Part shown: in pieces, positions 1-64,000 of the stretch
Position numbering within the stretch: the stretch's first letter is position 1
Layout: each line of letters starts with the position of its first letter
IMG/VR virus record: IMGVR_UViG_3300042544_001590
Span: 62,001 to 126,000 of that record
DNA length: 64,000 bases
Strand: one strand, 5' to 3'
Program-made: the position numbers and the translations under genes
Notes under the pieces: generated by a model
What the model was told of the DNA's origin: nothing
Database searches by the model: none
The model's input: only the letters and a program-made list of their open reading frames with translations

Positions 1-1
1 G

Positions 2-130
2 CCTTTGGAAAAGGATTGGCAAAGCGGGACTGTTCGGGCATACATCAACGGCAAGGAAATCTTCGCCGCTCTGGAGAAGGGCAAGAACCAGCCTTGGATT
101 GTGCGCCATGTTGATGATCTGTTCGCATAA
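2..130 (+). CDS. partial small hypothetical protein (array cassette; 5' end outside window)
   Basis: Open frame PLEKDWQSG...VDDLFA* ending GCA TAA, with the same codon style as the downstream cassettes. Confidence 0.7.
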   Translation, partial: PLEKDWQSGTVRAYINGKEIFAALEKGKNQPWIVRHVDDLFA

Positions 131-135
131 TGTTC

Positions 136-435
136 CTAATCAGAATGTTCCTTGATATGACATAATCGACAAAGCCAAGTTATATCAAGAGGTTTGGAAT
201 AATCTTTATGATGCATTTCCTCGCCTATCTCACCACATATACAATTTTCGCGCAATATCTTACCACGTTTTAAATATACATTTGCTGTTGATCGTGCATT
301 AGCTTTCAATCGCTGAATATCACTAAGTTCTGAATGTTTGGTTCTATTGATTCGCATCCATTCAGCACGGCATGATTTACACCAACGTTGATTATTAACC
401 CGCTCATTCACTTTACATTTATTACAATATGTCAT
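136..435 (-). CDS. HNH endonuclease, inverted within the cassette array
   Basis: CxxC pairs plus HHKDYSKPLDITWLCRLCH HNH-type motif; AT-rich; TAAGTA-N5-ATG upstream supports a start at 435 rather than 462. Confidence 0.75.
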   Translation of the reverse strand: MTYCNKCKVNERVNNQRWCKSCRAEWMRINRTKHSELSDIQRLKANARSTANVYLKRGKILRENCICGEIGEEMHHKDYSKPLDITWLCRLCHIKEHSD

Positions 436-510
436 AATAATACTTAGAATATTGTTCCACATTTGTATAGTGGAACAAGTGATGTTTAAAAACTAGCCTA
501 GACTGATCAC

Positions 511-648
511 ATGAAGGAACTGCCACCGTGCCACAAAGATTCCCCCCTCCATGATAAATGGCTTGTCATTGTCGCTCAAATGGAGGATGAGGGATGCGAT
601 ACATCCGATGCCCAATCCATAGCCGATATTGAGGTGTTTAAAAACTAG
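511..648 (+). CDS. small hypothetical protein, 45 aa
   Basis: ATG 6 nt after TAGACT of motif copy 487; stop is the TAG of the next motif; below the ORF-track length cutoff. Confidence 0.7.
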   Translation: MKELPPCHKDSPLHDKWLVIVAQMEDEGCDTSDAQSIADIEVFKN

Positions 649-664
649 ATTAAGATTTAGCTAC

Positions 665-830
665 CAATACAACGCCGGAGCCGCTGCGGAGCGGAGTCCC
701 CCGCAAAGGGACATATAAAAAAGCTTTTGTCGTTCGATTCCCGGATGCATACGGGATAGAGCAAGAGGACTAGCTATCCTTGGACAAGACGAAAGCGGAG
801 GGTTCGAAACCTTCCTCGGGCTTCCTTTTC
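665..830 (+). ncRNA. putative structured ncRNA / degenerate tRNA-like cassette
   Basis: Follows a motif copy but has no suitable ATG; T-arm-like GAGGG-TTCGAAA-CCTTC (798-814), anticodon-arm-like GAGGA-CTAGCTA-TCCTT (765-781), GTCCC/GGGAC hairpin. Confidence 0.4.
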
Positions 831-855
831 TTAAAAACTAAACCAGAATAACACC

Positions 856-1026
856 ATGACGAGACAATATACAAACCGACTGCTGGAAATGATCGAAGAT
901 GGTCTGCTTGACAAGGACAACGTGATCATGGCTTGTGTCAAATACATGTCGGAGGACGATGTGGAGGACATGATGAAATGCAACGAATTTCTGGAGGACG
1001 AAGAAGAGGAGGATGAGGACGAATAA
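856..1026 (+). CDS. small acidic hypothetical protein, 56 aa
   Basis: MTRQYTNRLLEMIEDG...EDEEEEDEDE*; motif copy 832 upstream; stop TAA is the start of the next motif. Confidence 0.8.
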   Translation: MTRQYTNRLLEMIEDGLLDKDNVIMACVKYMSEDDVEDMMKCNEFLEDEEEEDEDE

Positions 1027-1050
1027 AAACTAGCGTAAGATAGCCTCACC

Positions 1051-1275
1051 ATGAAACGATACGCCATAAGATCAAAACAAAAGGAAATAGGATATATCAA
1101 ATTTACAGTTCCCACCATTGAAGTATTACATTTCAATTCTCCTTTCTTTCTTGGATCGTGGTGTGCTGACAATGGAACACTGTGGACATGTTTGGATGAT
1201 GGGAAAAACATTTTTGAGAATGAGAATGAAGCCAAGGAAAGATTGGCCGAAATCATCAAGGAATTGTTCGCTTAA
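1051..1275 (+). CDS. small hypothetical protein, 74 aa
   Basis: ORF track; flanked by motif copies. Confidence 0.8.
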   Translation: MKRYAIRSKQKEIGYIKFTVPTIEVLHFNSPFFLGSWCADNGTLWTCLDDGKNIFENENEAKERLAEIIKELFA

Positions 1276-1296
1276 AAACTAGACCAGAATAACACC

Positions 1297-1452
1297 ATGA
1301 TAATCACATACACCGCAAGATACGCAGATGGTGAAAAAGTCACGTTCACGGGAAAATTCGATGACCTGAAAGACTTTGGGAATTTCGCTCACCGTGAGAG
1401 CAAAAGGCCGAATTACAATGGTGATATGTTCATCATCATTAGCATCGTTTAA
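1297..1452 (+). CDS. small hypothetical protein, 51 aa
   Basis: MIITYTARYADG...IISIV*; bounded by motif copies 1273 and 1450. Confidence 0.75.
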   Translation: MIITYTARYADGEKVTFTGKFDDLKDFGNFAHRESKRPNYNGDMFIIISIV

Positions 1453-1476
1453 AAACTAGCCTAAGATTATCGCACC

Positions 1477-1560
1477 ATGAAACAACTCATCCTTGACACC
1501 CTCGCCGCGTTCTTCCTGTTCGCGTTCACTCCCATCGTCCTGTTCATCCTGATCGGATAA
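1477..1560 (+). CDS. single-pass membrane peptide, 27 aa
   Basis: MKQLILDTLAAFFLFAFTPIVLFILIG*; motif copy 1450 upstream. Confidence 0.7.
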   Translation: MKQLILDTLAAFFLFAFTPIVLFILIG

Positions 1561-1593
1561 CCTTTATAAAAACTAGCGTAAGCTCGTAGCACC

Positions 1594-1848
1594 ATGAAAC
1601 TGAAAATAACAAGCACCGCACCAGTCGCAGTCGAAACCTATGTTGAGGGTAATATTGTCCTCGGGCATTTCGAGTACAACGAGGGTGATTCCGCCCTTGG
1701 GGTCAATCCCCACTTTGTCCTTGTCGATGAAGTGTCGGATGACTTCCCAATCCTTTGGGAAGGGCAGGAAGTGACCATTCACAACGGGTGGTTCATCTTC
1801 GATGACGTTCACTTCGGAGAAGTGAAATTCAAGTTCGCCGGATATTAA
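1594..1848 (+). CDS. small hypothetical protein, 84 aa
   Basis: ORF track; motif copy 1567 upstream. Confidence 0.8.
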   Translation: MKLKITSTAPVAVETYVEGNIVLGHFEYNEGDSALGVNPHFVLVDEVSDDFPILWEGQEVTIHNGWFIFDDVHFGEVKFKFAGY

Positions 1849-1925
1849 ACCAACCCCGAAAGGGGTTCAATCCCCCTTATAAAAACTAGCCTAGACTGAT
1901 CTCGTAACCAACACCAACCAACACC

Positions 1926-2165
1926 ATGACCAACAAACAAATCATCGCAAAATTCGTGCAAGGCGCAACCAAGGGCAAGAACAGCCTGAAAAGCATGTTC
2001 ATCGAGGGGGATACCCTTTACTCCTATGGCTATCACTTCCCGCTTGCAAGGCGGCAGGAGGGCGGTTTCTGGGTCAACCCTGACCGTTACAGCGTCACCA
2101 CCTCCAAGCAACAAGGTATGGTTCGCGGAGCCATTGTCAACGCGGGTTTCTCTTTCGTGGCATAA
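1926..2165 (+). CDS. small phage protein with YSYGYHF...YSVTTSKQQ motif
   Basis: ORF track; motif copy 1880 followed by a CA-rich leader (AACCAACACC x2). Confidence 0.8.
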   Translation: MTNKQIIAKFVQGATKGKNSLKSMFIEGDTLYSYGYHFPLARRQEGGFWVNPDRYSVTTSKQQGMVRGAIVNAGFSFVA

Positions 2166-2229
2166 CATGGTGAAAGTCCCCTCTCTCTGGTGGTTCGGAG
2201 AGAGGGGCAAACCATCTTAAAAACTAACT

Positions 2230-2328
2230 ATGAGAGAACTCATTCTTATCCTCGCCGTTGTCGGCTTGCTTGCCTCTGGCTTGTGGCCTTTCGCCCTTGT
2301 CCTGTTTATCCTTTATCTCTGGTTTTGA
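2230..2328 (+). CDS. hydrophobic membrane peptide, 32 aa
   Basis: MRELILILAVVGLLASGLWPFALVLFILYLWF*; variant motif TAAAAACTAA directly upstream. Confidence 0.65.
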   Translation: MRELILILAVVGLLASGLWPFALVLFILYLWF

Positions 2329-2374
2329 CAAGTCGGATTCCTCCTTTTAAAAACTAGCCTAGACTGATTGCACC

Positions 2375-2689
2375 ATGAGCAACTACCCATTGGAAGATAT
2401 CCTCCGCGCCCGTAAAACCACCATCACGGGAGTCCGTGAAAAGAGCTATGGCAAGCTCCATGAAGTCTATGGGGGCGCACCCTGTGACTGGTCAAAGGCA
2501 CAAGGCGCAACCCATACGCTTTACTGTGGGGAAACGTCCGGCTTGTATGGGCGACCCGGAACCGGAACCCGTCCCGCGAAACTCCTAAAAACCGTTCTCT
2601 ACGTGGGGAACGATGTCACCGACGACGACCAAATCATCTGGGACAAGTGGGACATCAAAACCATCTGGGAAAACGCAAATAAAAACTAG
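2375..2689 (+). CDS. hypothetical protein, 104 aa
   Basis: ORF track; stop is the TAG of motif copy 2680. Confidence 0.8.
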   Translation: MSNYPLEDILRARKTTITGVREKSYGKLHEVYGGAPCDWSKAQGATHTLYCGETSGLYGRPGTGTRPAKLLKTVLYVGNDVTDDDQIIWDKWDIKTIWENANKN

Positions 2690-2706
2690 ATTAAGATAGC
2701 TGCACC

Positions 2707-2919
2707 ATGAAAACTCAACAACTTATCCGCCGCCTGAACGTGGTTTTCCGCGATCACAATCTCCCAAAGCAAGAAACGTTTGAAGCTTGTTTTAAGCAAG
2801 CCGAAAGGAATTACTGGCTGAAGGGGAAAGACTTCGTTGCCGCTTGTGAAAGGGCAATGTCCCATGAACAGATTGACAAGGACAACGCGCTTCTCAAAGC
2901 CGCAGGATTCACCGCATAA
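2707..2919 (+). CDS. small hypothetical protein, 70 aa
   Basis: ORF track; bounded by motif copies. Confidence 0.8.
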   Translation: MKTQQLIRRLNVVFRDHNLPKQETFEACFKQAERNYWLKGKDFVAACERAMSHEQIDKDNALLKAAGFTA

Positions 2920-2943
2920 AAACTAGCGCAAAATAGCTGCACC

Positions 2944-3333
2944 ATGAAATACATCGCAAATATAATCCCCACGCTTGAAAAGATCGTTTCTACCCGTGAG
3001 GCGAACAGCGTCCCCTCCCAATTGACAAGGGGAGGGGAAATCAGGATTTACCCCGTCTGGAAAGATGGGGAGAAAGTCAAGGGCAAGCGTTTGCTTTCCT
3101 TCAAGCCCTATGTCCACCCCTCCAAAAGCGCGGAAGAGAATCACCGGAACTTGCAAGCGGAAGAGCAAGCGATCCAATCGGTTTTTCCAAGCTATCGCGC
3201 CCCCTCTCTGGCTCAAATCAAAACCCTTGGAAGCGCAATGAAAGCCATGACAAAGGAAATCTTGCGGGACGGTGCGATTGCCGAAAGGGGATTGCCGAAA
3301 GCAAGTGAAGTGTGGTTCGCTCGCCTTGCATAA
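2944..3333 (+). CDS. hypothetical protein, 129 aa
   Basis: ORF track; bounded by motif copies. Confidence 0.8.
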   Translation: MKYIANIIPTLEKIVSTREANSVPSQLTRGGEIRIYPVWKDGEKVKGKRLLSFKPYVHPSKSAEENHRNLQAEEQAIQSVFPSYRAPSLAQIKTLGSAMKAMTKEILRDGAIAERGLPKASEVWFARLA

Positions 3334-3357
3334 AAACTAGCGTAAGATAGCTGCACC

Positions 3358-3582
3358 ATGAAAACACTGATCGGAACTAAAGTATTACACGGATCGCCCG
3401 GATATCAAACGCCGGAAACCATTGCGGAAATCACCCCGAAAGGGCATGACTTCGAGATGGTTTTCGAGTCGGGATTTTTCTCCACCTTGTCCTTGGATGA
3501 ACTCCATGAACTTCAAGACGATGGGGAAGTCCACTTCAAGGAAACACACGGCGGGTTCACCGTCATCACCCTGACCGCATAA
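3358..3582 (+). CDS. small hypothetical protein, 74 aa
   Basis: ORF track; bounded by motif copies. Confidence 0.8.
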   Translation: MKTLIGTKVLHGSPGYQTPETIAEITPKGHDFEMVFESGFFSTLSLDELHELQDDGEVHFKETHGGFTVITLTA

Positions 3583-3588
3583 AAACTA

Positions 3589-3614
3589 GGGGGGAGCGCA
3601 TCCTACACGCTCAA
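3589..3614 (+). repeat. 26-bp element GGGGGGAGCGCATCCTACACGCTCAA, copy 1
   Basis: Identical to 5078-5103; contains a GAGCG/CGCTC stem. Confidence 0.9.
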
Positions 3615-3650
3615 CGTCCTAGCGTTTAAAAACTAGCCTAAGATACCACC

Positions 3651-3824
3651 ATGACCAAGAAACACTTCGAGATCGTCGCATCCACCATCGCCGCAATGCC
3701 TTCCCATGCTCCAACGCTTCGCACACAGAAGCGTTCATGCGCTCTGGCCTTTGCCGATAGATTCCAAGCGGAATTTCCCCGCTTCAACCGTGAAACTTTC
3801 CTGAAAGCTTGCGGAGAAGCCTGA
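3651..3824 (+). CDS. small phage protein, 57 aa
   Basis: MTKKHFEIVASTIA...FPRFNRETFLKACGEA*; motif copy 3627 upstream. Confidence 0.8.
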   Translation: MTKKHFEIVASTIAAMPSHAPTLRTQKRSCALAFADRFQAEFPRFNRETFLKACGEA

Positions 3825-3856
3825 TCGTATAAAAACTAGCCTAAGATAGCTGCACC

Positions 3857-3997
3857 ATGATAAACAACATGTTATTCACCACCAGCGGCGTAGTCCTTGC
3901 CTATGCCATCACAAGAGATGCTGCCATCGCCATTTCCCAATTTGCTCGTCGTCCCGTTCGCTGGGGTGATGAATTGATTGGAGCAGAATACGCCTGA
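3857..3997 (+). CDS. small hypothetical protein, 46 aa
   Basis: MINNMLFTTSG...IGAEYA*; bounded by motif copies 3830 and 3998. Confidence 0.7.
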   Translation: MINNMLFTTSGVVLAYAITRDAAIAISQFARRPVRWGDELIGAEYA

Positions 3998-4024
3998 TAA
4001 AAACTAGCCTAAGATAGCTGCACC

Positions 4025-4258
4025 ATGAAAACTTACCAATTCAAAGACGGTGAATTCCAATTTTACTACGCGCAATACGGATCGATGGATCGTGACAAGC
4101 GCATCGTATTCCGTGTTCGAGTGGATCGTGACCCCAAGGAAAGGGCAAGAGAGAAGGGCATCACCGGATGGGATCGTATCATTCAAGTCTGGGAAGGACA
4201 AGAGTGGATGATTGATCAGTGGTTTGCCACCCATCAGGGAATGGAAGCCATTGCATAA
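4025..4258 (+). CDS. small hypothetical protein, 77 aa
   Basis: ORF track; bounded by motif copies. Confidence 0.8.
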   Translation: MKTYQFKDGEFQFYYAQYGSMDRDKRIVFRVRVDRDPKERAREKGITGWDRIIQVWEGQEWMIDQWFATHQGMEAIA

Positions 4259-4282
4259 AAACTAGCGTAAGATTACTGCACC

Positions 4283-4576
4283 ATGAAACCGAAAACACAG
4301 AAAGAGATCGCACTGAAAGACGGCAGCACGCTTCCCAAGGGTCTGCCCGTCTCCTTCATCGATGGCAAGGACAGCCGTTGCCTTGTTCACTCGCCAAACC
4401 ATAGCGAGCCGTTACAAGTGCGTATTACAAGCGCATTTAAAGCCCCTTCCATGTCATCCTTGGAACGCTGGTCTTATGATAGCGTGTGTAAGACTCCCAC
4501 GGGCAAGCGGGTAGAGCCGGATGGACATGGCCCGGATGGTAGCCCAAGCTGGTTGCTGGTCTATGGTCTGATCTGA
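4283..4576 (+). CDS. small phage protein with CKTPTG..VEPDG..PDGSPSWL..GLI motif
   Basis: ORF track; bounded by motif copies. Confidence 0.8.
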   Translation: MKPKTQKEIALKDGSTLPKGLPVSFIDGKDSRCLVHSPNHSEPLQVRITSAFKAPSMSSLERWSYDSVCKTPTGKRVEPDGHGPDGSPSWLLVYGLI

Positions 4577-4595
4577 TAAAAACTAGGTTAAAGTA

Positions 4596-4679
4596 TTGCT
4601 ACCATGAAACCTACCTACGAAGAGAAAGAAGCCTCCGTTGCTACCATGAAACCTACCTACGAAGAGAAAGAAGCCGCCG
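4596..4679 (+). repeat. 42-bp tandem duplication including the start codon
   Basis: TTGCTACCATGAAACCTACCTACGAAGAGAAAGAAGCC(T/G)CCG x2, one mismatch. Confidence 0.95.
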
Positions 4680-4795
4680 TTCGTTATGAAAACGATTGGT
4701 CTTGGAAATGCCCATGTCCTCCTGAAGATATCCAAGATGATCACAACTTTATCGCTTGGATCGACAATCACGGGGAGTGGATTTATCTCGGATAA
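4604..4795 (+). CDS. small hypothetical protein with duplicated N-terminus
   Basis: MKPTYEEKEA occurs twice; bounded by motif copies. Confidence 0.75.
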   Translation: MKPTYEEKEASVATMKPTYEEKEAAVRYENDWSWKCPCPPEDIQDDHNFIAWIDNHGEWIYLG

Positions 4796-4819
4796 AAACT
4801 AGCGTAAGATTACTGCACC

Positions 4820-5071
4820 ATGAAAAACAAAATCACCAAGCTGAATCGCCTGTTCCCGAACATCAAAGCCGTCTCCACCGTCGAGTGGGATGGGGAGGAA
4901 GGTGGCATCTGGTTCCGTCAGGAAGGTCGTTGCCATACGGATGGAATGCCATACTTCGATTACTACAACGACGAGCAGCAAGTCCATCCCGAGGTCGAGA
5001 AAGCCCTGAAAGGTATGGGCTTGTATGCGGAGCCATACGATGCCGGAACGTGGATGGCATTTGAAGCATGA
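4820..5071 (+). CDS. small hypothetical protein, 83 aa
   Basis: ORF track; motif copy 4793 upstream. Confidence 0.8.
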   Translation: MKNKITKLNRLFPNIKAVSTVEWDGEEGGIWFRQEGRCHTDGMPYFDYYNDEQQVHPEVEKALKGMGLYAEPYDAGTWMAFEA

Positions 5072-5077
5072 TCAAAA

Positions 5078-5103
5078 GGGGGGAGCGCATCCTACACGCT
5101 CAA
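5078..5103 (+). repeat. 26-bp element, copy 2
   Basis: Identical to 3589-3614. Confidence 0.9.
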
Positions 5104-5135
5104 GCTTTTAAAAACTAGGTTAAGATAGCTGCACC

Positions 5136-5405
5136 ATGATACCATCCACTTACTACTCCCCGCGCCATAACGAAACCTTCACCGTGATTGTGGAGGAAGT
5201 CCAGCCCCATTGGGCGTGTGCAAGGTTCGCCAAGGTGCGGGTTCAGATTGGGCATTACAACTTCACAGGGGAACACTTCGTTGCCCGTGGACATGGCGAT
5301 GCAATGACGTTAGAAGCCGCCTATGAGATGGCGGTGAATGATGTTGAGCGTGTCGATGTCGAAGGTGTCGAGGAAGATTACTTGATGCTTCACGGATGCG
5401 ATTGA
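5136..5405 (+). CDS. small hypothetical protein, 89 aa (last cassette)
   Basis: ORF track; motif copy 5109 upstream. Confidence 0.8.
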   Translation: MIPSTYYSPRHNETFTVIVEEVQPHWACARFAKVRVQIGHYNFTGEHFVARGHGDAMTLEAAYEMAVNDVERVDVEGVEEDYLMLHGCD

Positions 5406-5700
5406 TATATCTAACAGCCCCGCTGGTCTTCGGATCGGCGGGGCTTTTTTTGTGTCGTGATATATACCTGTTAGATATGGCATAGTGTTTGGCATATATG
5501 GGAAAGGCTTCTGTTAGATATGCCATATCTAACTGTTAGGGGGGGGGGCTGCTCAGAATAGCTTAAAAACTAGGGTGGGGGTGGGATGGGGGGTGGTGCC
5601 ATGGCTAAAATATTTTTTATATATTTTTCCCGTTTTTCCCATATGCGCCCATTTGAAAAAAATTTTTTTTATAAAAATACTTAATTTTTCCCATATGGAT
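5405..5700. repeat. noncoding block of direct/inverted repeats, a palindrome and G-runs
   Basis: CTGTTAGATAT at 5468 and 5511, inverted at 5407-5417; palindrome GTTAGATATG-C-CATATCTAAC 5513-5533; TTTCCCATAT twice (about 5636 and 5687) and inverted at 5496-5505; G-tracts 5539-5548 and 5573-5593. Confidence 0.75.
5416..5451 (+). terminator. intrinsic terminator closing the array
   Basis: 13-bp stem AGCCCCGCTGGTC/GATCGGCGGGGCT (two G-U pairs), cUUCGg loop, T-run. Confidence 0.92.
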
Positions 5701-5706
5701 TAAATA
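5701..5706 (+). promoter_or_regulatory. T4-late-like promoter TAAATA, 5 nt before ATG (representative of about 20 TAARTA-N5/6-start sites)
   Basis: Same geometry upstream of genes starting at 6943, 9798, 14574, 14607, 17722, 18138, 19972, 20019, 25702, 26866, 28738, 30227, 32706, 33055, 41231, 41757, 43236, 46444, 46883, 47554, 50983. Confidence 0.75.
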
Positions 5707-5711
5707 TTACC

Positions 5712-6104
5712 ATGAACAAAGACCAACTCATGCTTGAAAGCATCTACATGGAAATAACGAATCTCATTCAGGGGAACTTTGGAGGGGATCGTTACAAAAA
5801 AGAAGCTTTGGACGTATTCAGAAAATACGGGGAAGTTCGGGAAGGGGATGAAGTGGAAGGGGAGGATGCTCTGGTTATTGCAATGCTTTACAATGTGGCA
5901 GGGGATGATTGGGAATATTTCGAGGATTTGAATGGTAATGTCATCATAACCCGATTTGATTCGGAAGACCCCGATTCAAATATCATACATAGGGATTTTG
6001 GCAATGAGGAGGAATTCAATTTGGATGATATTATGAAGCAAGCGGAGAATAACGTAACCTTAACCCCCAAGGAATTTGTTGAGTATATTCACAATGTTCT
6101 GTGA
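5712..6104 (+). CDS. acidic hypothetical protein, possible internal head protein
   Basis: Late-type promoter; N-terminus MNKDQLMLESIYME. Confidence 0.75.
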   Translation: MNKDQLMLESIYMEITNLIQGNFGGDRYKKEALDVFRKYGEVREGDEVEGEDALVIAMLYNVAGDDWEYFEDLNGNVIITRFDSEDPDSNIIHRDFGNEEEFNLDDIMKQAENNVTLTPKEFVEYIHNVL

Positions 6105-6112
6105 TACCGACT

Positions 6113-6943
6113 CTACAAATCGAGTCCAAAATAGTCACTGATAGAATCTTGTATATATTCATCTTCTTCGGGGGTTAATTTATTATAAATATATTTCAAT
6201 CCTTCCACATCCCCATACTCATCAAGATCAGTTTCCAAAATGGACACAATCTTAGGGTTTCCAGAAAATCCTATGTTTTTATCAATTCTTCGGGAATCAC
6301 CCTTTTCATAATGTTTCATCTTTAATTTGGTGATGGAGTCTATTATGTTTCTGAAAGCATCATATGTAGTCCCCCGTATATTAAACATCTTTTTAAATGA
6401 TTCAACTTGATCTGTGGGTATTTTTTCTTCCAAAGGTCCAAATAGTAATATGTGTCCGTTGTTTGATATAATCTGCTTTAATCTCTGTTTTTGAATCGAA
6501 TTTATTTGAAATTTATCTTTTAGCTTATTCCAAAAATTCTTACTATTGATTGTGAGATATTCTTTAAATTTAGTCTTTTCTTTTGTGGATAAATCATTTA
6601 TTAATTCCTCAATTTGAGACTGATTTAGTGTTGATAGGGAATCGGTAATATAATCCTCGTCCGTGAATTTTTGCGTATATCCTCTGGAGCGAATTACCAC
6701 AATTAGCAGACTCTCATAATACCCCAACCAATCTGGCACGTTTTGCAATAGATAATCCAAATCAGAAGAAACATATACCCCCTGAAATGATTTATAATAA
6801 TTAAATTCTCCCCCCCAATTGTTTTTTTTATTAGGTATTAATCCGTTTTTGAGTATGGATCGTTTATATTCTCCCCTTGTTATATGATATAAGATTTCTT
6901 CGGGTTTTGTATTTTCTTCGAAAAATTCTAAAAAGCTTTGCAT
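6113..6943 (-). CDS. putative ADP-ribosyltransferase-fold protein
   Basis: LYHIT...SILKNGLIP...GVYVS resembles the ART/KptA/DarT-type H-x-T and Y-x-S strands; late promoter; MQSFLEFFEE N-terminus. Confidence 0.5.
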   Translation of the reverse strand: MQSFLEFFEENTKPEEILYHITRGEYKRSILKNGLIPNKKNNWGGEFNYYKSFQGVYVSSDLDYLLQNVPDWLGYYESLLIVVIRSRGYTQKFTDEDYITDSLSTLNQSQIEELINDLSTKEKTKFKEYLTINSKNFWNKLKDKFQINSIQKQRLKQIISNNGHILLFGPLEEKIPTDQVESFKKMFNIRGTTYDAFRNIIDSITKLKMKHYEKGDSRRIDKNIGFSGNPKIVSILETDLDEYGDVEGLKYIYNKLTPEEDEYIQDSISDYFGLDL

Positions 6944-7006
6944 TTCATTATTTAACCGATTTTCCAGTATTCGCCGGAACCCCTACGTGTAATATAGCAA
7001 TTTCGT

Positions 7007-7276
7007 TTATTGATTGCCGGAATCTGTTGGAATATCATTCCATTGTTTGATACATAATTGAGTTGGATATTCTTCCATGGGATAATCCACAATGTTGATT
7101 TGGTGGTCGAATTCACACATCCTACATTCCACCCATATGCATTGGTAATCGATCCCCTTCATGGATGTTGTCATACCCCCCGAATCAACTTCTATGTTAT
7201 CGCTTCCGCATTTGGGGCATGGTTTAGGTTCTTTTTTCGTTTCCATCAATCTATTTTCCACTCCTCCTCTTTCCAT
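7007..7276 (-). CDS. Lar-like zinc-ribbon protein
   Basis: PKPCPKCGS...IWVECRMC pattern. Confidence 0.5.
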   Translation of the reverse strand: MERGGVENRLMETKKEPKPCPKCGSDNIEVDSGGMTTSMKGIDYQCIWVECRMCEFDHQINIVDYPMEEYPTQLCIKQWNDIPTDSGNQ

Positions 7277-7446
7277 TGGTCATACCAGCTTTCCACTTCT
7301 TCCCATGTTAGATTCCAATCTTCACAGGACATGCAATCAGGATCAAGGCAATCGAAATATCCCGATGTTCCGCTCCACATGAGGAAACCCGTGGGACTCA
7401 CCAATCTCTCGTCGTTGAGCAATGCCTGTCTATGTTCCTCTTTCAT
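7246..7446 (-). CDS. small hypothetical protein
   Basis: ORF track; part of an overlapping minus-strand operon. Confidence 0.65.
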   Translation of the reverse strand: MKEEHRQALLNDERLVSPTGFLMWSGTSGYFDCLDPDCMSCEDWNLTWEEVESWYDQWKEEEWKID

Positions 7447-7670
7447 TTTCTCAATTCATCCACCAATTCCAAAGCGGCTTTGGCTTGATCCAATTCATCC
7501 TCCACATTTCCGTTCTTTTCAATTTCCTTAATCAGATCATGCAATGCGCTGTATAGCATGATGGATTCCGTCTCCAGCGTTCTACAGAACTCAGGAGTTT
7601 CCCCCGATGCTCTCTTTTGTCCAAAGGTTGGTTTAAAATGTTCTTCCGTTCTAGGTGTTCTTATGTGCAT
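7443..7670 (-). CDS. small hypothetical protein
   Basis: ORF track; 4-nt overlap with the next gene. Confidence 0.65.
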   Translation of the reverse strand: MHIRTPRTEEHFKPTFGQKRASGETPEFCRTLETESIMLYSALHDLIKEIEKNGNVEDELDQAKAALELVDELRK

Positions 7671-7676
7671 ATTATA

Positions 7677-7937
7677 TTATTTTATTGTTTCCCATATTTT
7701 ATCAACTCCCCCACAATCACATAGAAATGCGGGACCGGATAAGGCACACCATCCTTCCACCGATGAACAGCGGGGATCGTGTTCCACATGTTCATTCATG
7801 GTTTTCTGGATTGCCCATGCCGTGGGGAAGTCCAGAAAATCAGGACACTTGGACATACATTGTCGAACTTCTTCGGTTGTTTCCATATTATTATTCGTAT
7901 GGGGAATTGAGGATTTTTCCGCTTCTCCGTATTTCAC
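7677..7937 (-). CDS. small hypothetical protein
   Basis: ORF track; operon context. Confidence 0.6.
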   Translation of the reverse strand: MKYGEAEKSSIPHTNNNMETTEEVRQCMSKCPDFLDFPTAWAIQKTMNEHVEHDPRCSSVEGWCALSGPAFLCDCGGVDKIWETIK

Positions 7938-8127
7938 AGATCATTTCATTTAGGACTGAAGGACAGTGGGTGTTTTCAGGATATTCGTTGGAATTGAAAT
8001 AAAATATCTCCTCATTTTCCATTAATGTTGCTCTATATAATCTTTGAAATTCGCTCAAAGCTGGGGTGGTATCATCAACGTAATCCAGCACCCTTTTCCA
8101 TTTCTTGATTAATTCTTCGTTTGTCAT
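7891..8127 (-). CDS. small hypothetical protein
   Basis: ORF track; 4-nt overlap with the HAD gene. Confidence 0.65.
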   Translation of the reverse strand: MTNEELIKKWKRVLDYVDDTTPALSEFQRLYRATLMENEEIFYFNSNEYPENTHCPSVLNEMICEIRRSGKILNSPYE

Positions 8128-8648
8128 ACCATTTTCTCCTTTAGGAATTCCTTCACATCCTCCTCAAACCAATCCCCATCCTTTCCGTTTGCCCCGTAGT
8201 AATCCCTTACCTTGAGATAGCGATCCTCGTTAATTCCGATCAGGTTCACCTTACCCATGTTCTGCCTGTAGGGGAGATTATCAATGAGAACGTTGTCCTT
8301 GTGGGCAACCCCTTCCTTTTCCACATAGGCACTCCCCCCATAAGCGGTGGGGATCAGGTGTCTTTGGATTTCCTCCCTTGCAATGATATGATCCCTCTCA
8401 AATCCCCACCCCGCTTTCTCGTTGATGGTGTTGGCGTAATCGGTGGTGGATGTTGTTAAGATATATACGTTATCCTTTCCCACAAGTTCCCTTGCATAAT
8501 CAATCAGTCCTTGGGCGCAGGGTCTAATGATCGTGTAATAGGTGTTGAGATCATCCTCCAGAGTGAATTGGATATGTTCTTGGTTGGGATCACGTAGGAG
8601 GGTGTGAATAAGGCATTCATCGATGTCCCAGAAGATTTTGTTTATCAT
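8124..8648 (-). CDS. HAD-superfamily (FCP1/NIF-like) phosphatase
   Basis: WDIDECLIHT motif I, IIRP, YILTT motif II, LIDN motif IV. Confidence 0.8.
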   Translation of the reverse strand: MINKIFWDIDECLIHTLLRDPNQEHIQFTLEDDLNTYYTIIRPCAQGLIDYARELVGKDNVYILTTSTTDYANTINEKAGWGFERDHIIAREEIQRHLIPTAYGGSAYVEKEGVAHKDNVLIDNLPYRQNMGKVNLIGINEDRYLKVRDYYGANGKDGDWFEEDVKEFLKEKMV

Positions 8649-8652
8649 ATTT

Positions 8653-8853
8653 TTATTTTTTAAATGCTTTCTGGCAATCCTTTTCGGTGATTCCCAGCTT
8701 TTCGAAGAATTCCCCCAGCGTTATGTCCTTGGCGCAGATACCCACGCAACTGTCATACCACCCTCCGATGGAGAGCCTTTGGGCTGTCTTTGTCCATGTG
8801 ATGTCAATTCCGCTGTATTCCGCGTCCTCCGGTAGATAGATTGTCTTAGGCAT
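8653..8853 (-). CDS. small hypothetical protein
   Basis: ORF track; TTGACA-N16-TAAATT-N6-ATG promoter upstream. Confidence 0.75.
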   Translation of the reverse strand: MPKTIYLPEDAEYSGIDITWTKTAQRLSIGGWYDSCVGICAKDITLGEFFEKLGITEKDCQKAFKK

Positions 8854-8859
8854 GGATTC

Positions 8860-8887
8860 AATTTACCACTTCCTTCCCATTTGTCAA
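8860..8887 (-). promoter_or_regulatory. sigma70-type promoter TTGACA-N16-TAAATT, 6 nt before ATG
   Basis: Same 16-nt spacer at 9820-9847(+), 17682-17709(-), 19395-19422(-), 38490-38517(-), 41680-41707(-). Confidence 0.8.
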
Positions 8888-8943
8888 TAACTTGATTCTG
8901 CACGATAAACCCGTTCACTTTATTGTGCATTATCGGTTTATCG

Positions 8944-9798
8944 TCACATTATGGAGATCGTTCCCATATGCTTTCCGATCATGACGTTGAACATTTCTTC
9001 CAGAGCATATTTGAATTGATTTATATATTCCCAAGCTTCGTCTTCATCTTCCAACCTGTAATTACGCGCCGTGGAATTACCCCATGCTTTCTTATTACTG
9101 TCCTGTAGGAACTTGGGGGGATCGTTGAAATCCAATTCGCCATCGTGCAATAACCAATAAGCGAATGCTTCGTGGTAGAATTCCGTTGGTCTTGTCAATT
9201 TACCCATTCTTGCACTGCGGAATTTACCGATCTTTTGAAAGAAGTCCCTCACATAGAAATCGGAAGCATATCGTAAATCTCTGGAATTGCTTGTGTTTAT
9301 ATTGTAAGCCTGTTCAAATAGATTTTTAAGAATGCTTGAAATTTGCCTATTGATATAATTCAAATCATTATTTGAACGGAATGTGGCGGCAAATGAGTGT
9401 CCAATTCTGTGGGCAATTGTCCATGATGTCAGAGGGACTTTTTCTGCCGCCGCGTTATTGGTGAAAAATACGGTAATCTCATTTCCCTGTGGTTTGGGAA
9501 AATCTTCCCCAGCGGTCAACCCTAATTGTTGGTGTAGATACTCAGGAGTCACCAGACCCCTTTCCGCCTCTTTCCAAGCGTTGGGTTTCTTGACAAAATA
9601 TAAATTGAAATCCCAATTGCCAATGCGATTGAATGAATTTTCCAGCTTCTTCAGTCCTGCGGGAGAAGATAAAATACCAATGGATGCTTTGTCATAACCA
9701 TGTCGGTTTTTCTTGTCCTCCCACTTACCAATCTTTTGTAAATTGGAAAGAGCCATTTCTTGGTAAATTTGTTGTAGGGATAAATCATCCTTGTTCAT
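8944..9798 (-). CDS. hypothetical protein with zincin-like AHRIGH motif, possible internal head protein
   Basis: WTIAHRIGH and downstream HEAFA; late promoter; MNKDDLSLQQIYQEM N-terminus. Confidence 0.6.
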   Translation of the reverse strand: MNKDDLSLQQIYQEMALSNLQKIGKWEDKKNRHGYDKASIGILSSPAGLKKLENSFNRIGNWDFNLYFVKKPNAWKEAERGLVTPEYLHQQLGLTAGEDFPKPQGNEITVFFTNNAAAEKVPLTSWTIAHRIGHSFAATFRSNNDLNYINRQISSILKNLFEQAYNINTSNSRDLRYASDFYVRDFFQKIGKFRSARMGKLTRPTEFYHEAFAYWLLHDGELDFNDPPKFLQDSNKKAWGNSTARNYRLEDEDEAWEYINQFKYALEEMFNVMIGKHMGTISIM

Positions 9799-9819
9799 TC
9801 TTTTATTTAGAATTCCCGC

Positions 9820-9847
9820 TTGACATCCTTAAAAACTAGGCTATCAT
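9820..9847 (+). promoter_or_regulatory. promoter combining TTGACA, TAAAAACTAG and TATCAT
   Basis: TTGACA-TCCT-TAAAAACTAG-GC-TATCAT places the array motif inside a sigma70 spacer. Confidence 0.8.
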
Positions 9848-9856
9848 GAATCCATC

Positions 9857-10225
9857 ATGGGATTGGCAATTGGATTATCAAAAAGCAGTGACAGCAACTC
9901 AATGCCCCAAACGGCATCAAGTTTAACGATCAATAATTTTCTAAAGATTCCAAAGGAAAAGATTTATGCCCCCAATCCAAACCCTTTCAAGTTCAAGGTT
10001 CTGAGAGAGGAAAAGTTGGAAAGGGGGATGATCCTTCTGGTGAATTACGAGGGATGCACCACTTTCAAGGGAGATAAATTATTATTATTGCGTTGCCACA
10101 TTGATGTGAAATACTTTGGAAAGCTTGATCCCCACATTCTGGGAGACGGTCATATCGTATGTGCGCGATTTGAGCCGACTACGGAAGGATGGAACATGGC
10201 AAGGATGGCTGCAAATTGTTTATAA
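9857..10225 (+). CDS. hypothetical protein
   Basis: ORF track; promoter directly upstream. Confidence 0.75.
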   Translation: MGLAIGLSKSSDSNSMPQTASSLTINNFLKIPKEKIYAPNPNPFKFKVLREEKLERGMILLVNYEGCTTFKGDKLLLLRCHIDVKYFGKLDPHILGDGHIVCARFEPTTEGWNMARMAANCL

Positions 10226-10228
10226 ATT

Positions 10229-10681
10229 ATGAAACTCAAAAAGAAACACTTTGAAATAGCCAACACGATTGCCCATTTCGTGGATGGGAATTATTTTCCC
10301 GATTTCAAGGAACCAACAAGGGAACAGATTGATCTCTTTACCCGAATTGAATCCCAAGGTTACAGAGGTATTACGGAAGAACAGAAAAAGATCGTGGAAC
10401 CCATGCTGAATGGAAAAGCGCAATACGATCTACAGATCAAGATGATCCACGAGGAGATTGCGGAGTGGCACATGAACGGATGGGGTTGGTATCCTCCCCT
10501 TGCTGCCATTATCGGAAATGCTTGGAAAGAGCGTTCCCATTGTAAGGTGTATGTGAAAATGTTGCTCAAGCTCATGCGTAACTTCAGAGATAATGGGGGA
10601 TTGCCCGTTCTGGTGGGTTATAGCGGATTTTCCGAAGAATTTAAACAAAAGATGGTTGACAATTACGGTTGTCATGGTTAA
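10229..10681 (+). CDS. hypothetical protein
   Basis: ORF track; N-terminal KKHFEIANTIA resembles array ORF 3651 (KKHFEIVASTIA). Confidence 0.75.
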   Translation: MKLKKKHFEIANTIAHFVDGNYFPDFKEPTREQIDLFTRIESQGYRGITEEQKKIVEPMLNGKAQYDLQIKMIHEEIAEWHMNGWGWYPPLAAIIGNAWKERSHCKVYVKMLLKLMRNFRDNGGLPVLVGYSGFSEEFKQKMVDNYGCHG

Positions 10682-10694
10682 ATATAATTTCAAA

Positions 10695-10766
10695 CGCCGA
10701 ATATATCAGGGGTAGATAAGCTGGCTCATAACCAGAAGGTCGGGGATTCGAATTCCTCTTCGGCAA
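10695..10766 (+). tRNA. tRNA-Met(CAT), initiator-like
   Basis: Cloverleaf with loop CTCATAA and C1:A72 mismatch; no encoded CCA. Confidence 0.85.
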
Positions 10767-10771
10767 CTTTA

Positions 10772-10845
10772 GCGTCTATGGTGTAATGGTAGCATCAAAC
10801 ACTTCCAATGTTTGGGTGTGGATTCAAATTCCACTGGACGCTCCA
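10772..10845 (+). tRNA. tRNA-Gly(TCC)
   Basis: Acceptor GCGTCTA/TGGACGC, loop CTTCCAA, T-loop TTCAAAT, encoded CCA. Confidence 0.92.
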
Positions 10846-10847
10846 AT

Positions 10848-10921
10848 TCAGGGATCATATAACGGCAGTATGGAACTCTCCAAAAGTTCTCGTGTGGATT
10901 TGACTTCCTCTCCCTGTGCCA
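10848..10921 (+). tRNA. tRNA-Trp(CCA), atypical
   Basis: Loop CTCCAAA, G73, CCA; T-loop TTTGACT, one T-T pair in the T-stem, U1:U72. Confidence 0.75.
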
Positions 10922-10926
10922 CTTTC

Positions 10927-11058
10927 ATGAAATACAAAAAGCTACGAAAGAAAATCAAAAATGATACCTCAACCTGCAAGTGGTTGAAATGGTTCAAGTG
11001 GAAAAGAACGTGTAAAGATAAAAAATATGACAATAACGGGACTACCGAAACACCTTGA
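10927..11058 (+). CDS. small basic peptide, 43 aa
   Basis: MKYKKLRKKIKND...; 3' part of ORF-track 10786..11058 lying downstream of the tRNAs. Confidence 0.4.
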   Translation: MKYKKLRKKIKNDTSTCKWLKWFKWKRTCKDKKYDNNGTTETP

Positions 11059-11374
11059 GAATTACTCCCTAGCAATTTTTGAATACTTTGCCACGGGGGA
11101 AGGTGTCACTACCGAAGTGGAATTATTATCATTTCCCGGACAAAAGCCAACGATTGGGTGGGAGGGATTATCAAACAACATCATACCAGCGGTAATTGAA
11201 AGGAAAGAAACCATGTATGAAAAGGAACATGTGTGGTTGGAATGGAATCCCGAATTCAAGGCAGCGTTTTTCGACAATTTTGGAGTCGGGGACTGGATGC
11301 AATTCCACAATTGCTGTGTGAAGCATGGTTCATGGATGAATCTGGTGAAGAAAGCGCATTATAATTTGTCATGA
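11027..11374 (+). CDS. hypothetical protein
   Basis: ORF track; operon context. Confidence 0.7.
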   Translation: MTITGLPKHLENYSLAIFEYFATGEGVTTEVELLSFPGQKPTIGWEGLSNNIIPAVIERKETMYEKEHVWLEWNPEFKAAFFDNFGVGDWMQFHNCCVKHGSWMNLVKKAHYNLS

Positions 11375-11595
11375 AATTCTCCAAGATTAAAAGATTCTGG
11401 ATCACCAATTTCGGAATGCCTGATATATCCTTCGGTATCCACATCTGCATGGACAAAAGGATTGACATCCACTTTCTCTGGTATATGATCAGCTTTGGCA
11501 GAGTTCCCATCTACGAAGAGAAGGGAAAGCTGTTCGCCGCCAGTAATTCCTATCACACCGGAAGATCGAAACGACTGAGAGCGGGAGTGCCTTAA
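11371..11595 (+). CDS. small hypothetical protein
   Basis: ORF track; 4-nt overlap; stop codon is the TAA of a motif copy. Confidence 0.7.
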   Translation: MKFSKIKRFWITNFGMPDISFGIHICMDKRIDIHFLWYMISFGRVPIYEEKGKLFAASNSYHTGRSKRLRAGVP

Positions 11596-11610
11596 AAACT
11601 AGAATACAAT
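11593..11610 (+). promoter_or_regulatory. TAAAAACTAG-AA-TACAAT promoter, 6 nt before ATG
   Basis: Same architecture as the array motif. Confidence 0.8.
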
Positions 11611-11616
11611 ACGAAT

Positions 11617-12075
11617 ATGAATCAAGAATTAATAACACACGACTCGGAGACACTGAAACATGTCAACGAGGTAAGAAACAACATATGGACTCTGATCAAA
11701 GAGTTGGATCATAGGGCGCAAGTTCATGATGCTTCCAAATTTGAAGAACCGGAGAGAAGTATCTTTGCCAGCAACACTTCCAAATTGGCGAAGACCCAAT
11801 ATGGGACGGATGAATATTCCAAGCTGTTGGAGGAAGTGAAACCAGCAATTGAACATCATTACTCAAAAAACACTCACCATCCCGAACATTGGCCGAACGG
11901 CATTGAGGACATGGATTTACTTGATCTTGTTGAAATGTTAGCAGATTGGGCGGCTGCAACAAAAAGAAATAAGAATGGTAACATCCATAAGTCAATCGAA
12001 CATAATCAGGAGAGATTTAAAATAACACCACAATTATCAAAAATTTTCACAAACACTGTAAATAGATATTTTTAA
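11617..12075 (+). CDS. HD-superfamily-like protein (DUF5662-like)
   Basis: VHDASKF...HHYSKNTHHPEHW...EMLADW pattern. Confidence 0.7.
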   Translation: MNQELITHDSETLKHVNEVRNNIWTLIKELDHRAQVHDASKFEEPERSIFASNTSKLAKTQYGTDEYSKLLEEVKPAIEHHYSKNTHHPEHWPNGIEDMDLLDLVEMLADWAAATKRNKNGNIHKSIEHNQERFKITPQLSKIFTNTVNRYF

Positions 12076-12077
12076 AC

Positions 12078-12500
12078 ATGAAACAAGTAAAATTAATCAT
12101 AGCAGCAGCGCATTCCGATACCGTATATTTCAATTATGGGGACGATTACTCGGATATCACACGAATTCTGGTGGAGGATCATTCCCCATGGGAAGAAGTC
12201 GAGGATGATCAAATCTTCGAACTCCAGAACTTTGTGAGTGATTTCAATGTCAGCAAAGAAAGAAAAGCTGGTAAATTCGCTTTCCTAATCGTCAGGGAAG
12301 ATCAGATTTCACCCCAATCAGCAATCAAATCCATTGTTGAGAAAAGGGAAAAGGAATTAAAAGAATCGAGGGAGAAGGAGCGTAAACGCAAGGAAGAAGC
12401 CGAACGCAAGAAACAAGAGAAGGAGATGAAGAAATTGGCGAAGACTAAGGAACAGAAAATCCTGCTTCTGGAACAATTGAAGAAAGAACTTGGAGAGTGA
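12078..12500 (+). CDS. hypothetical protein with charged coiled-coil C-terminus
   Basis: ORF track. Confidence 0.7.
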   Translation: MKQVKLIIAAAHSDTVYFNYGDDYSDITRILVEDHSPWEEVEDDQIFELQNFVSDFNVSKERKAGKFAFLIVREDQISPQSAIKSIVEKREKELKESREKERKRKEEAERKKQEKEMKKLAKTKEQKILLLEQLKKELGE

Positions 12501-12658
12501 AAACAGATGAACAATCATTGATCGATGTTTTAGCCAATGCTATAAGACATTCTTTACTATTTCCAAACAATCCAGCAACACCAATTATGAGGGAAGCATT
12601 AGATTTATACGAAAAAAGTAAAAAAGAACTTGAAAAAACAAACCAATCTGCTAAATAA
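12497..12658 (+). CDS. small hypothetical protein, 53 aa
   Basis: GTG start overlapping the upstream TGA; open frame to TAA at 12658. Confidence 0.5.
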   Translation: MKTDEQSLIDVLANAIRHSLLFPNNPATPIMREALDLYEKSKKELEKTNQSAK

Positions 12659-12761
12659 GAATAACGACATGAGCAACAACCAATATAATAATCAGGAGAA
12701 ACCAACACCGTATCGGTGGGGGCGCGAATGATCGTATTGTAATTATACATGTTGAATTCGC

Positions 12762-12788
12762 ACCCCATCTGAAAAGATGGGGTTTTTT
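12762..12788 (+). terminator. intrinsic terminator
   Basis: ACCCCATCT-GAAA-AGATGGGGT followed by a T-run. Confidence 0.88.
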
Positions 12789-12880
12789 ATTATCTGAGGG
12801 TTATGTGGCCGAACACATTAAAGTCCGAAAGGGAGATTGTGATGAAACAAGCACACTAAATGTTTTCAATATTTTTTTAT

Positions 12881-12968
12881 GGGTTTGTAGGTAAGTGGTT
12901 GAAACCAACGGACTTTTAATCCGTCTCCGAAAGGAACATCTCAGGTTCGAATCCTGATGAACCCACCA
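12881..12968 (+). tRNA. tRNA-Lys(TTT) with long variable arm
   Basis: Loop CTTTTAA, stem ACGGA/TCCGT, extra arm TCC-GAAA-GGA, T-loop TTCGAAT, CCA. Confidence 0.88.
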
Positions 12969-12969
12969 T

Positions 12970-13042
12970 ACACATGAACGCACCACGGCTGGGCGGGTGG
13001 ATTGTTACTCCATTGAACTTCGTTCGATCCGAAGCATGTGTG
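12970..13042 (+). tRNA. tRNA-Asn(GTT), atypical
   Basis: Acceptor ACACATG/CATGTGT, loop TTGTTAC, G73; A at position 8; no CCA. Confidence 0.75.
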
Positions 13043-13046
13043 CATT

Positions 13047-13121
13047 GATCCCATGGTGAAGTGGTTATCACCCCATACTTTCTATATGGTGTCCCCGATT
13101 CGAATTCGGGTGGGATCACCA
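13047..13121 (+). tRNA. tRNA-Glu(TTC)
   Basis: Acceptor GATCCCA/TGGGATC, loop CTTTCTA (U37), CCA. Confidence 0.88.
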
Positions 13122-13123
13122 AT

Positions 13124-13207
13124 TCTACAGTTCCTTAGTGGTCGAAAGGACTTGCCTTGTAAGCAAGATGCGTAAGCACATCGCCAGTTCGAATCTGGCC
13201 TGTAGAT
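13124..13207 (+). tRNA. tRNA-Thr(TGT) with long variable arm
   Basis: Acceptor TCTACAG/CTGTAGA, loop CTTGTAA, extra arm TGC-GTAA-GCA; no CCA. Confidence 0.85.
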
Positions 13208-13218
13208 CATTTTTTAAT

Positions 13219-13305
13219 GTGTTGTCTCTAATGATGGTGAATTAGGACGGTCTGTAAAATCGTTGCCTTCGGGCTTAGGGGATTCGAATTCCTCACAACA
13301 CACCA
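13219..13305 (+). tRNA. tRNA-Tyr(GTA)
   Basis: Loop CTGTAAA, long variable arm GCC-TTCG-GGC, CCA. Confidence 0.88.
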
Positions 13306-13307
13306 TA

Positions 13308-13383
13308 CAGGGATTGATGTAACTTGGTAGCATGAGACATTTGGATTGTCTTTGTTCGGATTCAACTTCCGAGTCCCTGACCA
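13308..13383 (+). tRNA. tRNA-Pro(TGG)
   Basis: C1-G72, A73, loop TTTGGAT (A37), CCA. Confidence 0.85.
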
Positions 13384-13392
13384 TTTTATAAT

Positions 13393-13472
13393 AGCTGCGT
13401 AGTGTAATGGTTCAGCACTGACGGTTTTGATCCGTCCAGAGTATCAGGGTTCAATTCCCACCGCAGCCACCA
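13393..13472 (+). tRNA. tRNA-Gln(TTG), irregular T-arm
   Basis: Loop TTTTGAT, stem GACGG/CCGTC, CCA; T-stem pairs fully only with an ATCA bulge. Confidence 0.75.
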
Positions 13473-13473
13473 T

Positions 13474-14574
13474 TTAACTTACTCTAGATTTTGCATCATC
13501 AATTTCAGAACCCATTTTAGGTAGTGTAAAGTGTTCTTTACCTATTTCATAACCACCATACGGATCAATTCCCTGTTTTTTAATATTATTCAAAAATTCT
13601 TTATATTCGGGATTTGTATTGGTGGCATTGGTATATGTAGGCATTACCGCAACTCTACCATCGACCATATTAAATTGTATTTGACCTCCCATAAATATAG
13701 TCTTTGCTGCTGCCAATTGAACCCAATCATCCCACAATCTTTGTGAATACGCAGATTTTGTCACCACTCCAATAGCCTTGACAAAATCTATATAATCTTT
13801 TATAATTTGTTCACCCTTTGGTGATAGATTGTTGGTTTTAACCCCCTTTTCCGTTTTGAATGTTGGGGATTCTATCTGTTTTCCGCTGGTATCGGTAATT
13901 GATATGGGAAATCCATATATATCAGCATTGATATTATCAATACATCCCAATTTACCTGATAATAATTGAACTGAAAATGCAGCTTTAACTGTGGATGCAC
14001 CACTAAAATTTTTGATTAAAAATTTATATAATTCAAATTCATTATCGATAAGTCCTTTATTATAAATATTATCATATAAAAAATTTCTATTTTTCCAAAG
14101 ACTTTTTATATACCCCGATGCACCTTTGTAAAACCAATCCTTAACAGATTGTTTGATTCCGTTCAACCCTATAATATAGTCCACTGGTATATCTTTACCG
14201 TCAGTCTCCTTCACATATGCCACATAAACGGGAAACAAATTTCTAAATTTAGGCCAGCTAGTTCCAACAGTTCCAACCACCAAACTCAATACAAAAAACA
14301 TATTTTCTGCACTTTCACTCGCAAATTTATTAATAGCTGGGTTGTAATCGCAAAAAGATGATTTAGCATTCATCAAATCAGATTGATTTATTATGATAGT
14401 ATTTTCCTCCCCTTTATCGGTTCCCCGCTTATTAGGAATTATTACATCAATACCACCAATATTTGTTATAGTGTGGTTGGGATTTTTTTCAGCGGCAATT
14501 TTGGGGTCAAACGCCTCAATTAAAATTTTATATTTTGTATTTCGCATTTGGAAATATTCATAGAAACTGATCAT
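13474..14574 (-). CDS. putative HhH-type DNA glycosylase-like protein, possible internal head protein
   Basis: GASTVKAAFSVQLLSGKLGCIDNIN resembles a helix-hairpin-helix followed by a catalytic Asp; late promoter; MISFYEYFQ N-terminus. Confidence 0.5.
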   Translation of the reverse strand: MISFYEYFQMRNTKYKILIEAFDPKIAAEKNPNHTITNIGGIDVIIPNKRGTDKGEENTIIINQSDLMNAKSSFCDYNPAINKFASESAENMFFVLSLVVGTVGTSWPKFRNLFPVYVAYVKETDGKDIPVDYIIGLNGIKQSVKDWFYKGASGYIKSLWKNRNFLYDNIYNKGLIDNEFELYKFLIKNFSGASTVKAAFSVQLLSGKLGCIDNINADIYGFPISITDTSGKQIESPTFKTEKGVKTNNLSPKGEQIIKDYIDFVKAIGVVTKSAYSQRLWDDWVQLAAAKTIFMGGQIQFNMVDGRVAVMPTYTNATNTNPEYKEFLNNIKKQGIDPYGGYEIGKEHFTLPKMGSEIDDAKSRVS

Positions 14575-14606
14575 GGTATTATTTAGTATATTAATTAAAT
14601 ATAGAT

Positions 14607-16133
14607 ATGATCAGATTTCATAAATTATATCGCCAACTCATGCGGGAATACGTGGAGGATTTCGATGAAAAGTGGGAAAAGGCTGTTTCTGAATCGGAAG
14701 AACTTCAGGTTGCTTTGGATTTGATGAAGAATATCAAGGCGAAATTACAAGGAGAAATCTATATCGTTGGGGGGGTTCCCCGCGATCTTCTCATGGGCAA
14801 TACCATTGATGATGTGGATTTGGCTACCAACATTCCCGTGGAGGAATTGGAGAAACATTTTGAATTGAGAAACATTTCCAAGAACGATTCCCAACCCGTC
14901 TATGCCATTCTCTGGAAAGGTTATGTTTATGATCTGGCAAAATTCCGCACCGATTCTGGTGATATCGGGAGACAATCCAACGTATCAACTGAAACCGATT
15001 CATTTGAAAAGGATTCTGAGCGAAGAGATTTAACGATAAATTCTTTTGGTCTGGATGAAGAGGGTAAGATCGTGGATTATCAGGGTGGTCTGGAAGATTT
15101 GAAGAACAAGATCGTTCGTGCCGTGGGAGATGCCAAACAAAGATTTCTGGAAGACGCTACGAGAATCCTCCGTGTCTTTCGATTTGCTGCCAAGATGGAT
15201 TTTGAAATTGAGGATAATACCAAGAGGGCAGCAATTGAATTGAAACATCTCCTCCAAGACCCCAAGGCAATTTCCCAAGAAAGCATTTCCAAGGAATTTT
15301 TCAAGGCAGCAAAAACGGGACAAACGCTTGCAAATTTCCTGAAGAAATTACAGGACACGAAAATCCTCCATGACATCCTTCCCGAATTTACCACGATGGA
15401 AGGATTTGATCATGATCCCCAACACCACCCCGAAGGGGATTCCCAAGTTCTGGGTCACATCTACGAATGTCTAAAGGCATCCCCATACAAAGACCCTGTG
15501 ATCAATCTAGCTGTGCTTTTCCATGACTTCGGCAAAGCCACAACCAGAGGAAAGAAAGACAATGGTTTTAGCAATTATCATGGACACGAATCGGCGGGAG
15601 TTCCCATTGTAGAGGAAATCTTCAAACGCTTGCGCTTTGCTGAATTATCCCCCCAAGATAAAAAGAACATATTGGCGGCAGTTGATAAACACATGCTTGT
15701 CCATAATCTGGATAAGTTAAACATCAAGACTCTCACCAAGCTGATTCAGAACTCATCATGGGAAACCATCAAAGCGGTGGGCTATTGCGATGAAGCGTCC
15801 CGTGGTTCCGGTCTTTTCAACAAACAGGAATTTTGGGAGAAGATCAAAAGGGCGGAAGAAAAGGTTTCCAATATCGGGGGATCGGAAGATGAAACCAGAA
15901 AACGCCTGAAACAATATTTCAGTGGGGATAAATTGATGCAATGGTTTCCAATTCTCGTCAAGGATAAATCCAAATTCAAGGATATCACAGCAGCCTTACA
16001 GGAATATGTTTTAGAGGAATTGAATGCTGGGCGTGAGCCGAATGAAGAGGAAATGAAAACAATCGCTTCGGGCATTTTAAAGGGGAACCAATTCAATGAA
16101 TGGTTTTCCCACTATTCAAAGTTCGTGCTGTAA
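14607..16133 (+). CDS. cca: CCA-adding tRNA nucleotidyltransferase with HD domain
   Basis: VGGVPRDLLMG, DVDLAT, RRDLTINS, EDATRILRVFRF, LFHDFGK, HESAG. Confidence 0.93.
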   Translation: MIRFHKLYRQLMREYVEDFDEKWEKAVSESEELQVALDLMKNIKAKLQGEIYIVGGVPRDLLMGNTIDDVDLATNIPVEELEKHFELRNISKNDSQPVYAILWKGYVYDLAKFRTDSGDIGRQSNVSTETDSFEKDSERRDLTINSFGLDEEGKIVDYQGGLEDLKNKIVRAVGDAKQRFLEDATRILRVFRFAAKMDFEIEDNTKRAAIELKHLLQDPKAISQESISKEFFKAAKTGQTLANFLKKLQDTKILHDILPEFTTMEGFDHDPQHHPEGDSQVLGHIYECLKASPYKDPVINLAVLFHDFGKATTRGKKDNGFSNYHGHESAGVPIVEEIFKRLRFAELSPQDKKNILAAVDKHMLVHNLDKLNIKTLTKLIQNSSWETIKAVGYCDEASRGSGLFNKQEFWEKIKRAEEKVSNIGGSEDETRKRLKQYFSGDKLMQWFPILVKDKSKFKDITAALQEYVLEELNAGREPNEEEMKTIASGILKGNQFNEWFSHYSKFVL

Positions 16134-16445
16134 CGGTTGATCGGATGTGACGCGGTGTTTCTTACCCTCATCATCCAGATATTTGTCAAGCACCATGGTC
16201 AGGTAGTCCGCAAACCAACAGATCACGGAAGCGTAGAATCCCCAAAGTGGAATCTCCCAAATGTGGGCAGACCAGAACGATCCAAAGAACATCCCCACCC
16301 AAAATCCCATGCACATGCAGCATTTGAGAAGCTTTTCGAAGAACCCCCAATGTCTGAGATAGACACGGATAGGCTCAAGGATTGATCCGTATTTCAGGAT
16401 CAAGCAACAGCCGATTAAAACGAATGATTGAAACCAGAGGCTCAT
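16116..16445 (-). CDS. membrane protein, DUF1360-like
   Basis: Hydrophobic segments with CCMCMGFWVG. Confidence 0.6.
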   Translation of the reverse strand: MSLWFQSFVLIGCCLILKYGSILEPIRVYLRHWGFFEKLLKCCMCMGFWVGMFFGSFWSAHIWEIPLWGFYASVICWFADYLTMVLDKYLDDEGKKHRVTSDQPLQHEL

Positions 16446-16651
16446 CCAAGGAGTAATTCCTTTTTCTCCTGTTGTTCGGCAATTACCTTAACACCATCGG
16501 AAAGTTCAAGTGCTTCTTCTTTTGTCATGGTGACTTTTTTCCCGAAATCATCAAGAATTTCCACCATGCCATTACCAACATCCGTAACAACTGGACACTT
16601 TTTTCCTTTGCAACATAATTGAACACTATTATTTGACAATACTTTAATCAT
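16442..16651 (-). CDS. small hypothetical protein
   Basis: ORF track; 4-nt overlap. Confidence 0.7.
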   Translation of the reverse strand: MIKVLSNNSVQLCCKGKKCPVVTDVGNGMVEILDDFGKKVTMTKEEALELSDGVKVIAEQQEKKELLLG

Positions 16652-16662
16652 AACTTTATTAC

Positions 16663-17037
16663 TTATTCAAACAATTCCTCAATTCTACTCTTTTCTCTTG
16701 GAATATGGACATGAACTTTCAAACCTTTTTCTTTGGCGTATTTGATCATATGTGCAGTTCCTCTGCTTGAACCATCCCAGACTGCTACCAGAGCGTCCGC
16801 ATAGTCGCCCATTTGACAGTTTCTCAAAGTCCCCGCCTTACGCCCCAGATTATCCCAATCGGCGGGAAATTCCTTGATCGGAACATCATTCTCCTTTGCC
16901 CATTGTTCTCCCATGGTATCCACACCACGGGCTTTCCCTGATACGATTTCCGTAGGTGTCCATGAACAGGTTTCCATAGCTTTAAGCACATCATCGTAAT
17001 GGATACCTTCGCGGCTCCCAGCCACTATCGTTCTCAT
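16663..17037 (-). CDS. SLOG-family (YspA/DUF2493-like) protein
   Basis: IVAGSRE, VSGKARGVDT, AGTLRNCQM, WDGSSRGTAHMI. Confidence 0.82.
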   Translation of the reverse strand: MRTIVAGSREGIHYDDVLKAMETCSWTPTEIVSGKARGVDTMGEQWAKENDVPIKEFPADWDNLGRKAGTLRNCQMGDYADALVAVWDGSSRGTAHMIKYAKEKGLKVHVHIPREKSRIEELFE

Positions 17038-17038
17038 A

Positions 17039-17683
17039 TCAATATCCCCAAGCCTTCAGAGTATGTTCAAACGGATTTCCTTCAAGGTTTTTAACCAATT
17101 CAAGCATTTGTTGTGCGATTTCCCGAGTTTCTTGCTGAGTGTCGCTTTTCAGTCGCAATTCCCACATATGAATGAATGCCAACAGTGATCCAGTCCAGAT
17201 GAATTGTGTCTCCAAGCAAAGCGGGAGTATGACTCTGGCTTGCTCTTTGGCAACACCAGCATCACACAATTCCACATACAATTTCTTTCCCCATTCAATA
17301 TGATCATCCATTTTATCAATCAAATCGGGTCTGTCCAATAGACCATCACTCCCTTGTTTAGATGAAGATGATTGCTTTCTAAGCTCCTTGATATGATAAT
17401 AATTATCGGAAAAATCTACATATCTCCCACTAATACTATTGGCTGATAAGCCAACCTGATGTTTGAAAAGCTGTCGTTCCACAAAGATAGGACATTCAAT
17501 TCTGAATTGTAATTGGGGATGTCTAAACGGTGCGGTGTGTTTATGCTCCACTAAATACTTGATCAGCTTTTCATCTTTCTCATCCAAAATATCTTTATTT
17601 TTCCCAAAAGAAACTCTAGCTGCATTGACGATCATTAAATCGTCCCCAAAGTGTGAAATAAGTTCTGCTTTCATTTTCATCAA
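17039..17683 (-). CDS. thyX: flavin-dependent thymidylate synthase
   Basis: IVNAARVSF, HTAPFRH, RQLFKHQ...SISGRY, EQARVILP, TQQETREIA; promoter geometry favours a start at 17674. Confidence 0.93.
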   Translation of the reverse strand: MMKMKAELISHFGDDLMIVNAARVSFGKNKDILDEKDEKLIKYLVEHKHTAPFRHPQLQFRIECPIFVERQLFKHQVGLSANSISGRYVDFSDNYYHIKELRKQSSSSKQGSDGLLDRPDLIDKMDDHIEWGKKLYVELCDAGVAKEQARVILPLCLETQFIWTGSLLAFIHMWELRLKSDTQQETREIAQQMLELVKNLEGNPFEHTLKAWGY

Positions 17684-17721
17684 TATAACAAAATATTCCT
17701 CAATGTCAACTAAATATTATT

Positions 17722-18129
17722 GTGACCACCGTTAATAAAAACACCTTTCCTGACACAATATATCTTAAAGATTTGGGTATCCATAAAGGGACTCGAAAAT
17801 TTGAGTTGGGGGAGAATTTTCGTTGTTTTTATAATAATCATTTGATCACCGTTAAAAAAGGATTCATCACGGATGGTATCAGTTCCCCGAAATTCGCTTG
17901 GCCTATTGTCGGCCCATTCGGAGGAGCATTTCCAGCAGCATTGGTGCATGATTGGTGTTTCTCCCCCTTCAACCACAAATTCACTTGGAAGGAATCCAAT
18001 TGGATGTTTTTAGAATTAATGAAAGAAGCTGGAGTGTCCCTTCCCATGAGATGGACGATCTATTCCGCCGTCGTTGCTGGGTCTTACCCAATTTGGAAAA
18101 AGAGATTTGAAAAATACGGTTTGGACTAA
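17722..18129 (+). CDS. DUF1353-family protein
   Basis: GFITDGISSP...AALVHDWC. Confidence 0.75.
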   Translation: MTTVNKNTFPDTIYLKDLGIHKGTRKFELGENFRCFYNNHLITVKKGFITDGISSPKFAWPIVGPFGGAFPAALVHDWCFSPFNHKFTWKESNWMFLELMKEAGVSLPMRWTIYSAVVAGSYPIWKKRFEKYGLD

Positions 18130-18137
18130 GTATTTTT

Positions 18138-18713
18138 ATGAATAGCGACGAAATTAAAAAAATGCAGAAAAAAATCGGTGTTGTAGCTGATGGATTTTGG
18201 GGGCCGAAGTCACAAGCAGCTTGTAAAGCATATCTTCGTTCTTTGATGCCTAAAAACAATCCATGGCCAAAAAGTGATCAAGCATCCCTAACTAAATTTT
18301 ACGGAAAACCCGGAGATGAATCAAATCTTGTAATGATCAACTTCCCATATCCCATGTATTATAGTGGTAAATTGGTTACTAAAACTCGCGTCAATAAAAA
18401 ATGCGCGGATTCTTTGGTGAGAGTGCTTAACAATATTAAAAATATAATCCCAAAGTATCCACATATTAAAGACGATGCAGAAGACTACTATGGTGTTTTC
18501 AACTTCCGCTTGAAGCGTGGTGGCTCTTCATATTCGCTACACGCCTATGGTGCCGCCATTGATTTGGATGCAGATGATAATACTTTCCGTGATAGTTGGC
18601 CAATGAAAGCCGACATGCCATTGGAGATTATGGAAGAATTTGCAAAGGAAGGATGGATTGCCGCTGGAGTTTTTTGGGGATATGACGCACAGCATTTTCA
18701 GGCTACGAAATAA
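18138..18713 (+). CDS. M15-family peptidase endolysin
   Basis: N-terminal peptidoglycan-binding-like ADGFWGP; FNFRLKRGGSSYSLHAYGAAIDL; DAQHFQ. Confidence 0.85.
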   Translation: MNSDEIKKMQKKIGVVADGFWGPKSQAACKAYLRSLMPKNNPWPKSDQASLTKFYGKPGDESNLVMINFPYPMYYSGKLVTKTRVNKKCADSLVRVLNNIKNIIPKYPHIKDDAEDYYGVFNFRLKRGGSSYSLHAYGAAIDLDADDNTFRDSWPMKADMPLEIMEEFAKEGWIAAGVFWGYDAQHFQATK

Positions 18714-19388
18714 TTAATCTTTGGGATACCAATTAATATCAGGGTCTAATACGCTATCAACACGCAACCCTTCAGCGTATTCATCAACCCAATCAGTTCT
18801 AGTCATACACCCATCCTCATCATCGTTATCCCAACGGTGAGGTGGTTTGAATTTACCATTCATCGGAGTAATCCACATGTAGAAAGGGCTTTTACTCACT
18901 CTTTCCACTATCGCTGGTTCTCCATTATATTCAATCTTTCTACCAATAAGTTCTTCTCGCCAAAATCTGGAATGAAAATTGATTGGTCCTTCCACAAATT
19001 CAATTAAAGATGCTTTGGCTTTGTGATAGGCATAATCCTCTGATCCTCCAAATTCGAAAAAGGGAACACCGTTTCTACTAATCACAGTATTACAAGTAAA
19101 TCTGACACTGGTTTCATCCCATTTTGTTTTTGTCCACGCCTTTTTAGTCTGTGAAATCTCCCAATTTGGAGCATTTCCTCTTACTCCGTGGCAATTAATA
19201 ACTTCAATATCCAAATCATCTGGAATATAATAATCTTTAACCCTTTCGTAATTATCCTTGATCTCATAGCAAGCGTAGTCCTCATCATTGTAGCCATTAT
19301 ATCTCACAACCTGATATGGCTTTCCATATAATTCAAAATCCCAATCAACGTAACTCGTATCATATTCCATCAGTTCTCTGTATGTCAT
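18714..19388 (-). CDS. hypothetical protein
   Basis: ORF track; TTGACA-N16-TAAATT-N6-ATG promoter. Confidence 0.78.
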   Translation of the reverse strand: MTYRELMEYDTSYVDWDFELYGKPYQVVRYNGYNDEDYACYEIKDNYERVKDYYIPDDLDIEVINCHGVRGNAPNWEISQTKKAWTKTKWDETSVRFTCNTVISRNGVPFFEFGGSEDYAYHKAKASLIEFVEGPINFHSRFWREELIGRKIEYNGEPAIVERVSKSPFYMWITPMNGKFKPPHRWDNDDEDGCMTRTDWVDEYAEGLRVDSVLDPDINWYPKD

Positions 19389-19418
19389 AAAGATAATTTA
19401 CCAGAGAATTACAAGATG

Positions 19419-19670
19419 TCAACTATATCCAAGCTTTTTCAGAAACCGAAACACGGGATCAACGGCAACTTCCCCCAAATGTGCCAGATATTGGCGTTCA
19501 TCTTTCAGGGATTTCACCATAACTTTTCCATTTTTCTCCACATAACGGATAAATCCTTTTTTCACAGCATCGTCCAAAAGCTCAAACAAACGGCGAGTCT
19601 TGCCATGTTTGGCAATTTCCTCAATGATTTCCCCCACCATCTCTTCCAATAATTCCTGATCCTTGTTCAT
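19419..19670 (-). CDS. small hypothetical protein
   Basis: ORF track; MNKDQELLEEM N-terminus. Confidence 0.7.
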   Translation of the reverse strand: MNKDQELLEEMVGEIIEEIAKHGKTRRLFELLDDAVKKGFIRYVEKNGKVMVKSLKDERQYLAHLGEVAVDPVFRFLKKLGYS

Positions 19671-19972
19671 GTTAATTTTTCTTTTAATTTTCCAAATGCC
19701 AATCTCACGGCATTATTTATCGGAGAATCCCCCACATATTCCGATTCGATCTCTTGAATTAATTTAAGAATACCCACCGCTTCCTCTTCCTGTTCTCCAT
19801 AGACGTTGGTAGTCATTAGAGGGGGTGCCATCCCGATTGTCTGTTTATTATAAGATAATTTAGTCCCCGCTTCATCGGGAACCGTTTGTTTGGGAACCCT
19901 TTGAGGGGGGTTGAATCCCGATTGATATTCCAAAATAATATCGGAATAGATGTTTGTTAATTCTCTGTCCAC
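19667..19972 (-). CDS. hypothetical protein, possible internal head protein
   Basis: TAAATA-N5-GTG; N-terminus with IYSDIILE. Confidence 0.7.
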   Translation of the reverse strand: MDRELTNIYSDIILEYQSGFNPPQRVPKQTVPDEAGTKLSYNKQTIGMAPPLMTTNVYGEQEEEAVGILKLIQEIESEYVGDSPINNAVRLAFGKLKEKLT

Positions 19973-20018
19973 ATTATTATTTAGATTTACAAGCTAGATT
20001 TGTATGTTAAGTATAGAT

Positions 20019-20660
20019 ATGAAGTGGCGTTACCGAAACGAAGAAGAGAAGGAGAACACAAATGCATTTCAAATGCCTCAAATTATCATAAATTCTTCAG
20101 ACGGGGAAGAAACCCAATCTCCCCAAGGAATCCGCGTCATTAACAATAAAATTTTATTTTATGCGGATGTTGATGAGGGGGCAATGTTAGAACTCAACAG
20201 GGTTCTTCTGGAAACGGATTTGAAGCTCCAGAGTGTTGCCCTTGGTTTGGATGGTGGGTATGAGCCTATCATCAATCTTCATTTGAACACCTATGGGGGC
20301 AGTATCTTTGCAGCATTCTCCACGGTGGATACCATCCGTAGGCTAAAATCCAAGGTCTATACCCACATTGATGGTAGCGTAGCAAGTGCTGGAACTTTGG
20401 TTTCTGCCATTGGTCATAAGAGATATATGGGGCAACATGCCCATCTTCTGATTCATCAATTGAGTTCCGGTGTATATGGAAAGTTTTCTGAGATGGAGGA
20501 TGAGATTTTCAATTGCACAAATTTGATGAAACTTTTGAAAGATTTCTATAAAAAGAATACGAAGCTTCCCATGAAAAAATTGGACGAGCTTTTGAAGAGG
20601 GACATCTGGCTCAATGCGGAGGAATGCCTACAATACGGAATCGTTGATGAGATCATTTAA
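20019..20660 (+). CDS. clpP: ClpP-family protease proteolytic subunit
   Basis: NTYGGSI, VASAGT (Ser), LIHQ (His), RDIWLNAEE (Asp); TAAGTA-N5-ATG supports a start at 20019. Confidence 0.88.
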   Translation: MKWRYRNEEEKENTNAFQMPQIIINSSDGEETQSPQGIRVINNKILFYADVDEGAMLELNRVLLETDLKLQSVALGLDGGYEPIINLHLNTYGGSIFAAFSTVDTIRRLKSKVYTHIDGSVASAGTLVSAIGHKRYMGQHAHLLIHQLSSGVYGKFSEMEDEIFNCTNLMKLLKDFYKKNTKLPMKKLDELLKRDIWLNAEECLQYGIVDEII

Positions 20661-20759
20661 AGCTTGATTTTTGGAATCTCCGTGCCATTATTTAGCACAG
20701 CGAACAACCAAAATTCAAAACGATAATCAGCGAAAACGAGAGATAAATAATCAGGCAAT

Positions 20760-21734
20760 ATGAGCATTTTTGACGAACAGATAAGCAGGAAACCAAACAA
20801 ATACCCTTGGACAGAACAATTCATTGAAGCCATGCACAATGGCTTTTGGACTGATAAGGAGTTCTCTTTTAAGAGTGATCTACATCAGTTCAAGACTCAA
20901 CTCACGGATCAGGAGCGGGAAATCATCGTGAGAACATTATCCGCCATTGGACAGATTGAAGTTGCTGTAAAAACATTTTGGGCAAAGCTTGGGGATAATC
21001 TTCCCCATCCATCCCTATCTGATTTAGGTTTCGTCATGGCGAATGTTGAGGTGATTCATAATAATGCATATGAACGATTGTTAGATGTATTGGGGTTGAA
21101 TGATGTATTTGAAGAAAATCTCAAATTGGACTGGATTCAGGGAAGGGTTAAATATCTTAAAAAATATACCCATCGTTTCTACAAGGATTCCAAGAAACAA
21201 TATCTTTATGCTCTGATTCTTTTCACGTTGTTTGTTGAAAACGTATCCCTATTTTCTCAATTTTATATCATTAATTGGTTTGCTCGGTATAAAAACGTTC
21301 TCAAAGATACTGATCAACAGGTTCGATATACGAGAAATGAAGAACTGATACATGGGCTGGTTGGTGTCAAATTGATCAATACTATTAGAGAAGAGTTACC
21401 AGAATTATTTGATCAAGAATTGGAAGAAAAAATATATCAAGAAGCTGAACAAGCATTTATTTCAGAATCCAAGATTGTGGATTGGATGATTAACGGAATT
21501 GATGAAAAGGGGCTAACTGCTCCGATCCTCAAAGAATTTATTAAAAACAGGATCAATGAATCGTTGGTTCAAATTGGATTTAAGAAAATTTTTGATATTG
21601 ATGAGGATTTATTGGAAGAGACTTCGTGGTTTGATGAAGAATTATTGGGATCAAACGCCACAGATTTTTTCCACTCAAAGCCCGTAGAATACGCTAAAAA
21701 ATCACAAAATTACGACGAAGACGAATTATTTTAA
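20760..21734 (+). CDS. nrdB: ribonucleotide reductase class I beta subunit
   Basis: QIEV, EVIHNNAY, FVENVSLFSQF, RNEELIH, TDFF. Confidence 0.95.
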   Translation: MSIFDEQISRKPNKYPWTEQFIEAMHNGFWTDKEFSFKSDLHQFKTQLTDQEREIIVRTLSAIGQIEVAVKTFWAKLGDNLPHPSLSDLGFVMANVEVIHNNAYERLLDVLGLNDVFEENLKLDWIQGRVKYLKKYTHRFYKDSKKQYLYALILFTLFVENVSLFSQFYIINWFARYKNVLKDTDQQVRYTRNEELIHGLVGVKLINTIREELPELFDQELEEKIYQEAEQAFISESKIVDWMINGIDEKGLTAPILKEFIKNRINESLVQIGFKKIFDIDEDLLEETSWFDEELLGSNATDFFHSKPVEYAKKSQNYDEDELF

Positions 21735-21738
21735 TTAT

Positions 21739-23391
21739 ATGACAAGAGAAGACTATTACTGGTTGAACGAGGACTCCATCAAATTTTTGGAGAGAGGATA
21801 TCTAAAAGAAGGGCAAACCGCACTTGAAAGGATTGATGAGATTGCAAACACAGCGGAAAAGATATTGGGGATCAAAGGATTTTCCAAAAAATTTCAAGGT
21901 TATATGGCGAAAGGTTATTACAGCCTTGCCACTCCTGTTTGGATGAATTTTGGAAATAAGCGTGGAAATCCCATCTCCTGCTTTAATAGTTATGTTGGGG
22001 ATAGTATTGAAAATTTCCTAATCAAACAAGCTGAAGTTGGTATGATGACCAAAGTGGGGGGCGGAACCTCTGGATACTTTGGTGATATTCGTCCCCGTGG
22101 TTCCAAGATTTCCACTGGTGGTGTCGCGGAAGGTGCTGTTCGTTGCATGGAATTGTTTGACACTGTTACAAGTATTGTGAGTCAGGGTAGCGCACGTAGG
22201 GGAAGCTTTGCCGCATATCTTCCGATTGATCACGATGACTTTGATGAATTTATGAAAATCCGTTCGGAGGGACACCCGATCCAAGATATGTCAATTGGTA
22301 TTTGTGTATCCGATGAATGGATGAAATCCATGCTTGATGGAGATAAAGAAAAAAGACATAGGTGGGGGGCAGTTATTAAAAAGCGTAATGAGACAGGTTA
22401 TCCCTATGTGTTCTTCACCGACAACGCCAACAACCAAAAACCACAGGTTTACAAGGACAAAGGATATGATATCAAATCCAGTAATCTTTGCTCTGAAATC
22501 TTTCTCCCCTCATCTGCCGATGAATCGTTTGTGTGTTGTCTATCATCTCTAAACCTGCTTTGGTGGGAAGAGATTAAGGAGACGGATGCTGTTGAGACGA
22601 TGGTGATGTTTCTTGATGCTGTGATGAGTGAATTCATTGAGAAAAATGCTGATAGTATTTTGATGAAAGCTGCTTATAATTTCGCCAAGAACCATAGGGC
22701 ATTGGGAATGGGCGTTCTTGGATATCATAGCTATCTCCAATCTAAAATGATTGCATGGGAAAGTATGGATGCTCATTTTGAGAATCTTGAAATCTTTTCA
22801 GAGATTCGCAAACGTGCTGATAAAGCGACGGAAGAATTGGCTCAAATGTTTGGAGAGCCGGAAGTCCTAAAAGGTTATGGTCGTCGGAATACCACCACAT
22901 TAGCAGTTGCTCCGACAACAAGTTCAGCATTTATTCTTGGACAAGTTTCCCCATCCATTGAACCTCTCAATTCCAATTACTTCGTGAAGAATTTGGCTAA
23001 AGGTAAATTCACATATAAGAATCCCCATCTCATCGAATTGTTGAAATCGAAAGACAAAAATAGCAAGGATATTTGGAAAGATATTTTATCTCATGGTGGA
23101 AGTGTCCAACATTTGGATTTCCTGTCTCAAGAGGAAAAAGATATATTCAAAACGTTTGCTGAGATTTCCCAAAAAGAAATCATTGTTCAAGCAGCACAAC
23201 GTGGTAAATTTATTGATCAGGGGCAATCCCTAAATGTCATGATTCCAGCGGGAACCAAACCAAAGGACATCAATCAACTCATGATCTTCGCTTGGGAACA
23301 AGGGATTAAATCTCTCTATTACCAACGCTCATCAAATCCGAGTCAAGATTTGGCAAGATCAATTATGAATTGCAAGTCCTGTGAAGGTTAG
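21739..23391 (+). CDS. nrdA: ribonucleotide reductase class I alpha subunit (no ATP cone)
   Basis: ISCF, QGSARRG, SNLCSEI, VAPTTSS, DQGQSLN, KSLYY, C-terminal CKSCEG. Confidence 0.95.
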   Translation: MTREDYYWLNEDSIKFLERGYLKEGQTALERIDEIANTAEKILGIKGFSKKFQGYMAKGYYSLATPVWMNFGNKRGNPISCFNSYVGDSIENFLIKQAEVGMMTKVGGGTSGYFGDIRPRGSKISTGGVAEGAVRCMELFDTVTSIVSQGSARRGSFAAYLPIDHDDFDEFMKIRSEGHPIQDMSIGICVSDEWMKSMLDGDKEKRHRWGAVIKKRNETGYPYVFFTDNANNQKPQVYKDKGYDIKSSNLCSEIFLPSSADESFVCCLSSLNLLWWEEIKETDAVETMVMFLDAVMSEFIEKNADSILMKAAYNFAKNHRALGMGVLGYHSYLQSKMIAWESMDAHFENLEIFSEIRKRADKATEELAQMFGEPEVLKGYGRRNTTTLAVAPTTSSAFILGQVSPSIEPLNSNYFVKNLAKGKFTYKNPHLIELLKSKDKNSKDIWKDILSHGGSVQHLDFLSQEEKDIFKTFAEISQKEIIVQAAQRGKFIDQGQSLNVMIPAGTKPKDINQLMIFAWEQGIKSLYYQRSSNPSQDLARSIMNCKSCEG

Positions 23392-24977
23392 CCCTTCTGC
23401 GGTTTCTTCTTCTCATGCATCTGCGGCATTGCTTGGGCAACCGAATTGTGGACATTGATACCATTACTGTGGGCATCCTTGCGAACATCCTCATTGGCTT
23501 CCATGAGCTTCAACGGTAGATTGTTGAAGTGGTGGCTGTGAGGATACGTCACAATCAAGTCATCGGCGGCTCTGGCATACACTGGATAAAAGGCTCCCGC
23601 TATCTCACACTCCCCGATAAACAGGCTGCGATTCGTTGTTGTGGCGAACCTACCGGACACCAGTGTATTTTCCGTCTGCTGCACCTCCAGAGGGGCTGTA
23701 ACGCCCTGTAGGTATGTCTGACCCTCCACGGCAAGACCCCCTCCTACGATTAAGTTATTTTTAACTCCAAGGGATGATTCAACATAAACCTGTCTGTTCG
23801 TCCTAAGAACAATAGTTTTCATGGATTGTAATTCAATTGCATTTTCTGATCCAATGTGAACACCGTGGGAAGCATTTAGGTTTATTTTTTTAAATCCAGC
23901 TTTTAAAGTGGCTCCCCCCAATTCCGTGGCTCCCGTAGTCTTCAGAGAAATGCCACCTGAACCCACGATACGATTGTAGGAATTACCCACGATCTTGGTG
24001 TCCTGACCACATGGGAAATTGGAAGAATTATCTATTTCCTCCACATGAGGAATATAATCGTGGTTCTTATATACACCAGTATCCCCAACAAGCATTTCAA
24101 AGGGTTGGCTTCTACCTTTTTCATCAATGCGAACGGAAGGATAATCATTGAAAACTGCACCCACCGTCTCAACCTTATTTCGTTTGACGATGATATGTTC
24201 ATCCCCCCCATCCCCCATCTTTTCCTCAATTGGGGTGAGTTCTTCCTGAATTGCCAAGACCTTATCGGCAATATTCTGTGCTTCCTCTTCCGGTTCCCAT
24301 TCCCCGTTTTCCGTAGCTGCCGATTTCTTCGCACCAAATTCCAGAACACCGGGAGCTTTTGATCCTTGTTGACCAGCACTCTTGGAAATATCCTCTTCCT
24401 TTACATCTTTATTGCTTGCTGGTTTGGTCTTGCCATGATCGGGAACGGGGGAATAATCGGTTACTTCATCAATGGATGATAACCTTCGGGGTAATTTTTT
24501 ATAACCACTGAACTTATTCTCCACCACATAGACCTTGGAACCGATTACTGGATTGTCTGCACGTTCTCCCTCCAAATCGGTATTGACACCGTTCGGTCCA
24601 GATACTCCCCCACGCTTGATCTTGAATTTGGAATTGACCAGTGCCACAGATTTGAAGGTGTCTTTCCATTGTTGGAATGCTTCCAACTCATCATCCTTTA
24701 AAAATCCCTTGAAATCGTAGCGTGTATTACCAACACGATTGGTTTGAACACCTTTGACGAATTTATTATCATCATTGAGAACCGTTTCAAAATTATCATT
24801 GATGACATGGGTTTGCTTATTGTTAGTAGCAAGCTCCGAATTAACCAGATTGTTCATCAGAACATTACTACCCGATCTTTGAGAAAGCTGAACACTTTCG
24901 TTATCGGTTGAATTTGTGATCACCAAAGAGCCACCCCTTTGATTAAACACCGTTCTATTTCTATAAATCTTGCTCAT
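23388..24977 (-). CDS. gp5: baseplate spike, gp5 C-terminal (beta-helix-like) part
   Basis: Follows the gp5 OB-fold ORF with a TAATG overlap; beta-rich repeats; C-terminal HSHH. Confidence 0.65.
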   Translation of the reverse strand: MSKIYRNRTVFNQRGGSLVITNSTDNESVQLSQRSGSNVLMNNLVNSELATNNKQTHVINDNFETVLNDDNKFVKGVQTNRVGNTRYDFKGFLKDDELEAFQQWKDTFKSVALVNSKFKIKRGGVSGPNGVNTDLEGERADNPVIGSKVYVVENKFSGYKKLPRRLSSIDEVTDYSPVPDHGKTKPASNKDVKEEDISKSAGQQGSKAPGVLEFGAKKSAATENGEWEPEEEAQNIADKVLAIQEELTPIEEKMGDGGDEHIIVKRNKVETVGAVFNDYPSVRIDEKGRSQPFEMLVGDTGVYKNHDYIPHVEEIDNSSNFPCGQDTKIVGNSYNRIVGSGGISLKTTGATELGGATLKAGFKKINLNASHGVHIGSENAIELQSMKTIVLRTNRQVYVESSLGVKNNLIVGGGLAVEGQTYLQGVTAPLEVQQTENTLVSGRFATTTNRSLFIGECEIAGAFYPVYARAADDLIVTYPHSHHFNNLPLKLMEANEDVRKDAHSNGINVHNSVAQAMPQMHEKKKPQKG

Positions 24978-25702
24978 TAGTTTTCAAAATCGTTTGGATA
25001 ATAAGGGGAAATCTTGTTATCATTGTCGGTTCTATTTATCAGTGTCAGTCCACGGAAATCCTGTGACACGCCAAAGTAAATGGGAAAGTTCAAATCTCCC
25101 AGATAATGGAACACCCAAACCTTGGAACCCACTTCGGGAATACCAAACATTCCTTTAGATTTGTTGGTGAAATTATTTGATTTATATCCAAACGCATAGG
25201 GATTGCATTTCACACTAAAAACATCCAGAGGAGTTGCAAACGCATCAGATACCATAGTATCCCTGTTTTCATATAAAAATGAGGGGGAGAACGATCCTCC
25301 GCTCAGAGTGGGGACTTCCGTATTATTATTTTCATATGTTTCCGAATAGTTACTGTCCGTTATAACAGCCAAACCATCCCCATCTTGTTTGAAGTATCGT
25401 CCATTACCAGATTCACCCATGAGGGGATAACATGGTTCTGCCCATGGGATATGTGTTGAAATCTCTTCGTAAATCTTGATATCAACCCAAGTATCATCGG
25501 GGTTGTTGAGTCCGGGTCTTTGGACGTTCATCTCCTCATATTTCTCAAACCACTCGTCAAAGGGTTGGTTCGACAATTCGGGAATGAATATCTTAACCCG
25601 ATTCATTTTCAGGGGATCATTGTTCTTGACCACGATCCCACGGTAGAACGATTCGTCGTTCCTTCTCGCTTCATTACCCAATCCCGATCCGCGAATAAAC
25701 AC
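24977..25702 (-). CDS. gp5: baseplate hub gp5 N-terminal OB-fold part
   Basis: YRGIVVKNNDPLKMNRVKI, IPWAEP, IPEVGSKVWVF..GDLNFPIYFG. Confidence 0.8.
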   Translation of the reverse strand: MFIRGSGLGNEARRNDESFYRGIVVKNNDPLKMNRVKIFIPELSNQPFDEWFEKYEEMNVQRPGLNNPDDTWVDIKIYEEISTHIPWAEPCYPLMGESGNGRYFKQDGDGLAVITDSNYSETYENNNTEVPTLSGGSFSPSFLYENRDTMVSDAFATPLDVFSVKCNPYAFGYKSNNFTNKSKGMFGIPEVGSKVWVFHYLGDLNFPIYFGVSQDFRGLTLINRTDNDNKISPYYPNDFEN

Positions 25703-25723
25703 AACAATACTTAATAAGGTATC

Positions 25724-26866
25724 TTACATGACCAACATCAAAGGAGGGTCCATCGTGCCGTATCCACCTTCAACAAGGAAATTTTCAAGTTCTTTCTTCT
25801 CTTCCAAACCTTCTGAAAGAACGTTGGAACCATCAATGACCCCCCCTCCGGGTAGGGGGGTGTTGGATATCTTAGTGAGTATCCGACCCCACATAATCTT
25901 TGACATGGCCGTAGCGTATTCCAAAATCCATTTTTCCTTCACTAAATCCCTCAATGGTCTTTCCACATAACATGTGAGCAACCCATAGAATTGGGTATTC
26001 TTCGGCTGGGGAATCAAACGGAGATATTGTGTTCTTGCATCAAAATAGATGTCCCGACGAGTGGCAAACATTTTTTCGCGGGTATCAATCCAATCCTTGA
26101 CGGTGTGCCAAGACAGGATATCAAATCCATAGTTACCCAGCGAATAAGCATGATAACTTTGTTGTGCCATGGTTTGTTCAACGGAGAACAGTGTGTTTAC
26201 GCCCGTAGTAGAACCTTCCTCAAAGGCGATAACATCAACTACTTTACGGTAATCCATGACATCATAATCAAACATATTATTAAATGTGTTCACATCATCC
26301 TGTTGTTCACACTGTATTGTGAACGGTTTTTGGTAAGACTGTTGGAACAACACACCCAAACCAGCATCAAATTCCACGATAAGATCATACGTGGTTTGAT
26401 CAATGATCTGCATGGAAGTAATACCATCGGAAGGAACAGCACCACTCAATGCTGACGAAGCGGTGAAATATGCACTTGGAATCGTTGAAAGGGAAACATA
26501 CAAAGGTGTGGGAAGCGTAACTTCGTAATCCGGTTGTGGTCCTGTTCTTTTATCATTAAGCTTTTCAGATGGGGTGTAACCGGAATTTGCTACCGTAAAA
26601 AGGTGATCTAACCGCAAGCCTTTGTTACCCTCATATAATCGGCTGTCAAACAGAAGATATTCCTTAGTGTAACCACTATATACTGTATAGAAGTCAACCG
26701 CCATTGATATAGCTTCATACAACTGATCATAATGCAATTCCACATTAATCATAGGATGTCCCAAAGTTCTAAGGATACGTTCTCCAAGTCTTTGGTAGCA
26801 TTCTATTTTAGAATTCAGATTCGTTGACATGAATGCTGAAATCGGTTCCACTTGACATAAACTCAT
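25724..26866 (-). CDS. gp13: neck protein gp13-like
   Basis: LGHPMINVEL..DQLYEAI, WILEYATAMSK.MWG.IL.K, LPGGGVIDG. Confidence 0.85.
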   Translation of the reverse strand: MSLCQVEPISAFMSTNLNSKIECYQRLGERILRTLGHPMINVELHYDQLYEAISMAVDFYTVYSGYTKEYLLFDSRLYEGNKGLRLDHLFTVANSGYTPSEKLNDKRTGPQPDYEVTLPTPLYVSLSTIPSAYFTASSALSGAVPSDGITSMQIIDQTTYDLIVEFDAGLGVLFQQSYQKPFTIQCEQQDDVNTFNNMFDYDVMDYRKVVDVIAFEEGSTTGVNTLFSVEQTMAQQSYHAYSLGNYGFDILSWHTVKDWIDTREKMFATRRDIYFDARTQYLRLIPQPKNTQFYGLLTCYVERPLRDLVKEKWILEYATAMSKIMWGRILTKISNTPLPGGGVIDGSNVLSEGLEEKKELENFLVEGGYGTMDPPLMLVM

Positions 26867-26886
26867 AGTAGTATTTAATCAACCAT

Positions 26887-28572
26887 ATGAAATCAACGAA
26901 AAAATTAACATTGGAGGTCTTTATCCAAAGATCAAACGAAGCGCATAATAATTTTTATGACTATTCTAAATCAGAATATAAAAACGCAAATACTAAATTA
27001 ACCATAACTTGCCCAACCCATGGAGAATTCATACAGAAACCAGCGGATCACATGCGAGGATGTGGGTGTGTGTTATGTGGGAATTATAAAAACACGAGAT
27101 TGAAACCTTTTGAGCAATTCCTAGAAGAAGCTAATAAAAAACATGATAATTTTTATGATTATAGTAAAAGCATTTATATAAATTCCACCACTAAGATTAA
27201 CATAATTTGTCCTATTCATGGGGATTTCACACAAATTCCAAATTCTCATATTTCGGGTCAGGGATGTCCTAAATGTGGTCATTATAAAAATACAAATAAA
27301 AAGAACACCGAAGACTTTATTAAACGCTCTACGATTATACACAACAATAAATACGATTATTCAAAAGTTGAATATGATGGTAATAAGAAAAAGGTTATTA
27401 TAATATGCCCAACCCATGGAGAATTCATCCAAATTCCAAATGCACATTTACGGGGGGCTGGATGTTGGAACTGTAGTGTTGATTATAGAATGAACGAAAA
27501 AAGATCAAACAGTAAAGATTTTATAGAAAAAGCCAACATAGCCCATCAAAACAAATATGATTATTCATTAGTTAATTATTATAATAATTATCAAAAAATT
27601 CCCATAAAATGTCCTAAGCATGGGATATTCAATCAAAATCCGGGAAACCATTTACAAGGTGCTGGGTGTCCAAAATGCTCTTCAATTGAAAGTAAGTCTG
27701 AAACAAAAATAAAATCTATATTAGAGGAAACGGGAATCGATTTTATACAACAAGATAGAACTTTAATCAACCCATTTGAGATAGATTTCGTAATTCCTGA
27801 TTATAAAATTGGAATTGAGTTTAACGGTATTTACTATCATTCGGAAGATAATGGAGGTAAAAATAAAAAATACCATCTGAATAAAACAGATCGGTGTGAA
27901 AAAGAGGGATATCAATTAATCCATATTTTCGAAAATGAATACATACAAAAATATAATTTGTTGAGATTTAAAATAAAATCACTATTAAATAAAAATAAAT
28001 ATCGCATATTTGCTAGGAAGTGTATTGTCCGAGAAATAACACCTCAAGAGAAATGCAGATTTAATAAAAAATATCACATACAAGGGGATTCCCAATCATG
28101 TGTTAATTTGGGGTTGTTTTATAAAGAGAGGTTGGTTCAAGTTATGACTTTTTCTAAAAGAAGAAAAGCATTAGGTTCTAAACACGTTAAAGGTGAATAT
28201 GAACTTTCCAGAATGTCTTCTATGAAAGGATTTACCATTGTGGGTGGCGCATCCAAGCTATTAAAACATTTTGAGAAACATTATAATCCTAAGAAGTTAA
28301 TCTCTTATGCTGATAGAAGGTGGAGTAAAGGAGATGTGTATTATAAAATGGGGTTTTCATTTATTAGAAACACCCCACCAAATTATTGGTATTTTTATAA
28401 AAAACGCGCTGATAAGCCATTACACCACCGATACAAATTCGCTAAACATACTCTTGAAAAACAATTGGAAATATTTGACCCAAATTTAACAGAGTGGGAA
28501 AACATGAAAAACAATCATTATGATCGTATCTGGGACTCTGGTAATATGCTATTTGAAAAGGTGTATGATTAA
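26887..28572 (+). CDS. Hef-like free-standing homing endonuclease
   Basis: Four YDYSK...ICP.HG.F.Q.P..H..G.GC repeats, EIDFVIP...GIEFNG.YYH nuclease motif, C-terminal GGASKL..ISYADRRWS; antisense to the structural genes. Confidence 0.82.
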   Translation: MKSTKKLTLEVFIQRSNEAHNNFYDYSKSEYKNANTKLTITCPTHGEFIQKPADHMRGCGCVLCGNYKNTRLKPFEQFLEEANKKHDNFYDYSKSIYINSTTKINIICPIHGDFTQIPNSHISGQGCPKCGHYKNTNKKNTEDFIKRSTIIHNNKYDYSKVEYDGNKKKVIIICPTHGEFIQIPNAHLRGAGCWNCSVDYRMNEKRSNSKDFIEKANIAHQNKYDYSLVNYYNNYQKIPIKCPKHGIFNQNPGNHLQGAGCPKCSSIESKSETKIKSILEETGIDFIQQDRTLINPFEIDFVIPDYKIGIEFNGIYYHSEDNGGKNKKYHLNKTDRCEKEGYQLIHIFENEYIQKYNLLRFKIKSLLNKNKYRIFARKCIVREITPQEKCRFNKKYHIQGDSQSCVNLGLFYKERLVQVMTFSKRRKALGSKHVKGEYELSRMSSMKGFTIVGGASKLLKHFEKHYNPKKLISYADRRWSKGDVYYKMGFSFIRNTPPNYWYFYKKRADKPLHHRYKFAKHTLEKQLEIFDPNLTEWENMKNNHYDRIWDSGNMLFEKVYD

Positions 28573-28706
28573 TGTAACTCCACATTAATCATAGGATGTC
28601 CCAAGGTTCTTAAAATCCGCTCCCCCAAACGCTGGTAGCACTCAATCTTGGAATTGAGATTGGTGGACATGAAAGCGGAAATTGGTTCAACTTGGCAGAG
28701 ACTCAT
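28569..28706 (-). pseudogene. truncated duplicate of gp13 codons 1-45
   Basis: Translates to MSLCQVEPISAFMSTNLNSKIECYQRLGERILRTLGHPMINVELH*, identical to the gp13 N-terminus; has its own TAAATA-N5-ATG. Confidence 0.93.
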
Positions 28707-28737
28707 AGAATTATTTAACAAGATGCTAAATAATAAT

Positions 28738-29052
28738 ATGGAATCCAATAACGGCTCAACTTTTTATAATCCAAACACTTCTCGAAATTTCGTAACAACC
28801 ATTAATACTGGATTGTCCGGATTTCAGTCTTTTACTTGCTCTGAAGTATTGGTAATTAATAGAACTGGACAGGATGTTTATCTATATGATAGTGGTGACA
28901 CTGGGGATACAAACAGACTTCTAATTTTAGATGATGAGTCAATCGTAATCAGGGGAGTTAGCAATAGTTCCTCTTTAAGTGCTAAAACCGCTACTGGCAG
29001 TGGTGATTTATATTATCGCGCATCCAAATTCAGCAATTACAATCAAGGATAA
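28738..29052 (+). CDS. putative virion structural protein
   Basis: TAAATA-N5-ATG supports a start at 28738 (MESNNG); S/T/N-rich. Confidence 0.7.
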   Translation: MESNNGSTFYNPNTSRNFVTTINTGLSGFQSFTCSEVLVINRTGQDVYLYDSGDTGDTNRLLILDDESIVIRGVSNSSSLSAKTATGSGDLYYRASKFSNYNQG

Positions 29053-29888
29053 TGGCAGGGATACCGTCAATAGCAAATATTAATAGATTTATTGAATCTG
29101 GGCTTGGACGTTCTTTAGACCCAGACGCTAAAGGATACATTAATTCAGTTGTCGCTGCTGGTGGGACGGTTAGTGGGACGCAGAGGGCAGCAATCAACAC
29201 ATTCTACAAGACAGGAAAAGCCGATGGCTGGTATTCCTCTCTGAAACGCGTGTATCTGCCAATCTGGGGAGTTGCTGCACCCAACGCCATCGACATGATT
29301 GCGAGGGGAAGCGGCACGTTCACGGGCACTGTGACGCACGGAGCGGGATATGTTCAAAGCAACGGGACGACCGGGTATTTCCGCACAGGAACCGCGTTTT
29401 CAACAGAAGGGCTAAGCGCGGCTGATGGATACATCTTCGGGCTTCACTACACCGCGAACACCACGAATCCAGCGGTGTGCATCGGGTCGGGAAACACGAA
29501 CACCTGCTACTACTTCATGACGACCACAACCGCCACGGCGCGTTGGTGCAACTCTGCATCCGGCTCAAGCATCGCCACCACGCGGACAGGAATCTTTTCA
29601 TTCTCCCGCAAGTCAGGCGTGCGGACATTTTGGAGACGCGCAACAAGCGGCAGGACGGTGCTTGTAACATCTACCGACGCAGACGCCGGAACCATTTCCG
29701 CAAGCCCTGTTTTAGCAATGGCGAACAATGGAACCGACGTCGCCGCGACCTTTAACCCGCAGTTTTACGACGACGGGCAAAAGGGTGCTTATGGCTTTGG
29801 CCTTGGCCTAACAAACGCTCAGGACTTATCTTTCACGGCATCACTTAAAACACTTTGGGAAACCTGCACCGGACTTACACTACCATGA
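29052..29888 (+). CDS. putative fibre / receptor-binding protein
   Basis: G/T/A-rich beta-type sequence; GC-rich relative to flanks. Confidence 0.6.
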   Translation: MAGIPSIANINRFIESGLGRSLDPDAKGYINSVVAAGGTVSGTQRAAINTFYKTGKADGWYSSLKRVYLPIWGVAAPNAIDMIARGSGTFTGTVTHGAGYVQSNGTTGYFRTGTAFSTEGLSAADGYIFGLHYTANTTNPAVCIGSGNTNTCYYFMTTTTATARWCNSASGSSIATTRTGIFSFSRKSGVRTFWRRATSGRTVLVTSTDADAGTISASPVLAMANNGTDVAATFNPQFYDDGQKGAYGFGLGLTNAQDLSFTASLKTLWETCTGLTLP

Positions 29889-30196
29889 TCGGATTCGTAG
29901 TCACTCCAGAACAAGCACAGACGGTCAACGCCGCTATCGCAGAAGCGCAGACAATCCGTGGTATGCCCGTGTTTTGGTTGGCTGGGAGCAACCCGATCTA
30001 CACTGGAGAACACGCGGGAGAATGCTTTATTCCATGCGACGACGAAACGCTCTCCACACCCCTTATCGGACACCCTCCGCAGACCCCGCAGGACTTCCCT
30101 GAGTTCGCCACGATCATTGAATCAATGGGTGGGCTAGATGCTCGCATTGATATTCCCAATGAAGAATTGGTTTCCCCGATTTCAATTGATGAGTAA
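29885..30196 (+). CDS. hypothetical protein (possible fibre-associated)
   Basis: ATGA overlap with the upstream stop supports a start at 29885. Confidence 0.65.
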   Translation: MIGFVVTPEQAQTVNAAIAEAQTIRGMPVFWLAGSNPIYTGEHAGECFIPCDDETLSTPLIGHPPQTPQDFPEFATIIESMGGLDARIDIPNEELVSPISIDE

Positions 30197-30226
30197 TATT
30201 TTGTAATTCATAGATTAAATAATATT

Positions 30227-30901
30227 ATGGATTTTTACGATTTTGTTCAACAACACGCCAATTTTATAAAAATTATTCTAGGGGCGATTGGTGCCATTAT
30301 ATTGACTTGGAAACAACTCAGGACTTTTATTGTCAAAAAATATAAGGAACGTCAGGAATATATTAAATCTCGGAATTCCATACCAGAATCTTTAAAAAAT
30401 ATTCAAGGAACTGTGTCAAATATTGATGATCGTTTAAAAAATGTGGAATATGAAATATCCCCGAATGGTGGGGGTTCCATGCGGGATTCTGTGAAAATAA
30501 TCAAAGCTGAAATAGAGGCTATGTTTTGGCTCAATCCCAAACCATCGTTTAGAGTTACCTCCAAAGGTCTTAATATTATGGTGAATGAAGCATATTGTAA
30601 TCTGTGTGCAACATCATCAGAAGAATTGCTTAGATTAAATTGGAAAAATTTCGTGGAAGACGAACATCAACTTGATGATTACATGCGTAGATGGGAGGAT
30701 TCAACCGATGTATTTTCACAGTTTTCTGGTAAATTAAAATTTAAAAACTCCAAAGGCGAATATATGGGCGAGTGGATTGTGAAAGTCCGTCCTTTGGGGG
30801 CAATCGATTCGGGAAACGATTTCCTGTGGCATGGGACAATTTACCCCTTTGATCAGAAATCAAAGGAATATGCCAAGACTTATGGTATTCCTTTGAGTTA
30901 A
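30227..30901 (+). CDS. membrane-anchored coiled-coil plus PAS-like domain protein
   Basis: N-terminal TM helix, NGGGSMRD linker, FRVTSKGLNIMVNEAYCNL...EELLRLNWKNFV PAS-like pattern; late promoter. Confidence 0.62.
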   Translation: MDFYDFVQQHANFIKIILGAIGAIILTWKQLRTFIVKKYKERQEYIKSRNSIPESLKNIQGTVSNIDDRLKNVEYEISPNGGGSMRDSVKIIKAEIEAMFWLNPKPSFRVTSKGLNIMVNEAYCNLCATSSEELLRLNWKNFVEDEHQLDDYMRRWEDSTDVFSQFSGKLKFKNSKGEYMGEWIVKVRPLGAIDSGNDFLWHGTIYPFDQKSKEYAKTYGIPLS

Positions 30902-32706
30902 ACCTCCGCTGGTGGTGCTTCAGGAACATCCGCTGGTGGTTCTTCCCCTCCTAGATCAGCTTCTTCCCCATCACCTATTGCTGCTGGTCCGCCGCCGAAG
31001 TCTGGAACGCCGCCACCACCGCCTCCACCACCCATATCAGGCATACCACCTTCGCCACCACCTTCAGCTTGTTGAGCTAAAAGATTGCGCCACTCGGGAC
31101 CCGATGACCTGATTTGCTCGATTTCAAACATGTGTTCCGCTTCCACCTTCTTAAAGTGTAGGTTGGCAAGGATATCGGAATCTTTCCAATCCAGATATTT
31201 CTTCATAGCATAGATTGTGGATACCATTTCATTACCCGTGATATTATTGAAAGTCTCGATCTTGAGATTGAGCTTCTGGCTCTCCCGCATATCATAGAAA
31301 TTGGTGGGAACATTGAATTCCACGCGGATATTGTCATCGAACAAATCCCAATCATCGAACATGTCCTTGAACTTGAGGTGTGTGATAAACGCTCTCTTGA
31401 TACCTTGGGCAAAGCGTTGTTGTTGACGAATGATCATCTTGGCAAACTTCAGTTCTTCCCGAAGCATCTCCGTTCCATCATTATAACCCGTTTCATTATT
31501 CAAACGAGAAGTTGGAGTCTTGAGAGAACGATACAATTTCTTGATGAACCAATCCAGAGCATCCAAATTACCATCCGACATTTGACCACCAAATGTCTCA
31601 ACAGTAGTTGCTTCTTGTCCCTGTCTCTTGGCAAACCAGAACGAATCCAAGGTGGATTGCGGGGCGTATTTCTTGACGATATCCCCTTGGTCGATGTCAA
31701 AGGTCTTGGTTGACCAGTATTGGCTCTGTAGCTTGCGTAGGTAGGCTTCCGCTTGAGGAACGGGCAATCTCCCCACATCCACGTTAAAGAGGAAGCGGAG
31801 GGGCGCGTGAACCATCCTGTGGATCACCACGGAATCCTCAATCATGGAAAGCTGTCTATAAGCTCTGCGGCAATTCTCAATGAAAGGAATAATAAAATCT
31901 TTGGTTTCATTGTATTGCCCACTGTTCACATAAAGGACTTGGTTCTGTTCAAAGGGAATGTATTCGTAGCGTTCCACTTTTTTGTTATCAACGCTGGAAA
32001 AGATCGGCTTCTTGTAAATGAACGCTTTCACCAACATCGTCTGGATGTTGTCATATACGGGATCAAATTGTTCGGCAGGAAGATTCTTGATAGCCACAAC
32101 CCCTTGTTTAATATAATCATCTTTTAGAATCAATTCAAAGAACAGTTCCCCTTCAATGAGAAATTGTCTAAAATAATTCCACCCATTGTCTTCCAGTTCC
32201 ATCATGGCAACGAAACGGGAGAATTCCTTCTCAATCTCTTCTTTCTTTTCTGATTCCAGATCGGTGTTGCGGATTGTGAGGGTTACAATCTCCCCATTCT
32301 CATCCACATTGATCGTCTCATCACAAATCTCATCCATGGCATCTGCCACTTCGGAGTAAGCGGCAATCATGCGGTAATCCCGCAAACGTCCGGGTTTCTC
32401 CTCCGAAGCTTGGGAATACATCAAATCCGTAAAGGACTTGTCTTGATAGATGGCGGAAAATGCCGTGTTGTTCCAGTCGTTATTAAGAGCTACGGAATTA
32501 CGAGCAATCGCTTCCGGTCTGCGTAAACCAATCTTCTGGAAATATTTATATTTTGTATTCTTCGCTTCGTCAGGAGTCTTCTCAATGAAATTCCCACGAT
32601 TCTTCAGATAGGACTGCATGTTCCTATCAAAAGTGGAACCTTTACCGTCATTACTAACGTAGGATTTATTTGAAGATTGTGTAGAAGAACTGTCGGAACC
32701 CGCCAT
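30898..32706 (-). CDS. gp20: portal protein gp20
   Basis: EVADAMDEICDE, QLSMIEDSVVIHRMVHAP.R, DSFWFAKRQG, EELKFAKMI.RQQQRF; Gly-rich acidic tail. Confidence 0.93.
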   Translation of the reverse strand: MAGSDSSSTQSSNKSYVSNDGKGSTFDRNMQSYLKNRGNFIEKTPDEAKNTKYKYFQKIGLRRPEAIARNSVALNNDWNNTAFSAIYQDKSFTDLMYSQASEEKPGRLRDYRMIAAYSEVADAMDEICDETINVDENGEIVTLTIRNTDLESEKKEEIEKEFSRFVAMMELEDNGWNYFRQFLIEGELFFELILKDDYIKQGVVAIKNLPAEQFDPVYDNIQTMLVKAFIYKKPIFSSVDNKKVERYEYIPFEQNQVLYVNSGQYNETKDFIIPFIENCRRAYRQLSMIEDSVVIHRMVHAPLRFLFNVDVGRLPVPQAEAYLRKLQSQYWSTKTFDIDQGDIVKKYAPQSTLDSFWFAKRQGQEATTVETFGGQMSDGNLDALDWFIKKLYRSLKTPTSRLNNETGYNDGTEMLREELKFAKMIIRQQQRFAQGIKRAFITHLKFKDMFDDWDLFDDNIRVEFNVPTNFYDMRESQKLNLKIETFNNITGNEMVSTIYAMKKYLDWKDSDILANLHFKKVEAEHMFEIEQIRSSGPEWRNLLAQQAEGGGEGGMPDMGGGGGGGGVPDFGGGPAAIGDGEEADLGGEEPPADVPEAPPAEV

Positions 32707-32746
32707 ACTTATTATTTAGGGTGAATCTTCAATTATTCAATGAAAT

Positions 32747-33055
32747 CTATTTGGGTATTTCAAAAGTGGAACCATCTGGTAATTGAACTGCTGTTGTGGA
32801 CGATGGTAACATACCAGTCTCAATCGCATCATATAAAGCATCTGGAAAATATTGTTGTTGATACTCGCTCATCGGAAATTTAAAAGTTACTGGTTCTCCA
32901 CCACGAGAATATCCCATCAACATTTCCAATTCACCATCCGGCGTTCTGGTTGAAAGATTTCCAAATTCATCTTGCTCCAATTTAACAATACCTGATTGTT
33001 CGGAATACATCTCGGTTATGAGATTTGAAATTGCAAGTTGATCTTTCGTGGTCAT
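32747..33055 (-). CDS. hypothetical protein, possible internal head protein
   Basis: Late promoter; MTTKDQLAISNLITEM N-terminus. Confidence 0.7.
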   Translation of the reverse strand: MTTKDQLAISNLITEMYSEQSGIVKLEQDEFGNLSTRTPDGELEMLMGYSRGGEPVTFKFPMSEYQQQYFPDALYDAIETGMLPSSTTAVQLPDGSTFEIPK

Positions 33056-33070
33056 ATTTATATTTAACTA

Positions 33071-33271
33071 TTAATCGCCTTTTTCATACTTTTCAATCAT
33101 TTCAGCCACAAATTTTGGGGTTATTGGGTGTTCTTTTGTCCACAAAGATTTCCAAAATTTATTATTGTTATAAATAGATAGTCCCCATTCCCCATTTTCA
33201 TCGTCTTGTTTATTCAAAACCCACCCATACTCAACATCATCCACTGTGATTTTTCTGTGTTTCTTTTTCAT
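33071..33271 (-). CDS. small hypothetical protein
   Basis: ORF track. Confidence 0.68.
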   Translation of the reverse strand: MKKKHRKITVDDVEYGWVLNKQDDENGEWGLSIYNNNKFWKSLWTKEHPITPKFVAEMIEKYEKGD

Positions 33272-33272
33272 T

Positions 33273-33617
33273 TTAAATCAATTCAGGATTTTCAAAAATA
33301 TTCCCAATAATCTCTCTATCACATACATCAAGCAACCAACAACCCAATCCACCATTAGATTCAAGAACAAACCTCGATTCGGTATTTTCCCACACAACTT
33401 CAAATAGATCATCGATATCCGTAGAACCAAATGATATAATATCACCCTCATAAATCTCAACTTCATTTTTATCGAGAAGACCTGTCCACTGCTGGATGAC
33501 AAATTCTTCGCTTGGATGTGGTGTGTAAATCTGTCCTGATACGAAATCTCCGTCCATGAAAGCTTTGAACTCCTTATCAACTTTATCCCAAACACGAAAT
33601 TTAAATTTTCGATTCAT
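33273..33617 (-). CDS. YopX-family protein
   Basis: KFRVWD, QWTGLLDKNEVEIYEGDI, IIGNIFENPEL. Confidence 0.88.
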   Translation of the reverse strand: MNRKFKFRVWDKVDKEFKAFMDGDFVSGQIYTPHPSEEFVIQQWTGLLDKNEVEIYEGDIISFGSTDIDDLFEVVWENTESRFVLESNGGLGCWLLDVCDREIIGNIFENPELI

Positions 33618-33623
33618 GAGATG

Positions 33624-33651
33624 AGTGTATTCTAGTTTTTAAGAAAATCAA
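33624..33651 (-). promoter_or_regulatory. TTGATT-N4-TAAAAACTAG-AA-TACACT promoter, 6 nt before ATG
   Basis: Reverse-strand copy of the array motif at 33632-33641. Confidence 0.78.
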
Positions 33652-34727
33652 GCGGAACTCACCCACCCAGCGTCATTTGCCGTCACAAAAACATGATTAC
33701 CCGACAAATCAGCGAAATAATTGGAACTTAGTGCCACTGTGACAATATTATCATTCACCGTAGTAATCACGTTCTCTGGCAATTGATATGCAGAAATCGT
33801 GGGGAACTTGGCAGTGTCAATCTCAGTATATACCAATTCGGGAATGTCATAAGCTCCCGACAGATACCATGTATTATTATAATTAAATCGCTTTCCATAG
33901 AATTGGAAATTCCTATCGTTCAGTTCCGTGACAACCAGAGAATCCCCTTGGTGAATGCCATTGATGAAATAATTGGTAAATTCGGGATATGCGCTGATTG
34001 ATACGCTGTCTGTCACCACACCTTCGGCACTGATCGCATCAAAGAGATTGTAATCACAAAAGCGATTACTGACAGGGAGAGCATGGAAGTCAGCGTTCAC
34101 CACATAGATCGGTGCTTGGGTCTGGTTGTAATCCTTGAACAGCCATCCCTTGACCGTGAAAGAGGTGGAAGCGGAAATTCTCCATTTCACATCAGGAGAT
34201 AAGTCCTTGGGATTTTCATAGGAAATATCTCCTGACCACTGGATTTCCGAACGAATCTCATCTATGAAAGGCATGTTGAATTTCTCAGGAACTTTCCAAG
34301 ACACCATGATATATGGGTTACAATTCACCACGAAATTCTGAATGATTTGATCCAAATCCTCCTTGAAATAACAGATGATATTCACTTCCAAAGTGAGATT
34401 CACCGGAATTGGTTGGGGGATTTTAGCCATCCGGTTGGTGGAATCCAACTGTTTTCTATAAATGAATTGATCTTTGTTGTGAATGCGGGATGGATCACGC
34501 GCCAACGAAGTTTGCTCAATTGTCACCACAGGCAGGGTGAGCGTCTTGGCTCTGTCGCTCAGGTCATGTATAACACGCTGTTTCGGTCCATTGACATAGC
34601 GAACCTCAATCTTTTCCTTTGCTTGCCTTGTGCGAGCGTCATAGCGATATACAAAAGCATCGTCAAACGCTGCAACGAACAGGTTGAGGAGTTGGGAATT
34701 TTCAAAGAAATAGCTGTAATCGTTCAC
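33648..34727 (-). CDS. gp15: tail completion / sheath stabiliser gp15-like
   Basis: VRYVNGPKQR, LPVVTIE, PIPVNL.L..NI.C.FKEDLDQIIQ. Confidence 0.8.
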   Translation of the reverse strand: MNDYSYFFENSQLLNLFVAAFDDAFVYRYDARTRQAKEKIEVRYVNGPKQRVIHDLSDRAKTLTLPVVTIEQTSLARDPSRIHNKDQFIYRKQLDSTNRMAKIPQPIPVNLTLEVNIICYFKEDLDQIIQNFVVNCNPYIMVSWKVPEKFNMPFIDEIRSEIQWSGDISYENPKDLSPDVKWRISASTSFTVKGWLFKDYNQTQAPIYVVNADFHALPVSNRFCDYNLFDAISAEGVVTDSVSISAYPEFTNYFINGIHQGDSLVVTELNDRNFQFYGKRFNYNNTWYLSGAYDIPELVYTEIDTAKFPTISAYQLPENVITTVNDNIVTVALSSNYFADLSGNHVFVTANDAGWVSSA

Positions 34728-34741
34728 TACTTCTTATTTAA

Positions 34742-34779
34742 TCAACAAACAAGCCCATCCCGTAGAAGGAGATGGGCTT
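34742..34779 (-). terminator. putative intrinsic terminator
   Basis: AAGCCCATC/GATGGGCTT 9-bp stem with a weak U-tract on the minus strand. Confidence 0.6.
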
Positions 34780-34819
34780 GGAACTAAACTGGTGATCGAA
34801 ACCACTCAGTTGTCTCCAT

Positions 34820-35116
34820 TTAAAACGGAAATTCTGGATTGTCAAGAGCATATTGATCTGAATATTTATAAATTACATATTTTTTCAGAACTCTCTTGGT
34901 ATTTTTCGATCTACGCAGGAGTTCACGAATACCTCCTGATTTGCCGCACCCAAAACAATGGAAAAATTTTGGAGTTCTGGTATGTATCACACAAGATGGT
35001 GTTTTTTCGTCGTGGAATGGGCATAAAATGTGAATTGCTCCATTTTTATTCTTCCACCCTATGGAAGTCTTTGATTTTTTCCAATCCGATCTTGAAGTTG
35101 ATAATTCCAAATTCAT
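34820..35116 (-). CDS. stand-alone CHC2 (primase-type) zinc-finger protein
   Basis: LCPFHDEKTPS...FHCFGCGKSG. Confidence 0.8.
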   Translation of the reverse strand: MNLELSTSRSDWKKSKTSIGWKNKNGAIHILCPFHDEKTPSCVIHTRTPKFFHCFGCGKSGGIRELLRRSKNTKRVLKKYVIYKYSDQYALDNPEFPF

Positions 35117-35346
35117 GGCATATTCTCAGGAACGGAATCTGAGTAAATCCCATCCTTTCGCCTCTCCCACCCACCTTTCAAATCAATACCATAGAAAGCG
35201 ATGGGGTATTTGATCCATTTCTTATTATACCAATATGGATTTTTACCAATTTGCCATTTCCAGAGTGATCCATATTTGGCTTGAATGTGCCAAATTCCAA
35301 TTCTTATGTTAATCCAACAGTCGCTCATATTATTAAAAATTTCCAA
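35113..35346 (-). CDS. small Trp-rich hypothetical protein
   Basis: ORF track; overlapping operon. Confidence 0.62.
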   Translation of the reverse strand: MEIFNNMSDCWINIRIGIWHIQAKYGSLWKWQIGKNPYWYNKKWIKYPIAFYGIDLKGGWERRKDGIYSDSVPENMP

Positions 35347-36598
35347 ATCCCAATGCTCTTTCCTGTTTTTTCAGCGGAGACTCAAACTCCTCAAGATTGA
35401 ATATATCACACAATGGAATTTCTTCGGTAAAGGTGTGTTCGATCCCACAGTGTTCGGACAACCTATTGGCTTCCTTGGTGGAAAGCTTGTCAAAGTGGTG
35501 GGATAGGTGCAATCTACCCTTCCGCAATAACGCATCATCAATCGCCCTGATATCAGCATTCATGGTTGCTATGATTTTGAGTTTTAAAGAATCCTTCAAA
35601 AATCCATCTGTGAGATTGAGAATGTTCGTCGTTGCAGTGCTTCTATCGCCACAAAGAATCTGTTCTGCATCTTCCACGATTAGGACGTTACCTTGATTTT
35701 GTAACATGAATGATACAAAGCTTGGTTCTGCTATGATATTCACCATGGATGGGGGGACGTAAATTACATCTTCATCGCAATGGGTGATGAGATTTTTGAT
35801 GTAGTTCGTCTTGCCGCAGCCGGGATGCCCATAAAAAACCATCAGATTGTTTGATTCTTCCTCAAAAAATTTAAGAATCTTTTCATGGGGAAAATCATCA
35901 CCATAATATAGAGAGTAATCATCGTCTTTGATGGGTATGTTCTTGAAACTCGTCTTCTGTTTCGTCAACCCATGCTGAGTCTGGGCAATCATATAAAAGC
36001 TCTTCTCCGAAGCGGGTAGAAACAGAAATTCCTCATCAACAAATTCCTTCAAAAATTCCTCAATCATCTTTCGATTCTTAACCAGAGGAGAAAAACTGAT
36101 AGTAACCCCCCCGTTATTTGGCGTAAACACATCCCCATCGTCATCCTCTTTCTCAATCTTATCTTCCGGCATACCGAACGTTGCTCGAACCATAAGCGTC
36201 AGATCATCACAGAAATAGTATCCCGTGTTGTATTCGTTGATCTTATATTGCTGGGTGACATCAAAATTCCATTTTCTCAGGAACTCATGGATTCTCTCAA
36301 GCTGCTGCTTGTCGAAAAGATAGTCCTCAATTGCCAGAGAAACATAGGAAATGTTCCCATATTTCTGCTCAAATTCTTGGGGGTAATCAGAAGAACCAAG
36401 GAATTTACCCTGATGGGAAACCCAGAACACGTTTTCCAACGAGTTGTCGATTATTGTTTTTAATTTAGTCACTTTATTCTTTTTATTCTTTTTATATATT
36501 TCTGAATATTCCATTTCTACTTTCACACTTCCTTCTAAAAATTTTTCAAGCTGTGCTGGATTCACAATTGGAATTTTATTAATATCAATCATATTCAA
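35333..36598 (-). CDS. AAA+ ATPase
   Basis: Walker A GHPGCGKT, Walker B LIVEDAE, LNLTDG, ALLRKGRL. Confidence 0.85.
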   Translation of the reverse strand: MNMIDINKIPIVNPAQLEKFLEGSVKVEMEYSEIYKKNKKNKVTKLKTIIDNSLENVFWVSHQGKFLGSSDYPQEFEQKYGNISYVSLAIEDYLFDKQQLERIHEFLRKWNFDVTQQYKINEYNTGYYFCDDLTLMVRATFGMPEDKIEKEDDDGDVFTPNNGGVTISFSPLVKNRKMIEEFLKEFVDEEFLFLPASEKSFYMIAQTQHGLTKQKTSFKNIPIKDDDYSLYYGDDFPHEKILKFFEEESNNLMVFYGHPGCGKTNYIKNLITHCDEDVIYVPPSMVNIIAEPSFVSFMLQNQGNVLIVEDAEQILCGDRSTATTNILNLTDGFLKDSLKLKIIATMNADIRAIDDALLRKGRLHLSHHFDKLSTKEANRLSEHCGIEHTFTEEIPLCDIFNLEEFESPLKKQERALGFGNF

Positions 36599-38220
36599 TT
36601 AAATCTATCGAGAAAGAACTTGGGAAGCTTTCGTTTATTGCGCTGAACTGCATCAAAGATAGAACCATCTAAAATATATGTTTCGCAATAATCATCTTCC
36701 GAACGGACACCGCGCCCACAAGCTTGCACCAGAGTCTTCAACATCATATTACCATACCAGTCTTTGTCAAGCTTCATCAGTTTCTCCACACGCACATCCT
36801 TGGTTGGTAGCCATGGTGCCTTCAGGATGATCTGGAATCGCGCCAGATCGCCTTTTAGGTCAACACCGTAGGTCATGGAAGGGGATACCAGAACAGTAGG
36901 TTCATCCGATTCCTCATGCATTTCCAAAAGCTGCTCATTATTCACTCCCGGTTCCCGACAAAGTAGCCGATCCGAATTAATATTATCCCGAATGTAATCG
37001 GTAAGATATTGGGTATGGGTGTGAATGATTCCCTTTTCCTCTCCATGGTGTTCCAAAATCCCCTTGATTTGTTTCACCAGAGTTGGAAGCATGGATTTTA
37101 GATTTTGAAAATTCAGCTTTTGTTTAGCCATGATATGAATCGGGGATTTCTCAGGCTCGAAATCAGTTCCAATGTGTAGATATTCATAATCCTTAATTCC
37201 CAGAGATTTGCAATACGCATCAGGATCAATGATCGTTGCGGACATAATCACCACTTTCTCCGCATGGGAGAATAGGTGTTTGGAAAGGACATCAACTTTC
37301 AGGGGAATGAAACGGATACCATATTCCACCCTCTCAATGATGTAATCACTGTCATAGAAAGATTCGGAAAGTAATCCCAGAGAATTGAAAAGATTTGTAA
37401 GTTTGGTGTATTCCTGTTTCTTTTTATTGAATTGGATAATGTCTTTCTTGGCAGTATTGGATGAGAACCATTCCTTATAATCCGCGCAAGATGTTTCCAC
37501 TTTCTCAATCAGGGAATTAACCCATGAGAGAACCTTGGGCTTGTTCTTATCATCATTGGGGAATGGTGTCACCAACGTCTGCGTCTTCATCAGGAATGGT
37601 ATATCCACCTCACATGTGAATTGGCTCACCAATTGCTCTTCCAATTCCGATCCCTCATCACACACCATCACCTGTCTTGTCTTGAGATGGTTGGGAAGGG
37701 AGAAGAACATGCTGTAATTCAGGGCGGCGAACTTGGAAGTAAGCATGTCATTCCTATTATTGTAATAAGGGCAGCGATTCGCTTTCCAACATTCGTTCTT
37801 CTGGTTTGCAACGTAGATACAGGGAGCAACATCAACCGACAGGGTATCATCCACATCACATTGGTAATTACTCTTGCCTTTCAGCATTCCCGTATCATCA
37901 AAGGTCATCTGATATTGGTCTTGTAGGGATTTTGTGATTGTTAAAGCATAACAACCAAAGGGTTCAATATCGGATACCAATGCTGCCCCCTCTTCGCTGA
38001 AGATGCTGTAATTTCTCACGATTCGTTCAAATTCAGCAGGAACATCCTTGGAGACATTGCCAAGTGTCTTCGCCAAGTGCGTTTTACCAACACCCGTATC
38101 AGCATGAACGATTACGAATTTCTTACCATTCTCAAATGCTTTTTCAATGGCATTGAGAGCTTTGGCTTGTTTGTCACGGGGATTGAATCCCTCTGGAAAG
38201 TTTAATATTAGATTATTCAT
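36595..38220 (-). CDS. dinG: DinG/Rad3-like SF2 helicase
   Basis: ADTGVGKT, LKGKSNYQC with Fe-S Cys, VCDEGSE, MSAT, GVDLKGD, QACGRGVRSEDD. Confidence 0.87.
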   Translation of the reverse strand: MNNLILNFPEGFNPRDKQAKALNAIEKAFENGKKFVIVHADTGVGKTHLAKTLGNVSKDVPAEFERIVRNYSIFSEEGAALVSDIEPFGCYALTITKSLQDQYQMTFDDTGMLKGKSNYQCDVDDTLSVDVAPCIYVANQKNECWKANRCPYYNNRNDMLTSKFAALNYSMFFSLPNHLKTRQVMVCDEGSELEEQLVSQFTCEVDIPFLMKTQTLVTPFPNDDKNKPKVLSWVNSLIEKVETSCADYKEWFSSNTAKKDIIQFNKKKQEYTKLTNLFNSLGLLSESFYDSDYIIERVEYGIRFIPLKVDVLSKHLFSHAEKVVIMSATIIDPDAYCKSLGIKDYEYLHIGTDFEPEKSPIHIMAKQKLNFQNLKSMLPTLVKQIKGILEHHGEEKGIIHTHTQYLTDYIRDNINSDRLLCREPGVNNEQLLEMHEESDEPTVLVSPSMTYGVDLKGDLARFQIILKAPWLPTKDVRVEKLMKLDKDWYGNMMLKTLVQACGRGVRSEDDYCETYILDGSIFDAVQRNKRKLPKFFLDRFN

Positions 38221-38225
38221 TTATT

Positions 38226-38483
38226 TTATTTCTTACCACCATCCCATTTAACCAATTCCACTTTGGATGGCTCATCGACATACCCCACAACCCACCACCT
38301 TCGACCTTCATCTGCTATTAATAGAACCAGTTCATCCGATAATGCAAAATGGGAAAAATCTTTTCTACTATTTTTCTGTTTGATAAAGAAATCTGAAGAT
38401 AAAAGTTCTTCGGTGTTTTTGAACTCAAAAGTTGTTGGGTCGAGTCCCGACCAAAATCCCGGAATGTGTTGTTTAAACGTCAT
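38226..38483 (-). CDS. small hypothetical protein
   Basis: ORF track; TTGACA-N16-TAATAT-N6-ATG. Confidence 0.75.
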   Translation of the reverse strand: MTFKQHIPGFWSGLDPTTFEFKNTEELLSSDFFIKQKNSRKDFSHFALSDELVLLIADEGRRWWVVGYVDEPSKVELVKWDGGKK

Positions 38484-38513
38484 AAGTGGATATTACCACA
38501 ACCGAATAAAATG

Positions 38514-38843
38514 TCAACCCGTGATGACGTAAAGGTGATTATCGAAGAATTTGGACGCTTCCGATTTGTTCAGCATCCGCATTTTCCAATACACCTCTTC
38601 CGTTCGGGGACAGAACGCACTCAGGGCATAATCAAAAATAAATCCCCCGTCCGTGAGCTTGATATCATAAGGATATGAGATTTCCCATTCCTTGACTTCC
38701 CCACTTTCATCAATTTTAAATTTTACGAAATTCTGCTTGGTGTTGAACATTTGTATTTTTCCCTCCCGAATTGTTCGGGAATTTAGAACAAATTTCACAT
38801 CACGGAAAATCAGTTGTTTTAGGTGTTCTTCAATTCTAATCAT
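38514..38843 (-). CDS. hypothetical protein
   Basis: ORF track; operon context. Confidence 0.72.
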   Translation of the reverse strand: MIRIEEHLKQLIFRDVKFVLNSRTIREGKIQMFNTKQNFVKFKIDESGEVKEWEISYPYDIKLTDGGFIFDYALSAFCPRTEEVYWKMRMLNKSEASKFFDNHLYVITG

Positions 38844-39253
38844 TTGGGAAAGGGGTCGAGGTTCAATTCGATATCCATGTATCGCATTTTTTCATTGGCA
38901 CTCATAGGGTAAATTTTTTCATTAAAGAATGGCCAAAAATTATCATCTGCTGGCATTTGTTGGACGAGGTAGCACATATCCATTGATATATTTCTATAAG
39001 ATTGCATAAAAATATCCCATGCAACCACGATATTATGTTGGCGTTCATTGATCTTTTTTGGTTCCAGAGAACCTTGATACTGAAGAGTTCTCAATCCGTT
39101 TTCAGAACGCAAAATCTCGTAGCTATTCGTGCATAGCATCTGGCGAAGCTCCGGTCTTCCGGGGGCGCGTTCCGGTCTTCTGCGGACAATCATCAGGTCA
39201 CAGATATTGCTTTTCAGCAAACGCTGTAACTCAGTCCGTTTTATTAGTCTCAT
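38840..39253 (-). CDS. hypothetical protein, possibly WYL-like SH3 fold
   Basis: RQMLCTN...VVAWDIFMQSYRNI pattern. Confidence 0.5.
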   Translation of the reverse strand: MRLIKRTELQRLLKSNICDLMIVRRRPERAPGRPELRQMLCTNSYEILRSENGLRTLQYQGSLEPKKINERQHNIVVAWDIFMQSYRNISMDMCYLVQQMPADDNFWPFFNEKIYPMSANEKMRYMDIELNLDPFPK

Positions 39254-39656
39254 TTACTTCACAAACGCCAAACATGCGTTGCTCATTCAAGAACAGTCCG
39301 TTCTTCACTTTTCCGTATCCTTTGACTTCCAGATTACTCACACCACTTCCCATTCCGCTGGGAAACACCACAATCTCCCCAACTTCCGTGAAGAGAACAT
39401 TTGGCCCCTTCAAAATAACTTTGCCTTTGCGCCACATCTTATCCACATTATTGATGGGAATTAGGAGACTACCACGCTGAACAAAATCTCCCGAATCTTG
39501 AGTATTCTGAGCCAGATCACAATATTCCACAAGCATCACATCATCCATCAGACGGGAGAGGATATAATCATCCATTCCGAAGTCGGTGGGAAGGTTTGGA
39601 TCATTTAGATCAATGTGGGATTTTTGGGGTGCTAACTTATCAATGCTTACTGTCAT
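39231..39656 (-). CDS. groES: GroES / gp31-like co-chaperonin
   Basis: DDVMLVE, RKGKVILKGP, EVGEIVVFP. Confidence 0.72.
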   Translation of the reverse strand: MTVSIDKLAPQKSHIDLNDPNLPTDFGMDDYILSRLMDDVMLVEYCDLAQNTQDSGDFVQRGSLLIPINNVDKMWRKGKVILKGPNVLFTEVGEIVVFPSGMGSGVSNLEVKGYGKVKNGLFLNEQRMFGVCEVNETNKTD

Positions 39657-39664
39657 GGGAATAT

Positions 39665-39940
39665 TTATTCATCTTTTTTGGAAGGCAAGCGTTTTTTAGA
39701 AATATAATTAATTCTCTTCCGTTTCAGCTTGGGTATCACATTCTCAAAAAATTGAAATCGCTCCTCATCCGTCTCAAAAATTGAACTATATTTATTTACA
39801 GTCTCGTTGGCATAGTTCAACAGATCATTATCATAGAAACTCAAATAGCGAGTCACCATGTAAGGGGAGAACTCTTCCAATAGTTCGTTGGTCATTTCTC
39901 CTTTTTTATCAAAGAGCATGTGGTTGATTGAATTAAACAT
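39665..39940 (-). CDS. gp62: clamp loader small subunit gp62-like
   Basis: FSPYMVTRYLSF...YANETVN...F.NVIPK.KRK. Confidence 0.68.
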   Translation of the reverse strand: MFNSINHMLFDKKGEMTNELLEEFSPYMVTRYLSFYDNDLLNYANETVNKYSSIFETDEERFQFFENVIPKLKRKRINYISKKRLPSKKDE

Positions 39941-40700
39941 CGTGTAATATCATATCCTTTCTGTAAATATCCCCATGCTCCCTCCCATCGGCAAACCATT
40001 TGGATGGAAAGTGACAGGTTTTTCTACCAATCAAAGATGCCCACCAAGAGAAAGTGGAATTGCTTCCTACTATGATATCACATTTACTCATTGATGTAAA
40101 TGAATCCAGATCGGAATTGAAAATCGGTATTTGTAATTTAAAATTGGAAAATTCCTCCAACACATGAGCAGGGGAATCTGTAAACCCTACAAGATTGTAA
40201 TTTTCAAATTCATGTAAAAGATGATTAAAATATTCAGTGTTGCAAACGTGATGGATGTTTCTATGAAGCATGTAATCTCCTCGTCTGATATGAACACCAA
40301 CCAATGGAATATGGGAACCCTTCTGAGTCCTAAAAGAAGTATTATCAATATCGGGTAAATTTAACAAAGATATAAATTCATCCTTAACATCCTCGAAATA
40401 TTTCAGGGATTGGAAATACCCATGAAGGGAAACACTCCCATGGACAAAAGGTAATTCATTGTAATTAAATCTTTGCTCATGCACGGGAATGACATCTCTG
40501 GTAAATGGTAAGGAACCATACTCAAAATTGCAAAAGATCGTATCTTTATAGGATAGCACATGATTGCCCTGTCCAGCGTTCCAATTATCGGGAACGATGA
40601 TTAGCTTCTTCCCATGCTTCTTGGCATAGGCGTATCCCGCAGCAATGATGAATAGCTGGTTTCCCAGACCACCAATTGGATGAACGTAACAATTATTCAT
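39933..40700 (-). CDS. GT11 alpha-1,2-fucosyltransferase-like protein
   Basis: GGLGNQLF, GYFQS.KYF, HIRRGDY, SNSTFSWWA. Confidence 0.88.
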   Translation of the reverse strand: MNNCYVHPIGGLGNQLFIIAAGYAYAKKHGKKLIIVPDNWNAGQGNHVLSYKDTIFCNFEYGSLPFTRDVIPVHEQRFNYNELPFVHGSVSLHGYFQSLKYFEDVKDEFISLLNLPDIDNTSFRTQKGSHIPLVGVHIRRGDYMLHRNIHHVCNTEYFNHLLHEFENYNLVGFTDSPAHVLEEFSNFKLQIPIFNSDLDSFTSMSKCDIIVGSNSTFSWWASLIGRKTCHFPSKWFADGREHGDIYRKDMILHDV

Positions 40701-40778
40701 GGAGGTATCTTAACATTCCAAGAAAGGATGTCAAGCGTGTGTTAAAATATGCAAAATCGGACGGAAAACGTCCGTTTT

Positions 40779-41231
40779 TTAATATCCAAGCAACCTCTTG
40801 CGGCGGGTATCAGGAGTGGACGCTGAGAACGTTTCCGAGAACGCCGAAACGGGAACCGTAGTGACGGAACTAAGGAATGAGAAAACGGAATAGGAATTGT
40901 CCGTATTAACAACCGCCATATCGGTGAGGTGGAGGGAAGACGGGATGTTGAACACCGATCCAAGGACGTTTACAGTGACGTTTGGATATGTGGCAAGGGA
41001 GAATGCCGATGCGGTGTGAACGGTGCTACCCACGGAGAAATCAACGGGGGAGAAAGCGAGTCCTACATCAGTGGTGGAAAGGGAAACGACACCAACTTGG
41101 CGAGAAGTCACAACAACATTCGCACCGGAGAGATAGGTGACACCTGTGGCAGATAGGGAGGTGCTGGCGAGGTTTGGGGTTCCGGTTTTTTGGGCGGAAA
41201 GTAGAACGGTTTGGAACGTGTATAGGCTCAT
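40779..41231 (-). CDS. S/T-rich putative virion protein
   Basis: Late promoter; C-terminal RRKRLLGY. Confidence 0.65.
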   Translation of the reverse strand: MSLYTFQTVLLSAQKTGTPNLASTSLSATGVTYLSGANVVVTSRQVGVVSLSTTDVGLAFSPVDFSVGSTVHTASAFSLATYPNVTVNVLGSVFNIPSSLHLTDMAVVNTDNSYSVFSFLSSVTTVPVSAFSETFSASTPDTRRKRLLGY

Positions 41232-41239
41232 AGTATTAT

Positions 41240-41674
41240 TTAGTGAATTGGGTAATTATTTTCAAAGTATTCTATGAATTTGGCAGACACCGCATCTTTA
41301 CCATCTTTGATATTATCAAGCTCAATTTTTTCCAAATCTTCAGCCACCCTTTGATATTCGGATTGGGGAATTTTAAATCTTGGTAGGGACAGGATTTTAA
41401 TCCATTTGACTACCAATGGTGTCTTCTCAACATTTGAATATTTTAAATCAAAAATTTTATCGTTATAATAAGCACCCAAATCATCACACAACCAATTTCG
41501 CTCATTATCCCAATAAATACTACCCTCTTCGTTTTTATCAAACCATCCCCTAAACCAATCCAATAAATCTAAACGCTTTGCTGTTTTTTCTTTTGAATAT
41601 GGGGTTTCAACATAAAATGCGTCTATTTCTGCCAATTCGTATGCTTTTTGGATTGCGGTTTCTGATACTGTCAT
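41240..41674 (-). CDS. hypothetical protein
   Basis: ORF track; TTGACA-N16-TAAATT-N5-ATG. Confidence 0.72.
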   Translation of the reverse strand: MTVSETAIQKAYELAEIDAFYVETPYSKEKTAKRLDLLDWFRGWFDKNEEGSIYWDNERNWLCDDLGAYYNDKIFDLKYSNVEKTPLVVKWIKILSLPRFKIPQSEYQRVAEDLEKIELDNIKDGKDAVSAKFIEYFENNYPIH

Positions 41675-41756
41675 GTATTAATTTAACATAATTTTTAAAT
41701 TTGTCAATATTTTTATTGAAATCTGTTTTTGTTCTGATAGTCTGTTAAGTAATAAC

Positions 41757-43208
41757 ATGGCTAGAATTTACAAAACAGATGAAGTGATCAAACTTTTCAA
41801 GGATAAACATGGGGATCGGTATGATTATTCTAAATTTGTTTATCCCGGTAAAAAGAATGATAAAGGGATTGTGATCTGTAGAGAGCATGGTGAATTTCTG
41901 ACTTCCAAACAATATCATTTAAAAGGGTGTGGTTGCCCCGAATGTGTTGGTGTTCCAAGAGGAGGTTTTAAACGGAGAACCCAAGAACAATTCATGGAAG
42001 AATTGAAAGAAAAATATCTAAAATTTTATGATTATGATTTTTCAAAATTCATATATAAGAACAATACTACCAAAGGAACTATCATATGCCCCAAACACGG
42101 GGAATTTCAAATCACACCCAAACACCTTTTGATGAGACAGTATGGTTGTTCGGAGTGTTCAGGGAAGAAAAGATTAACAATTGAAAAGATCAGGGAATTG
42201 ACATCCTATCAAATTCCCGATCAGGAATACACCAATAATAAAACACATATTAAAGCTGTTTGTGAATTGCACGGGGAATGGTTGGTGCGACCAGATAACC
42301 TACTTCATGCTAAAACGAGGTGTCCTGTATGTGCGGAGAATCTATCCAAGATTGAAGAAGAACTTAGGGAATTTGTTAAAACAGAGTTGGACGTTACCAT
42401 TATCACAAATGATAAACAAATTCTAGATAAAAAAGAATTGGATATCCTATCCCACAAACATAACATTGCAATTGAAATGAATGGTTTGTTTTGTCATTCG
42501 GAGGAAGGAGGTAAGGACAAACATTACCACCTACACAAGACGAATAAGTGCTTAGAGTCTGGTATTCGTTTATTTCATATATTTGAGGATGAATGGCGGA
42601 ATAAACAGGAGATTTGGAAATCCATTATTAGATATAATTTTAAAATGGTTCCCAATAAAATCCATGCTAGAAAATGTGAAATCAGATTGGTTGATAATTT
42701 CACCACCAAACAATTCTTAACAGATAATCATCTACAAGGATATTCTAATTGTTCTGTTTCTGTGGGACTTTATCATAATGATCAATTGGTATCCATATTA
42801 ACTTTTGGTAAGAGTAGATTCGATAAAAACGTGGAATGGGAGCTTATCCGTTTCGCCAATGTATTGAATACATCAGTAGTCGGTGGATTCCAGAAATTGT
42901 TCAAACACTTCATCAAGACTTACAATCCAAATTCCATTGTATCATATGCAGATAAACGATACTCAATTGGTAATGTATATCGTAGTGTTGGGATGGAAGA
43001 GATTGAAAACGATGCTGTTAATTATTATTATTTCAATAAGCGAGAAGGTGTTAGATATTCTCGCCATCAGTTCCAGAAACATAAGCTGAAAGATAAGTTA
43101 CCAATCTTTGATGAGTCCTTGAGTGAGGGTGATAATATGAAATTAAATGATTTTTACAGAATCTATGATTGTGGTAATTATAAATTTGTGTGGAGGAAAT
43201 CCTTGTAA
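41757..43208 (+). CDS. Hef-like free-standing homing endonuclease
   Basis: YDYSK/IC..HGEF/GC.EC repeats, ELDI...IAIEMNG.F.H, VGGFQKL...IVSYADKRYS; paralog of 26887..28572. Confidence 0.82.
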   Translation: MARIYKTDEVIKLFKDKHGDRYDYSKFVYPGKKNDKGIVICREHGEFLTSKQYHLKGCGCPECVGVPRGGFKRRTQEQFMEELKEKYLKFYDYDFSKFIYKNNTTKGTIICPKHGEFQITPKHLLMRQYGCSECSGKKRLTIEKIRELTSYQIPDQEYTNNKTHIKAVCELHGEWLVRPDNLLHAKTRCPVCAENLSKIEEELREFVKTELDVTIITNDKQILDKKELDILSHKHNIAIEMNGLFCHSEEGGKDKHYHLHKTNKCLESGIRLFHIFEDEWRNKQEIWKSIIRYNFKMVPNKIHARKCEIRLVDNFTTKQFLTDNHLQGYSNCSVSVGLYHNDQLVSILTFGKSRFDKNVEWELIRFANVLNTSVVGGFQKLFKHFIKTYNPNSIVSYADKRYSIGNVYRSVGMEEIENDAVNYYYFNKREGVRYSRHQFQKHKLKDKLPIFDESLSEGDNMKLNDFYRIYDCGNYKFVWRKSL

Positions 43209-43235
43209 TAATTGATTCCGGTATTAAGTATTACT

Positions 43236-44012
43236 ATGTTCAAGAAACAATTCAAATTATACGTCACCATCAATAAAATCAATGGTAAGGTCTATGGTGG
43301 AAAACATTATTGGTATCCAAAAACCAGATACATGGGATCAGGTTACAGGTTGAGACAGTCTATCAACAAATACGGGAGAGAGAATTTTGAAACAAGATGG
43401 TTTAATTTAAAGATTGATACCCCAGAAGATTTGGATAGATTGGAAATAAAATTAATCAGGAGATTACATCATAAATTCGGTAAGAGCAATTGTTATAATA
43501 TTCAAAAAGGTGGTAGGGGTGGTTATTACACCGAATACATGGACGAGAATGAATTGGAAGAGGTTTATTCTAAAATAAGCAATGGTCTTAAAGAAAAATA
43601 TAAAGACCCAGAACATTACGAGAAATGGAAGGAGTCCCTAAAGAAAAGGAAAGCTACGATGGATTTGAGAAAATCCAAAGAAGGTAAGTCTGAAAAAGAA
43701 ATCAAAAAGAGACAGTTCATGCTAGATAATGGGTTTGGCATAGTCACGTATGAAATATTATATCCCGATGGTAAATCTGTTGTTGAGAGTAAAACGCTCA
43801 GAGATTTTCTAACTGAGTATAAAACAGAAGATCATGTGTTTTCTCGTATCAGATCAAATGGTGAGTATATGTTTAAGAAGAGAACCAAGCTCACAAAACA
43901 TCCATTTCCAGTTAAGACAATTATAAAATATATATCAGAGATACGAACATTCAATACCTATAAAAACGAGGAAACCCGAGGGTCTTCGGCACCTCGGGTT
44001 TCAGATTTTTAG
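43236..44012 (+). CDS. Seg-like GIY-YIG homing endonuclease
   Basis: LYVTINKINGKVYGGKH...YMGSG..L..SINKYGRENF; convergent with gp23, as segD is in T4; TAAGTA-N5-ATG at 43236. Confidence 0.8.
   Translation: MFKKQFKLYVTINKINGKVYGGKHYWYPKTRYMGSGYRLRQSINKYGRENFETRWFNLKIDTPEDLDRLEIKLIRRLHHKFGKSNCYNIQKGGRGGYYTEYMDENELEEVYSKISNGLKEKYKDPEHYEKWKESLKKRKATMDLRKSKEGKSEKEIKKRQFMLDNGFGIVTYEILYPDGKSVVESKTLRDFLTEYKTEDHVFSRIRSNGEYMFKKRTKLTKHPFPVKTIIKYISEIRTFNTYKNEETRGSSAPRVSDF
43960..44010. terminator. bidirectional intrinsic terminator between seg-like gene and gp23
   Basis: 11-bp stem GAAACCCGAGG/CCTCGGGTTTC with T-tracts nearby on both strands. Confidence 0.8.
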
Positions 44013-44032
44013 CTTTTGCTTGGATATTAGAC

Positions 44033-45493
44033 TTACAGGTAAGTACTAACCGATCCGGGCGTAAACGCAGTTCCAAGACCTTTTACGATGATAAGGTGGT
44101 AATAGAGCGATGCACCAAAAATGTTGTTCACAATCCCGTAACGAGTCATAAGACCCACACGAGGAGCGAAATCATTTGGTCCAATCGTTCTTTGCACCAT
44201 GATCGGGATATACGGACAGTATATCAGACCAGTATCATAGTATTCAGAACCCTTGTAACCCAACAGCGCATATTCGACACCAGCACCGGAATTCGGAGCA
44301 TTGGTGTAGTAGTTAGGCGAGTAGAGCGAGGAGTTCTGAACTTCAGTCCTAGTATCACGATACACAGTCCAGCGGCTACCAACAGTACCAACTTTTGCGA
44401 TACCAACACCAGCCGTCGAAACGGTGCCATTGATTTCGTAAACCTTAAAGTCGGGAAGCATTTCGAGGATGCTGCAAACGCGGGGAGTGGCGATAACAAA
44501 GTTAGCGGCACCTCTACGGTTACGAGCAGCCATACGACCACTTTCGATAATAAGGCGTTGATAGAAGGTAAGATTCCTTTCAGCAGTCCAACGTCCATCC
44601 GCACTAACAGGACTCCAGATGGAGAAACCTGCGCCAGCACCAGCATTGAAGGCTGTTTGGATCATACGCATCACAACTTCGCGGTCGATTTCGGCTTGGA
44701 TTTCATACGACATTGCGTTCGTAAGTTCTCCATCGATATCGATACCGTTCATGTTTTTGATGTCTTGTTCCAACTCAACACTCCAACGAGTAGCAAGCCT
44801 ACGTGTTCCGGCCTCAACAGCGGTCTTTTCAAACTTGAGTTCGATCTGAGGGATTTTGCCCGTCAATTCGTAGTTACTCAGGAGTTCTGCAATACCACGG
44901 TCTTGATCTGCGAACGTCCACTCGGCATGACCCGAAAGGAAACCAGCAGATGTGCCAGTGAAACGTGTGTCCAGAAGTTGAAAACCAAGTTCGTCGTCGG
45001 GAAGACCTGCGCCACCGGAGTAAGCGTCGGTACCGTTACCACGAGAGGTGGAGGTGAAGGATTTACCGTCGATTCCATCAGCACCAAGGGTATCACCTTG
45101 ATAAGCATAACGGAGAGCGAAGGCAAGTCCGACTGGACCACCCATGGGTTGAACACCCACGATTTCGTTAGAGATCAATTCAGGGAAAGTACGCCGAATC
45201 ATAGGAATCAGAATCTTTGGCAGACGAGCATCACCGGGGGCATAGTTATCGCTGTTAGCGATACCATTGCCAAGGGAAGCAGCCGCACCAAACACACCAC
45301 CGCTAGCGGCAGTATTCGATTCTTGGTAGCACCACTGTTCTTGGTTTTCCAGAAGCATGGCAGTAGTCTTGTAAACGTGTTCGTTACGAATAGCTGGGAT
45401 CGAGTCCGAGCTATAATCGAGAACTTTACGCCACTTGGCAACTGCTTGTTGCATCTTGGAGCCTTGGATATCAGTAGATGGTAGATTATTCAT
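44033..45493 (-). CDS. gp23: major capsid protein gp23
   Basis: LIPMIRRTFP.LI...VGVQPMGGPVGLAFALRY, ELEQDIKNM.GID...EL...MSYEIQAEIDRE, YCPYIP, PRVGLMTRYG. Confidence 0.97.
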   Translation of the reverse strand: MNNLPSTDIQGSKMQQAVAKWRKVLDYSSDSIPAIRNEHVYKTTAMLLENQEQWCYQESNTAASGGVFGAAASLGNGIANSDNYAPGDARLPKILIPMIRRTFPELISNEIVGVQPMGGPVGLAFALRYAYQGDTLGADGIDGKSFTSTSRGNGTDAYSGGAGLPDDELGFQLLDTRFTGTSAGFLSGHAEWTFADQDRGIAELLSNYELTGKIPQIELKFEKTAVEAGTRRLATRWSVELEQDIKNMNGIDIDGELTNAMSYEIQAEIDREVVMRMIQTAFNAGAGAGFSIWSPVSADGRWTAERNLTFYQRLIIESGRMAARNRRGAANFVIATPRVCSILEMLPDFKVYEINGTVSTAGVGIAKVGTVGSRWTVYRDTRTEVQNSSLYSPNYYTNAPNSGAGVEYALLGYKGSEYYDTGLIYCPYIPIMVQRTIGPNDFAPRVGLMTRYGIVNNIFGASLYYHLIIVKGLGTAFTPGSVSTYL

Positions 45494-45556
45494 ATATTTG
45501 ACTTTCTATTCACATTGTTCAGGAATTACTTCCTCATAGTGCGGGGTGGAAATTGT

Positions 45557-46444
45557 TTACCTACGGAATGTTTGTTTTTTCAAAACATCCAGATAGGGAT
45601 CAGATTCTTCATCCGTATTAGTATTTATCTTTTCCGTGACAATTTTTTGTTCTTTCACGAAATCGGGCTTATGTTTGCGATTTTGAACCGCTTCTTCCTT
45701 GATGGTTTCCAGTTGCTTTTTCTCTTGTTTTTCGAAAAGGCGAACGGTGTAATCAAAGTTCTCCTGAATGAATTGCAGGGACTTGTCTCCCAGAGCCTTC
45801 TTAACAAAGTTCTTTTTGGTTTCGGGATACTTGGAAGTTCTGGCTTCAAGGAAGAGCTTGACTTCAGACTTGTTCTTGGATTCAGTAAGAACTCTCATGC
45901 TCTTTTCAAGCTCTTCGTTTCTCTTGCGGAGCTTGTCGATTTCGGTCTTGCCTTCCACGATGGCACCCGAAACGGATTCCTTCATGACAGCAAGATCAAT
46001 TGCGAAAACCTTCTTGAGATTTTCCAGAACATTCATCGCAGTCTTATTCTTAACAGCTTGTTTAATATCTGCTGTTGGAACGGACTCTTCAATGAATTCA
46101 TCGAGGAAAGCACTAACGGATTCGGTGAGTTGTTTCTTGAACTTGAGGAGATCACCGTTCTGTTCACGCTCATACTTTTTAATAACCTTGACAAGCTTTG
46201 CGGTCTTATCCCTATCAAAAGCTTCCATGATCTTCTTCATCTTGAGAGTGCGATCCTTATCAACAGATGACATGAGGGTTTTGAGCTTGGATGCATAGAC
46301 ATCATCCTGTTCCAAAAGGGCAGCTTCAACAGCCAGATCAATTTTGGCTTCAAGGGATTCCTGAATCGCCTTTACGGATTCATCACTGAGTCCCAAGCTT
46401 TTTTGGATGTCTTCCGAGAAAAGGTTCGTGCTTTTTTTCTTCAT
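45557..46444 (-). CDS. gp22: prohead core scaffold gp22-like
   Basis: Coiled-coil, E/K-rich, directly upstream of gp23; TAAATA-N5-ATG at 46444. Confidence 0.82.
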   Translation of the reverse strand: MKKKSTNLFSEDIQKSLGLSDESVKAIQESLEAKIDLAVEAALLEQDDVYASKLKTLMSSVDKDRTLKMKKIMEAFDRDKTAKLVKVIKKYEREQNGDLLKFKKQLTESVSAFLDEFIEESVPTADIKQAVKNKTAMNVLENLKKVFAIDLAVMKESVSGAIVEGKTEIDKLRKRNEELEKSMRVLTESKNKSEVKLFLEARTSKYPETKKNFVKKALGDKSLQFIQENFDYTVRLFEKQEKKQLETIKEEAVQNRKHKPDFVKEQKIVTEKINTNTDEESDPYLDVLKKQTFRR

Positions 46445-46481
46445 ATTATTATTTAGAGATTGGGTATGAATTTTTTGAAAA

Positions 46482-46883
46482 TCAGAACAAAGGATTGTCA
46501 ATTTCTTGAGCGATCCGATTCTGTATTTTAGAATTTATCACTTGTTTAAGATGTTTGTGGGCTTCCGCGTGATTATTGGTCATAATGGCCTCAATGAATT
46601 TGGACAGTGTGGTGGATTCCTTCACACAATTGTTGACGGTCTTTCCGCCTTTCTTTTTGGTGCCTTGTTTCTTATAACCTTTCCAACATGCTTTCTTTTC
46701 CTCGTCCTCTTGATTGGCTTCTTCATTATCCTCATCAAAAGCATTGCCGCGATTATACGATCCCTTGCCTTTCTTCGGCTTTTCGGTTTTGGTCGCAGGG
46801 GCAAAATGCTTGCGCTGTTTCACTTCAGGGCCGTCGAAAACGTGTTTGCCCTGTTTCTTCAAATGTTTATATGTTTTACCCAT
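46482..46883 (-). CDS. prohead core gp67/68-like protein with an N-terminal ArfA-like segment
   Basis: Position between gp21 and gp22; EKPKKGKGSYNR; CWKGY...NCVKE; C-terminal helical FIEAI..NN..EA...L. Confidence 0.62.
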   Translation of the reverse strand: MGKTYKHLKKQGKHVFDGPEVKQRKHFAPATKTEKPKKGKGSYNRGNAFDEDNEEANQEDEEKKACWKGYKKQGTKKKGGKTVNNCVKESTTLSKFIEAIMTNNHAEAHKHLKQVINSKIQNRIAQEIDNPLF

Positions 46884-46891
46884 GATATTAT

Positions 46892-47554
46892 TTAGATTGA
46901 ATTGATAAATTTTATGATCTGTGCGCGAAGATAATTATCAACATCGTGTTTGGGGAGGGTTTTGAGGGATTTACCAAAGTCTTCATAGATTTGTTCAAAT
47001 CTTCCATCTTGATTAACCACAAAACTAGCACTCTCCAAAATCCCATTAACAAAAGCCTTTGGGTAAGAAGGATCAGCAACAGCATCAATGGCTACTAAAT
47101 GCATATTCTGGACGACACTATAATTTTGATTTTCACTTAATTGTCCAAGCGCACGAGTGGACATCCCGATCTTAACGCCATCATTGATGAGGGAACGAAG
47201 GATTTGACCTGTTGGTGTTGATAGAACTTTTGCTTTACCGATGAAATAATCATCAACTTCCGATAGTTCCGTAACCAAGTGGCAAGCTCTTTCAAGATTA
47301 ACATCAGCACTGGATGGGTGATTGAGTTCTCCCATGGCGCGTCCCGGCATGATCATTTCATTAACATATCGTTGGACTTCTGTTCTAGTGTCGTCCAATT
47401 TATACATGCGAGAATTTTTGTTAATTTGATTACAACCTATAAATGGGCCTTTCACATATAGGTTAGATGCACTGTTTCTATTTGATTGTTCTTCAATAAC
47501 TTCAAAGTTATCAAACACATCAGGATTTTCAGCAATCAACTTTAATTTAAGCAT
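46892..47554 (-). CDS. gp21: prohead protease gp21
   Basis: LYVKGPF, N.N.RMY, AMGELNHP, TPTGQI, GMSTRALG, DAVADPS. Confidence 0.93.
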   Translation of the reverse strand: MLKLKLIAENPDVFDNFEVIEEQSNRNSASNLYVKGPFIGCNQINKNSRMYKLDDTRTEVQRYVNEMIMPGRAMGELNHPSSADVNLERACHLVTELSEVDDYFIGKAKVLSTPTGQILRSLINDGVKIGMSTRALGQLSENQNYSVVQNMHLVAIDAVADPSYPKAFVNGILESASFVVNQDGRFEQIYEDFGKSLKTLPKHDVDNYLRAQIIKFINSI

Positions 47555-47586
47555 ATCCTTATTTATTCATAAGGAATACAATTTCA

Positions 47587-48051
47587 TTAATTTAGCTCTT
47601 TTTCCGTGATAATAATGAACTCCATGCCATGTTTCTTTGCAAATTCCTTTGCAAATTTTATCTTGTCTTGTAAGTTTTGGAAAGCCACCTGTTCATATAA
47701 CAAATTCGCCTTCTTCTTACCCTTCCCAGCTTTCGGCTCTTGCGTCTGCTTCCAAGGCTTGACTTCCACCAGATATTTTTTGACAATATCCCCCTCCTGT
47801 ATCTTTACATAAGCGTCCACAAAATAAGTCCGTGTCTTTTGCTGAAGAGTGTCCCTGTAGGGAATTTTAATTTCCTCACTTCCCCACTCCACCACATTGG
47901 GATTATTATCACAAAAACGGAAAAATTTCAATTCCAAACCGGATCGGTATATGATATTATCAATCTTACCGACATATTTCTGAATATTTTTCGGAACATA
48001 AAATCCTTGGTGGAACTTCTTATTCCTTTTTGATAATCCCAAAGAACCCAT
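47587..48051 (-). CDS. gp4: head completion nuclease gp4-like
   Basis: YRSGLE..FF.FCD.NP.V.EWGSEEI.IPY, RTYFVD, EVKP. Confidence 0.88.
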   Translation of the reverse strand: MGSLGLSKRNKKFHQGFYVPKNIQKYVGKIDNIIYRSGLELKFFRFCDNNPNVVEWGSEEIKIPYRDTLQQKTRTYFVDAYVKIQEGDIVKKYLVEVKPWKQTQEPKAGKGKKKANLLYEQVAFQNLQDKIKFAKEFAKKHGMEFIIITEKELN

Positions 48052-48059
48052 GGGAATAT

Positions 48060-48449
48060 TTATTCTTCGATAAGAGGTTCTTCTACAATCACAGGCTCCA
48101 CAATCGCTTCTGGTTCATGTATTTTTTCAGATATTTTTACACCTTCCATACCGAAGGTAATGACCTTCGGTTTTTCTGATTTGCATCTAATATCCATAAC
48201 TCCATTAGATTCTAGAATATCATTGAATGCTGTAGCTGCTTTGAAATGTTTCTCGAATACATCTTCCAAAACTCCTTTTACTAAAAGTTCATTTATAACT
48301 GATTCTAGTCTATCATTAGGCAAACCCCAAAAATATTCAAAAGAATTATTCAATGAGGAAACAGCGACCTTTAAAGCTCTTATTGTATTATCAGCTAATT
48401 TCTCAATCTGACCAATATCTTTTTCTAGTTGTGTTTTGTTTGTAATCAT
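48060..48449 (-). CDS. hypothetical protein
   Basis: ORF track; 4-nt overlap with the fibre-like gene. Confidence 0.68.
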   Translation of the reverse strand: MITNKTQLEKDIGQIEKLADNTIRALKVAVSSLNNSFEYFWGLPNDRLESVINELLVKGVLEDVFEKHFKAATAFNDILESNGVMDIRCKSEKPKVITFGMEGVKISEKIHEPEAIVEPVIVEEPLIEE

Positions 48450-50983
48450 AAATACGTGAGGGTTAACCCTTGTGGGATAAATAAGGATAGATTTAGGTTT
48501 TCGTTTGTTCTACAGCCTACATAGGTTTGAGTTCCAGCAGTTCCAGTTTTCACTGTAGGACCACCGGAAATAGTCTCTATTAAAGTTCTATTATTATAGA
48601 AAGAAACATTTCCTAATCCATCGCTGTAAATTTCGATATAATTTACCGGGTATGGCCATCCCGCCATACTGTAAAGCGGAAGTGTTGTTTGGTTTAATGT
48701 TGTTCCATTATGAACCATTCCATATAACTCTCTATTAAAAATAAATACACCAATCCCCGCCTCAGTAAGTGGTTCAAATGTGGCATTTCCACGGTTGCCA
48801 CCAAATCTTACATATCCTTCCGCATTAGCGGCAATGCTTTGGTTGCTACCGTAAGTATGAGTGATTCTAAATCCAAGAACCAATTCTCTATCGAAGTATA
48901 TACCACTATTTCCATTACTGGCATGAAATCCACCGGGAGGACAATAGGTAAAGGGTGAGTATCCACCCGAATATATAGACGCCCTATTTCCTGAAACTGT
49001 CGAGGTATTGCAAGTAAGGGTATTGGAACTGTAACTAGATGCTGCTCCACTTCCCGAATTAGCAGCATTCCATCCTGTATTCTGATCTATACGAATAGAC
49101 CAACTACCAAATGCCTGAGTATATAAAAGATCACCCAACCTTTTTGTTATAACAGATTCACCCATGGAAGCTGTCTGATTTGGTGAAGTAATCTGGCCAT
49201 TTACAATTACATCGTCCGTGAAGGTCTTATCTCCTGCTATGCTTTGATCTCCTGTATTATATACAAGATTGGCAGCCGAAACGTTATCGGAAAAGTTAAA
49301 AATTGCACCCGAGCCGACAGCATTTAGTGTGACAGCTCCTGTAGCGTCAACTGTTGCGCTGAAGTAGTTAGAATCATCATAACCAACACGTAATTGTTCA
49401 GCGGTGGAGATTGTGTGAAGACGGGCGGAAGGTGATGTGGTTCCTACTCCCACCCTATTATTCGCAGCATCGACAAAAAGCGTGTTGGTATCGACAGTTA
49501 GATTACCTGTAACTGTGCCACCAGATAGTGGGAGATAATCATTTAAGAGGTAAGATAAGCCAAGATACTGGTTAGCAGAAATAGCACCCACCACAGTAAG
49601 ATCACCATTCATGGTTCCCCCATCTTGGTATTGGGTGGCATTGGTTCCTCCACCAGAAGCATAAACCGTTACATATTTGCGAAGATCGGTCTTTACATTC
49701 TCAATCTTGTCATGGATTTTGGTGTTCCATTCCTTCTCAATTGAGTCCCAATCTTTAACAATTTTACCGGATTTCTTTGTTTCCAGAATGTATTCAACGG
49801 GCTTTTCAGCCTTGATTTTACGAATCTCCGTAAGCAATCCATCCCTACTTTCCTGAATCAAATTTTGAAAATACTTCCTAGCTTCATCGGTAATATCAAG
49901 GGTTTCTTCTTTAACTAATTCCAACTTATCATCAAAATAACTTACGACTTCCCGTTCCTTTTCATCCAGCTTTCTTTCAAATTCTTCGGAAATTTGTATT
50001 ACCTTTTTATCAACGTTACCAACACGGGAAAGGGCTTTCTGAACTCCTTTGTTGAGGGAATTGTTGAGTTCAATATTAGCATCCCGAATAGCGGATATTT
50101 CTTTATCAACGCCTTCAAGCAGCGAACGATCTGCTTTCTTATCCAGCTTGGAATTCAGATTATTATCAATTTCTGAAACCTTTTCGTGGATTTCAACCGC
50201 AATATCCCGAAGTTCCTTATCAACTTTCGGATTAATATTCTTTTCCCACAAATCCTTGACCAATTGCTTAATGGACTTGTCAATCAGTTGGGAAGACTTG
50301 CTAAAGTCCTTTTTCAGAGATTCATCAAGGGAATCACGTATCTCTTCAATCTTGTTATCAATCGTTTCCCGAATCTCCGAATATTTCTCATCATTATTAT
50401 CAAAAACCTCTTTTTTGATTCGTTGAGATATGATCGTAAATTCATCAACCAGATTTTCCCGCGCACTTTCTAGATAACTTTCAAGTGCTTTTTTCTTGGT
50501 TTCCGATTCCTCCCGAATCTGTTTGATTTGGCGGGATTTTTTAAGCTCCAATTCCTTTTTGGCAGCGATCAGGGCATTTTTCTTAGCTTCCTGAATCTGT
50601 AAAAGAATCTCGTTTTTCTGATCTTCAACAACTTCGGGGATGAAAATTTCATCATTTTCCGTTATTGTGATGGATTCCTCTTCGATGGAATCCTCAATTT
50701 TGGATTCAAAAATTTCAACGTAATCACTCTGTTCGTTGAACACAACCTCAAATTTCCCTTTGGTAAGAACAAAGGGATAATTCGCTATCTTACCCCCCAT
50801 CTCAACTGGAATAGACACCACCGGATTGCCGTTGTGTTCGGAAATCTTTTCGACTGGATATTTATTCTTGTTTATCTCGACCTCATAGACACCGAAAAAG
50901 ATTTCTGAAAAATCTTGAACTTTGATGATGTTAAGAGGAGAGTCAGTTAAGGTGGGAGACACCTTTTCGCTAAACAATCTCAT
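48446..50983 (-). CDS. long coiled-coil virion protein with fibre-like C-terminus
   Basis: About 440 aa of E/K heptads, then GGTVTGNLTVDTNTLFVDAANNRVGVGTTSP fibre-type repeats; late promoter. Confidence 0.72.
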   Translation of the reverse strand: MRLFSEKVSPTLTDSPLNIIKVQDFSEIFFGVYEVEINKNKYPVEKISEHNGNPVVSIPVEMGGKIANYPFVLTKGKFEVVFNEQSDYVEIFESKIEDSIEEESITITENDEIFIPEVVEDQKNEILLQIQEAKKNALIAAKKELELKKSRQIKQIREESETKKKALESYLESARENLVDEFTIISQRIKKEVFDNNDEKYSEIRETIDNKIEEIRDSLDESLKKDFSKSSQLIDKSIKQLVKDLWEKNINPKVDKELRDIAVEIHEKVSEIDNNLNSKLDKKADRSLLEGVDKEISAIRDANIELNNSLNKGVQKALSRVGNVDKKVIQISEEFERKLDEKEREVVSYFDDKLELVKEETLDITDEARKYFQNLIQESRDGLLTEIRKIKAEKPVEYILETKKSGKIVKDWDSIEKEWNTKIHDKIENVKTDLRKYVTVYASGGGTNATQYQDGGTMNGDLTVVGAISANQYLGLSYLLNDYLPLSGGTVTGNLTVDTNTLFVDAANNRVGVGTTSPSARLHTISTAEQLRVGYDDSNYFSATVDATGAVTLNAVGSGAIFNFSDNVSAANLVYNTGDQSIAGDKTFTDDVIVNGQITSPNQTASMGESVITKRLGDLLYTQAFGSWSIRIDQNTGWNAANSGSGAASSYSSNTLTCNTSTVSGNRASIYSGGYSPFTYCPPGGFHASNGNSGIYFDRELVLGFRITHTYGSNQSIAANAEGYVRFGGNRGNATFEPLTEAGIGVFIFNRELYGMVHNGTTLNQTTLPLYSMAGWPYPVNYIEIYSDGLGNVSFYNNRTLIETISGGPTVKTGTAGTQTYVGCRTNENLNLSLFIPQGLTLTYL

Positions 50984-51068
50984 TATGATTATTTAGCGAA
51001 ACAAAATCTAAATCAAGGAAAAAAGTTATTTATTGTTGAAATAAATTACCGATAATATCCCATAACAA

Positions 51069-51866
51069 TTATTCATAAATATTAAATTCTTTCAATTCTT
51101 TTAATTGTTGTTTTAATGATGTTGTCACCATGCATCTTATATTTTGTAAATTTCTATAACATTTACCACCAATTTTTGGAGTTATCGACATTTTTAAATC
51201 AAAGACATCTGAAATCATATTAATCAAATTATACTTTGATACGATCTCTGGTGAATGTAAAATGGCAACACCCTCCCAAAATGATTCATATTCTAAAAAT
51301 TGATTTATTTTTTTACACAACTCTAAACATGTGACACCATTCCAATAATGATCGACATATCCATGGACATTTTGTTCGCGTTTAGACTTACACCATTCAA
51401 TTAATGATAATTTATTATTAATTTCTTCACCAATAATAGAAGTCCTGATGATAGATAAATTTGGTGCTTCGCCTAATAATTTAGATTTACCATAATCATC
51501 ATCACAATCAGGAGAAGATGATTCATTATAATATCCATCTTTACCACTAAAAACGCAATCAGTTGTTATATGAATAACATTACACCCATTTTCCATTTTA
51601 AATTTAGATAAAATATGGGGGAATATGGTATTAACTTTATACATATCATCTGTATCTGGATTTCGTTGTTTGATAATACCAGCAGCATTAATTATGACAT
51701 CAACACTGGAAACATTTGATGTTAAAAAATGTAATATAATTTCATGAGATGATGTTAAATCTAACATCTCTCTATCTACTGGCAATACCGCATAACCTTT
51801 TTGTCTAAAATATTTGACGCAATATTTCCCCAACATTCCAGTGCTTCCAAATACTATAATTTTCAT
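51069..51866 (-). CDS. rmlD: dTDP-4-dehydrorhamnose reductase-like SDR
   Basis: GSTGMLG, HITTDCVFSG, YGKSK. Confidence 0.85.
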   Translation of the reverse strand: MKIIVFGSTGMLGKYCVKYFRQKGYAVLPVDREMLDLTSSHEIILHFLTSNVSSVDVIINAAGIIKQRNPDTDDMYKVNTIFPHILSKFKMENGCNVIHITTDCVFSGKDGYYNESSSPDCDDDYGKSKLLGEAPNLSIIRTSIIGEEINNKLSLIEWCKSKREQNVHGYVDHYWNGVTCLELCKKINQFLEYESFWEGVAILHSPEIVSKYNLINMISDVFDLKMSITPKIGGKCYRNLQNIRCMVTTSLKQQLKELKEFNIYE

Positions 51867-52792
51867 GGTTTAAAATAATTTTTAGATTTTAAATATTTCT
51901 CAAGTTCTATATATTCAAGTGAATTATCTCTTGAAGAATATTCATTTTTAAAAAATTCCACAGCATTTGAATCTTTATCTGGATACATCAAATAAACATC
52001 ATCAGTATATTCGTAACTCATTCTTCTAATTTCTTCGGAAGAAGCCATAATTTCATGAATCTTTTCACCAGTCCTAGGTTCAGAAATGTCATATTTCAAC
52101 CCAAATTTTTCTTTATAAATATTGAAAAGATCAACCACATAAAAAGATTTTAATTCTGGGATAACATTACATCCTCTATATTTCAAAGATTTTAGAATCA
52201 AGTCGATTGCATCTTCGACATCCAAAAGAAATCTAGTCATTCCATCCCCATAAAGAGAAAGTGTTTTACCATTTTTGATGTATTCCCATATCAAAGGGAT
52301 AATCGATCCCGTGGAATTCATCACATTACCATATACAGCAGTGGTCAAATTGCAATTTGATTTTCCAGCTATAAAACATTCACCAGCTACATACTTCATT
52401 GCACCGTAAATCGTGGTAGCTGCTCTGCTTTTATCAGAAGAAATGAAACAAGCAGATTTGAAATTATTTTCTTCTGCTGCAATTCTAGAATTTATCGCAC
52501 CGTCAATAATGATCTTCGAAGCTTCCTCATAATTATCATTACAAGCTTCGATTTGCTTCAAAGATGCTGCGAAAATACCAACAGTGTGTCCCTTGGATTT
52601 TCTCGTCAATAGATCACGATTGCGAATATCCCCAACCACAAAATTTACATTGGGATATTCTTTTTTCAGATAATAATGCTTAGACTCGTCTCTTGAATAA
52701 ACCGTAATATCATTATTATCATGAAGACGACGAATCAGATTTCTCCCAAGAAATCCAGCACCCCCTGTTATAAAAATTCTCTCACCAGTCAT
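51863..52792 (-). CDS. UDP-GlcNAc 4,6-dehydratase (CapD/PseB/FnlA-like)
   Basis: TGGAGFLG, YSRDESK, AASLKQI..C, SSDKS, YGAMK, YGNV..STGSIIP, MTRF, GEKIHE. Confidence 0.85.
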   Translation of the reverse strand: MTGERIFITGGAGFLGRNLIRRLHDNNDITVYSRDESKHYYLKKEYPNVNFVVGDIRNRDLLTRKSKGHTVGIFAASLKQIEACNDNYEEASKIIIDGAINSRIAAEENNFKSACFISSDKSRAATTIYGAMKYVAGECFIAGKSNCNLTTAVYGNVMNSTGSIIPLIWEYIKNGKTLSLYGDGMTRFLLDVEDAIDLILKSLKYRGCNVIPELKSFYVVDLFNIYKEKFGLKYDISEPRTGEKIHEIMASSEEIRRMSYEYTDDVYLMYPDKDSNAVEFFKNEYSSRDNSLEYIELEKYLKSKNYFKP

Positions 52793-53336
52793 AAATCATT
52801 TGTTTGTTTCTTGAAATCTTTTTACAAATTGTAACACCGGGATTGAATGGTAGGGTAACAATTTCAAATTCATCAATTATATTTTGTTTTATATATTTTG
52901 CTGTCTTATAAACATCTTCACATTGTTCTCTATTTGTCATACTCCAATCCCAAGGATATGTATCATGGAAAAATATAAATCCATCTTCAATCACACGATC
53001 TTTTACATTGATAAAATCTTTTAAAGATTGTTCGTGGGAATGATCAGCATCAATGAATACGACATCAAATTGTTCAGTATTTAAAGATTTAAAATAATCA
53101 TCCGTTGTCGTTTGATGATACTCCATGTTATTCTCTAAACGAAATTCAGCAGGAATCATATCAACGCCAGTTGCTTTCTTACAATGTTTAGCGAGGGTAA
53201 TAAAATTACCACCGTGTCTCACACCTAGTTCTAGATAGTGTTCAGGACGAATCCATTTGAACAATAGATCAAAAAATTCGGTATGAGCGAATGTCTCAGC
53301 AGGAGGTGGAACGTTTCTTAAATGTATGGGTTGCAT
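52782..53336 (-). CDS. class I SAM-dependent methyltransferase
   Basis: LELGVRHG, FDVVFIDADHSHE, GFIFFHD. Confidence 0.85.
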   Translation of the reverse strand: MQPIHLRNVPPPAETFAHTEFFDLLFKWIRPEHYLELGVRHGGNFITLAKHCKKATGVDMIPAEFRLENNMEYHQTTTDDYFKSLNTEQFDVVFIDADHSHEQSLKDFINVKDRVIEDGFIFFHDTYPWDWSMTNREQCEDVYKTAKYIKQNIIDEFEIVTLPFNPGVTICKKISRNKQMIYDW

Positions 53337-54070
53337 TATCTATATTCTTCTTTTACTTTCCAATCATTATGGAATATTGTCCATAATGCTCGCTCAATCA
53401 TATGAGCTTCCCCAACAATAACATCCCATCCAAGAATGTCAAGAATTCGTTGGTAAAATTTCTTTGAATATTTTAAAATGTATTCTTTCGGAATGATGTA
53501 ATTGACACCCGGTGCGAATCTGAACCATTCAGGAATCTCAGGATTCTCCCACATATCATTGAAAAAATCATTAATATTTGAGTAATATTTCCCAGCATGT
53601 TTTCCAAAATACCAAGAGTTATTGATTTCCATGTAGCTGTTATTATCTCCAATTCTATTGGCAATCCCATTAATCCTGTGGGGTTCACTGGTAAAGTCCT
53701 GAATCTCTGTGAATGTCGTGTTATTAGCAACGCTTAGGAAAAATTCTTCTGTGCAATTCCCATTGGAAATCACTCGACCATTCTCATCATATCGTGGTGT
53801 TCCCGTATCTTTTTGATTCATTAGACAGGCACGACAGAACAAAGTGGAATCGGGGAGATTATCATAATTCTCAAGAATGAAGTGGAACATGTCATAAACA
53901 TTCTGTCCCACATTCTTCTGGCGTTTCACCTTATCTGATTCGGGAAACCGATGATAACGATCATAAATCAAATAATTCTCACACCATTTATCGACCCAAG
54001 ATTCTTCAATATTATCAGGTAGCCAATTGTAATCACTGATGACTACAAAATTTTTATGTATTTTTTTCAT
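53336..54070 (-). CDS. DUF3431-like protein
   Basis: NVGQN.YD.FHFI.ENYDNLPD, FAPG.NYII.KE.I, EAHMIER.LW.IF. Confidence 0.7.
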   Translation of the reverse strand: MKKIHKNFVVISDYNWLPDNIEESWVDKWCENYLIYDRYHRFPESDKVKRQKNVGQNVYDMFHFILENYDNLPDSTLFCRACLMNQKDTGTPRYDENGRVISNGNCTEEFFLSVANNTTFTEIQDFTSEPHRINGIANRIGDNNSYMEINNSWYFGKHAGKYYSNINDFFNDMWENPEIPEWFRFAPGVNYIIPKEYILKYSKKFYQRILDILGWDVIVGEAHMIERALWTIFHNDWKVKEEYR

Positions 54071-54078
54071 AATTAATT

Positions 54079-54654
54079 TTAAAAATTTTCATTGAATATA
54101 TATCCCCACAATCTTTCCATTATATGAGCTTCATTTGGATTGGAATTTGTGTTGGACATCGTATTTAATAATTTGTCGTAAAATGACAAAGGATGTTTCT
54201 TTATTGTCTCTTTTGAAATCATAAATTGTGCGCCGGGAGTAAATCTTACAATATCAGTGTGTTTTATATTGATATTATGCTCCTCGCAAAAAGAGGGTAT
54301 TTTACCATGCGATTCATTGTAGATACAACCAGATATTATACCATTCAATGGTATAAAATCAGTCTCTGGAATTAATTTATTAATATGATCAATATTGATA
54401 ACGCCATGATCGAATGGATTTCCTTGTAAAAATATAATAAAATCTTCTAATGTATCATATTTATCAACTATATGATGTAAATATGTATGTGCCTCGCGTC
54501 CAACATTAATTAATTTGTTGCCATTTCCTATATCCCCCTTTTCATATAGGTATGTTGTGTGTTTTAAATCACTCAACCAATCTATATTTTCTTTATATCT
54601 AGCCACAACTACTCCAATAGTAGGAACATAAATATTATCATTTATTTTTTTCAT
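54079..54654 (-). CDS. DUF3431-family protein
   Basis: VVARYKENIDW, NVGREAHTYL.HIV, FLQGNPFDH, GAQF.IS...I, HIMERLW. Confidence 0.8.
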   Translation of the reverse strand: MKKINDNIYVPTIGVVVARYKENIDWLSDLKHTTYLYEKGDIGNGNKLINVGREAHTYLHHIVDKYDTLEDFIIFLQGNPFDHGVINIDHINKLIPETDFIPLNGIISGCIYNESHGKIPSFCEEHNINIKHTDIVRFTPGAQFMISKETIKKHPLSFYDKLLNTMSNTNSNPNEAHIMERLWGYIFNENF

Positions 54655-54702
54655 AATTTGTAATCTTATTATTATAATAATTATCTTTTGATGTAGAGTA
54701 AT

Positions 54703-55689
54703 TTAAATATTTTTCAATTTTAACATCGCATGTTTTACTGCCATCCACATATCTAAATATTTATATTGGGCGAGACGACCTATGAATATCACACCATTTT
54801 CATTTTTCACCAATTCTTCATATTTTTTATAAATATAATTACTATCACCGAATGGTATCGGGTAAAATGGTATATCATTTTTTGTAGCTTGTCTGGGATA
54901 TTCTTCTGTCACAATGGTATCGCAACCATTATGTTCAAAATTGAACACGCTATGATCATAAGAGCGAGTATGTTTTGTTTGCATATTGCATTCATTAATA
55001 ATAGGAATTTTTCTCGGGAATTTCTCTAAACTATTTTCAAAATCCAAAGTTCGATATGGTAATTCACCATAGCAGTATTGATAATATTCATCAATTTTCC
55101 CAGTATAAATCACCAAATCACACTCATATTTTTTCCATTGATTTTTTTCTGAATTTAAATATATGTCAACACCTTCTAACATTTTTTCGAACATTTTCGT
55201 GTAACCTTTTTTGGGAATACATTGATATTTTTGACCCTCAAACCAAGTAGGATTTTCACAATCTTTAGTTTTTGGTATTCTGTTTGTGATAGTAGATGGA
55301 ATTTGATCGAATGAAACACCCCATTGTTTTTCAGAATAATCTTTGAAAATATGCTCGACAATTTCTTCTTGTGATAATTCTCTTCCTATTTCGTTTATAG
55401 TTTTTTTGCTATATGGGAGAGATATCATACCTAGTTTGGTATTAGCTTTAGGTTGATACTTAAAATCGAACCAATCTGTATATTTTGAAAGAAATTCGAA
55501 TACTTCTTCATCATCAGTGTGGAAAATATGTGGTCCATATTGATGAATTAAGACATCTCCATATTTAATATCTGCACAATTACCACCAATATGATTTCTA
55601 GTATCAAAAATTTTTATATCATGTTTATGCTTTAATAAAGCAGCAGCAGTAATACCAGATAATCCACAACCTACTATATTTATTTTCAT
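54703..55689 (-). CDS. glf: UDP-galactopyranose mutase
   Basis: VGCGLSG, HIGGNC.D, HQYGPHIFHT, YTGKIDEY, LPYRTLDF, PFYPI, GRLAQYKYLDM. Confidence 0.92.
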   Translation of the reverse strand: MKINIVGCGLSGITAAALLKHKHDIKIFDTRNHIGGNCADIKYGDVLIHQYGPHIFHTDDEEVFEFLSKYTDWFDFKYQPKANTKLGMISLPYSKKTINEIGRELSQEEIVEHIFKDYSEKQWGVSFDQIPSTITNRIPKTKDCENPTWFEGQKYQCIPKKGYTKMFEKMLEGVDIYLNSEKNQWKKYECDLVIYTGKIDEYYQYCYGELPYRTLDFENSLEKFPRKIPIINECNMQTKHTRSYDHSVFNFEHNGCDTIVTEEYPRQATKNDIPFYPIPFGDSNYIYKKYEELVKNENGVIFIGRLAQYKYLDMWMAVKHAMLKLKNI

Positions 55690-55720
55690 GATTTATATTT
55701 ATAAAATCTAAATGACATCT

Positions 55721-56536
55721 TTACATTCCAACGCTGAATTCATCAGACATCAATTTCTTCTTCACCAATTCTTCCTTGTTATCCAGAATATATTTTGGCA
55801 ATCCTATTTCATCAATTCTCCATCCTGATTTTCTCCATTCCATATATTGCTGATGGTAAACAGGATGCTTAAAATCATCAATTTTTTTCTGGACACCTCC
55901 GAGAGCATTGAAATGCCATCCCCCATTTTCAACATATGTGTATCGATATTCCATTTTTCTCCTAGTTCTTAAATGATTTAAACATTCGTTTTTGATATTT
56001 TCATATCTTGTGACAATTGGACCAGTGAAATATGTCCAATTTTCGTCGGTTCTAACGTTTAGATACTCTATATAACAATTGTTAATCATTGGTTTCAATA
56101 TTTGATTTCCTTGCGGATTAAGATTTAAATTGAAATTCCATATTTCATCTAAATCGCAGACATAACAAATATCATCATCATGTAAATGGGTCAATGCTTT
56201 TTTGATATGTTCTTTTTGATAAAATTCAATCAACCAGCAAATATGTTCATGTGTAACATTATCACTGCTCATAGCCATTTCCAAATATTCTTGATCACAC
56301 TCTAAATCTCTGGTATTTTTTGGAGAATCCATCACTTTATGGTGAATGATCTTATGATTGAATTTCTCGAAGCGTTCTTTATTTTCTTCATAATAAAGAG
56401 GCTTATCAACACCACTAAATGTCTTGTTCGCTTCGATCAATATAAATTTATCGACATATGGATCGAGAATATTCAATCTCAATTCCAACATATCAAGTTC
56501 GTTATTAAAGCTAAAAATATCGTAAATCATTTCCAA
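55721..56536 (-). CDS. GT17-like glycosyltransferase
   Basis: YDIFSFNNELDMLELRL..L..YVD.F.L.EAN.TFSG..KP, DLDEI, GGWHF. Confidence 0.82.
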   Translation of the reverse strand: MEMIYDIFSFNNELDMLELRLNILDPYVDKFILIEANKTFSGVDKPLYYEENKERFEKFNHKIIHHKVMDSPKNTRDLECDQEYLEMAMSSDNVTHEHICWLIEFYQKEHIKKALTHLHDDDICYVCDLDEIWNFNLNLNPQGNQILKPMINNCYIEYLNVRTDENWTYFTGPIVTRYENIKNECLNHLRTRRKMEYRYTYVENGGWHFNALGGVQKKIDDFKHPVYHQQYMEWRKSGWRIDEIGLPKYILDNKEELVKKKLMSDEFSVGM

Positions 56537-57420
56537 AATTCGGGGTTATGTTTCTTATATTCTTCAAATTCAACCACGCATTCTTCCCATGTAAAGAGAT
56601 TTCCTCCACGATCCAGATAATTATGGTTTCTAAAGATATTGTAACCACAAGACCAATATCCATCGGAAATATTATATCTACCCCAATACTTGGGTGCTAG
56701 AATATATTTTACAGTATCGCTCAATAGAGTAGCGAAATATGGGAAGCTGGAATTCGATAAAATCAGATAATGCGCGTTCTTAATGATTGTGAAATCAGTA
56801 GCAATATCAAAATGCTTCACCTCAAAATCAGGAAATTGTCGGGATGCTCTTTCAACATCATCCGTAATCACCACAAATCTAAAATTAGGATTGATCTGTA
56901 ACATTCTATCAATTGCATCACTCCAATACTTCCCATTCAGATGAAAATGAAACACGCTTGCATATTCACCGCCACGATAATTGATAATGCAAATGTTTGG
57001 ATCTGAATAATCATAGCAATCTTTTTCTGGTTTGATTTTCAACCATTGACGAATTTCATCCTTACGATGAATGATGCGATTTTCTGATTGAAAGATGCCA
57101 TCAATTTTAGTGTTATCTTGGATAAGTTCCAAATTGGGATCATCGATTGTCACATTGGAACCGTTGGGAAGAACATTATATCTTTCCTTAAAATAATGTT
57201 GGATACCATCTGGAAGCGTGTCGGGCGGTCCACCTTCTCTCCCTGAACCACCCGTAACAGATAGTCCAAAATCCAAATCCATGAAGTCCAAACACTTGAA
57301 CTTGTGGGGATTCATGATTCCAAAATCATATCCTTTATCCTTGGCAACCACTCGCGTTGTTACATAACACGCAAGCTGATTACCCAATCCTTGACCGTCA
57401 TAAATTTCAGTTACTATCAT
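56527..57420 (-). CDS. GT11 alpha-1,2-fucosyltransferase-like protein
   Basis: GQGLGNQL, G.FQSE, NYRGGEY, LILSNSSF. Confidence 0.82.
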   Translation of the reverse strand: MIVTEIYDGQGLGNQLACYVTTRVVAKDKGYDFGIMNPHKFKCLDFMDLDFGLSVTGGSGREGGPPDTLPDGIQHYFKERYNVLPNGSNVTIDDPNLELIQDNTKIDGIFQSENRIIHRKDEIRQWLKIKPEKDCYDYSDPNICIINYRGGEYASVFHFHLNGKYWSDAIDRMLQINPNFRFVVITDDVERASRQFPDFEVKHFDIATDFTIIKNAHYLILSNSSFPYFATLLSDTVKYILAPKYWGRYNISDGYWSCGYNIFRNHNYLDRGGNLFTWEECVVEFEEYKKHNPEFWK

Positions 57421-57805
57421 TTGTCAAAAGTTCTGGATTTTCAAAAATATTACCAATAATTTCATATTGATTGGCATCAACACATGGATATCTATTTGCA
57501 ATCTCTTTATTATGTTGTCTAACTCTAGTGTTTAGAGGATTATTTGTGATATAAAATTCCTCCAAAAAATCTTGATTCTCAACTTTACAGATATCCCCCT
57601 CGTAAATTTTCACATCATTCTTATCAGTCAATCCTGTATATTTTTGTATGACGATATCATATCGTTCTTCCTCTAAATATTCAGTCCAATCATAGTGATC
57701 ATGATTATAAATCAATTTTCCAGTTGCGGTGATGGCAAAATCATGAGAGTTTAACCATTCGCCAGTTATTTTATTCCAAATTCTAAATTCGTATTCTGTT
57801 TTCAT
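57407..57805 (-). CDS. YopX-family protein
   Basis: EFRIWN, KYTGLTDKNDVKIYEGDI, IIGNIFENPELL. Confidence 0.88.
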   Translation of the reverse strand: MKTEYEFRIWNKITGEWLNSHDFAITATGKLIYNHDHYDWTEYLEEERYDIVIQKYTGLTDKNDVKIYEGDICKVENQDFLEEFYITNNPLNTRVRQHNKEIANRYPCVDANQYEIIGNIFENPELLTNDSN

Positions 57806-58490
57806 ATTTTTCCTTACAATAATTAATTTCTTCTTCTAAATTTCTGTTATACCTACTACTGATCTGATTTTCATGACAACGATTCGTAACCAAACAATCT
57901 TCAAGTATCGTAGGTAATCCGTATCGTTCTCCCAGACGATGGTAGTATGCCACATCCATGAGCATTGTCAAGTTTTGATCAAATAATTCAATGTTTTCGT
58001 TGCGAAACGCAAGAACGGATGGGGAACTGATCGTGTTTATACCTTCCAATAAATAATTATTCCAAGAAGGAACCATAGGTCTTTCAAATTTTATACCATC
58101 TCTCGTGTGGTTACACCCACAAACAGCCCAATTTATGTTATTATCCTGAAATGCTTTATTCAAAGCCTCTAAACATTTATGAGTGAACATGAAATCATCT
58201 TGAAACATGATCTTGATAATTTCACCTTCAGCCTTTTTTAAGGTATTATTAAGATTAGCTACTCCATTACCATAATTTTCATCATATTTGAAATATCGTA
58301 AAGTGTAATCCTTTTTCGATTCCTTTAAACAGTAATCAAAAATATCATTATTTATACTATGATCCGAAATTACAATTTCGTAATTCTGAAAGGTTTGAAT
58401 TTGTATAGAATATATCAGGTCTTTCAAATATTGAAGACCAAATCCGTGCTGTTCCCAAACGGGAATGCATATGGAAAATCTAGGTTTCAA
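57783..58490 (-). CDS. GT2 glycosyltransferase
   Basis: FSICIP, EIVISDHS, IMFQDDF, LMDVAYY; TTG start overlapping the upstream TGA. Confidence 0.8.
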   Translation of the reverse strand: MKPRFSICIPVWEQHGFGLQYLKDLIYSIQIQTFQNYEIVISDHSINNDIFDYCLKESKKDYTLRYFKYDENYGNGVANLNNTLKKAEGEIIKIMFQDDFMFTHKCLEALNKAFQDNNINWAVCGCNHTRDGIKFERPMVPSWNNYLLEGINTISSPSVLAFRNENIELFDQNLTMLMDVAYYHRLGERYGLPTILEDCLVTNRCHENQISSRYNRNLEEEINYCKEKYENRIRI

Positions 58491-59296
58491 AGCTTCCAAC
58501 TCCAAATATATCGTTCCAAATCCTCCCACTTCGTATCCCCACAAACAAAATCAGAATGCTTACGATTGTTTTCGTAATATGGATGTTTCTCTCTCACCGT
58601 ATTCTCATGAGGTAGATGCCATGAAATCGCATCCTTATTTCCGACTCTCAGAATACCCCAACCCATCTTCTGAAATCTAGCCAGAATCTCATCATCTTCA
58701 TAACCCCATCCTTTGAAATTTGGGTTATACCCATTACATTCAACGAATACATCCTTTTTGAACATCACCATCCCACCTTTGCTATGAGGGTGTGCGACCA
58801 GAAAATTCTCATCCTGATCATAAGGAATCGGTTTAAGTGTTTGGGATTTTTCCAATAGATCAACCAAGGATTGATCTACGGCGAACATTTCAAACATAGG
58901 TTGCTTCAAATGGATGAACATTCCATTGTAAGGATACACGATCCCAACATTCTCATCAAACAATTGCTTTGCTTCCAAAATAAATTTTGGATCGACAATC
59001 ACATCAGTATCTCCCGCAATCAGATACTCCACATCCAGAATCTTGGACATCTCATTGAATGCCTTGGTTCGCCAATATACATCGTGGTTCTCCATGAACA
59101 GACCCTTACAATCGTATTGCTTGCAGAGTCTCTTGAAGTCCTTATCCAATTCCTTGTCATCATTCAAAATGGCGATCTGGAGATTTTCAGAATTCTCACG
59201 ATAGAATTTCACAACCATTTCCAGATTGCGAAAGCGGTCATCCACATCCCTACGGAAATGGATCATCAAGCCAATGTTATTTAAATCTGTTTTCAT
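58487..59296 (-). CDS. GT-A glycosyltransferase (GT7C-like C-terminus)
   Basis: GDTDVIV, GGMVMF, NGYNPNFKGWGYEDDE. Confidence 0.85.
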   Translation of the reverse strand: MKTDLNNIGLMIHFRRDVDDRFRNLEMVVKFYRENSENLQIAILNDDKELDKDFKRLCKQYDCKGLFMENHDVYWRTKAFNEMSKILDVEYLIAGDTDVIVDPKFILEAKQLFDENVGIVYPYNGMFIHLKQPMFEMFAVDQSLVDLLEKSQTLKPIPYDQDENFLVAHPHSKGGMVMFKKDVFVECNGYNPNFKGWGYEDDEILARFQKMGWGILRVGNKDAISWHLPHENTVREKHPYYENNRKHSDFVCGDTKWEDLERYIWSWKL

Positions 59297-59538
59297 TTTT
59301 TAAAATCATTCAAACTCAACCGAACCGATTCCATAATTCTATTACATTCTTTTCGATAATCACCCCACTTCCAAAATTCCCAAAAATATGGTTTTTTCAT
59401 ATTCGGGACACAATTCAATTCATATATATTTTCATTTTTATCTATATTATTTTGAATCATGTTAATGATTTTTTCAGATAATTTTTGATGTGACCAATAA
59501 TCAACTTTGATTGTTTTAATTTCTTTCACCATAATCAA
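59293..59538 (-). CDS. small hypothetical protein
   Basis: ORF track; 4-nt overlaps at both ends. Confidence 0.62.
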   Translation of the reverse strand: MIMVKEIKTIKVDYWSHQKLSEKIINMIQNNIDKNENIYELNCVPNMKKPYFWEFWKWGDYRKECNRIMESVRLSLNDFKK

Positions 59539-60377
59539 GATACTCTCACATTTTTCAAAAAAGTCAATACCTCTTTTTCATCTGTATCCCGAACACCATC
59601 GCTTCCAAACGGATAAACACCGAATTTTTCCTTGAAATATTCCATGGAATTCCGAATATTATCACCCCATTTCTGCATGGATTCGGGAGTCTTGATGGAC
59701 GAATTTTCCTCTGAACACGCTTGCTCTTCAATGTAATCCAAAGAATTTGCCAAGTCTGCCCACCACCAATAAGGAGTGGAATATCCTTTCAGGGCAAGAT
59801 CATAGCTATGGGAAACATGATCAAAAGCGTTTCGGAATTTCTCGTCAATTAGACCGACATCTTCCAGACACTTGCGGGAATAGTAACAGAACGCTCCCAC
59901 ACAATGCTGATTGAAAGCTAGGGAGAAATCCCCATAATCCACAACCAATCGGGGACAGGGCTTACCGTGGGAGATGCCGTTTTTGTTGGCTGGTCCGTGG
60001 TAGCCAAACATTAGGTGTTGGATGCCGCTCTTCTTGGATGCTTCAATATAAGCATTAAAAATTCCGTTATCAATTATTCGCATATCATCTTCCATGATAA
60101 AGATATGGTCACATCCTTGATTCAAAAGATGTCGCATCGCGTTGTTTTTTGATGTAGCAACCCCCAAATTCTCAGGATTTTTGATATATGTCAGAGTGGT
60201 TTCAGGAAATCTACTGATACATTTGGTTCTAAATCCGTCTCTCCACTCATATGTAAATTCGTCTCCATCATTCACAACAACGACATGATCTACCATGTGG
60301 TGCCAAAAATCAAAAGCCTCTGAAAAAGTGTCTCTTGGTTGTTTGGTTATGATTGCCAATCCAATTTTCTCACTCAT
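59535..60377 (-). CDS. GT2 glycosyltransferase
   Basis: VVVNDG, NLGVATSKN, FIMEDDM, VGLIDEKF. Confidence 0.85.
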   Translation of the reverse strand: MSEKIGLAIITKQPRDTFSEAFDFWHHMVDHVVVVNDGDEFTYEWRDGFRTKCISRFPETTLTYIKNPENLGVATSKNNAMRHLLNQGCDHIFIMEDDMRIIDNGIFNAYIEASKKSGIQHLMFGYHGPANKNGISHGKPCPRLVVDYGDFSLAFNQHCVGAFCYYSRKCLEDVGLIDEKFRNAFDHVSHSYDLALKGYSTPYWWWADLANSLDYIEEQACSEENSSIKTPESMQKWGDNIRNSMEYFKEKFGVYPFGSDGVRDTDEKEVLTFLKNVRVS

Positions 60378-60380
60378 ATT

Positions 60381-61118
60381 TTAAAATTTGATGTTCTTGA
60401 TCTGATCTGTCAAATTCTTATATTGCTGATCCTTCTCAATCCAAAGCCCTTGGTCTTTCAGCATTTGCTCCATCATCTCCAGATTCTTGGGATCGAGAAC
60501 GCTTTCTCCCGTCTCAATCAGATTACCTTTCTGGTCAATGAACTCTCCAATCCACGCAATGCGGTCATCGATATTTGACATATTTTCAATCGGAATAATG
60601 GCCGGACAATCTTCAGCAATGAAGAACGGGGTGTTCCCCAAATGATCTGAGTATTGTTCAAAAAGTCCCGCAAAGATATCATCAATTTCTTTAATATATT
60701 CAAGATTCGTATCACGCAACTCATCAGCAACAACTTTGATAGTAGGATCATATTTAATCCAGAAAATAATATCAAGATTTTTCAGGGAGCGGCGAACGAT
60801 ATCAACTGTAACCCCCAAAACATCTTCAGATACCAAATCTTTTTCGGCTGCATGTAATGTGTAAGCAAGACAGTCCAAGGGGCAGCGATCATGAATAATA
60901 TGTTTTACATCCTTATGAGTATCCAAAGATTGTGTGAGATGATCGAGAATCAATAATTGTGTTTCTTCCGTGGTATTGGAAGAATGGGAAAGATTGTTTT
61001 CCTTGATTACATCCCGATATGTTTTAGCTGGTGTGGCATACATAGGCCATTTCTGTAAAAATGCTTTTAGTAGTGTTGACTTGCCGACCGCTGATGTTCC
61101 TGAGAAGGATATTTTCAT
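60381..61118 (-). CDS. P-loop nucleotide kinase (AAA_28/dNMP-kinase-like)
   Basis: ISFSGTSAVGKST, IIHDRCPLD. Confidence 0.78.
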   Translation of the reverse strand: MKISFSGTSAVGKSTLLKAFLQKWPMYATPAKTYRDVIKENNLSHSSNTTEETQLLILDHLTQSLDTHKDVKHIIHDRCPLDCLAYTLHAAEKDLVSEDVLGVTVDIVRRSLKNLDIIFWIKYDPTIKVVADELRDTNLEYIKEIDDIFAGLFEQYSDHLGNTPFFIAEDCPAIIPIENMSNIDDRIAWIGEFIDQKGNLIETGESVLDPKNLEMMEQMLKDQGLWIEKDQQYKNLTDQIKNIKF

Positions 61119-61180
61119 AATGATTAAACTTAACAGGAGATTATTAAATTGCAAGCGATTTTCGTTAAGTAATAATACAC

Positions 61181-61918
61181 ATGGCTACCAAAAAAGCACC
61201 TCGCAGGAGGAAAGAGTTGGATATCACAGATGAAATCACCGATCATTACAAAAAGAACTTTGATCTGTCTAATATAGACCTCAAAAGGTTGCCACACTTA
61301 ACTGATAATCAAATAAGATTTTATCAATTAACACAAAATCCCAAGACTAATATGGTGTTCGTGGATGGCCCCGCAGGGTCCGCCAAAACTCAAGTAGCTG
61401 TTTACGGTGCATTGGAATTATTAAAAAACAGACAAGTTGATAGGATCATCTATGTCAGGACAATAGTGGAAAGTGCTTCTCGTTCTCTAGGGGCGTTACC
61501 CGGAGAGCTTTCGGATAAATTTTTATACTTCTCAATGCCTCTTATTGATAAACTGAATGAGATGACAAGCATTTCTACATATAAAGCATTGATGGAACAA
61601 GAATACATTAAAGCCATGCCCGTCAACTTTATCCGAGGATTAACATTCCATAATAGTGCTGTTATTATAGATGAAAGCCAAAATGCAACGAAAAAGGAAC
61701 TTTCCAGTTGCTTATCCAGATTTGGTAGGGGTTCCCACTACTTTGTAATTGGAGATACCAAGCAAAATGATATCAACGACTCAGGATTTAAAGAAGTCTT
61801 TGATAAATTTGACCAAGAATTCTCAAGAAAAAATGAAATCCACTGCTTGAAATTTGATAATACTGATATTGTCAGATCACCGATCTTACGTCACATCACT
61901 CAAATTCTCGGCGTGTAA
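61181..61918 (+). CDS. phoH: PhoH-family ATPase
   Basis: GPAGSAKT, LGALPG, FIRGLTF, IIDESQN, IGDTKQND, DIVRS. Confidence 0.92.
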   Translation: MATKKAPRRRKELDITDEITDHYKKNFDLSNIDLKRLPHLTDNQIRFYQLTQNPKTNMVFVDGPAGSAKTQVAVYGALELLKNRQVDRIIYVRTIVESASRSLGALPGELSDKFLYFSMPLIDKLNEMTSISTYKALMEQEYIKAMPVNFIRGLTFHNSAVIIDESQNATKKELSSCLSRFGRGSHYFVIGDTKQNDINDSGFKEVFDKFDQEFSRKNEIHCLKFDNTDIVRSPILRHITQILGV

Positions 61919-61920
61919 TA

Positions 61921-62337
61921 TTACCGTCTAACCAACGGGTAAATATCATATTCTTCATCCCACATGTAGCAAGCTAATTTCCGTTTTGGTTTGGATATCA
62001 GCTTATATTTGATGATGCTTACAACATCATCAATGGAAATCTTTTCATTTTTCTTCTTACGCTTCAACATGAAGAACTTGAGAACCTTTTCATTCAGGGA
62101 TTTCTCATAATCTTTCACAACTTGATGTTTGACTTGTTTATATTTCTCCTGAATGTTTGTCACATCTTCGGATGGAAATCCTCGTCCTCCTGACATATCC
62201 CAAACAGCGTTTAGGTAATGTGTTGCCAGATGTCCAGCAATTTTTGTGGCTTCTTCTTTCTCTTCCATAGTCATCTCTTTGAGATGTTTTGCTGCGTTAT
62301 TCAATTCGTTTATATTAACCATAATTTTATCCTTCAA
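61921..62337 (-). CDS. hypothetical protein
   Basis: ORF track. Confidence 0.68.
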   Translation of the reverse strand: MKDKIMVNINELNNAAKHLKEMTMEEKEEATKIAGHLATHYLNAVWDMSGGRGFPSEDVTNIQEKYKQVKHQVVKDYEKSLNEKVLKFFMLKRKKKNEKISIDDVVSIIKYKLISKPKRKLACYMWDEEYDIYPLVRR

Positions 62338-62563
62338 TTACTCCCCCTTTGGGAGCAGTTCTCATATCAGCGGAATACCTCACAGCACCGCCCGTTTTCT
62401 GCCCATGAAATTCGTTCAGAAGCTCTGTCATATCAATGCTCTTGGCACCAAATACATGTTGCTCGTAAATGTTTCCAATCTCTGCATTGATTCGATCCTG
62501 CCCCCAAGCGTCCAAAATGGCACCAGCAGAACCCCCGTATTTTTGTGAAAAGTGTCCGCTCAT
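62327..62563 (-). CDS. small hypothetical protein
   Basis: ORF track; TAAATA-N5-ATG upstream. Confidence 0.65.
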   Translation of the reverse strand: MSGHFSQKYGGSAGAILDAWGQDRINAEIGNIYEQHVFGAKSIDMTELLNEFHGQKTGGAVRYSADMRTAPKGGVIEG

Positions 62564-62567
62564 ATTT

Positions 62568-63359
62568 TTATTTATTATTATTCACCAAATTTTCAATGAT
62601 GTTCTTACATTCAGCCGAATAACCAGCCTCGATATCATAGATTTTAGCATCTAAATCCATCAGACAAACGAAAGGGGAATGAGTTGCCACGATGATCTGA
62701 TAATCTTTAGACATGCGCTTCAGAAGAGCAAACAGTTCCATCTGCTTGGGCAACGACAATGCCCTCTCAGGCTCATCCAGAAGCAATGTAACCCTACCTG
62801 TGCGTGGGAGAGAGCGAATGTAATCAACTTCTCCGACTTGGGCGGGATGGGAAGAAACATACTTGGTAAGATCGGGAGGGGTCTTGAGCATGTTGAAGAG
62901 CTTATTGAGCTTTTTCATTCGATACTGGCCCGATGACGGCTTCTCAATCATGGCATCCATGTGTTCCTCTTCCGTGGTCATACCATCTTCCGATGAAATT
63001 TCCTTATGGGTAAACCAAGCCCATTGGTCAATCTTCACATCTCCCTCGTTATAGAATGTGGCAGTTCCGTCCCATCCCACGATACAATCGGATTGACCGG
63101 GAGAATATGCGCGATACACATAAGGAAAATGACTTTTCTGTTGCGCTCCCAAAGCAAGTTCAGAGGAAATCCTTGACCATCCTGCAAATCCATTGGGAAT
63201 GCCACAATATGCTTTGAGCATTTTTAGAACACTGGTCTTACCTCCCCCGTTACTCGATGATAAAATATTTAGTCCTTCCGTGAAATGAAACTCAATACCC
63301 GGATGAAAATTCGGGAGTTCCGTGGCGTATCCGTTTAGTATTTTAATACTTGAAATCAT
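62568..63359 (-). CDS. ABC-type (AAA_21-like) ATPase
   Basis: NILSSSNGGGKTS, SSGQ signature, LLLDEPERALS, IIVATHSP. Confidence 0.82.
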   Translation of the reverse strand: MISSIKILNGYATELPNFHPGIEFHFTEGLNILSSSNGGGKTSVLKMLKAYCGIPNGFAGWSRISSELALGAQQKSHFPYVYRAYSPGQSDCIVGWDGTATFYNEGDVKIDQWAWFTHKEISSEDGMTTEEEHMDAMIEKPSSGQYRMKKLNKLFNMLKTPPDLTKYVSSHPAQVGEVDYIRSLPRTGRVTLLLDEPERALSLPKQMELFALLKRMSKDYQIIVATHSPFVCLMDLDAKIYDIEAGYSAECKNIIENLVNNNK

Positions 63360-63360
63360 A

Positions 63361-63756
63361 TCATTTCACTCCCCAAGATGTTCCATTAAACCACTCATGT
63401 CCCGATGGGTTATTCAGCGTTGCTTCCCTACGTTTGAAAGGTTCCGGTTGAACGGGTTGTTGCGCGATTTGTTCAGCCTTCAATCTTTCAATTGATTCTC
63501 TTTTCATTCGCTCCATTTCACTATCAATTTTATTGATTTCTTCTTGGTATTCTTCGGTTGTTAAATATTCACCAAAAAGAGGATACCAATCTCTTCCAAC
63601 CAATACATCATCATCGTCATTGTTTACAGAACTGACATGGGAATCATCTTTAAGATCATCCGTTTCGTCCGTTGTTGTAAACCTGAAATTCTCATCCTCC
63701 TGTGCTTTGATTTCCACTTGCATGATAGGATTTATGGAGACGTTTAGGAATGTCAA
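63361..63756 (-). CDS. acidic hypothetical protein
   Basis: ORF track; TTG start overlaps the upstream stop. Confidence 0.65.
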   Translation of the reverse strand: MTFLNVSINPIMQVEIKAQEDENFRFTTTDETDDLKDDSHVSSVNNDDDDVLVGRDWYPLFGEYLTTEEYQEEINKIDSEMERMKRESIERLKAEQIAQQPVQPEPFKRREATLNNPSGHEWFNGTSWGVK

Positions 63757-63998
63757 GGAATTGATATTTGTTCAGTGGAAGGATTATAAATAAAATGTTG
63801 TAAAGTCCGTTGTAAAGTCCCATTATTATTAGTTAATATATATACGTCCACATTTATAGTACCATCTCGATTATTTCCAGTAATTTTAATACTTCCCACA
63901 GTATTATAACCAGCATCTTCCAATGCATACCTAATTTGGTCGGTGCTGGAAGCAAGCTGTCTGTCTGGTCCTCTAACTCTTTTAGCTGTCCTAGTTTT
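63753..63998 (-). CDS. partial hypothetical protein (5' end outside window)
   Basis: Open minus frame KTRTAKRVRG...EQISIP*; contains a 12-bp tandem repeat GTTGTAAAGTCC at 63797-63820. Confidence 0.45.
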   Translation of the reverse strand, partial: KTRTAKRVRGPDRQLASSTDQIRYALEDAGYNTVGSIKITGNNRDGTINVDVYILTNNNGTLQRTLQHFIYNPSTEQISIP

Positions 63999-64000
63999 CG

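Follow-up and report, generated by a model that had tools for sequence, protein, structure and literature searches.

The phage genome examined here carries genes for a tRNA-Lys(UUU) and a tRNA-Thr(UGU) whose variable regions are extended into a short stem-loop, the class II design which in bacteria is normally restricted to tRNAs for Leu, Ser, Tyr and Sec. Both belong to large and apparently undescribed families which are common in big phages, and from their sequences they look like genuine working tRNAs, possibly reshaped to escape bacterial tRNA-cutting defences. The first-pass annotation of this region had described two such tRNAs with extra arms, and that observation is confirmed. Its interpretation, that they are either nuclease-resistant replacements for host tRNAs or chimeras which could be charged with Leu or Ser, is only partly supported: the former is plausible though the evidence is circumstantial, the latter is not supported. 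It also took the two genes to be isolated oddities, whereas they are members of very large families.

The lysine and threonine tRNAs and their array

The window, that is, the whole 64,000-nucleotide stretch analyzed (positions 62,001 to 126,000 of IMG/VR record IMGVR_UViG_3300042544_001590), is part of a complete 207,489-bp phage genome with direct terminal repeats. The phage is a distant T4-like myovirus; its major head protein is about 33% identical to those of cultured T4-like phages, and it possesses a portal protein, a helicase and a ribonucleotide reductase. ARAGORN identified 13 tRNAs in the genome, in two clusters and nearly all reading A-ending codons, of which eight lie in the window. 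Besides the CCA-adding enzyme encoded just downstream of the array, the genome specifies Rnl1- and Rnl2-type RNA ligases, and the phage is thus well equipped for tRNA maturation and repair.

Table 1. Features of the tRNA array and its surroundings (window coordinates)
Position	Strand	Feature	Description	Evidence
12762-12783		Terminator		Promoter and terminator scan
12881-12968	+	tRNA-Lys(UUU)	88 nt with encoded CCA; acceptor 12881-12887/12958-12964; A73 at 12965; anticodon 12915-12917	ARAGORN; Rfam 59.7 bits; cloverleaf MFE fold
12925-12940	+	Lys variable region	16 nt: C; 3-bp stem UCC/GGA (12926-12928/12933-12935); GAAA loop; 5-nt tail ACAUC ending in C48	Sequence; hairpin in the fold; same geometry across 109 family members
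12970-13044	+	Non-canonical tRNA-Asn(GUU)-like cloverleaf	Between Lys and Glu; anticodon 13004-13006; G73; long D-stem with a 4-nt loop and no G18G19; 3-nt variable loop	Cloverleaf MFE fold; sits where relatives have tRNA-Asn; design shared with L022, with compensatory changes; not called by ARAGORN or Rfam
13047-13121	+	tRNA-Glu(UUC)	Ordinary class I, same array	ARAGORN; Rfam
13124-13207	+	tRNA-Thr(UGU)	84 nt to discriminator U73, no encoded CCA; acceptor 13124-13130/13200-13206 with an unusual U1-A72; anticodon 13158-13160	ARAGORN (13124-13208); Rfam 56.1 bits; fold z = -2.4; orthologue in L022/L066, L073, L077 and L081
13168-13182	+	Thr variable region	15 nt: A; 3-bp stem UGC/GCA (13169-13171/13176-13178); GUAA loop; tail CAUC	Sequence; fold; family geometry
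13219-13305	+	tRNA-Tyr(GUA)	Genuine class II; arm of 1 nt + 3 bp + 3-nt tail; geometric reference for the Lys and Thr arms	ARAGORN; fold; arm comparison
13393-13472	+	tRNA-Gln(UUG)	Enlarged variable loop of about 10 nt; weak T-stem	ARAGORN; Rfam 37 bits; shared with L022
13474-14574		366-aa ORF	No Pfam or PHROG match; only a weak DUF7178 lead	Profile searches
14607-16133	+	CCA-adding enzyme	tRNA nucleotidyltransferase with an HD domain; needed to finish the Thr tRNA and able to repair 3' ends	phrog_2244, E = 4e-62; PF01743 and PF01966

Both RNAs score well above the gathering threshold of 29 bits of the Rfam tRNA model [RF00005], which places insertions of 12 (Lys) and 11 nt (Thr) exactly in the variable region, and both are canonical 7/5 cloverleaves with respect to their acceptor and T-stems. 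The two arms share one design, a single unpaired base, a 3-bp stem, a GNRA tetraloop and a tail ending in CAUC, the last C of which can pair with G15, and RNAfold forms both hairpins inside an otherwise normal cloverleaf. The D-stem of the Lys tRNA is 3 bp plus an A13/A22 mismatch, in agreement with the 3-bp stem claimed in the first-pass annotation, while that of the Thr tRNA is 4 bp. No convincing promoter was found directly upstream of the Lys gene.

Thirteen loci from related phages were recovered through their CCA-adding enzymes (76–96% identity). All carry a normal tRNA-Lys of 73–77 nt at the same array slot, and the long-arm Lys is so far unique to this phage within its clade. Nearly all carry a normal tRNA-Thr, but one locus, designated L022, shares the Thr tRNA of 85 nt. 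The long-arm Thr recurs in a conserved Glu-Thr-Tyr-Pro-Gln block in five contigs, in which the acceptor stems are completely different but still paired, the T-stems show compensatory changes and the arm stem is constant. Other relatives have long arms on other tRNAs, including a Pro tRNA of 98 nt and a Met tRNA of 89 nt. That the arms are recent insertions into the local class I genes was rejected, since the window's Lys resembles distant long-arm Lys tRNAs, such as that of locus L029, and not the short Lys of its relatives, and since the D-arms of the long-arm tRNAs are class-II-like (see below).

Families of long-arm tRNAs in phages and bacteria

Megablast of the array against cultured phages gave no match; blastn with the window's Thr likewise gave none, and with its Lys only three partial hits. 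Family members were therefore sought by pattern. Scans of viral contigs with restricted patterns requiring a long gap between the anticodon loop and the T-arm gave 39 and 21 contigs, and all hits were called as tRNA-Lys(UUU) of 82–93 nt or tRNA-Thr(UGU) of 84–89 nt. Scans of the same design for five isoacceptors, using generic consensus patterns that fix the anticodon loop and one T-arm sequence, gave after ARAGORN filtering at least 109 distinct long-arm Lys(UUU), at least 108 Thr(UGU) and at least 130 Asn(GUU) tRNAs.

The three families share one arm geometry: 1 nt, a stem of 3–4 bp, mostly a GNRA loop (52/86 Lys and 60/101 Asn), and a tail of 3–4 nt. In the first family sets 88% (Lys) and 94% (Thr) of variable regions form a hairpin of at least 3 bp, against 30% and 28% of shuffled regions. 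The stems covary, each level showing 4–5 canonical pair types, while a slid register gives only about 40% canonical pairs. The D-arms are closest to those of other long-arm tRNAs, not to those of short tRNAs of the same isoacceptor, even though short class I tRNAs outnumber long-arm ones roughly 3:1 in the pool compared. At the level of the families the core is therefore class-II-like, and not that of a class I tRNA with an insertion.

Cultured phages also hold such tRNAs, all annotated as ordinary tRNAs. Xanthomonas phage X1 has a long Asn and a long Lys(CUU), each beside a normal copy, and Proteus phage Stubb has a long Asn. A total of 604 records match that long Asn, of which 518 cover at least 80% of the query; they include T5-like coliphages and Salmonella phages, T4-like Klebsiella phages and jumbo Pseudomonas phages. 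Long-arm Lys(UUU) occurs in Rhodobacter phage RcXuper, Ruegeria phages and XacN1. The XacN1 paper, a review of non-canonical tRNAs and the papers on defence evasion by phage tRNAs do not mention them, and we found no description of long-arm Lys, Thr or Asn tRNAs in a literature search which did not extend to subscription-only papers, including the T5 tRNA sequencing work of the 1980s.

A scan of 185,579 species genomes gave 18 hits, all in MAGs and most of them in phage-like tRNA arrays. Six Actinomycetota, however, carry a lone, near-identical tRNA-Lys(UUU) of 85–87 nt next to ordinary cellular genes. In one of these, genome G001, which has 46 tRNAs covering all amino acids, the 85-nt long-arm tRNA is the only Lys(UUU) tRNA. 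None of the six has a normal-length copy, whereas 25 of 39 genomes in the order of G001 do. MAGs may be incomplete, but given the 14/39 order-mates without a match, the chance that all six lack a normal copy by incompleteness alone is about 0.002. These cells must decode AAA with the long form. It is not a lineage-wide trait, as only 1 of the 39 genomes in the order of G001 has it, and it is sporadic and probably acquired horizontally. Co-evolution with a class I LysRS was also rejected: PF01921 was absent above its cut-off in the five of the six genomes that were searched (all but G043), and these cells use class II LysRS.

Amino acid identity

Lysine identity rests on the UUU anticodon, which alone confers it, and on A73; asparagine identity on its anticodon and G73; threonine identity on acceptor-stem pairs and anticodon nucleotides; serine identity on arm size, G73 and G1-C72/G2-C71; and E. 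coli leucine identity on A73, the A15-U48 Levitt pair and D-loop elements including A20a, and not on the arm (PMC9976931). The window's Lys has U34-U35-U36 and A73. In E. coli the threonine determinants are G35, U36 and C2-G71, all of which the window's Thr possesses. It does, however, have U1-A72 where 105 of 108 family members have G1-C72, and may be charged less well. In every long-arm family the discriminator follows the amino acid of the anticodon: Lys A73 in 88/109, Thr U73 in 89/108, Asn G73 in 109/123 (89%) and Cys U73 in 23/23.

Genuine Ser tRNAs in the same loci have arms of 4–7 bp with a 0–1 nt tail and genuine Leu tRNAs have a 2-nt tail, while the window's arms are 3 bp with tails of 4–5 nt. 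Neither tRNA has G73, position 2:71 is G-C in Lys but C-G in Thr, and both have G15-C48 instead of the A15-U48 that E. coli LeuRS needs; the U73 of Thr also argues against Leu. Although SerRS and LeuRS ignore the anticodon, the suggested mischarging with Leu or Ser is therefore not supported. The closest geometry is that of Tyr, with a 3-bp stem and 3-nt tail. Bacterial TyrRS relies mainly on A73, U35 and G1-C72, with a contribution from G34 (PMC9976931); the window's Lys has the first three and a Tyr-like arm, but U34 and U36, while the Thr has none of the determinants. Any residual risk of mischarging is thus Tyr. AAA makes up 60% of the Lys codons of the phage, about 5% of all its codons, and mischarging would damage its own proteins.

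Possible role of the arm

Our best explanation is that both genes specify working phage tRNAs which carry lysine to AAA and threonine to ACA codons on a class-II-like body. In this view LysRS and ThrRS read the anticodon, discriminator and acceptor stem, so that the arm, with a 3-4 nt tail setting a Tyr-like orientation and a matching enlarged D-arm, would not change the amino acid loaded. The arm would most likely persist because it sits beside the 3' strand of the anticodon stem and changes the D-loop and core, making these tRNAs poor substrates for host nucleases which recognize the anticodon stem, D-loop and body of ordinary tRNA-Lys, Thr and Asn (PARIS AriB-like, and possibly PrrC-like). 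Phage translation could then continue when host tRNAs are cut, backed up by the CCA-adding enzyme and RNA ligases. The genes, the families, the covariation, the identity elements and the cellular replacement are established by the present analysis; expression and correct charging are inferred from sequence, and nuclease evasion is a hypothesis. We regard cognate function as likely and evasion as a tentative reason for the arm, somewhat less likely than not, which leaves the combined statement about as probable as its negation.

The link to defence is circumstantial. PARIS AriB cuts exactly Lys(UUU), Thr(UGU) and Asn(GUU), at 40|41; it requires U39 and A41, reads the D-loop and needs further distal contacts in the tRNA body, and the three corresponding T5 tRNAs together neutralize PARIS (PMC12409363). 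Where the E. coli targets read U39-C40|A41, the window's Lys reads UAAUC|C, with C41, and its Thr UAAGC|A, with G39. The third target, Asn, is represented in this array by the conserved but aberrant cloverleaf listed in Table 1, which has a compact D-arm, while the neighbouring Glu, Tyr, Pro, Gly and Met tRNAs are ordinary. Among the five isoacceptors scanned in the same way genuine long-arm tRNAs outnumber chance hits for Asn (125:9), Lys (109:30) and Thr (74:42) but not for Ile (32:71) or Arg (17:91). Normal and long copies sit side by side in 34/115 Lys and 47/141 Asn loci, which suggests that they are not redundant. There is also a precedent for arm-based escape, since T5 tRNA-Tyr resists Retron-Eco7 through its distinctive variable loop (PMC13096335).

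Several results speak against evasion. The experimentally resistant Lys, Thr and Asn tRNAs of T5 are class I molecules of normal length (78, 78 and 75 nt), so that resistance does not need an arm, and a direct link through T5 was rejected. Long-arm Lys and Thr rarely co-occur, a long Thr being present in 1/12 Lys-selected loci and a long Lys in 2/13 Thr-selected loci, and the co-occurrence of the PARIS trio within arrays is weak and only suggestive. Among unselected tRNAs, counted in loci that already contain one long-arm tRNA, long arms are also frequent in Ile(UAU), Cys, Met and Trp, which are not AriB targets. With the relaxed pattern 11 of the 109 long-arm Lys still carry the cleavable UCA at 39–41.

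Alternatively, the scaffold may be a neutral accident, a possibility which we consider unlikely but the best of the rivals. Phage tRNA arrays turn over by duplication, recombination and anticodon or discriminator switching, and a Tyr- or Ser-like scaffold might have been re-tooled into Lys and Thr tRNAs whose arm, ignored by LysRS and ThrRS, simply persists without benefit. In agreement, the tRNAs at one array slot differ greatly between phages whose CCA-adding enzymes are 89–96% identical, the D- and T-arms of the actinobacterial long-arm Lys nearly match tRNA-Ser(UGA) of the same genome, a long-arm Lys query cross-hits genuine tRNA-Tyr in Acinetobacter phages, and long arms occur in many isoacceptors. 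On the other hand, three families keep the same specific geometry and GNRA bias over hundreds of divergent sequences with compensatory changes, long and normal copies are kept side by side, and the distribution is very uneven (Phe 0/147 and Arg 1/91, against around 20% for Thr and Asn in the same loci).

Less likely still, the arm might serve as a handle for the phage's own CCA-adding or repair enzymes or for processing out of the polycistronic array, or might stabilize fast-made, under-modified tRNAs. GNRA tetraloops are typical contact modules and dominate the arms, the CCA-adding enzyme lies next to the array, and the Thr tRNA lacks an encoded CCA. However, the same arm type occurs in actinobacterial chromosomes with no phage enzymes nearby and in phages of very different lineages, and no partner protein was identified. 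It is very unlikely that these RNAs are decoys which soak up tRNA-targeting effectors or have another regulatory role, even though non-productive binding by viral tRNAs has been raised by the AriB authors and the window's Thr has an atypical first base pair, since full cloverleaves, intact anticodon loops, correct discriminators and the cellular replacement all point to translation. Least likely is recoding of AAA or ACA through mischarging, even with Tyr, given the discriminators, the AAA usage of the phage and the six genomes in which a long-arm tRNA is the sole AAA decoder, the last of which argues that LysRS wins.

The closest known systems each differ from the tRNAs described here. The T5-type escape tRNAs against PARIS AriB and Retron-Eco7 (PMC12409363, PMC11464382, PMC11555353, PMC10264068) are phage-borne copies of the same isoacceptors with substitutions at positions 39 and 41, a distinctive variable loop in the case of Tyr, and tRNA-repair enzymes in the same genome, but their Lys, Thr and Asn members carry only point changes on class I bodies, whereas here the whole body plan is changed by the addition of an arm and remodelling of the D-arm. 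The allo-tRNAs and related Sec-like tRNAs (Mukai et al., PMC5389517) are long-arm tRNAs with anticodons outside Leu, Ser and Tyr, found in metagenomes and some phages; they have 8/4 or 9/3 acceptor/T helices and G73 or U73 and are read as serine acceptors, while the window's tRNAs are 7/5 with short Tyr-like arms and cognate Lys or Thr determinants. The nematode nev-tRNAs (Hamashima et al.; cited in PMC5389517) have class I anticodons (Gly, Ile) on long-arm bodies. They are eukaryotic and are reported to be charged with leucine in vitro, whereas here all identity evidence points to cognate charging. The experimentally characterized type I tRNA-Leu of Streptomyces coelicolor (PMC6614811) is the mirror image, a class II isoacceptor on a class I body which coexists with the normal type and is charged by the single cognate synthetase; short Leu tRNAs also occur in this phage and in G001. 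Bacterial tRNA-Tyr shares with the long-arm Lys its arm geometry, A73, U35, G1-C72 and D-arm type, but the Lys has UUU in place of GUA, a tail often of 4 nt and a preference for a GNRA loop, and serves as the lysine tRNA in cells that have no other.

It is possible, though doubtful on present evidence, that placing a long variable arm on normally short-armed isoacceptors, above all Asn, Lys and Thr, is a widespread and selected way for phages to camouflage tRNA body plans against tRNA-targeting immunity, and that bacteria have occasionally adopted the same trick in replacing their own tRNA-Lys(UUU). The textbook restriction of bacterial class II tRNAs to Leu, Ser, Tyr and Sec would then be broken systematically and for a functional reason. 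Escape from tRNA-cutting defences (PrrC, PARIS, retron and Septu PtuAB, bacterial Schlafens) has so far been traced only to point changes in or near the anticodon loop or the variable loop. A whole-body redesign, kept in hundreds of phage lineages for the same isoacceptors that PARIS attacks, would be a new escape principle, and would also give a reason for the many duplicate tRNAs in large phages. Independently of defence, and provided that the inferred cognate charging holds, class II LysRS, ThrRS, AsnRS and CysRS tolerate long-arm substrates in nature, and a bacterium can live with a type II tRNA-Lys as its only AAA decoder. This bears on tRNA identity rules, on the annotation of genes now deposited as plain tRNA-Lys and tRNA-Asn, among them those of cultured E. 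coli, Salmonella, Klebsiella, Xanthomonas and Rhodobacter phages, and on the design of orthogonal or tagged tRNAs.

Other tRNAs of the phage and its relatives

Between the tRNA-Lys and tRNA-Glu genes lies a cloverleaf with a GUU (Asn) anticodon and G73 which is called neither by ARAGORN nor by Rfam. It possesses a long D-stem with a 4-nt loop and no G18G19, a 6-bp anticodon stem and a 3-nt variable loop, and sits where relatives have a normal tRNA-Asn. L022, a locus from a related phage, has the same design with a different, still paired acceptor stem. The tRNA-Gln(UUG) has a variable loop of about 10 nt and only a 3-bp T-stem (37 bits); the same form occurs in L022 (79 nt), while other relatives have a normal Gln of 74–76 nt. 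A tRNA-Met(CAU), followed directly by tRNA-Gly(UCC), shows a C1/A72 mismatch at the top of the acceptor stem, the hallmark of a bacterial initiator tRNA.

Outside the window the phage genome carries two tRNA-Leu(UAA) of 75 and 77 nt, that is, class-I-like Leu without the long arm. Short Leu tRNAs also occur in Proteus phage Stubb, Xanthomonas phage X1, many viral loci and the actinobacterial genome G001, and type I tRNA-Leu has been published for Streptomyces (PMC6614811). Close relatives of the phage have a tRNA-Met(CAU) of 89 nt and a tRNA-Pro(UGG) of 98 nt with long variable arms, while their Lys and Thr are normal.

Locations of the additional features. L numbers are viral or bacterial tRNA loci; G000:C1 is the phage genome
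Feature	Location	Strand
tRNA-Met(CAU)	window 10695–10767	+
DUF5662 protein	window 11617–12075	+
Asn(GUU)-like cloverleaf	window 12970–13044	+
Cloverleaf of the same design in L022	L022 691–763	
tRNA-Gln(UUG)	window 13393–13472	+
366-aa ORF	window 13474–14574	-
CCA-adding enzyme with an HD domain	window 14607–16133	+
Two ORFs of the HNH homing-endonuclease family	window 26887–28572 and 41757–43208	+
Rnl1-type and Rnl2-type RNA ligases	G000:C1 17017–17577 and 33675–34241	
Two tRNA-Leu(UAA)	G000:C1 57695–57769 and 59071–59147	
Long-arm tRNA-Met(CAU) of relatives	L011/L012 778–866	
Long-arm tRNA-Pro(UGG) of relatives	L011/L012/L013/L020, e.g. L011 3755–3852	
28-tRNA phage array	L083 31–5250	
Long-arm tRNA-Asn(GUU), cultured phages	e.g. 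MH830339 36368–36452, CP000917, MZ501108, NC_047881	
Long-arm tRNA-Lys(UUU), Actinomycetota	L089–L091, L093, L094, L099 (genomes G001, G002, G041–G044)	

Protein-coding genes around the array and elsewhere

The CCA-adding enzyme is encoded next to the tRNA array, whereas the genes for the two RNA ligases lie elsewhere in the genome. No clear polynucleotide kinase was found, AAA_33 being below its cut-off. The ORF between the array and the CCA enzyme has no Pfam or PHROG match, and there is only a weak language-model lead to viral DUF7178 proteins. Between the two parts of the array a DUF5662 protein of unknown function is encoded (PF18907, E = 6e-38). Two further large ORFs match the same HNH homing-endonuclease family (phrog_559, E = 1e-165 and 1e-123); one lies near the ribonucleotide reductase gene, whose product matches only the C-terminal two-thirds of the profile.

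Long-arm tRNAs in other phages and in Actinomycetota

A long-arm tRNA-Asn(GUU) of 83–86 nt is widespread in cultured T5-like, T4-like and jumbo phages of Enterobacteria and Pseudomonas (604 records in the phage collection searched), where it is annotated simply as tRNA-Asn. T5 itself (NC_005859) has a 78-nt Asn. One phage array of 28 tRNAs (L083) contains paired normal and long-arm copies of Thr(UGU), Glu(UUC), Ile(GAU) and Pro(UGG), plus long-arm Gln and Asn, and looks like a doubled tRNA set in two body plans.

Six Actinomycetota MAGs from different orders carry a near-identical chromosomal long-arm tRNA-Lys(UUU) of 85–87 nt as their only Lys(UUU) tRNA. It lies next to cellular genes (PPK2, Dyp peroxidase with encapsulin), and its D- and T-arms nearly match the tRNA-Ser(UGA) of the same genome. 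Its occurrence is sporadic (1 of 39 genomes in the order of G001), which suggests horizontal acquisition and replacement.

What the first reader, a model, noticed from the sequence alone, without database searches (positions are those of the whole stretch)
26732..28706. Homing endonuclease invasion snapshot: gp13 codons 1-45 are duplicated with 28 nucleotide differences, all synonymous
Seen: 28569-28706 (minus) encodes the same 45 residues as the start of gp13 (26732-26866), then TAA where the full gene has TAT. By hand alignment 28 of 135 nt differ and no amino acid changes; a 23-nt identical stretch (CACATTAATCATAGGATGTCCCA) lies next to the junction. Both copies keep TAAATA-N5-ATG. The Hef-like gene fills the gap in the opposite orientation and its stop overlaps the orphan's stop. 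The functional copy also has TTGACA-N16-TTTAAT-N7-ATG on the + strand pointing into the endonuclease, and the TTGACA is absent from the orphan. Known: free-standing T4 endonucleases spread by intronless homing and avoid self-cleavage through silent changes in the target. Inference: the element arrived with a replacement 5' end from a diverged gp13 allele, rescuing the essential gene, and the cut site is near codon 45. The orphan peptide may still be made and could interfere with neck assembly.
Basis: partly seen in the sequence, partly recalled or inferred. Interest (0 to 1): 0.75.

Follow-up and report, generated by a model that had tools for sequence, protein, structure and literature searches.

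The report
Endonuclease cassette replaced neck gene start
A selfish endonuclease gene entered the neck-protein gene of an uncultured lake phage together with a foreign copy of the gene's first 45 codons, leaving the phage's own first 45 codons stranded beside it; the same pattern recurs in other phages.

Summary
Codons 1-45 of the T4 gp13 homologue (25724-26866, minus) recur at 28572-28706 with 28 differences, all synonymous. The full repeat is 149 nt at 80% identity. An intact 561-aa Hef-like endonuclease gene lies between the copies, antisense to gp13.

HE-less relatives give the direction. The orphan is the phage's native 5' end: 93% identical to the closest relatives, and matching them at 27 of 28 differing sites. 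The functional gene's 5' end is foreign: 79% to those relatives, AT-richer, and with states seen in distant alleles at 22 of 28 sites. The working gene is a mosaic whose breakpoint (gene nt 93-168) brackets the orphan's end (nt 137).

Contigs from several lake samples span both junctions. No intron was found.

"All synonymous" is ordinary. These 45 residues are almost invariant across the clade, where alleles differ by about 23 nt and 2 aa.

Two unrelated loci show the same architecture (baseplate wedge gene, NAPRTase gene). Direct repeats flanking this endonuclease family are enriched, 20 loci against 1.

The closest known analogue is the mitochondrial mobile-ORF gene hybrid. The cut site, immunity of the working copy and expression of the orphan remain untested.

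The parts
25724..26866 (-). Functional neck-protein gene (T4 gp13 homologue, 380 aa), a mosaic of a foreign 5' end and a native body
   Evidence: PDB sequence search hits T4 gp13 (9mkb, 9lu4) at E=1.4e-12 in two segments. PHROG 211 head-tail adaptor, E=6e-23. Full-length alignment to 47 relatives.
26730..26878 (-). Repeat copy A: imported 5' end (codons 1-45 plus 12 nt of leader) of the functional gene
   Evidence: 79% nt identity to the closest relatives against 87% for the gene body. GC 34% and GC3 0.31, against 0.53 in the orphan.
26699..26774 (-). Mosaic breakpoint interval in the functional gene (gene nt 93-168); it brackets the orphan's end at nt 137
   Evidence: Maximum chi-square on 119 informative sites. 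Left of the break 9 sites are distant-allele-like and 3 native-like; right of it 10 and 97. None of 5000 permutations reached the observed value.
26867..26886 (.). 20-nt spacer between the divergent gp13 and HE start codons; holds the TAAATA-N5-ATG signal of gp13 (26872-26877, minus strand)
26887..28572 (+). Intact free-standing homing endonuclease gene (561 aa). It has four DUF723/treble-clef zinc modules, a Vsr/I-Bth0305I-like nuclease core (about 27664-28011) and a Mom/GNAT-like C-terminal domain
   Evidence: PHROG 559 E=3e-165 and PHROG 3339 'homing endonuclease' E=2e-97. Pfam DUF723, DUF4379, Mom, and weak MTES_1575/Vsr. 3r3p (I-Bth0305I) E=0.004. The C-terminus has the natural family length. 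GC 30.7% against 39.4% for the genome.
26730..28569 (.). The 1,840-bp inserted block in one of its equivalent phasings: foreign gp13 5' end + spacer + HE
   Evidence: Repeat spacing of 1840 nt. The block is absent from the closest relatives L003-L012, which have an uninterrupted gp13.
28564..28593 (.). Perfect 12-bp inverted repeat with a 6-nt loop exactly at the HE-stop/orphan junction. The homology between the two copies starts at TAATG (28570-28574), which contains the HE stop codon
   Evidence: It is one of only four such hairpins in the 207-kb genome. RNA dG is -12.4/-13.0 kcal/mol, against -3.7/-7.7 at the matching place of copy A.
28569..28706 (-). Orphan ORF: the native codons 1-45 of gp13, then TAA
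   Evidence: 93% nt identity to L003-L010. Its state equals a close relative's at 27 of the 28 sites that differ from copy A.
28570..28718 (-). Repeat copy B (native remnant), including the TAAATA-N5-ATG signal (28712-28717)
28723..29052 (+). Native divergent neighbour of gp13 (109 aa, unknown function). A homologous small gene sits in this position in relatives
   Evidence: tblastn hits in L032 and L036-L040. The positional equivalent ('MSFESNNG...', about 98 aa) is present in L003-L028.

Best explanation
A 1.84-kb AT-rich cassette was copied from a co-infecting, more distant phage into this phage's gp13 gene at about gene nt 137. The cassette holds a Hef-like free-standing homing endonuclease gene, a 20-nt spacer, and the first roughly 135-155 nt of a foreign gp13 allele.

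Proposed course of events:
1. The endonuclease, sitting divergently upstream of gp13 in the donor, cut the recipient's gp13 shortly after codon 45.
2. The gene-body side of the break invaded the homologous donor gene and copied leftwards through the donor's 5' end and the endonuclease gene.

The result is a complete chimeric gp13 (foreign 5' end, native body) that keeps the essential function. The phage's own codons 1-45, with their start signal, are stranded tail-to-tail against the endonuclease stop codon. Once formed, the orphan and the gene body can serve as two homology arms for ordinary homing into related phages.

Shown: the duplication, which copy is native, the mosaic breakpoint, the intact endonuclease, the junction sequence, presence in several samples, and recurrence elsewhere. 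Inferred: the cleavage itself, its position, the repair pathway, and resistance of the chimeric allele.
For: Direction of the event:
- The orphan is 93% identical to the closest HE-less relatives; the functional 5' end is 79%.
- At the 28 differing sites the orphan matches a close relative at 27. The functional copy matches distant alleles at 22, and L018/L019/L046 at 18.

One event rather than two:
- The functional gene is a mosaic with its breakpoint between gene nt 93 and 168. 0 of 5000 permutations reached the observed value. The interval brackets the orphan's end at nt 137.

Foreign unit:
- HE GC is 30.7% and the imported 5' end 34.2%, against 40.3% for the orphan and 42.1% for the gene body.

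Endonuclease:
- It is full length and belongs to the HE families PHROG 559/3339.
- It is absent from the ten closest relatives.
- Two other copies of the family lie in the same genome.

Junction:
- It falls at the natural HE stop, with TAATG microhomology.

Real DNA:
- Independent contigs span both junctions.

Recurrence:
- L084 (baseplate wedge gene; orphan native-like, HE antisense, orphan 5 nt from the HE stop).
- L203 (NAPRTase gene; orphan native-like, HE in sense orientation).
- Direct repeats flank the HE in 20 of 149 loci at E<=0.01, against 1 locus in inverted orientation.

Precedent:
- One-sided, microhomology-joined DSB repair during T4 intron homing (Parker et al. 1999, as summarised in PMC2988022).
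Against: - No donor carrying this endonuclease next to an undisturbed gp13 was found. Nothing above about 50% identity turned up in IMG/VR or the JGI metagenome contigs outside this lineage.
- Cleavage activity and specificity are untested, and the nuclease core matches known structures only weakly (E=0.004).
- In two loci the junction lies at or within 5 nt of the HE stop codon. That is tidier than a random illegitimate join should be. It hints that the cassette may already have been a defined unit (two-armed homing) rather than a first-time invasion.
- The junction region is only moderately conserved at nucleotide level: 0.79-0.82, against a gene mean of 0.755 and a maximum of 0.92 elsewhere.
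Confidence: 0.75

Rival explanations
1. Passenger model. The block entered by general illegitimate or homologous recombination between co-infecting phages. The endonuclease made no cut; it is simply cargo at a recombination hotspot upstream of gp13.
For: The region upstream of gp13 is variable among relatives, with several different neighbour genes and extra genes in the window. No cleavage data exist. A 48%-identical HE sits downstream of gp13 in L034-L036 without any duplication.
Against: The same orphan / HE / replaced-5'-end architecture recurs at three unrelated genes, always with an HE of this family in the middle. Direct flanking repeats are enriched 20 to 1 over inverted ones. The functional gene's breakpoint coincides with the orphan's end, which fits a single break.
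Confidence: 0.13
2. In-place duplication. The insertion duplicated 149 nt of the phage's own gp13, like a target-site duplication, and the functional copy later drifted or was recoded at silent sites.
For: The two copies encode identical peptides. 6 of the 28 functional-copy states are seen in no other sampled allele.
Against: All divergence would have to lie on one copy, since the orphan matches close relatives at 27 of 28 sites. 22 of 28 functional-copy states pre-exist in distant alleles. This segment diverges 21% from the nearest relatives, against about 13% in the adjoining body. GC3 drops from 0.53 to 0.31, in step with the AT-rich HE.
Confidence: 0.05
3. Split gene or intron. The orphan is exon 1 and is spliced, or trans-joined, to the gene body. 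Alternatively, the arrangement is an assembly chimera of two strains.
For: Two copies of a gene start flank an endonuclease gene, as at intron-containing phage genes.
Against: The downstream gene is complete, with its own start codon and start signal. The orphan duplicates sequence rather than complementing it. The HE is antisense. There was no Rfam match at E<=1 over 25500-29500. Contigs from at least three runs and a second IMG/VR sample span both junctions without differences.
Confidence: 0.02

Closest known systems
Mobile-ORF (mORF) gene hybrids of fungal mitochondria: Allomyces macrogynus atp6, and Glomus atp6/atp9/cox2/nad3 (PMC3630166)
   Same: An endonuclease ORF sits inside a conserved gene together with a foreign duplicate of the gene's end. 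That duplicate keeps the gene functional. The displaced native end stays next to it and is closer in nucleotides to the nearest relative than the inserted copy is, while the proteins are nearly or fully identical. This matches the pattern seen here.
   Different: There the 3' (C-terminal) end is replaced, and the ORF is in sense, often in phase with the gene. The endonucleases are GIY-YIG or LAGLIDADG, and the genome is organellar. Here the 5' end with its start signal is replaced. The endonuclease is a DUF723/Vsr-like Hef-type enzyme and is antisense (sense in L203). The host is a T4-like phage.
Intronless homing by free-standing T4 endonucleases (SegF, SegG, MobE, Hef of phage U5; review PMC2988022; details of Hef from memory)
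   Same: A free-standing endonuclease gene lies between or beside essential genes. It is variably present among close relatives. Flanking markers from the donor are co-converted, producing mosaic neighbour genes.
   Different: Classical cases have homology on both sides and leave no duplicated gene fragment. Here one side was joined without homology, inside the coding sequence, leaving an orphan.
[quoted passage not shown]
   Same: Homology is present on one side only, and the junction forms at a microhomology. It was proposed as the route by which mobile elements invade new sites.
   Different: That was a laboratory construct with an intron-borne enzyme. This is a natural product, fixed in a wild phage population, with a free-standing enzyme.
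Genes-in-pieces caused by endonuclease insertion (Aeh1 nrdA split by mobE; PMC3045599 listed; details from memory)
   Same: A free-standing endonuclease gene lies inside an essential phage gene, and the gene's function is retained.
   Different: There the gene is split into two complementary ORFs whose products reassemble. Here the gene is whole and the extra piece is redundant.

Membership tests
Free-standing homing endonuclease gene (Hef-like / DUF723 + Vsr-like nuclease family) | Protein belongs to a recognised homing-endonuclease sequence family | tested here: met
   PHROG 559 E=3e-165 and PHROG 3339 'homing endonuclease' E=2e-97. The homologous region in Bacillus phage AR9 is annotated 'Hef-like homing endonuclease'.
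Free-standing homing endonuclease gene (Hef-like / DUF723 + Vsr-like nuclease family) | Recognisable nuclease catalytic core | tested here: inconclusive
   Matches to I-Bth0305I (3r3p, E=0.004) and Vsr (E about 1). Pfam MTES_1575 and Vsr score below their curated cut-offs. The acidic and His motifs align, but the catalytic residues were not verified.
Free-standing homing endonuclease gene (Hef-like / DUF723 + Vsr-like nuclease family) | Present or absent among otherwise close relatives | tested here: met
   The ten closest loci (L003-L012, gp13 94% aa) lack it. It is present in L049 and in runs X1, X2, X5 and X8.
Free-standing homing endonuclease gene (Hef-like / DUF723 + Vsr-like nuclease family) | Co-conversion of flanking donor sequence | tested here: met
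   Mosaic gp13 with its breakpoint at gene nt 93-168. The flank is AT-rich and foreign-like.
Free-standing homing endonuclease gene (Hef-like / DUF723 + Vsr-like nuclease family) | Site-specific cleavage of the endonuclease-less allele and resistance of the carrier allele | not testable with these tools
   Needs expressed protein and DNA substrates.
mORF-type gene-end replacement (mitochondrial gene hybrids) | Foreign duplicate of a gene end keeps the gene whole, and the displaced native end is retained beside the endonuclease ORF | tested here: met
   The same is seen in L084 and L203.
mORF-type gene-end replacement (mitochondrial gene hybrids) | 3' end replaced, with the ORF in sense and in phase or co-transcribed with the gene | tested here: not met
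   Here the 5' end is replaced and the ORF is antisense, with its own start 20 nt from the gp13 start.
mORF-type gene-end replacement (mitochondrial gene hybrids) | GIY-YIG or LAGLIDADG endonuclease | tested here: not met
   Pfam and PHROG place the protein in the DUF723/Hef-like group.
Group I/II intron- or intein-borne homing endonuclease | Ribozyme or intein surrounding the endonuclease, with the host gene interrupted and restored by splicing | tested here: not met
   No Rfam hit at E<=1. gp13 is complete on its own, and the ORF is on the opposite strand.
T4 gp13 neck protein family (the target gene) | Sequence homology to T4 gp13 and a place in the head/neck/baseplate gene block | tested here: met
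   PDB 9mkb/9lu4 gp13 at E=1.4e-12. N- and C-terminal segments align. The neighbours are a gp5-like OB-fold protein and the gp20-type portal.

The most novel reading that the evidence does not exclude
Hef-like/DUF723 endonucleases of phages travel as composite cassettes that carry their own replacement for the start (or end) of the gene they cut. This would let a free-standing endonuclease gene live inside an essential coding sequence with neither intron nor intein: a third solution, so far described only for mitochondrial mORFs.

In L203 the endonuclease stop codon lies inside the imported gene start and is created by its one amino-acid change. That suggests the two parts have co-evolved as a unit.

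The stranded native start keeps the genome's start signal (TAAATA-N5-ATG). It could therefore drive antisense transcription through the endonuclease gene, or make a 45-residue neck-protein fragment. The orphan would then be a working part, not just a scar.
Probability: 0.35. Interest if true: 0.75.

Novelty: new variant of a known kind. Interest (0 to 1): 0.55.

Why it matters
- It gives a natural, datable footprint of how a free-standing homing endonuclease enters a new site in a phage genome. The displaced orphan marks where the break was and which allele was resident.
- Orphan gene starts next to endonuclease genes could therefore be used to map endonuclease target sites and donor-recipient relations in uncultured phages without any biochemistry.
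- It shows a route by which the start of an essential structural gene, with its expression signals, is swapped between phages that differ by 20% in DNA. This is one concrete mechanism of phage mosaicism.
- Recurrence at three unrelated genes, together with the excess of flanking direct repeats, suggests this is a regular outcome for this widespread endonuclease family rather than an accident.

Tried and rejected
- GenBank phages. blastn of the locus and tblastn of gp13 found no close relative. Only the capsid protein places the phage as a distant T4-like, about 33% identical to cyanophage gp23.
- Search for the donor. The endonuclease protein was scanned in IMG/VR and in JGI metagenome contigs. 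Nothing above about 50% identity turned up outside this lineage.
- Flanking duplications at the other two endonuclease copies of the genome: none found.
It was not called by the consensus scan, and promoter-like sites are not above shuffles.
- The idea that the insertion site is the most conserved nucleotide stretch of gp13. It is not; the region at nt 585-620 is.
- Intron or splicing. No Rfam match.
- Fold-back hairpin as a general junction signature. It is strong in the window, has a 9-bp palindrome of different make-up in L203, and is absent in L084. It is left unexplained.
- Literature. Five full-text searches found no phage example of a replaced 5' gene end with an orphan. The Sandegren 2005 (Hef) and Parker 1999 papers could not be opened, so statements about them rest on a review and on memory.
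- First attempt at the flank-repeat scan timed out and was rerun.
Full report
**What is there**

The window is part of a 207,489-bp IMG/VR phage record with terminal repeats (window = bases 62001-126000). The record comes from lake water. It is a distant T4-like phage: the major capsid protein is about 33% identical to cyanophage gp23, and a gp20-type portal and a gp5-like OB-fold protein lie nearby.

The gene at 25724-26866 (minus, 380 aa) is a true homologue of T4 neck protein gp13. It hits PDB 9mkb/9lu4 at E=1.4e-12, with both an N-terminal segment (residues 26-72) and a C-terminal segment aligned. It also hits PHROG 211.

**The observation**

The gene's first 45 codons recur at 28572-28706 (minus). 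28 of 135 nt differ, all synonymous, and a TAA follows. The full repeat is 149 nt at 80% identity, 26730-26878 against 28570-28718.

An intact 561-aa ORF (26887-28572, plus strand) lies between the copies. Its features:
- four DUF723/treble-clef zinc modules;
- a weakly recognisable Vsr/I-Bth0305I-like nuclease core;
- a Mom/GNAT-like C-terminal domain;
- very strong matches to the PHROG homing-endonuclease families 559 and 3339.

The ORF's stop overlaps the orphan's stop by 2 nt. Its C-terminus has the normal family length.

**Is it real DNA?**

- Logan contigs from two lake-water runs of different studies cover 25000-27672 and 27643-29282/29934 without a single difference.
- A third, independent freshwater run has contigs across both junctions.
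- IMG/VR contig L049, from another sample, carries neighbour genes, orphan and endonuclease at 100% identity.
- The contig breaks fall inside the endonuclease's internal repeats, not at the gp13 repeat.
- No run showed a form that skips the insert.

**Which copy is native?**

47 related loci were fetched. The ten closest (gp13 94% aa, gp5-like 96%) have an uninterrupted gp13 and no endonuclease.

- Against these ten, the orphan is 92-93% identical in nucleotides.
- The functional gene's first 135 nt are only 79-80% identical.
- The next 265 nt of the functional gene are 87% identical.

At the 28 sites where the two copies differ:
- the orphan has the state of a close relative at 27;
- the functional copy has a state found in more distant alleles at 22, and in L018/L019/L046 at 18;
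- 6 functional-copy states are unique.

A maximum chi-square test on 119 informative sites puts one breakpoint in the functional gene between nt 93 and 168. To its left, 9 sites are distant-like and 3 native-like. To its right, 10 and 97. None of 5000 permutations reached that value. The orphan ends at nt 137, inside that interval.

Composition agrees with a foreign origin. The endonuclease gene is 30.7% GC and the imported 5' end 34.2%. The orphan is 40.3% and the gene body 42.1%. GC3 of the two 45-codon copies is 0.31 and 0.53.

So the orphan is the resident gene start, and the working start came in with the endonuclease.

**Why all differences are silent**

The 45 residues are nearly invariant across the whole clade, with only positions 6 and 34 varying among relatives down to 79% identity. 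Seventeen distinct alleles differ on average by 23 nt but 2.1 aa in this stretch. The functional copy also differs from L003 by 28 nt and 0 aa.

The silent-only pattern therefore shows that both copies diverged as working genes before they met. It is not evidence for recoding after the event or for selected immunity. It also means the orphan has decayed little since insertion. One natural variant (run X8) carries four more silent differences, some shared with HE-less alleles, plus GAG to TAG at codon 43.

**The junction**

Homology between the copies starts at TAATG (28570-28574 and 26730-26734). The endonuclease's TAA stop lies within this 5-nt microhomology.

The junction forms a perfect 12-bp inverted repeat with a 6-nt loop (28564-28593). 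It is one of only four such hairpins in the genome. Its left arm is the last endonuclease codons and its right arm the antisense of gp13 codons 38-42. I cannot decide between fold-back priming at a break, an RNA 3' hairpin for the two convergent ORFs, and chance.

Relative to native-type alleles, the functional copy differs at gene nt 129, 132, 138, 147, 148, 150 and 156. It is then identical to L003 up to nt 203. This fits a conversion tract ending roughly 20 nt past the orphan's end.

**Mechanism proposed**

One double-strand break in the recipient's gp13 at or just after nt 137. The gene-body side was repaired homologously on a donor carrying the endonuclease divergently upstream of its gp13. 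The far end was joined by microhomology to the unresected break end.

Since degradation can only remove sequence, the retained orphan sets the break at or after nt 137. The end of the foreign tract (before about nt 168-204) bounds it on the other side.

One-sided, microhomology-joined repair has been shown experimentally for T4 intron homing (summarised in PMC2988022). The cleavage, its position and the resistance of the chimeric allele are inferences.

The donor was not found. No endonuclease above about 50% identity exists outside this lineage in IMG/VR or JGI metagenome contigs.

**Recurrence**

I scanned 149 loci (120 distinct) holding homologues of the endonuclease for repeats between the 700 nt before and after the ORF. 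Direct repeats were found in 6 loci at E<=1e-6, 10 at 1e-4 and 20 at 0.01. Inverted repeats were found in 0, 0 and 1.

Two cases were worked out with HE-less relatives.

- L084. A baseplate-wedge gene (PHROG 6/219) has a 137-nt duplicate of its upstream region plus 26 codons. The endonuclease is antisense. The orphan ends 5 nt from the endonuclease stop. The orphan's N-terminus (MANKGISYNSKNF...) is that of the relatives, while the working gene starts MSKKISYSSKNF... and differs from relatives again right at the junction.
- L203. A NAPRTase gene has its first ~14 codons duplicated. The endonuclease is in sense orientation between the orphan and the gene. The orphan has the relatives' His7 and their silent states, and the working copy has Lys7. 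The endonuclease's TAA stop lies inside the imported start and is made by that very codon change.

L059 has a 49-nt duplicate of a tail-sheath 3' end. L092 has a duplicated terminator hairpin with compensatory stem changes.

The other two endonuclease copies in the window's own genome have no such repeats.

**Comparison with what is known**

The closest described analogue is the mitochondrial mobile-ORF gene hybrid (Allomyces atp6; Glomus atp6, atp9, cox2, nad3). There, an endonuclease ORF sits beside an inserted foreign C-terminal copy. The displaced native C-terminus is closer to the sister species in nucleotides, and the proteins are identical or nearly so (PMC3630166).

The case here differs in several ways:
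- the 5' end and its start signal are replaced;
- the endonuclease family differs;
- the endonuclease is antisense;
- the genome is a phage.

Intronless homing of T4 Seg/Mob/Hef enzymes shares the free-standing gene and the co-conversion, but leaves no orphan. Five literature searches found no phage example. That is not proof that none exists.

**Verdict**

Its side claims (immunity by the silent changes, a specific promoter, a harmful peptide) are unsupported or untested.

I rate it a new variant of a known kind, of moderate interest. The interest is raised by the recurrence and by the use of orphans as footprints of endonuclease target sites.

Noticed in passing
whole genome; in the window e.g. 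26872-26877(-), 28712-28717(-), portal start near 32706(-), 30227(+): TAAATA (mostly [CT]TAAATA) lies exactly 5 nt before the ATG of 34 ORFs of at least 100 aa, and 6 nt before 7 more. It often occurs on both strands of about 34-nt divergent intergenic regions. It resembles the T4 late promoter TATAAATA, but the fixed distance to the start codon suggests leaderless late mRNAs or a combined start signal. The endonuclease and the small neighbour gene lack it.
   Followed up: partly
window 28564-28593: A perfect 12-bp hairpin lies exactly at the endonuclease-stop/orphan junction. It is one of four in the 207-kb genome. RNA dG is about -12 to -13 kcal/mol on either strand.
   Followed up: partly
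window 28644 (runs X2 and X5): Low-depth contigs match the orphan side only from 28644 rightwards. They continue leftwards into sequence found neither in the genome nor in any fetched locus. This may be a second kind of junction inside gp13, near codon 21, in a co-occurring variant.
   Followed up: no
window 41757-43208 and 43212-44012, next to the major capsid gene 44033-45493: A second Hef-like endonuclease (483 aa, 36% identical, DUF723 + Mom-like) is followed 4 nt later by a 266-aa ORF. By eye that ORF has a GIY-YIG-like start, but Pfam gives no significant family. Both are wedged against the capsid gene, with no flanking duplication.
   Followed up: partly
window 29052-29888: A 278-aa ORF with 53.5% GC in a 39% GC genome. 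It has no Pfam or PHROG match and is absent from this position in all relatives examined.
   Followed up: no
L034-L036, about 7192-8874: In relatives with 62% identical gp13, a 48%-identical member of the same endonuclease family sits about 60 nt downstream of gp13 in sense orientation. The gp13 neighbourhood has therefore been colonised at least twice, at different sites.
   Followed up: no
L051, 3' end of the endonuclease ORF: The last 28 residues of the endonuclease (IFDPNLTEWENMQANGYNRFWDCGNFVF) are present twice in tandem. This is another duplication at an endonuclease 3' boundary.
   Followed up: no
L092 3905-3965 and 5655-5715: The endonuclease is flanked by two copies of a terminator-like hairpin whose stems differ by compensatory changes (GCGGAGAA/TTCTCCGC against GAGAGAA/TTCTCTC).
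   Followed up: no
L059 5838-7727: The tail sheath appears as two ORFs (389 + 183 aa) beside the endonuclease. A 49-nt duplicate of the sheath's 3' end lies on the other side of the endonuclease.
   Followed up: no
genome 1-241 and 207368-207489; genome 135813-136041 and 142717-142946 (outside the window): The record's 'terminal repeats' are arrays of a 57-nt tandem unit. A separate 230-nt direct repeat at 85% identity lies 6.9 kb apart elsewhere in the genome.
   Followed up: no

What the first reader, a model, noticed from the sequence alone, without database searches (positions are those of the whole stretch)
46482..46883. ArfA-like ribosome-rescue motif fused to a prohead core protein
Seen: the gene between gp21 and gp22 has a basic N-terminal ~45 aa containing EKPKKGKGSYNR, an acidic linker (DEDNEEANQEDEE), a CWKGY...NCVKE segment and a helical core-protein-like C-terminus. 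Known: KKGKGSY.R is the conserved motif of ArfA (E. coli EKNKKGKGSYMR), which binds the empty mRNA channel and recruits RF2; native ArfA must be C-terminally truncated to act; gp21 cuts core proteins after Glu and some fragments stay in the head. Inference: head maturation could release an ArfA-like peptide that is injected and rescues or blocks stalled ribosomes, fitting the tRNA/CCA kit. It may instead be just a basic DNA-binding core peptide.
Basis: partly seen in the sequence, partly recalled or inferred. Interest (0 to 1): 0.7.

Follow-up and report, generated by a model that had tools for sequence, protein, structure and literature searches.

The report
ArfA-like peptide on phage head-core protein
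A T4-like lake phage carries, on a small internal head-scaffold protein, a conserved peptide homologous to the part of the bacterial ribosome-rescue factor ArfA that plugs the ribosome's empty mRNA channel. The protein's layout suggests that the head protease cuts this peptide loose, but what the peptide then does has not been tested.

Summary
The gene is window 46482-46883 (minus strand, 133 aa) and lies between the gp21 protease gene and the gp22-like and gp23 genes. It has four parts:
- a basic, disordered N-terminal module (aa 1-51) containing the motif TEKPKKGKGSYNR
- an acidic linker
- a two-cysteine beta-hairpin (the CWKGY...NCVKE segment)
- a confident two-helix C-terminus

The ArfA likeness is real but short. 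The Pfam ArfA score is borderline (23.5 bits; cutoff 25.5). Forty-three of 52 homologues match at E<=0.01. A profile of the module finds only ArfA chains in the PDB. hhalign against gamma-proteobacterial ArfA gives 96.5% probability (E 1e-9), but over only 17 columns (ArfA residues 27-43, the mRNA-channel segment).

ArfA's RF2-binding N-terminus and its distal KH tail are not detectable. The whole module does, however, match free-standing 38-90 aa ArfA-like mini-proteins of other phages and of bacteria.

The C-terminal helices resemble the T4 gp67 prohead core protein (hhalign 77%, E 2e-5), and the gene order is conserved in relatives. A hydrophobic-x-Glu junction, the T4 protease type of site, precedes the helices in about 90% of members.

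The family is modular, and some members lack the ArfA-like module, so the module is cargo rather than a structural part.

Release, injection, ribosome binding and rescue are all untested. I rate this a new variant of a known kind.

The parts
46482..46883 (-). The whole gene: a 133-aa modular prohead-core-type protein (stop codon at 46482-46484).
   Evidence: ORF listing. There are about 95 full-length homologues. The gene order gp21-X-gp22-gp23 is conserved in L007, L009 and L010; L008 shows X-gp22-like-gp23 downstream of an uncharacterised 524-aa gene.
46731..46883 (-). ArfA-like basic module, aa 1-51. It is predicted to be disordered and ends in A-F-D-E51.
   Evidence: pLDDT is 45-65 and pI is 10.1. 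A profile of this module retrieves free-standing 38-96 aa ArfA-like mini-proteins over profile positions 4-49 to 24-48, mostly about 13-49, at E 3e-8 to 6e-4 among 1.84 billion proteins.
46743..46793 (-). Core of the ArfA homology, aa 31-47 (TKTEKPKKGKGSYNRGN). It equals E. coli ArfA residues 27-43, the mRNA-entry-channel segment.
   Evidence: Pfam PF03889 matches aa 31-46 to profile positions 25-40 of 44. The only PDB hits are six distinct ArfA chain sequences. hhalign gives probability 96.5%, E 9.9e-10. Thirteen consecutive residues are identical to Shewanella ArfA.
46698..46736 (-). Acidic linker, aa 50-62 (DEDNEEANQEDEE).
   Evidence: Read from the sequence. pLDDT is below 50. The linker varies in length and content among homologues.
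46617..46697 (-). Two-cysteine beta-hairpin mini-domain, aa 63-89 (CWKGY...NCVKE). It is a mobile module that ends at the invariant E89.
   Evidence: Strands at aa 70-78 and 81-88, pLDDT about 80. It is present or absent among family members. It shares 79-85% nucleotide identity with Synechococcus phage genes of different architecture. BFVD matches are to this hairpin only.
46617..46619 (-). The Glu89 codon of the junction V-K-E89|S90, a putative prohead-protease cleavage site.
   Evidence: E89 is invariant in 52 sequences. A hydrophobic residue lies at P3 in about 105 of 118 family members. The gp23 of this lineage keeps [YIL]-x-E|[SAT] near aa 58. T4 gp21 cuts after Glu at ITE and LTE sites (PMC5694885).
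46485..46616 (-). Conserved C-terminal two-helix domain, aa 90-133, ending in PLF. It is gp67-like and is the presumed core-targeting part.
   Evidence: pLDDT is about 90. It is the only part present in every member. hhalign of A3 against a gp67 alignment gives probability 77%, E 2e-5, over 36 columns. phrog_1064 is the PHROG hit by the most members, though weakly.
46892..47554 (-). gp21-type head maturation protease (Peptidase_S77), the presumed processing enzyme.
   Evidence: phrog_207, E 4e-51. PF03420 is found in the syntenic genes of L007 and L009.
45557..46444 (-). gp22-position scaffold-like protein (ATG at 46442-46444).
   Evidence: Its position is conserved in all homologous contigs. 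It has no PHROG hit, so the name rests on position only.
44033..45493 (-). gp23 major capsid protein.
   Evidence: BLASTP against T4 gp23 gives E 2e-39. It is about 33% identical to cyanophage gp23.
46887..46895 (-). A CTAAATAAT motif ending 4 nt upstream of the ORF's ATG. A second copy at 46448-46456 lies upstream of the gp22-like gene.
   Evidence: Nine copies in the window against 1.2 expected; none of 100 shuffles reaches nine.

Best explanation
The gene encodes a small prohead-core protein of a freshwater T4-like phage, built as a carrier plus cargo.

Carrier. The carrier is the conserved C-terminal two-helix domain. It is related to the helical part of T4 gp67 and most likely anchors the protein in the scaffolding core.

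Cargo. The cargo is a string of short, basic, interchangeable modules. In this phage there are two:
- a 51-residue module equivalent to a whole free-standing phage ArfA-like mini-protein; its centre is homologous to the ArfA segment that occupies the vacant mRNA entry channel of a stalled ribosome
- a two-cysteine beta-hairpin

Proposed mechanism. When the gp21-type protease is activated in the finished prohead, it cuts after Glu at the conserved hydrophobic-x-Glu junctions (F-D-E51 and V-K-E89). This frees the basic peptides from the helix anchor. The freed ArfA-like peptide then binds ribosomes whose mRNA channel is empty, which would either help release them or occupy them. This could happen in the next host after ejection with the DNA, or in the producing cell if the peptide leaks out of the prohead.

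What is shown: the layout of the parts, the homology of the 17-residue core, conservation of the motif, conserved gene order, and the junction pattern.

What is inferred: incorporation into the core, cleavage, the fate of the peptide, and any action on ribosomes.
For: ArfA homology:
- Pfam gives E 3.8e-5 for this protein, and 43 of 52 homologues match ArfA.
- In a six-frame search it is the only hit in the genome, at 25.2-26.1 bits.
- A PDB search with the module profile returns ArfA and nothing else.
- hhalign gives 96.5% probability, E 9.9e-10.

The module is a unit:
- Its profile aligns over profile positions 4-49 to 24-48 (mostly about 13-49) with 38-96 aa mini-proteins.
- Some of these lie in unrelated phage contigs.
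- One group passes Pfam's ArfA cutoff, and one of its members lies in a bacterial-looking contig.
- Free-standing ArfA-annotated genes are reported in pelagiphage HTVC027P and Citromicrobium phage RXM (PMC12753301, PMC8953757).

The module is cargo, not structure:
- 72 of 95 homologues keep the strict motif, about 10 have near variants, about 7 have decayed copies and about 6 lack the module.
- All members keep the C-terminal helices.
- Other members carry other basic modules.

The carrier:
- hhalign against gp67 gives 77%, E 2e-5.
- The gene order is conserved.

The junctions:
- E89 is invariant.
- A hydrophobic P3 residue occurs in about 90% of members.
- The same site type occurs in this lineage's gp23.

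Precedent in T4: core-targeted proteins are trimmed by gp21 and injected, for example IPI and Alt (PMC9958956).
Against: - Similarity to classical ArfA covers only 17 residues. The RF2-binding beta-strand and helix region does not align.
- The basic tail and KH motif after the motif are absent and replaced by acidic residues. Yet E. coli ArfA cut back to 40 residues is inactive (PMC8012679).
- The RF2 complex prediction gave no answer.
- In T4, fragments of core proteins are said to leave the prohead (PMC9958956, PMC5694885).
- Similarity to gp67 is moderate only, and the domain order is reversed.
- About 7% of members have a decayed motif, so the motif is dispensable in some lineages.
- There are no proteomic, expression or host data.
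Confidence: 0.45

Rival explanations
1. The protein is a purely structural basic core peptide. On this view the lysine-rich modules, including the ArfA-like one, bind DNA or acidic scaffold parts, neutralise charge or set core size, and never meet a ribosome. The ArfA likeness would reflect descent or borrowing of a general nucleic-acid-binding peptide.
For: - The gene sits in the head-core cluster.
- All cargo modules are short, basic and of unknown function.
- T4 gp68 also has a very basic tail.
- The module is disordered.
- Some members lack it or have let it decay.
- No RF2-binding region is detectable.
Against: - The motif keeps specific non-basic residues (T, E, P, G, G, S, Y, N). Thirteen consecutive residues are identical to Shewanella ArfA. 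Charge neutralisation would not need that.
- The same module exists as free-standing genes in non-structural regions of other phages and in bacteria.
- The invariant positions include G39, S42 and R45.
Confidence: 0.3
2. The module is a late-phase cytoplasmic ribosome-rescue helper that is not injected. The protein, or peptides leaking out of proheads after cleavage, would act in the producing cell. Its role would be to free ribosomes stalled on truncated mRNAs late in infection. The fusion to the core protein would serve only to co-express it at high copy with the late genes, or to time its release.
For: - T4 core fragments are reported to exit the prohead (PMC9958956, PMC5694885).
- By analogy with T4, there would be about 340 copies per prohead (PMC9958956), which is many peptides per cell.
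- HTVC027P's ArfA-like gene is highly expressed late as well as early (PMC12753301).
- The phage also carries tRNAs and a CCA-adding enzyme, so it invests in translation.
Against: - No expression data exist for this phage.
- Tethering a rescue factor to a protein that is sequestered in proheads seems wasteful.
- The objections about the missing RF2-binding part apply here too.
Confidence: 0.15
3. The match is a chance, low-complexity resemblance with no shared ancestry or function.
For: The protein is lysine-rich. The aligned stretch is only 16-17 residues. The hmmscan score is below Pfam's gathering cutoff.
Against: - Reciprocal searches find only ArfA.
- hhalign gives E 1e-9.
- The motif is conserved over more than 70 diverged homologues.
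- Several relatives pass the Pfam cutoff.
- There is a single hit in the 207-kb genome.
Confidence: 0.03

Closest known systems
ArfA (alternative ribosome-rescue factor A, Pfam PF03889; E. coli YhdL, PDB 5MDV, 5MGP, 5U4I, 5H5U)
   Same: A 17-residue segment equals ArfA residues 27-43. It contains the KKGKGSY.R loop that sits in the vacant mRNA entry channel. It matches Shewanella ArfA at 13 consecutive residues.
   Different: - No detectable RF2-binding N-terminus.
- No distal basic tail or KH motif.
- No hydrophobic C-terminal tail; I did not check for arfA's truncation-based regulation.
- The segment is an internal module of a 133-aa head protein, not a 55-72 aa free protein.
- The score is borderline against Pfam's cutoff.
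Free-standing phage ArfA-like mini-proteins (pelagiphage HTVC027P gp30, Citromicrobium phage RXM g10, and metagenomic 38-61 aa ORFs such as those in L012, L013 and L072)
   Same: The extended pattern [VI]K.R[KR]..PP..K.[HE]K.KKGKGSY.R[KR] aligns over nearly their whole length with aa 13-49 of the module. All are phage-borne.
   Different: They are separate small genes in early or non-structural regions. Here the unit is fused, through an acidic linker and Glu junctions, to a head-core anchor. None of them has been tested for function.
T4 gp67 prohead core protein (phrog_1064)
   Same: - A helical segment of about 36 residues aligns (hhalign 77%, E 2e-5).
- Both are small genes in the portal-protease-scaffold-capsid cluster.
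- Both have a hydrophobic-x-Glu junction next to the helix: invariant IE|GE in gp67 and VKE|S here.
   Different: - In gp67 the helix is N-terminal and is followed by an acidic tail. Here it is C-terminal and is preceded by basic cargo.
- The gene lies between 21 and 22, not between 20 and 68.
- Direct HMM matches are weak.
T4 internal proteins IPI, IPII, IPIII and Alt with their capsid targeting sequence
   Same: The logic is the same: a short targeting part puts a cargo protein into the scaffolding core, gp21 cuts after Glu, and the cargo travels with the DNA to act on host machinery (PMC9958956, PMC5694885).
   Different: There is no sequence relationship. The T4 targeting sequence is a 10-residue N-terminal peptide. 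Here the presumed anchor is a 44-residue C-terminal helix pair. Injection is unproven here.
ArfT (Francisella) and BrfA (Bacillus), other release-factor-dependent rescue factors
   Same: They are small basic proteins that sense the empty mRNA channel and recruit a release factor. They show that the factor-recruiting part can differ completely between lineages (PMC8012679).

Membership tests
ArfA (PF03889) | Match to the family HMM at or above Pfam's gathering score (25.5 bits) | tested here: inconclusive
   hmmscan of the protein gives 23.5 bits, E 3.8e-5, below the cutoff. A six-frame search of the genome gives 25.2 bits, or 26.1 with neighbouring stretches, and is flagged as over the cutoff. 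Several close homologues carry PF03889.
ArfA (PF03889) | Conserved KGKGS loop segment that occupies the mRNA entry channel (E. coli residues about 27-43) | tested here: met
   Aligned. K37, G39, K40, S42 and R45 are invariant in 43 module sequences.
ArfA (PF03889) | N-terminal region that adds a beta-strand to RF2 and recruits it (E. coli residues about 1-26) | tested here: not met
   Neither the Pfam HMM, the PDB profile search nor hhalign aligns anything upstream of module position 31. The RF2 complex prediction gave no answer, which is neither for nor against.
ArfA (PF03889) | Basic tail after the loop, including the KH motif; E. coli ArfA cut to 40 residues is inactive (PMC8012679) | tested here: not met
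   After Y43 the sequence reads N-R-G-N-A-F-D-E-D, followed by the acidic linker. The family consensus is Y.RK..F.EDEE.
ArfA (PF03889) | Small free-standing protein (55-72 aa) of beta- or gamma-proteobacteria | tested here: not met
   It is an internal module of a 133-aa phage head-cluster protein.
ArfA (PF03889) | RF2-dependent release of peptidyl-tRNA on nonstop ribosomes | not testable with these tools
   This needs biochemistry or genetics.
T4 gp67-type prohead core protein (phrog_1064) | Sequence similarity to the gp67 helical region | tested here: inconclusive
   Profile-profile comparison gives 77% probability, E 2e-5, over 36 columns. Against single-sequence T4 gp67, E is 0.0055-0.008. 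phrog_1064 is hit by 6 of 35 members, best E 0.024.
T4 gp67-type prohead core protein (phrog_1064) | Small gene inside the portal/protease/scaffold/capsid cluster | tested here: met
   It lies between gp21 and the gp22-like gene, and this is conserved in diverged relatives. The order differs from T4, where it is 20-67-68-21-22-23.
T4 gp67-type prohead core protein (phrog_1064) | Cut by the prohead protease after Glu | not testable with these tools
   Only the site pattern could be checked. E89 is invariant, and about 90% of members have a hydrophobic P3 residue.
T4 gp67-type prohead core protein (phrog_1064) | Present in the prohead core | not testable with these tools
   No cultured relative and no proteome are available.

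The most novel reading that the evidence does not exclude
A widespread lineage of freshwater and marine T4-like phages uses its prohead core as a delivery device. A gp67-like helix anchor carries a cassette of exchangeable mini-peptides, and the head protease frees them. One peptide, the ArfA-like module, would be ejected with the DNA. It would act catalytically on host ribosomes in the first moments of infection, for example by clearing ribosomes stalled by RNA-cleaving host defences. That would make it the first virion-delivered ribosome-rescue factor.
Probability: 0.15. Interest if true: 0.85.

Novelty: new variant of a known kind. Interest (0 to 1): 0.6.

Why it matters
ArfA-type rescue has been treated as a back-up system of beta- and gamma-proteobacteria. 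Here the ribosome-channel segment of ArfA turns up in three new settings:
- as a conserved, apparently detachable module of a phage head-core protein, in about 90 protein clusters found here
- as free-standing mini-genes in unrelated phages
- as small ORFs in Firmicutes

If the peptide binds ribosomes, phages would be manipulating stalled-ribosome rescue. That links the finding to host defences that cut tRNA or mRNA, and to the tRNA and CCA-adding genes of the same phage.

The carrier-plus-cargo layout also offers a natural system for studying how T4-like heads load and release small proteins.

If the peptide only binds DNA, the finding still warns that Pfam ArfA annotations in phage genomes, already used in two papers, rest on a 17-residue motif.

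Tried and rejected
- tblastn of the whole protein against GenBank phages found nothing, and tblastn of aa 1-50 found only a chance-level match (E about 2) in Pseudomonas phage pf16. The low-complexity filter may play a part, and no cultured relative is in that collection.
- NCBIfam gave no hit.
- BLASTP against T4 gp67 gave no alignment. Only profile methods see the likeness.
- The predicted complex with E. coli RF2 scored 0.01. The tool's verdict is 'no answer', so I do not use it as evidence.
- The BFVD fold search gave no match at E<=0.001. The hits concern only the hairpin module.
- A search with the bacterial ArfA-like protein P0307, meant to place its lineage, returned only four proteins without names.
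- Two top hits of the profile search (P0241, P0311) are long repetitive proteins that score by summed weak stretches. I rejected them as spurious.
- I tried a 14-nt version of the upstream motif as a late-promoter pattern. It was not enriched. Only the 9-nt core is enriched.
- No RNA run holding the gene was listed.
- The ESM Atlas look-alikes score 0.84, which is a lead only.
- I considered that the N-terminal MGKTYK might be a T4-type capsid targeting sequence, and rejected it. It is not conserved in members with N-terminal extensions, and no Glu follows within the first 19 residues.
- The genome has no RF-1/ArfB-type domain and no S21 gene.

Full report
**What is there**

The window belongs to a complete 207,489-bp viral record with direct terminal repeats. 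More than a dozen lake-water metagenome runs hold its sequence. Its gp23 is only about 33% identical to cyanophage gp23 and 28% to T4 gp23, so it represents a distant, uncultured T4-like lineage.

On the minus strand the gene order is:
- gp23, 44033-45493
- a 300-aa gene in the gp22 position, 45557-46444
- the gene in question, 46482-46883
- the gp21 protease, 46892-47554 (phrog_207, E 4e-51)
- a head-completion protein, 47587-48051

It has a basic N-terminus with EKPKKGKGSYNR at aa 34-45 and an acidic run at aa 50-62. CWKGY...NCVKE lies at aa 66-89, and the C-terminus is helical.

AlphaFold2, run with a 52-sequence alignment, gives this picture:
- aa 1-62 are disordered (pLDDT 45-65)
- a beta-hairpin spans aa 70-88 (pLDDT about 80)
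- helices span aa 91-101 and 105-129 (pLDDT about 90)

**Is the ArfA likeness real?**

Pfam's ArfA model matches aa 31-46 at E 3.8e-5 and 23.5 bits, just under the 25.5-bit cutoff. In a six-frame search it is the only match in the genome, at 25.2-26.1 bits.

The protein has about 95 full-length homologues among 90%-identity clusters, on contigs of up to about 200 kb. Many carry a precomputed PF03889 hit. Of 52 aligned homologues, 43 match ArfA at E<=0.01.

In an alignment of 43 N-terminal modules, K22, R24, K37, G39, K40, S42 and R45 are invariant. K6, G12, K13, P19, K25, P29, K38, G41 and Y43 are at least 90% conserved.

I also searched in the reverse direction. A profile of the module, run against all PDB sequences at E<=10, returns six sequences, and all six are ArfA. 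hhalign against an alignment of E. coli-type and Shewanella ArfAs gives 96.5% probability and E 9.9e-10. Shewanella ArfA reads TRTEKPKKGKGSYNRK where the phage reads TKTEKPKKGKGSYNRG.

So the motif is homologous to ArfA, not a compositional accident.

**How far does the likeness reach?**

Against classical ArfA it covers only 17 columns: module positions 31-47 against ArfA residues 27-43.

According to the review PMC8012679, this C-terminal part of ArfA lies in the mRNA entry channel and senses that the channel is empty. The N-terminal part adds a strand to RF2's beta-sheet. A KH motif further downstream binds a pocket in the channel. ArfA cut back to 40 residues is inactive.

The phage module has no detectable counterpart of the RF2-binding part. 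After the motif it turns acidic instead of carrying the basic KH tail. Two defining features of ArfA were therefore tested and not met, and I do not file the protein as an ArfA.

**A closer set of relatives**

The module profile, searched against 1.84 billion representative proteins, found 78 hits at E<=0.001. Besides the core-protein family itself, about 30 are mini-proteins of 38-96 aa. They share the longer pattern [VI]K.R[KR]..PP..K.[HE]K.KKGKGSY.R[KR] and align over profile positions 4-49 to 24-48, mostly about 13-49, which is nearly their whole length.

Where these mini-proteins lie:
- Two lie in contigs with phage genes, in non-structural regions.
- A 41-aa version recurs in four viral contigs.
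- One group passes Pfam's ArfA cutoff at 31-32 bits, and one of its members lies in a bacterial-looking contig.
- Small ORFs with the motif also occur in Peribacillus and in an Acutalibacteraceae genome.

Two papers have already annotated free-standing ArfA genes in phages, from the Pfam hit alone. One is Citromicrobium phage RXM g10 (PMC8953757). The other is pelagiphage HTVC027P gp30, which is expressed early and late (PMC12753301). I read the gp30 sequence and it ends in KPKKGRGSFKRD.

The module in the head protein therefore equals a complete member of a phage-borne class of ArfA-like mini-proteins. That argues for a function of its own.

**The carrier**

The only part present in every family member is the C-terminal helix pair ending in PLF.

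Evidence linking it to T4 gp67:
- Compared with T4 gp67 alone it scores weakly (hhalign E 0.0055-0.008).
- Compared with an alignment of eight sequences (seven gp67 proteins and Syn9 gp130, which holds the same genomic position), it scores 77% probability, E 2e-5, over 36 columns.
- phrog_1064, the gp67 family, is the PHROG matched by the most members, though weakly.
- The gene order protease-X-scaffold-capsid is kept in relatives with 43-50% identity to the query (L007, L009, L010); in L008, 33% identical, X-scaffold-capsid is kept downstream of an uncharacterised 524-aa gene.

I read this as a probable gp67 relative with the domain order reversed. In gp67 the helix comes first and an acidic tail follows. 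Here basic cargo comes first and the helix last.

**The cargo and the junctions**

The family is modular. Different members carry different cargo:
- a module beginning MPSKTEKQKKFFGA
- a module containing KQAVAIAYSKAGK
- a module containing HWLRHPKSQQEKK...VPVRGKR
- the ArfA-like module
- a GTVPL module
- the CWKGY hairpin

Acidic stretches separate the modules.

The hairpin is itself mobile. About 75 nt of it are 79-85% identical to genes of Synechococcus phages that have otherwise unrelated architectures, one with DUF7201 and one with DUF6321.

Among 95 whole-protein homologues, 72 keep the strict motif KG[KR]G[SA][YF].R. About 10 have near variants, about 7 have decayed copies and about 6 lack the module. 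The module is thus cargo under selection in most lineages, not a requirement of the core function.

Just before the helices, E89 is invariant. The residue two positions before it is hydrophobic in about 105 of 118 members, as in VKE|S, LTE|S, ITE|S and FDE|N. A second such site, AFDE, follows the ArfA-like module in this protein and in many relatives. In the minimal members, which have only the module and the helices, the two sites coincide as TFDE|N.

T4 gp21 cuts after Glu at sites such as ITE and LTE (PMC5694885). The gp23 of this lineage keeps [YIL]-x-E|[SAT] near residue 58, close to where T4 gp23 is cut.

Cleavage is therefore a reasonable inference, but it has not been shown. The EEDEQ|S-type linkers in front of the module in longer members do not fit this pattern, and I leave them open.

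**Mechanism and its weak points**

The best-supported reading has three steps:
- The helix anchors the protein in the core.
- The protease frees a 5.8-kDa (aa 1-51) or 10-kDa (aa 1-89) basic peptide.
- The peptide binds ribosomes with an empty mRNA channel.

Where this happens is open. T4 gives precedents for both fates (PMC9958956, PMC5694885). IPI and Alt stay in the head and are injected, while fragments of gp22, gp67 and gp68 are said to leave the prohead.

If the copy number is of the T4 gp67 order (about 340 per prohead, PMC9958956), an injected dose would be far below the number of ribosomes. That would suit a catalytic rescue factor better than a stoichiometric blocker. This point is inference.

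Against a rescue role stand the missing RF2-binding part and the missing KH tail. However, other rescue factors (ArfT, BrfA) recruit release factors with unrelated sequences (PMC8012679).

The RF2 complex prediction gave no answer. The phage also carries eight predicted tRNA genes and a CCA-adding enzyme. It has no RF-1-domain protein and no S21 gene.

**Verdict**

The fusion of an ArfA-like mini-protein to a head-core anchor, with protease-type junctions, was not found described in the papers I searched. Phage ArfA-like genes as such have been noted before.

I rate it a new variant of a known kind, with interest 0.6.

Noticed in passing
window 46887-46895, 46448-46456, 41235-41243, 50988-50996 (minus strand): CTAAATAAT occurs 9 times in the window against 1.2 expected; none of 100 shuffles reaches 9. 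Four copies end 4 nt upstream of the ATG of minus-strand structural genes. It may be a late-promoter-like or a translation-start signal. At that distance a promoter would give nearly leaderless mRNAs.
   Followed up: partly
window 46617-46697; L001:2802-3386; L002:2740-3939: The two-cysteine hairpin CWKGY...NCVKE is a mobile mini-domain. About 75 nt are 79-85% identical to genes of Synechococcus phages whose proteins have otherwise different architectures (DUF7201, or a 399-aa protein with DUF6321).
   Followed up: partly
L012:6001-6117; L013:6001-6186; L072:2974-3099; L015:15768-15944: Free-standing 38-61 aa ArfA-like mini-genes lie in unrelated phage contigs and in pelagiphage HTVC027P (gp30). 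All carry the extended K.RK..PP...KKGKGSY.RK pattern.
   Followed up: partly
L016:2986-3144 (Peribacillus); L035:2938-3144 (Acutalibacteraceae); L014:5240-5509: Small ORFs with the KKGKGSY.R motif occur outside the beta- and gamma-proteobacteria, in Firmicute genomes and in a bacterial-looking metagenomic contig. ArfA-like factors may therefore be more widely spread than the family's usual description suggests.
   Followed up: no
L043:2842-3747; L046:2755-3375; L054:2812-3345; L064:2779-3264: Homologues of the core protein carry other N-terminal cargo modules separated by acidic EEDEQ|S-type linkers. Examples are MPSKTEKQKKFFGA..., ...KQAVAIAYSKAGK... and HWLRHPKSQQEKK...VPVRGKR. None has a Pfam name.
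   Followed up: partly
window 41757-43208 and 43212-44012 (plus strand): Two plus-strand genes lie next to gp23 among minus-strand structural genes. The first matches an HNH/homing endonuclease PHROG at E 3.6e-123. The arrangement recalls T4 segD beside gene 23.
   Followed up: no
window 10695-13472 and about 14757-15119: ARAGORN finds eight tRNA genes, some unusually long (Lys 88 nt, Thr 85 nt). Rfam confirms six at the gathering score. A CCA-adding enzyme homologue lies nearby (93.6 bits).
   Followed up: no
window 45194-45493 (gp23 N-terminus); L007, L008, L009: The gp23 of this lineage lacks the T4 LTE|A site at the aligned position. It keeps WC-[YIL]-x-E|[SAT] about eight residues earlier, which is a likely maturation site.
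   Followed up: partly
window 45500-47600: More than a dozen lake-water metagenome runs from different samples hold this stretch, and two marine runs hold a small part of it. No RNA run was listed.
   Followed up: no
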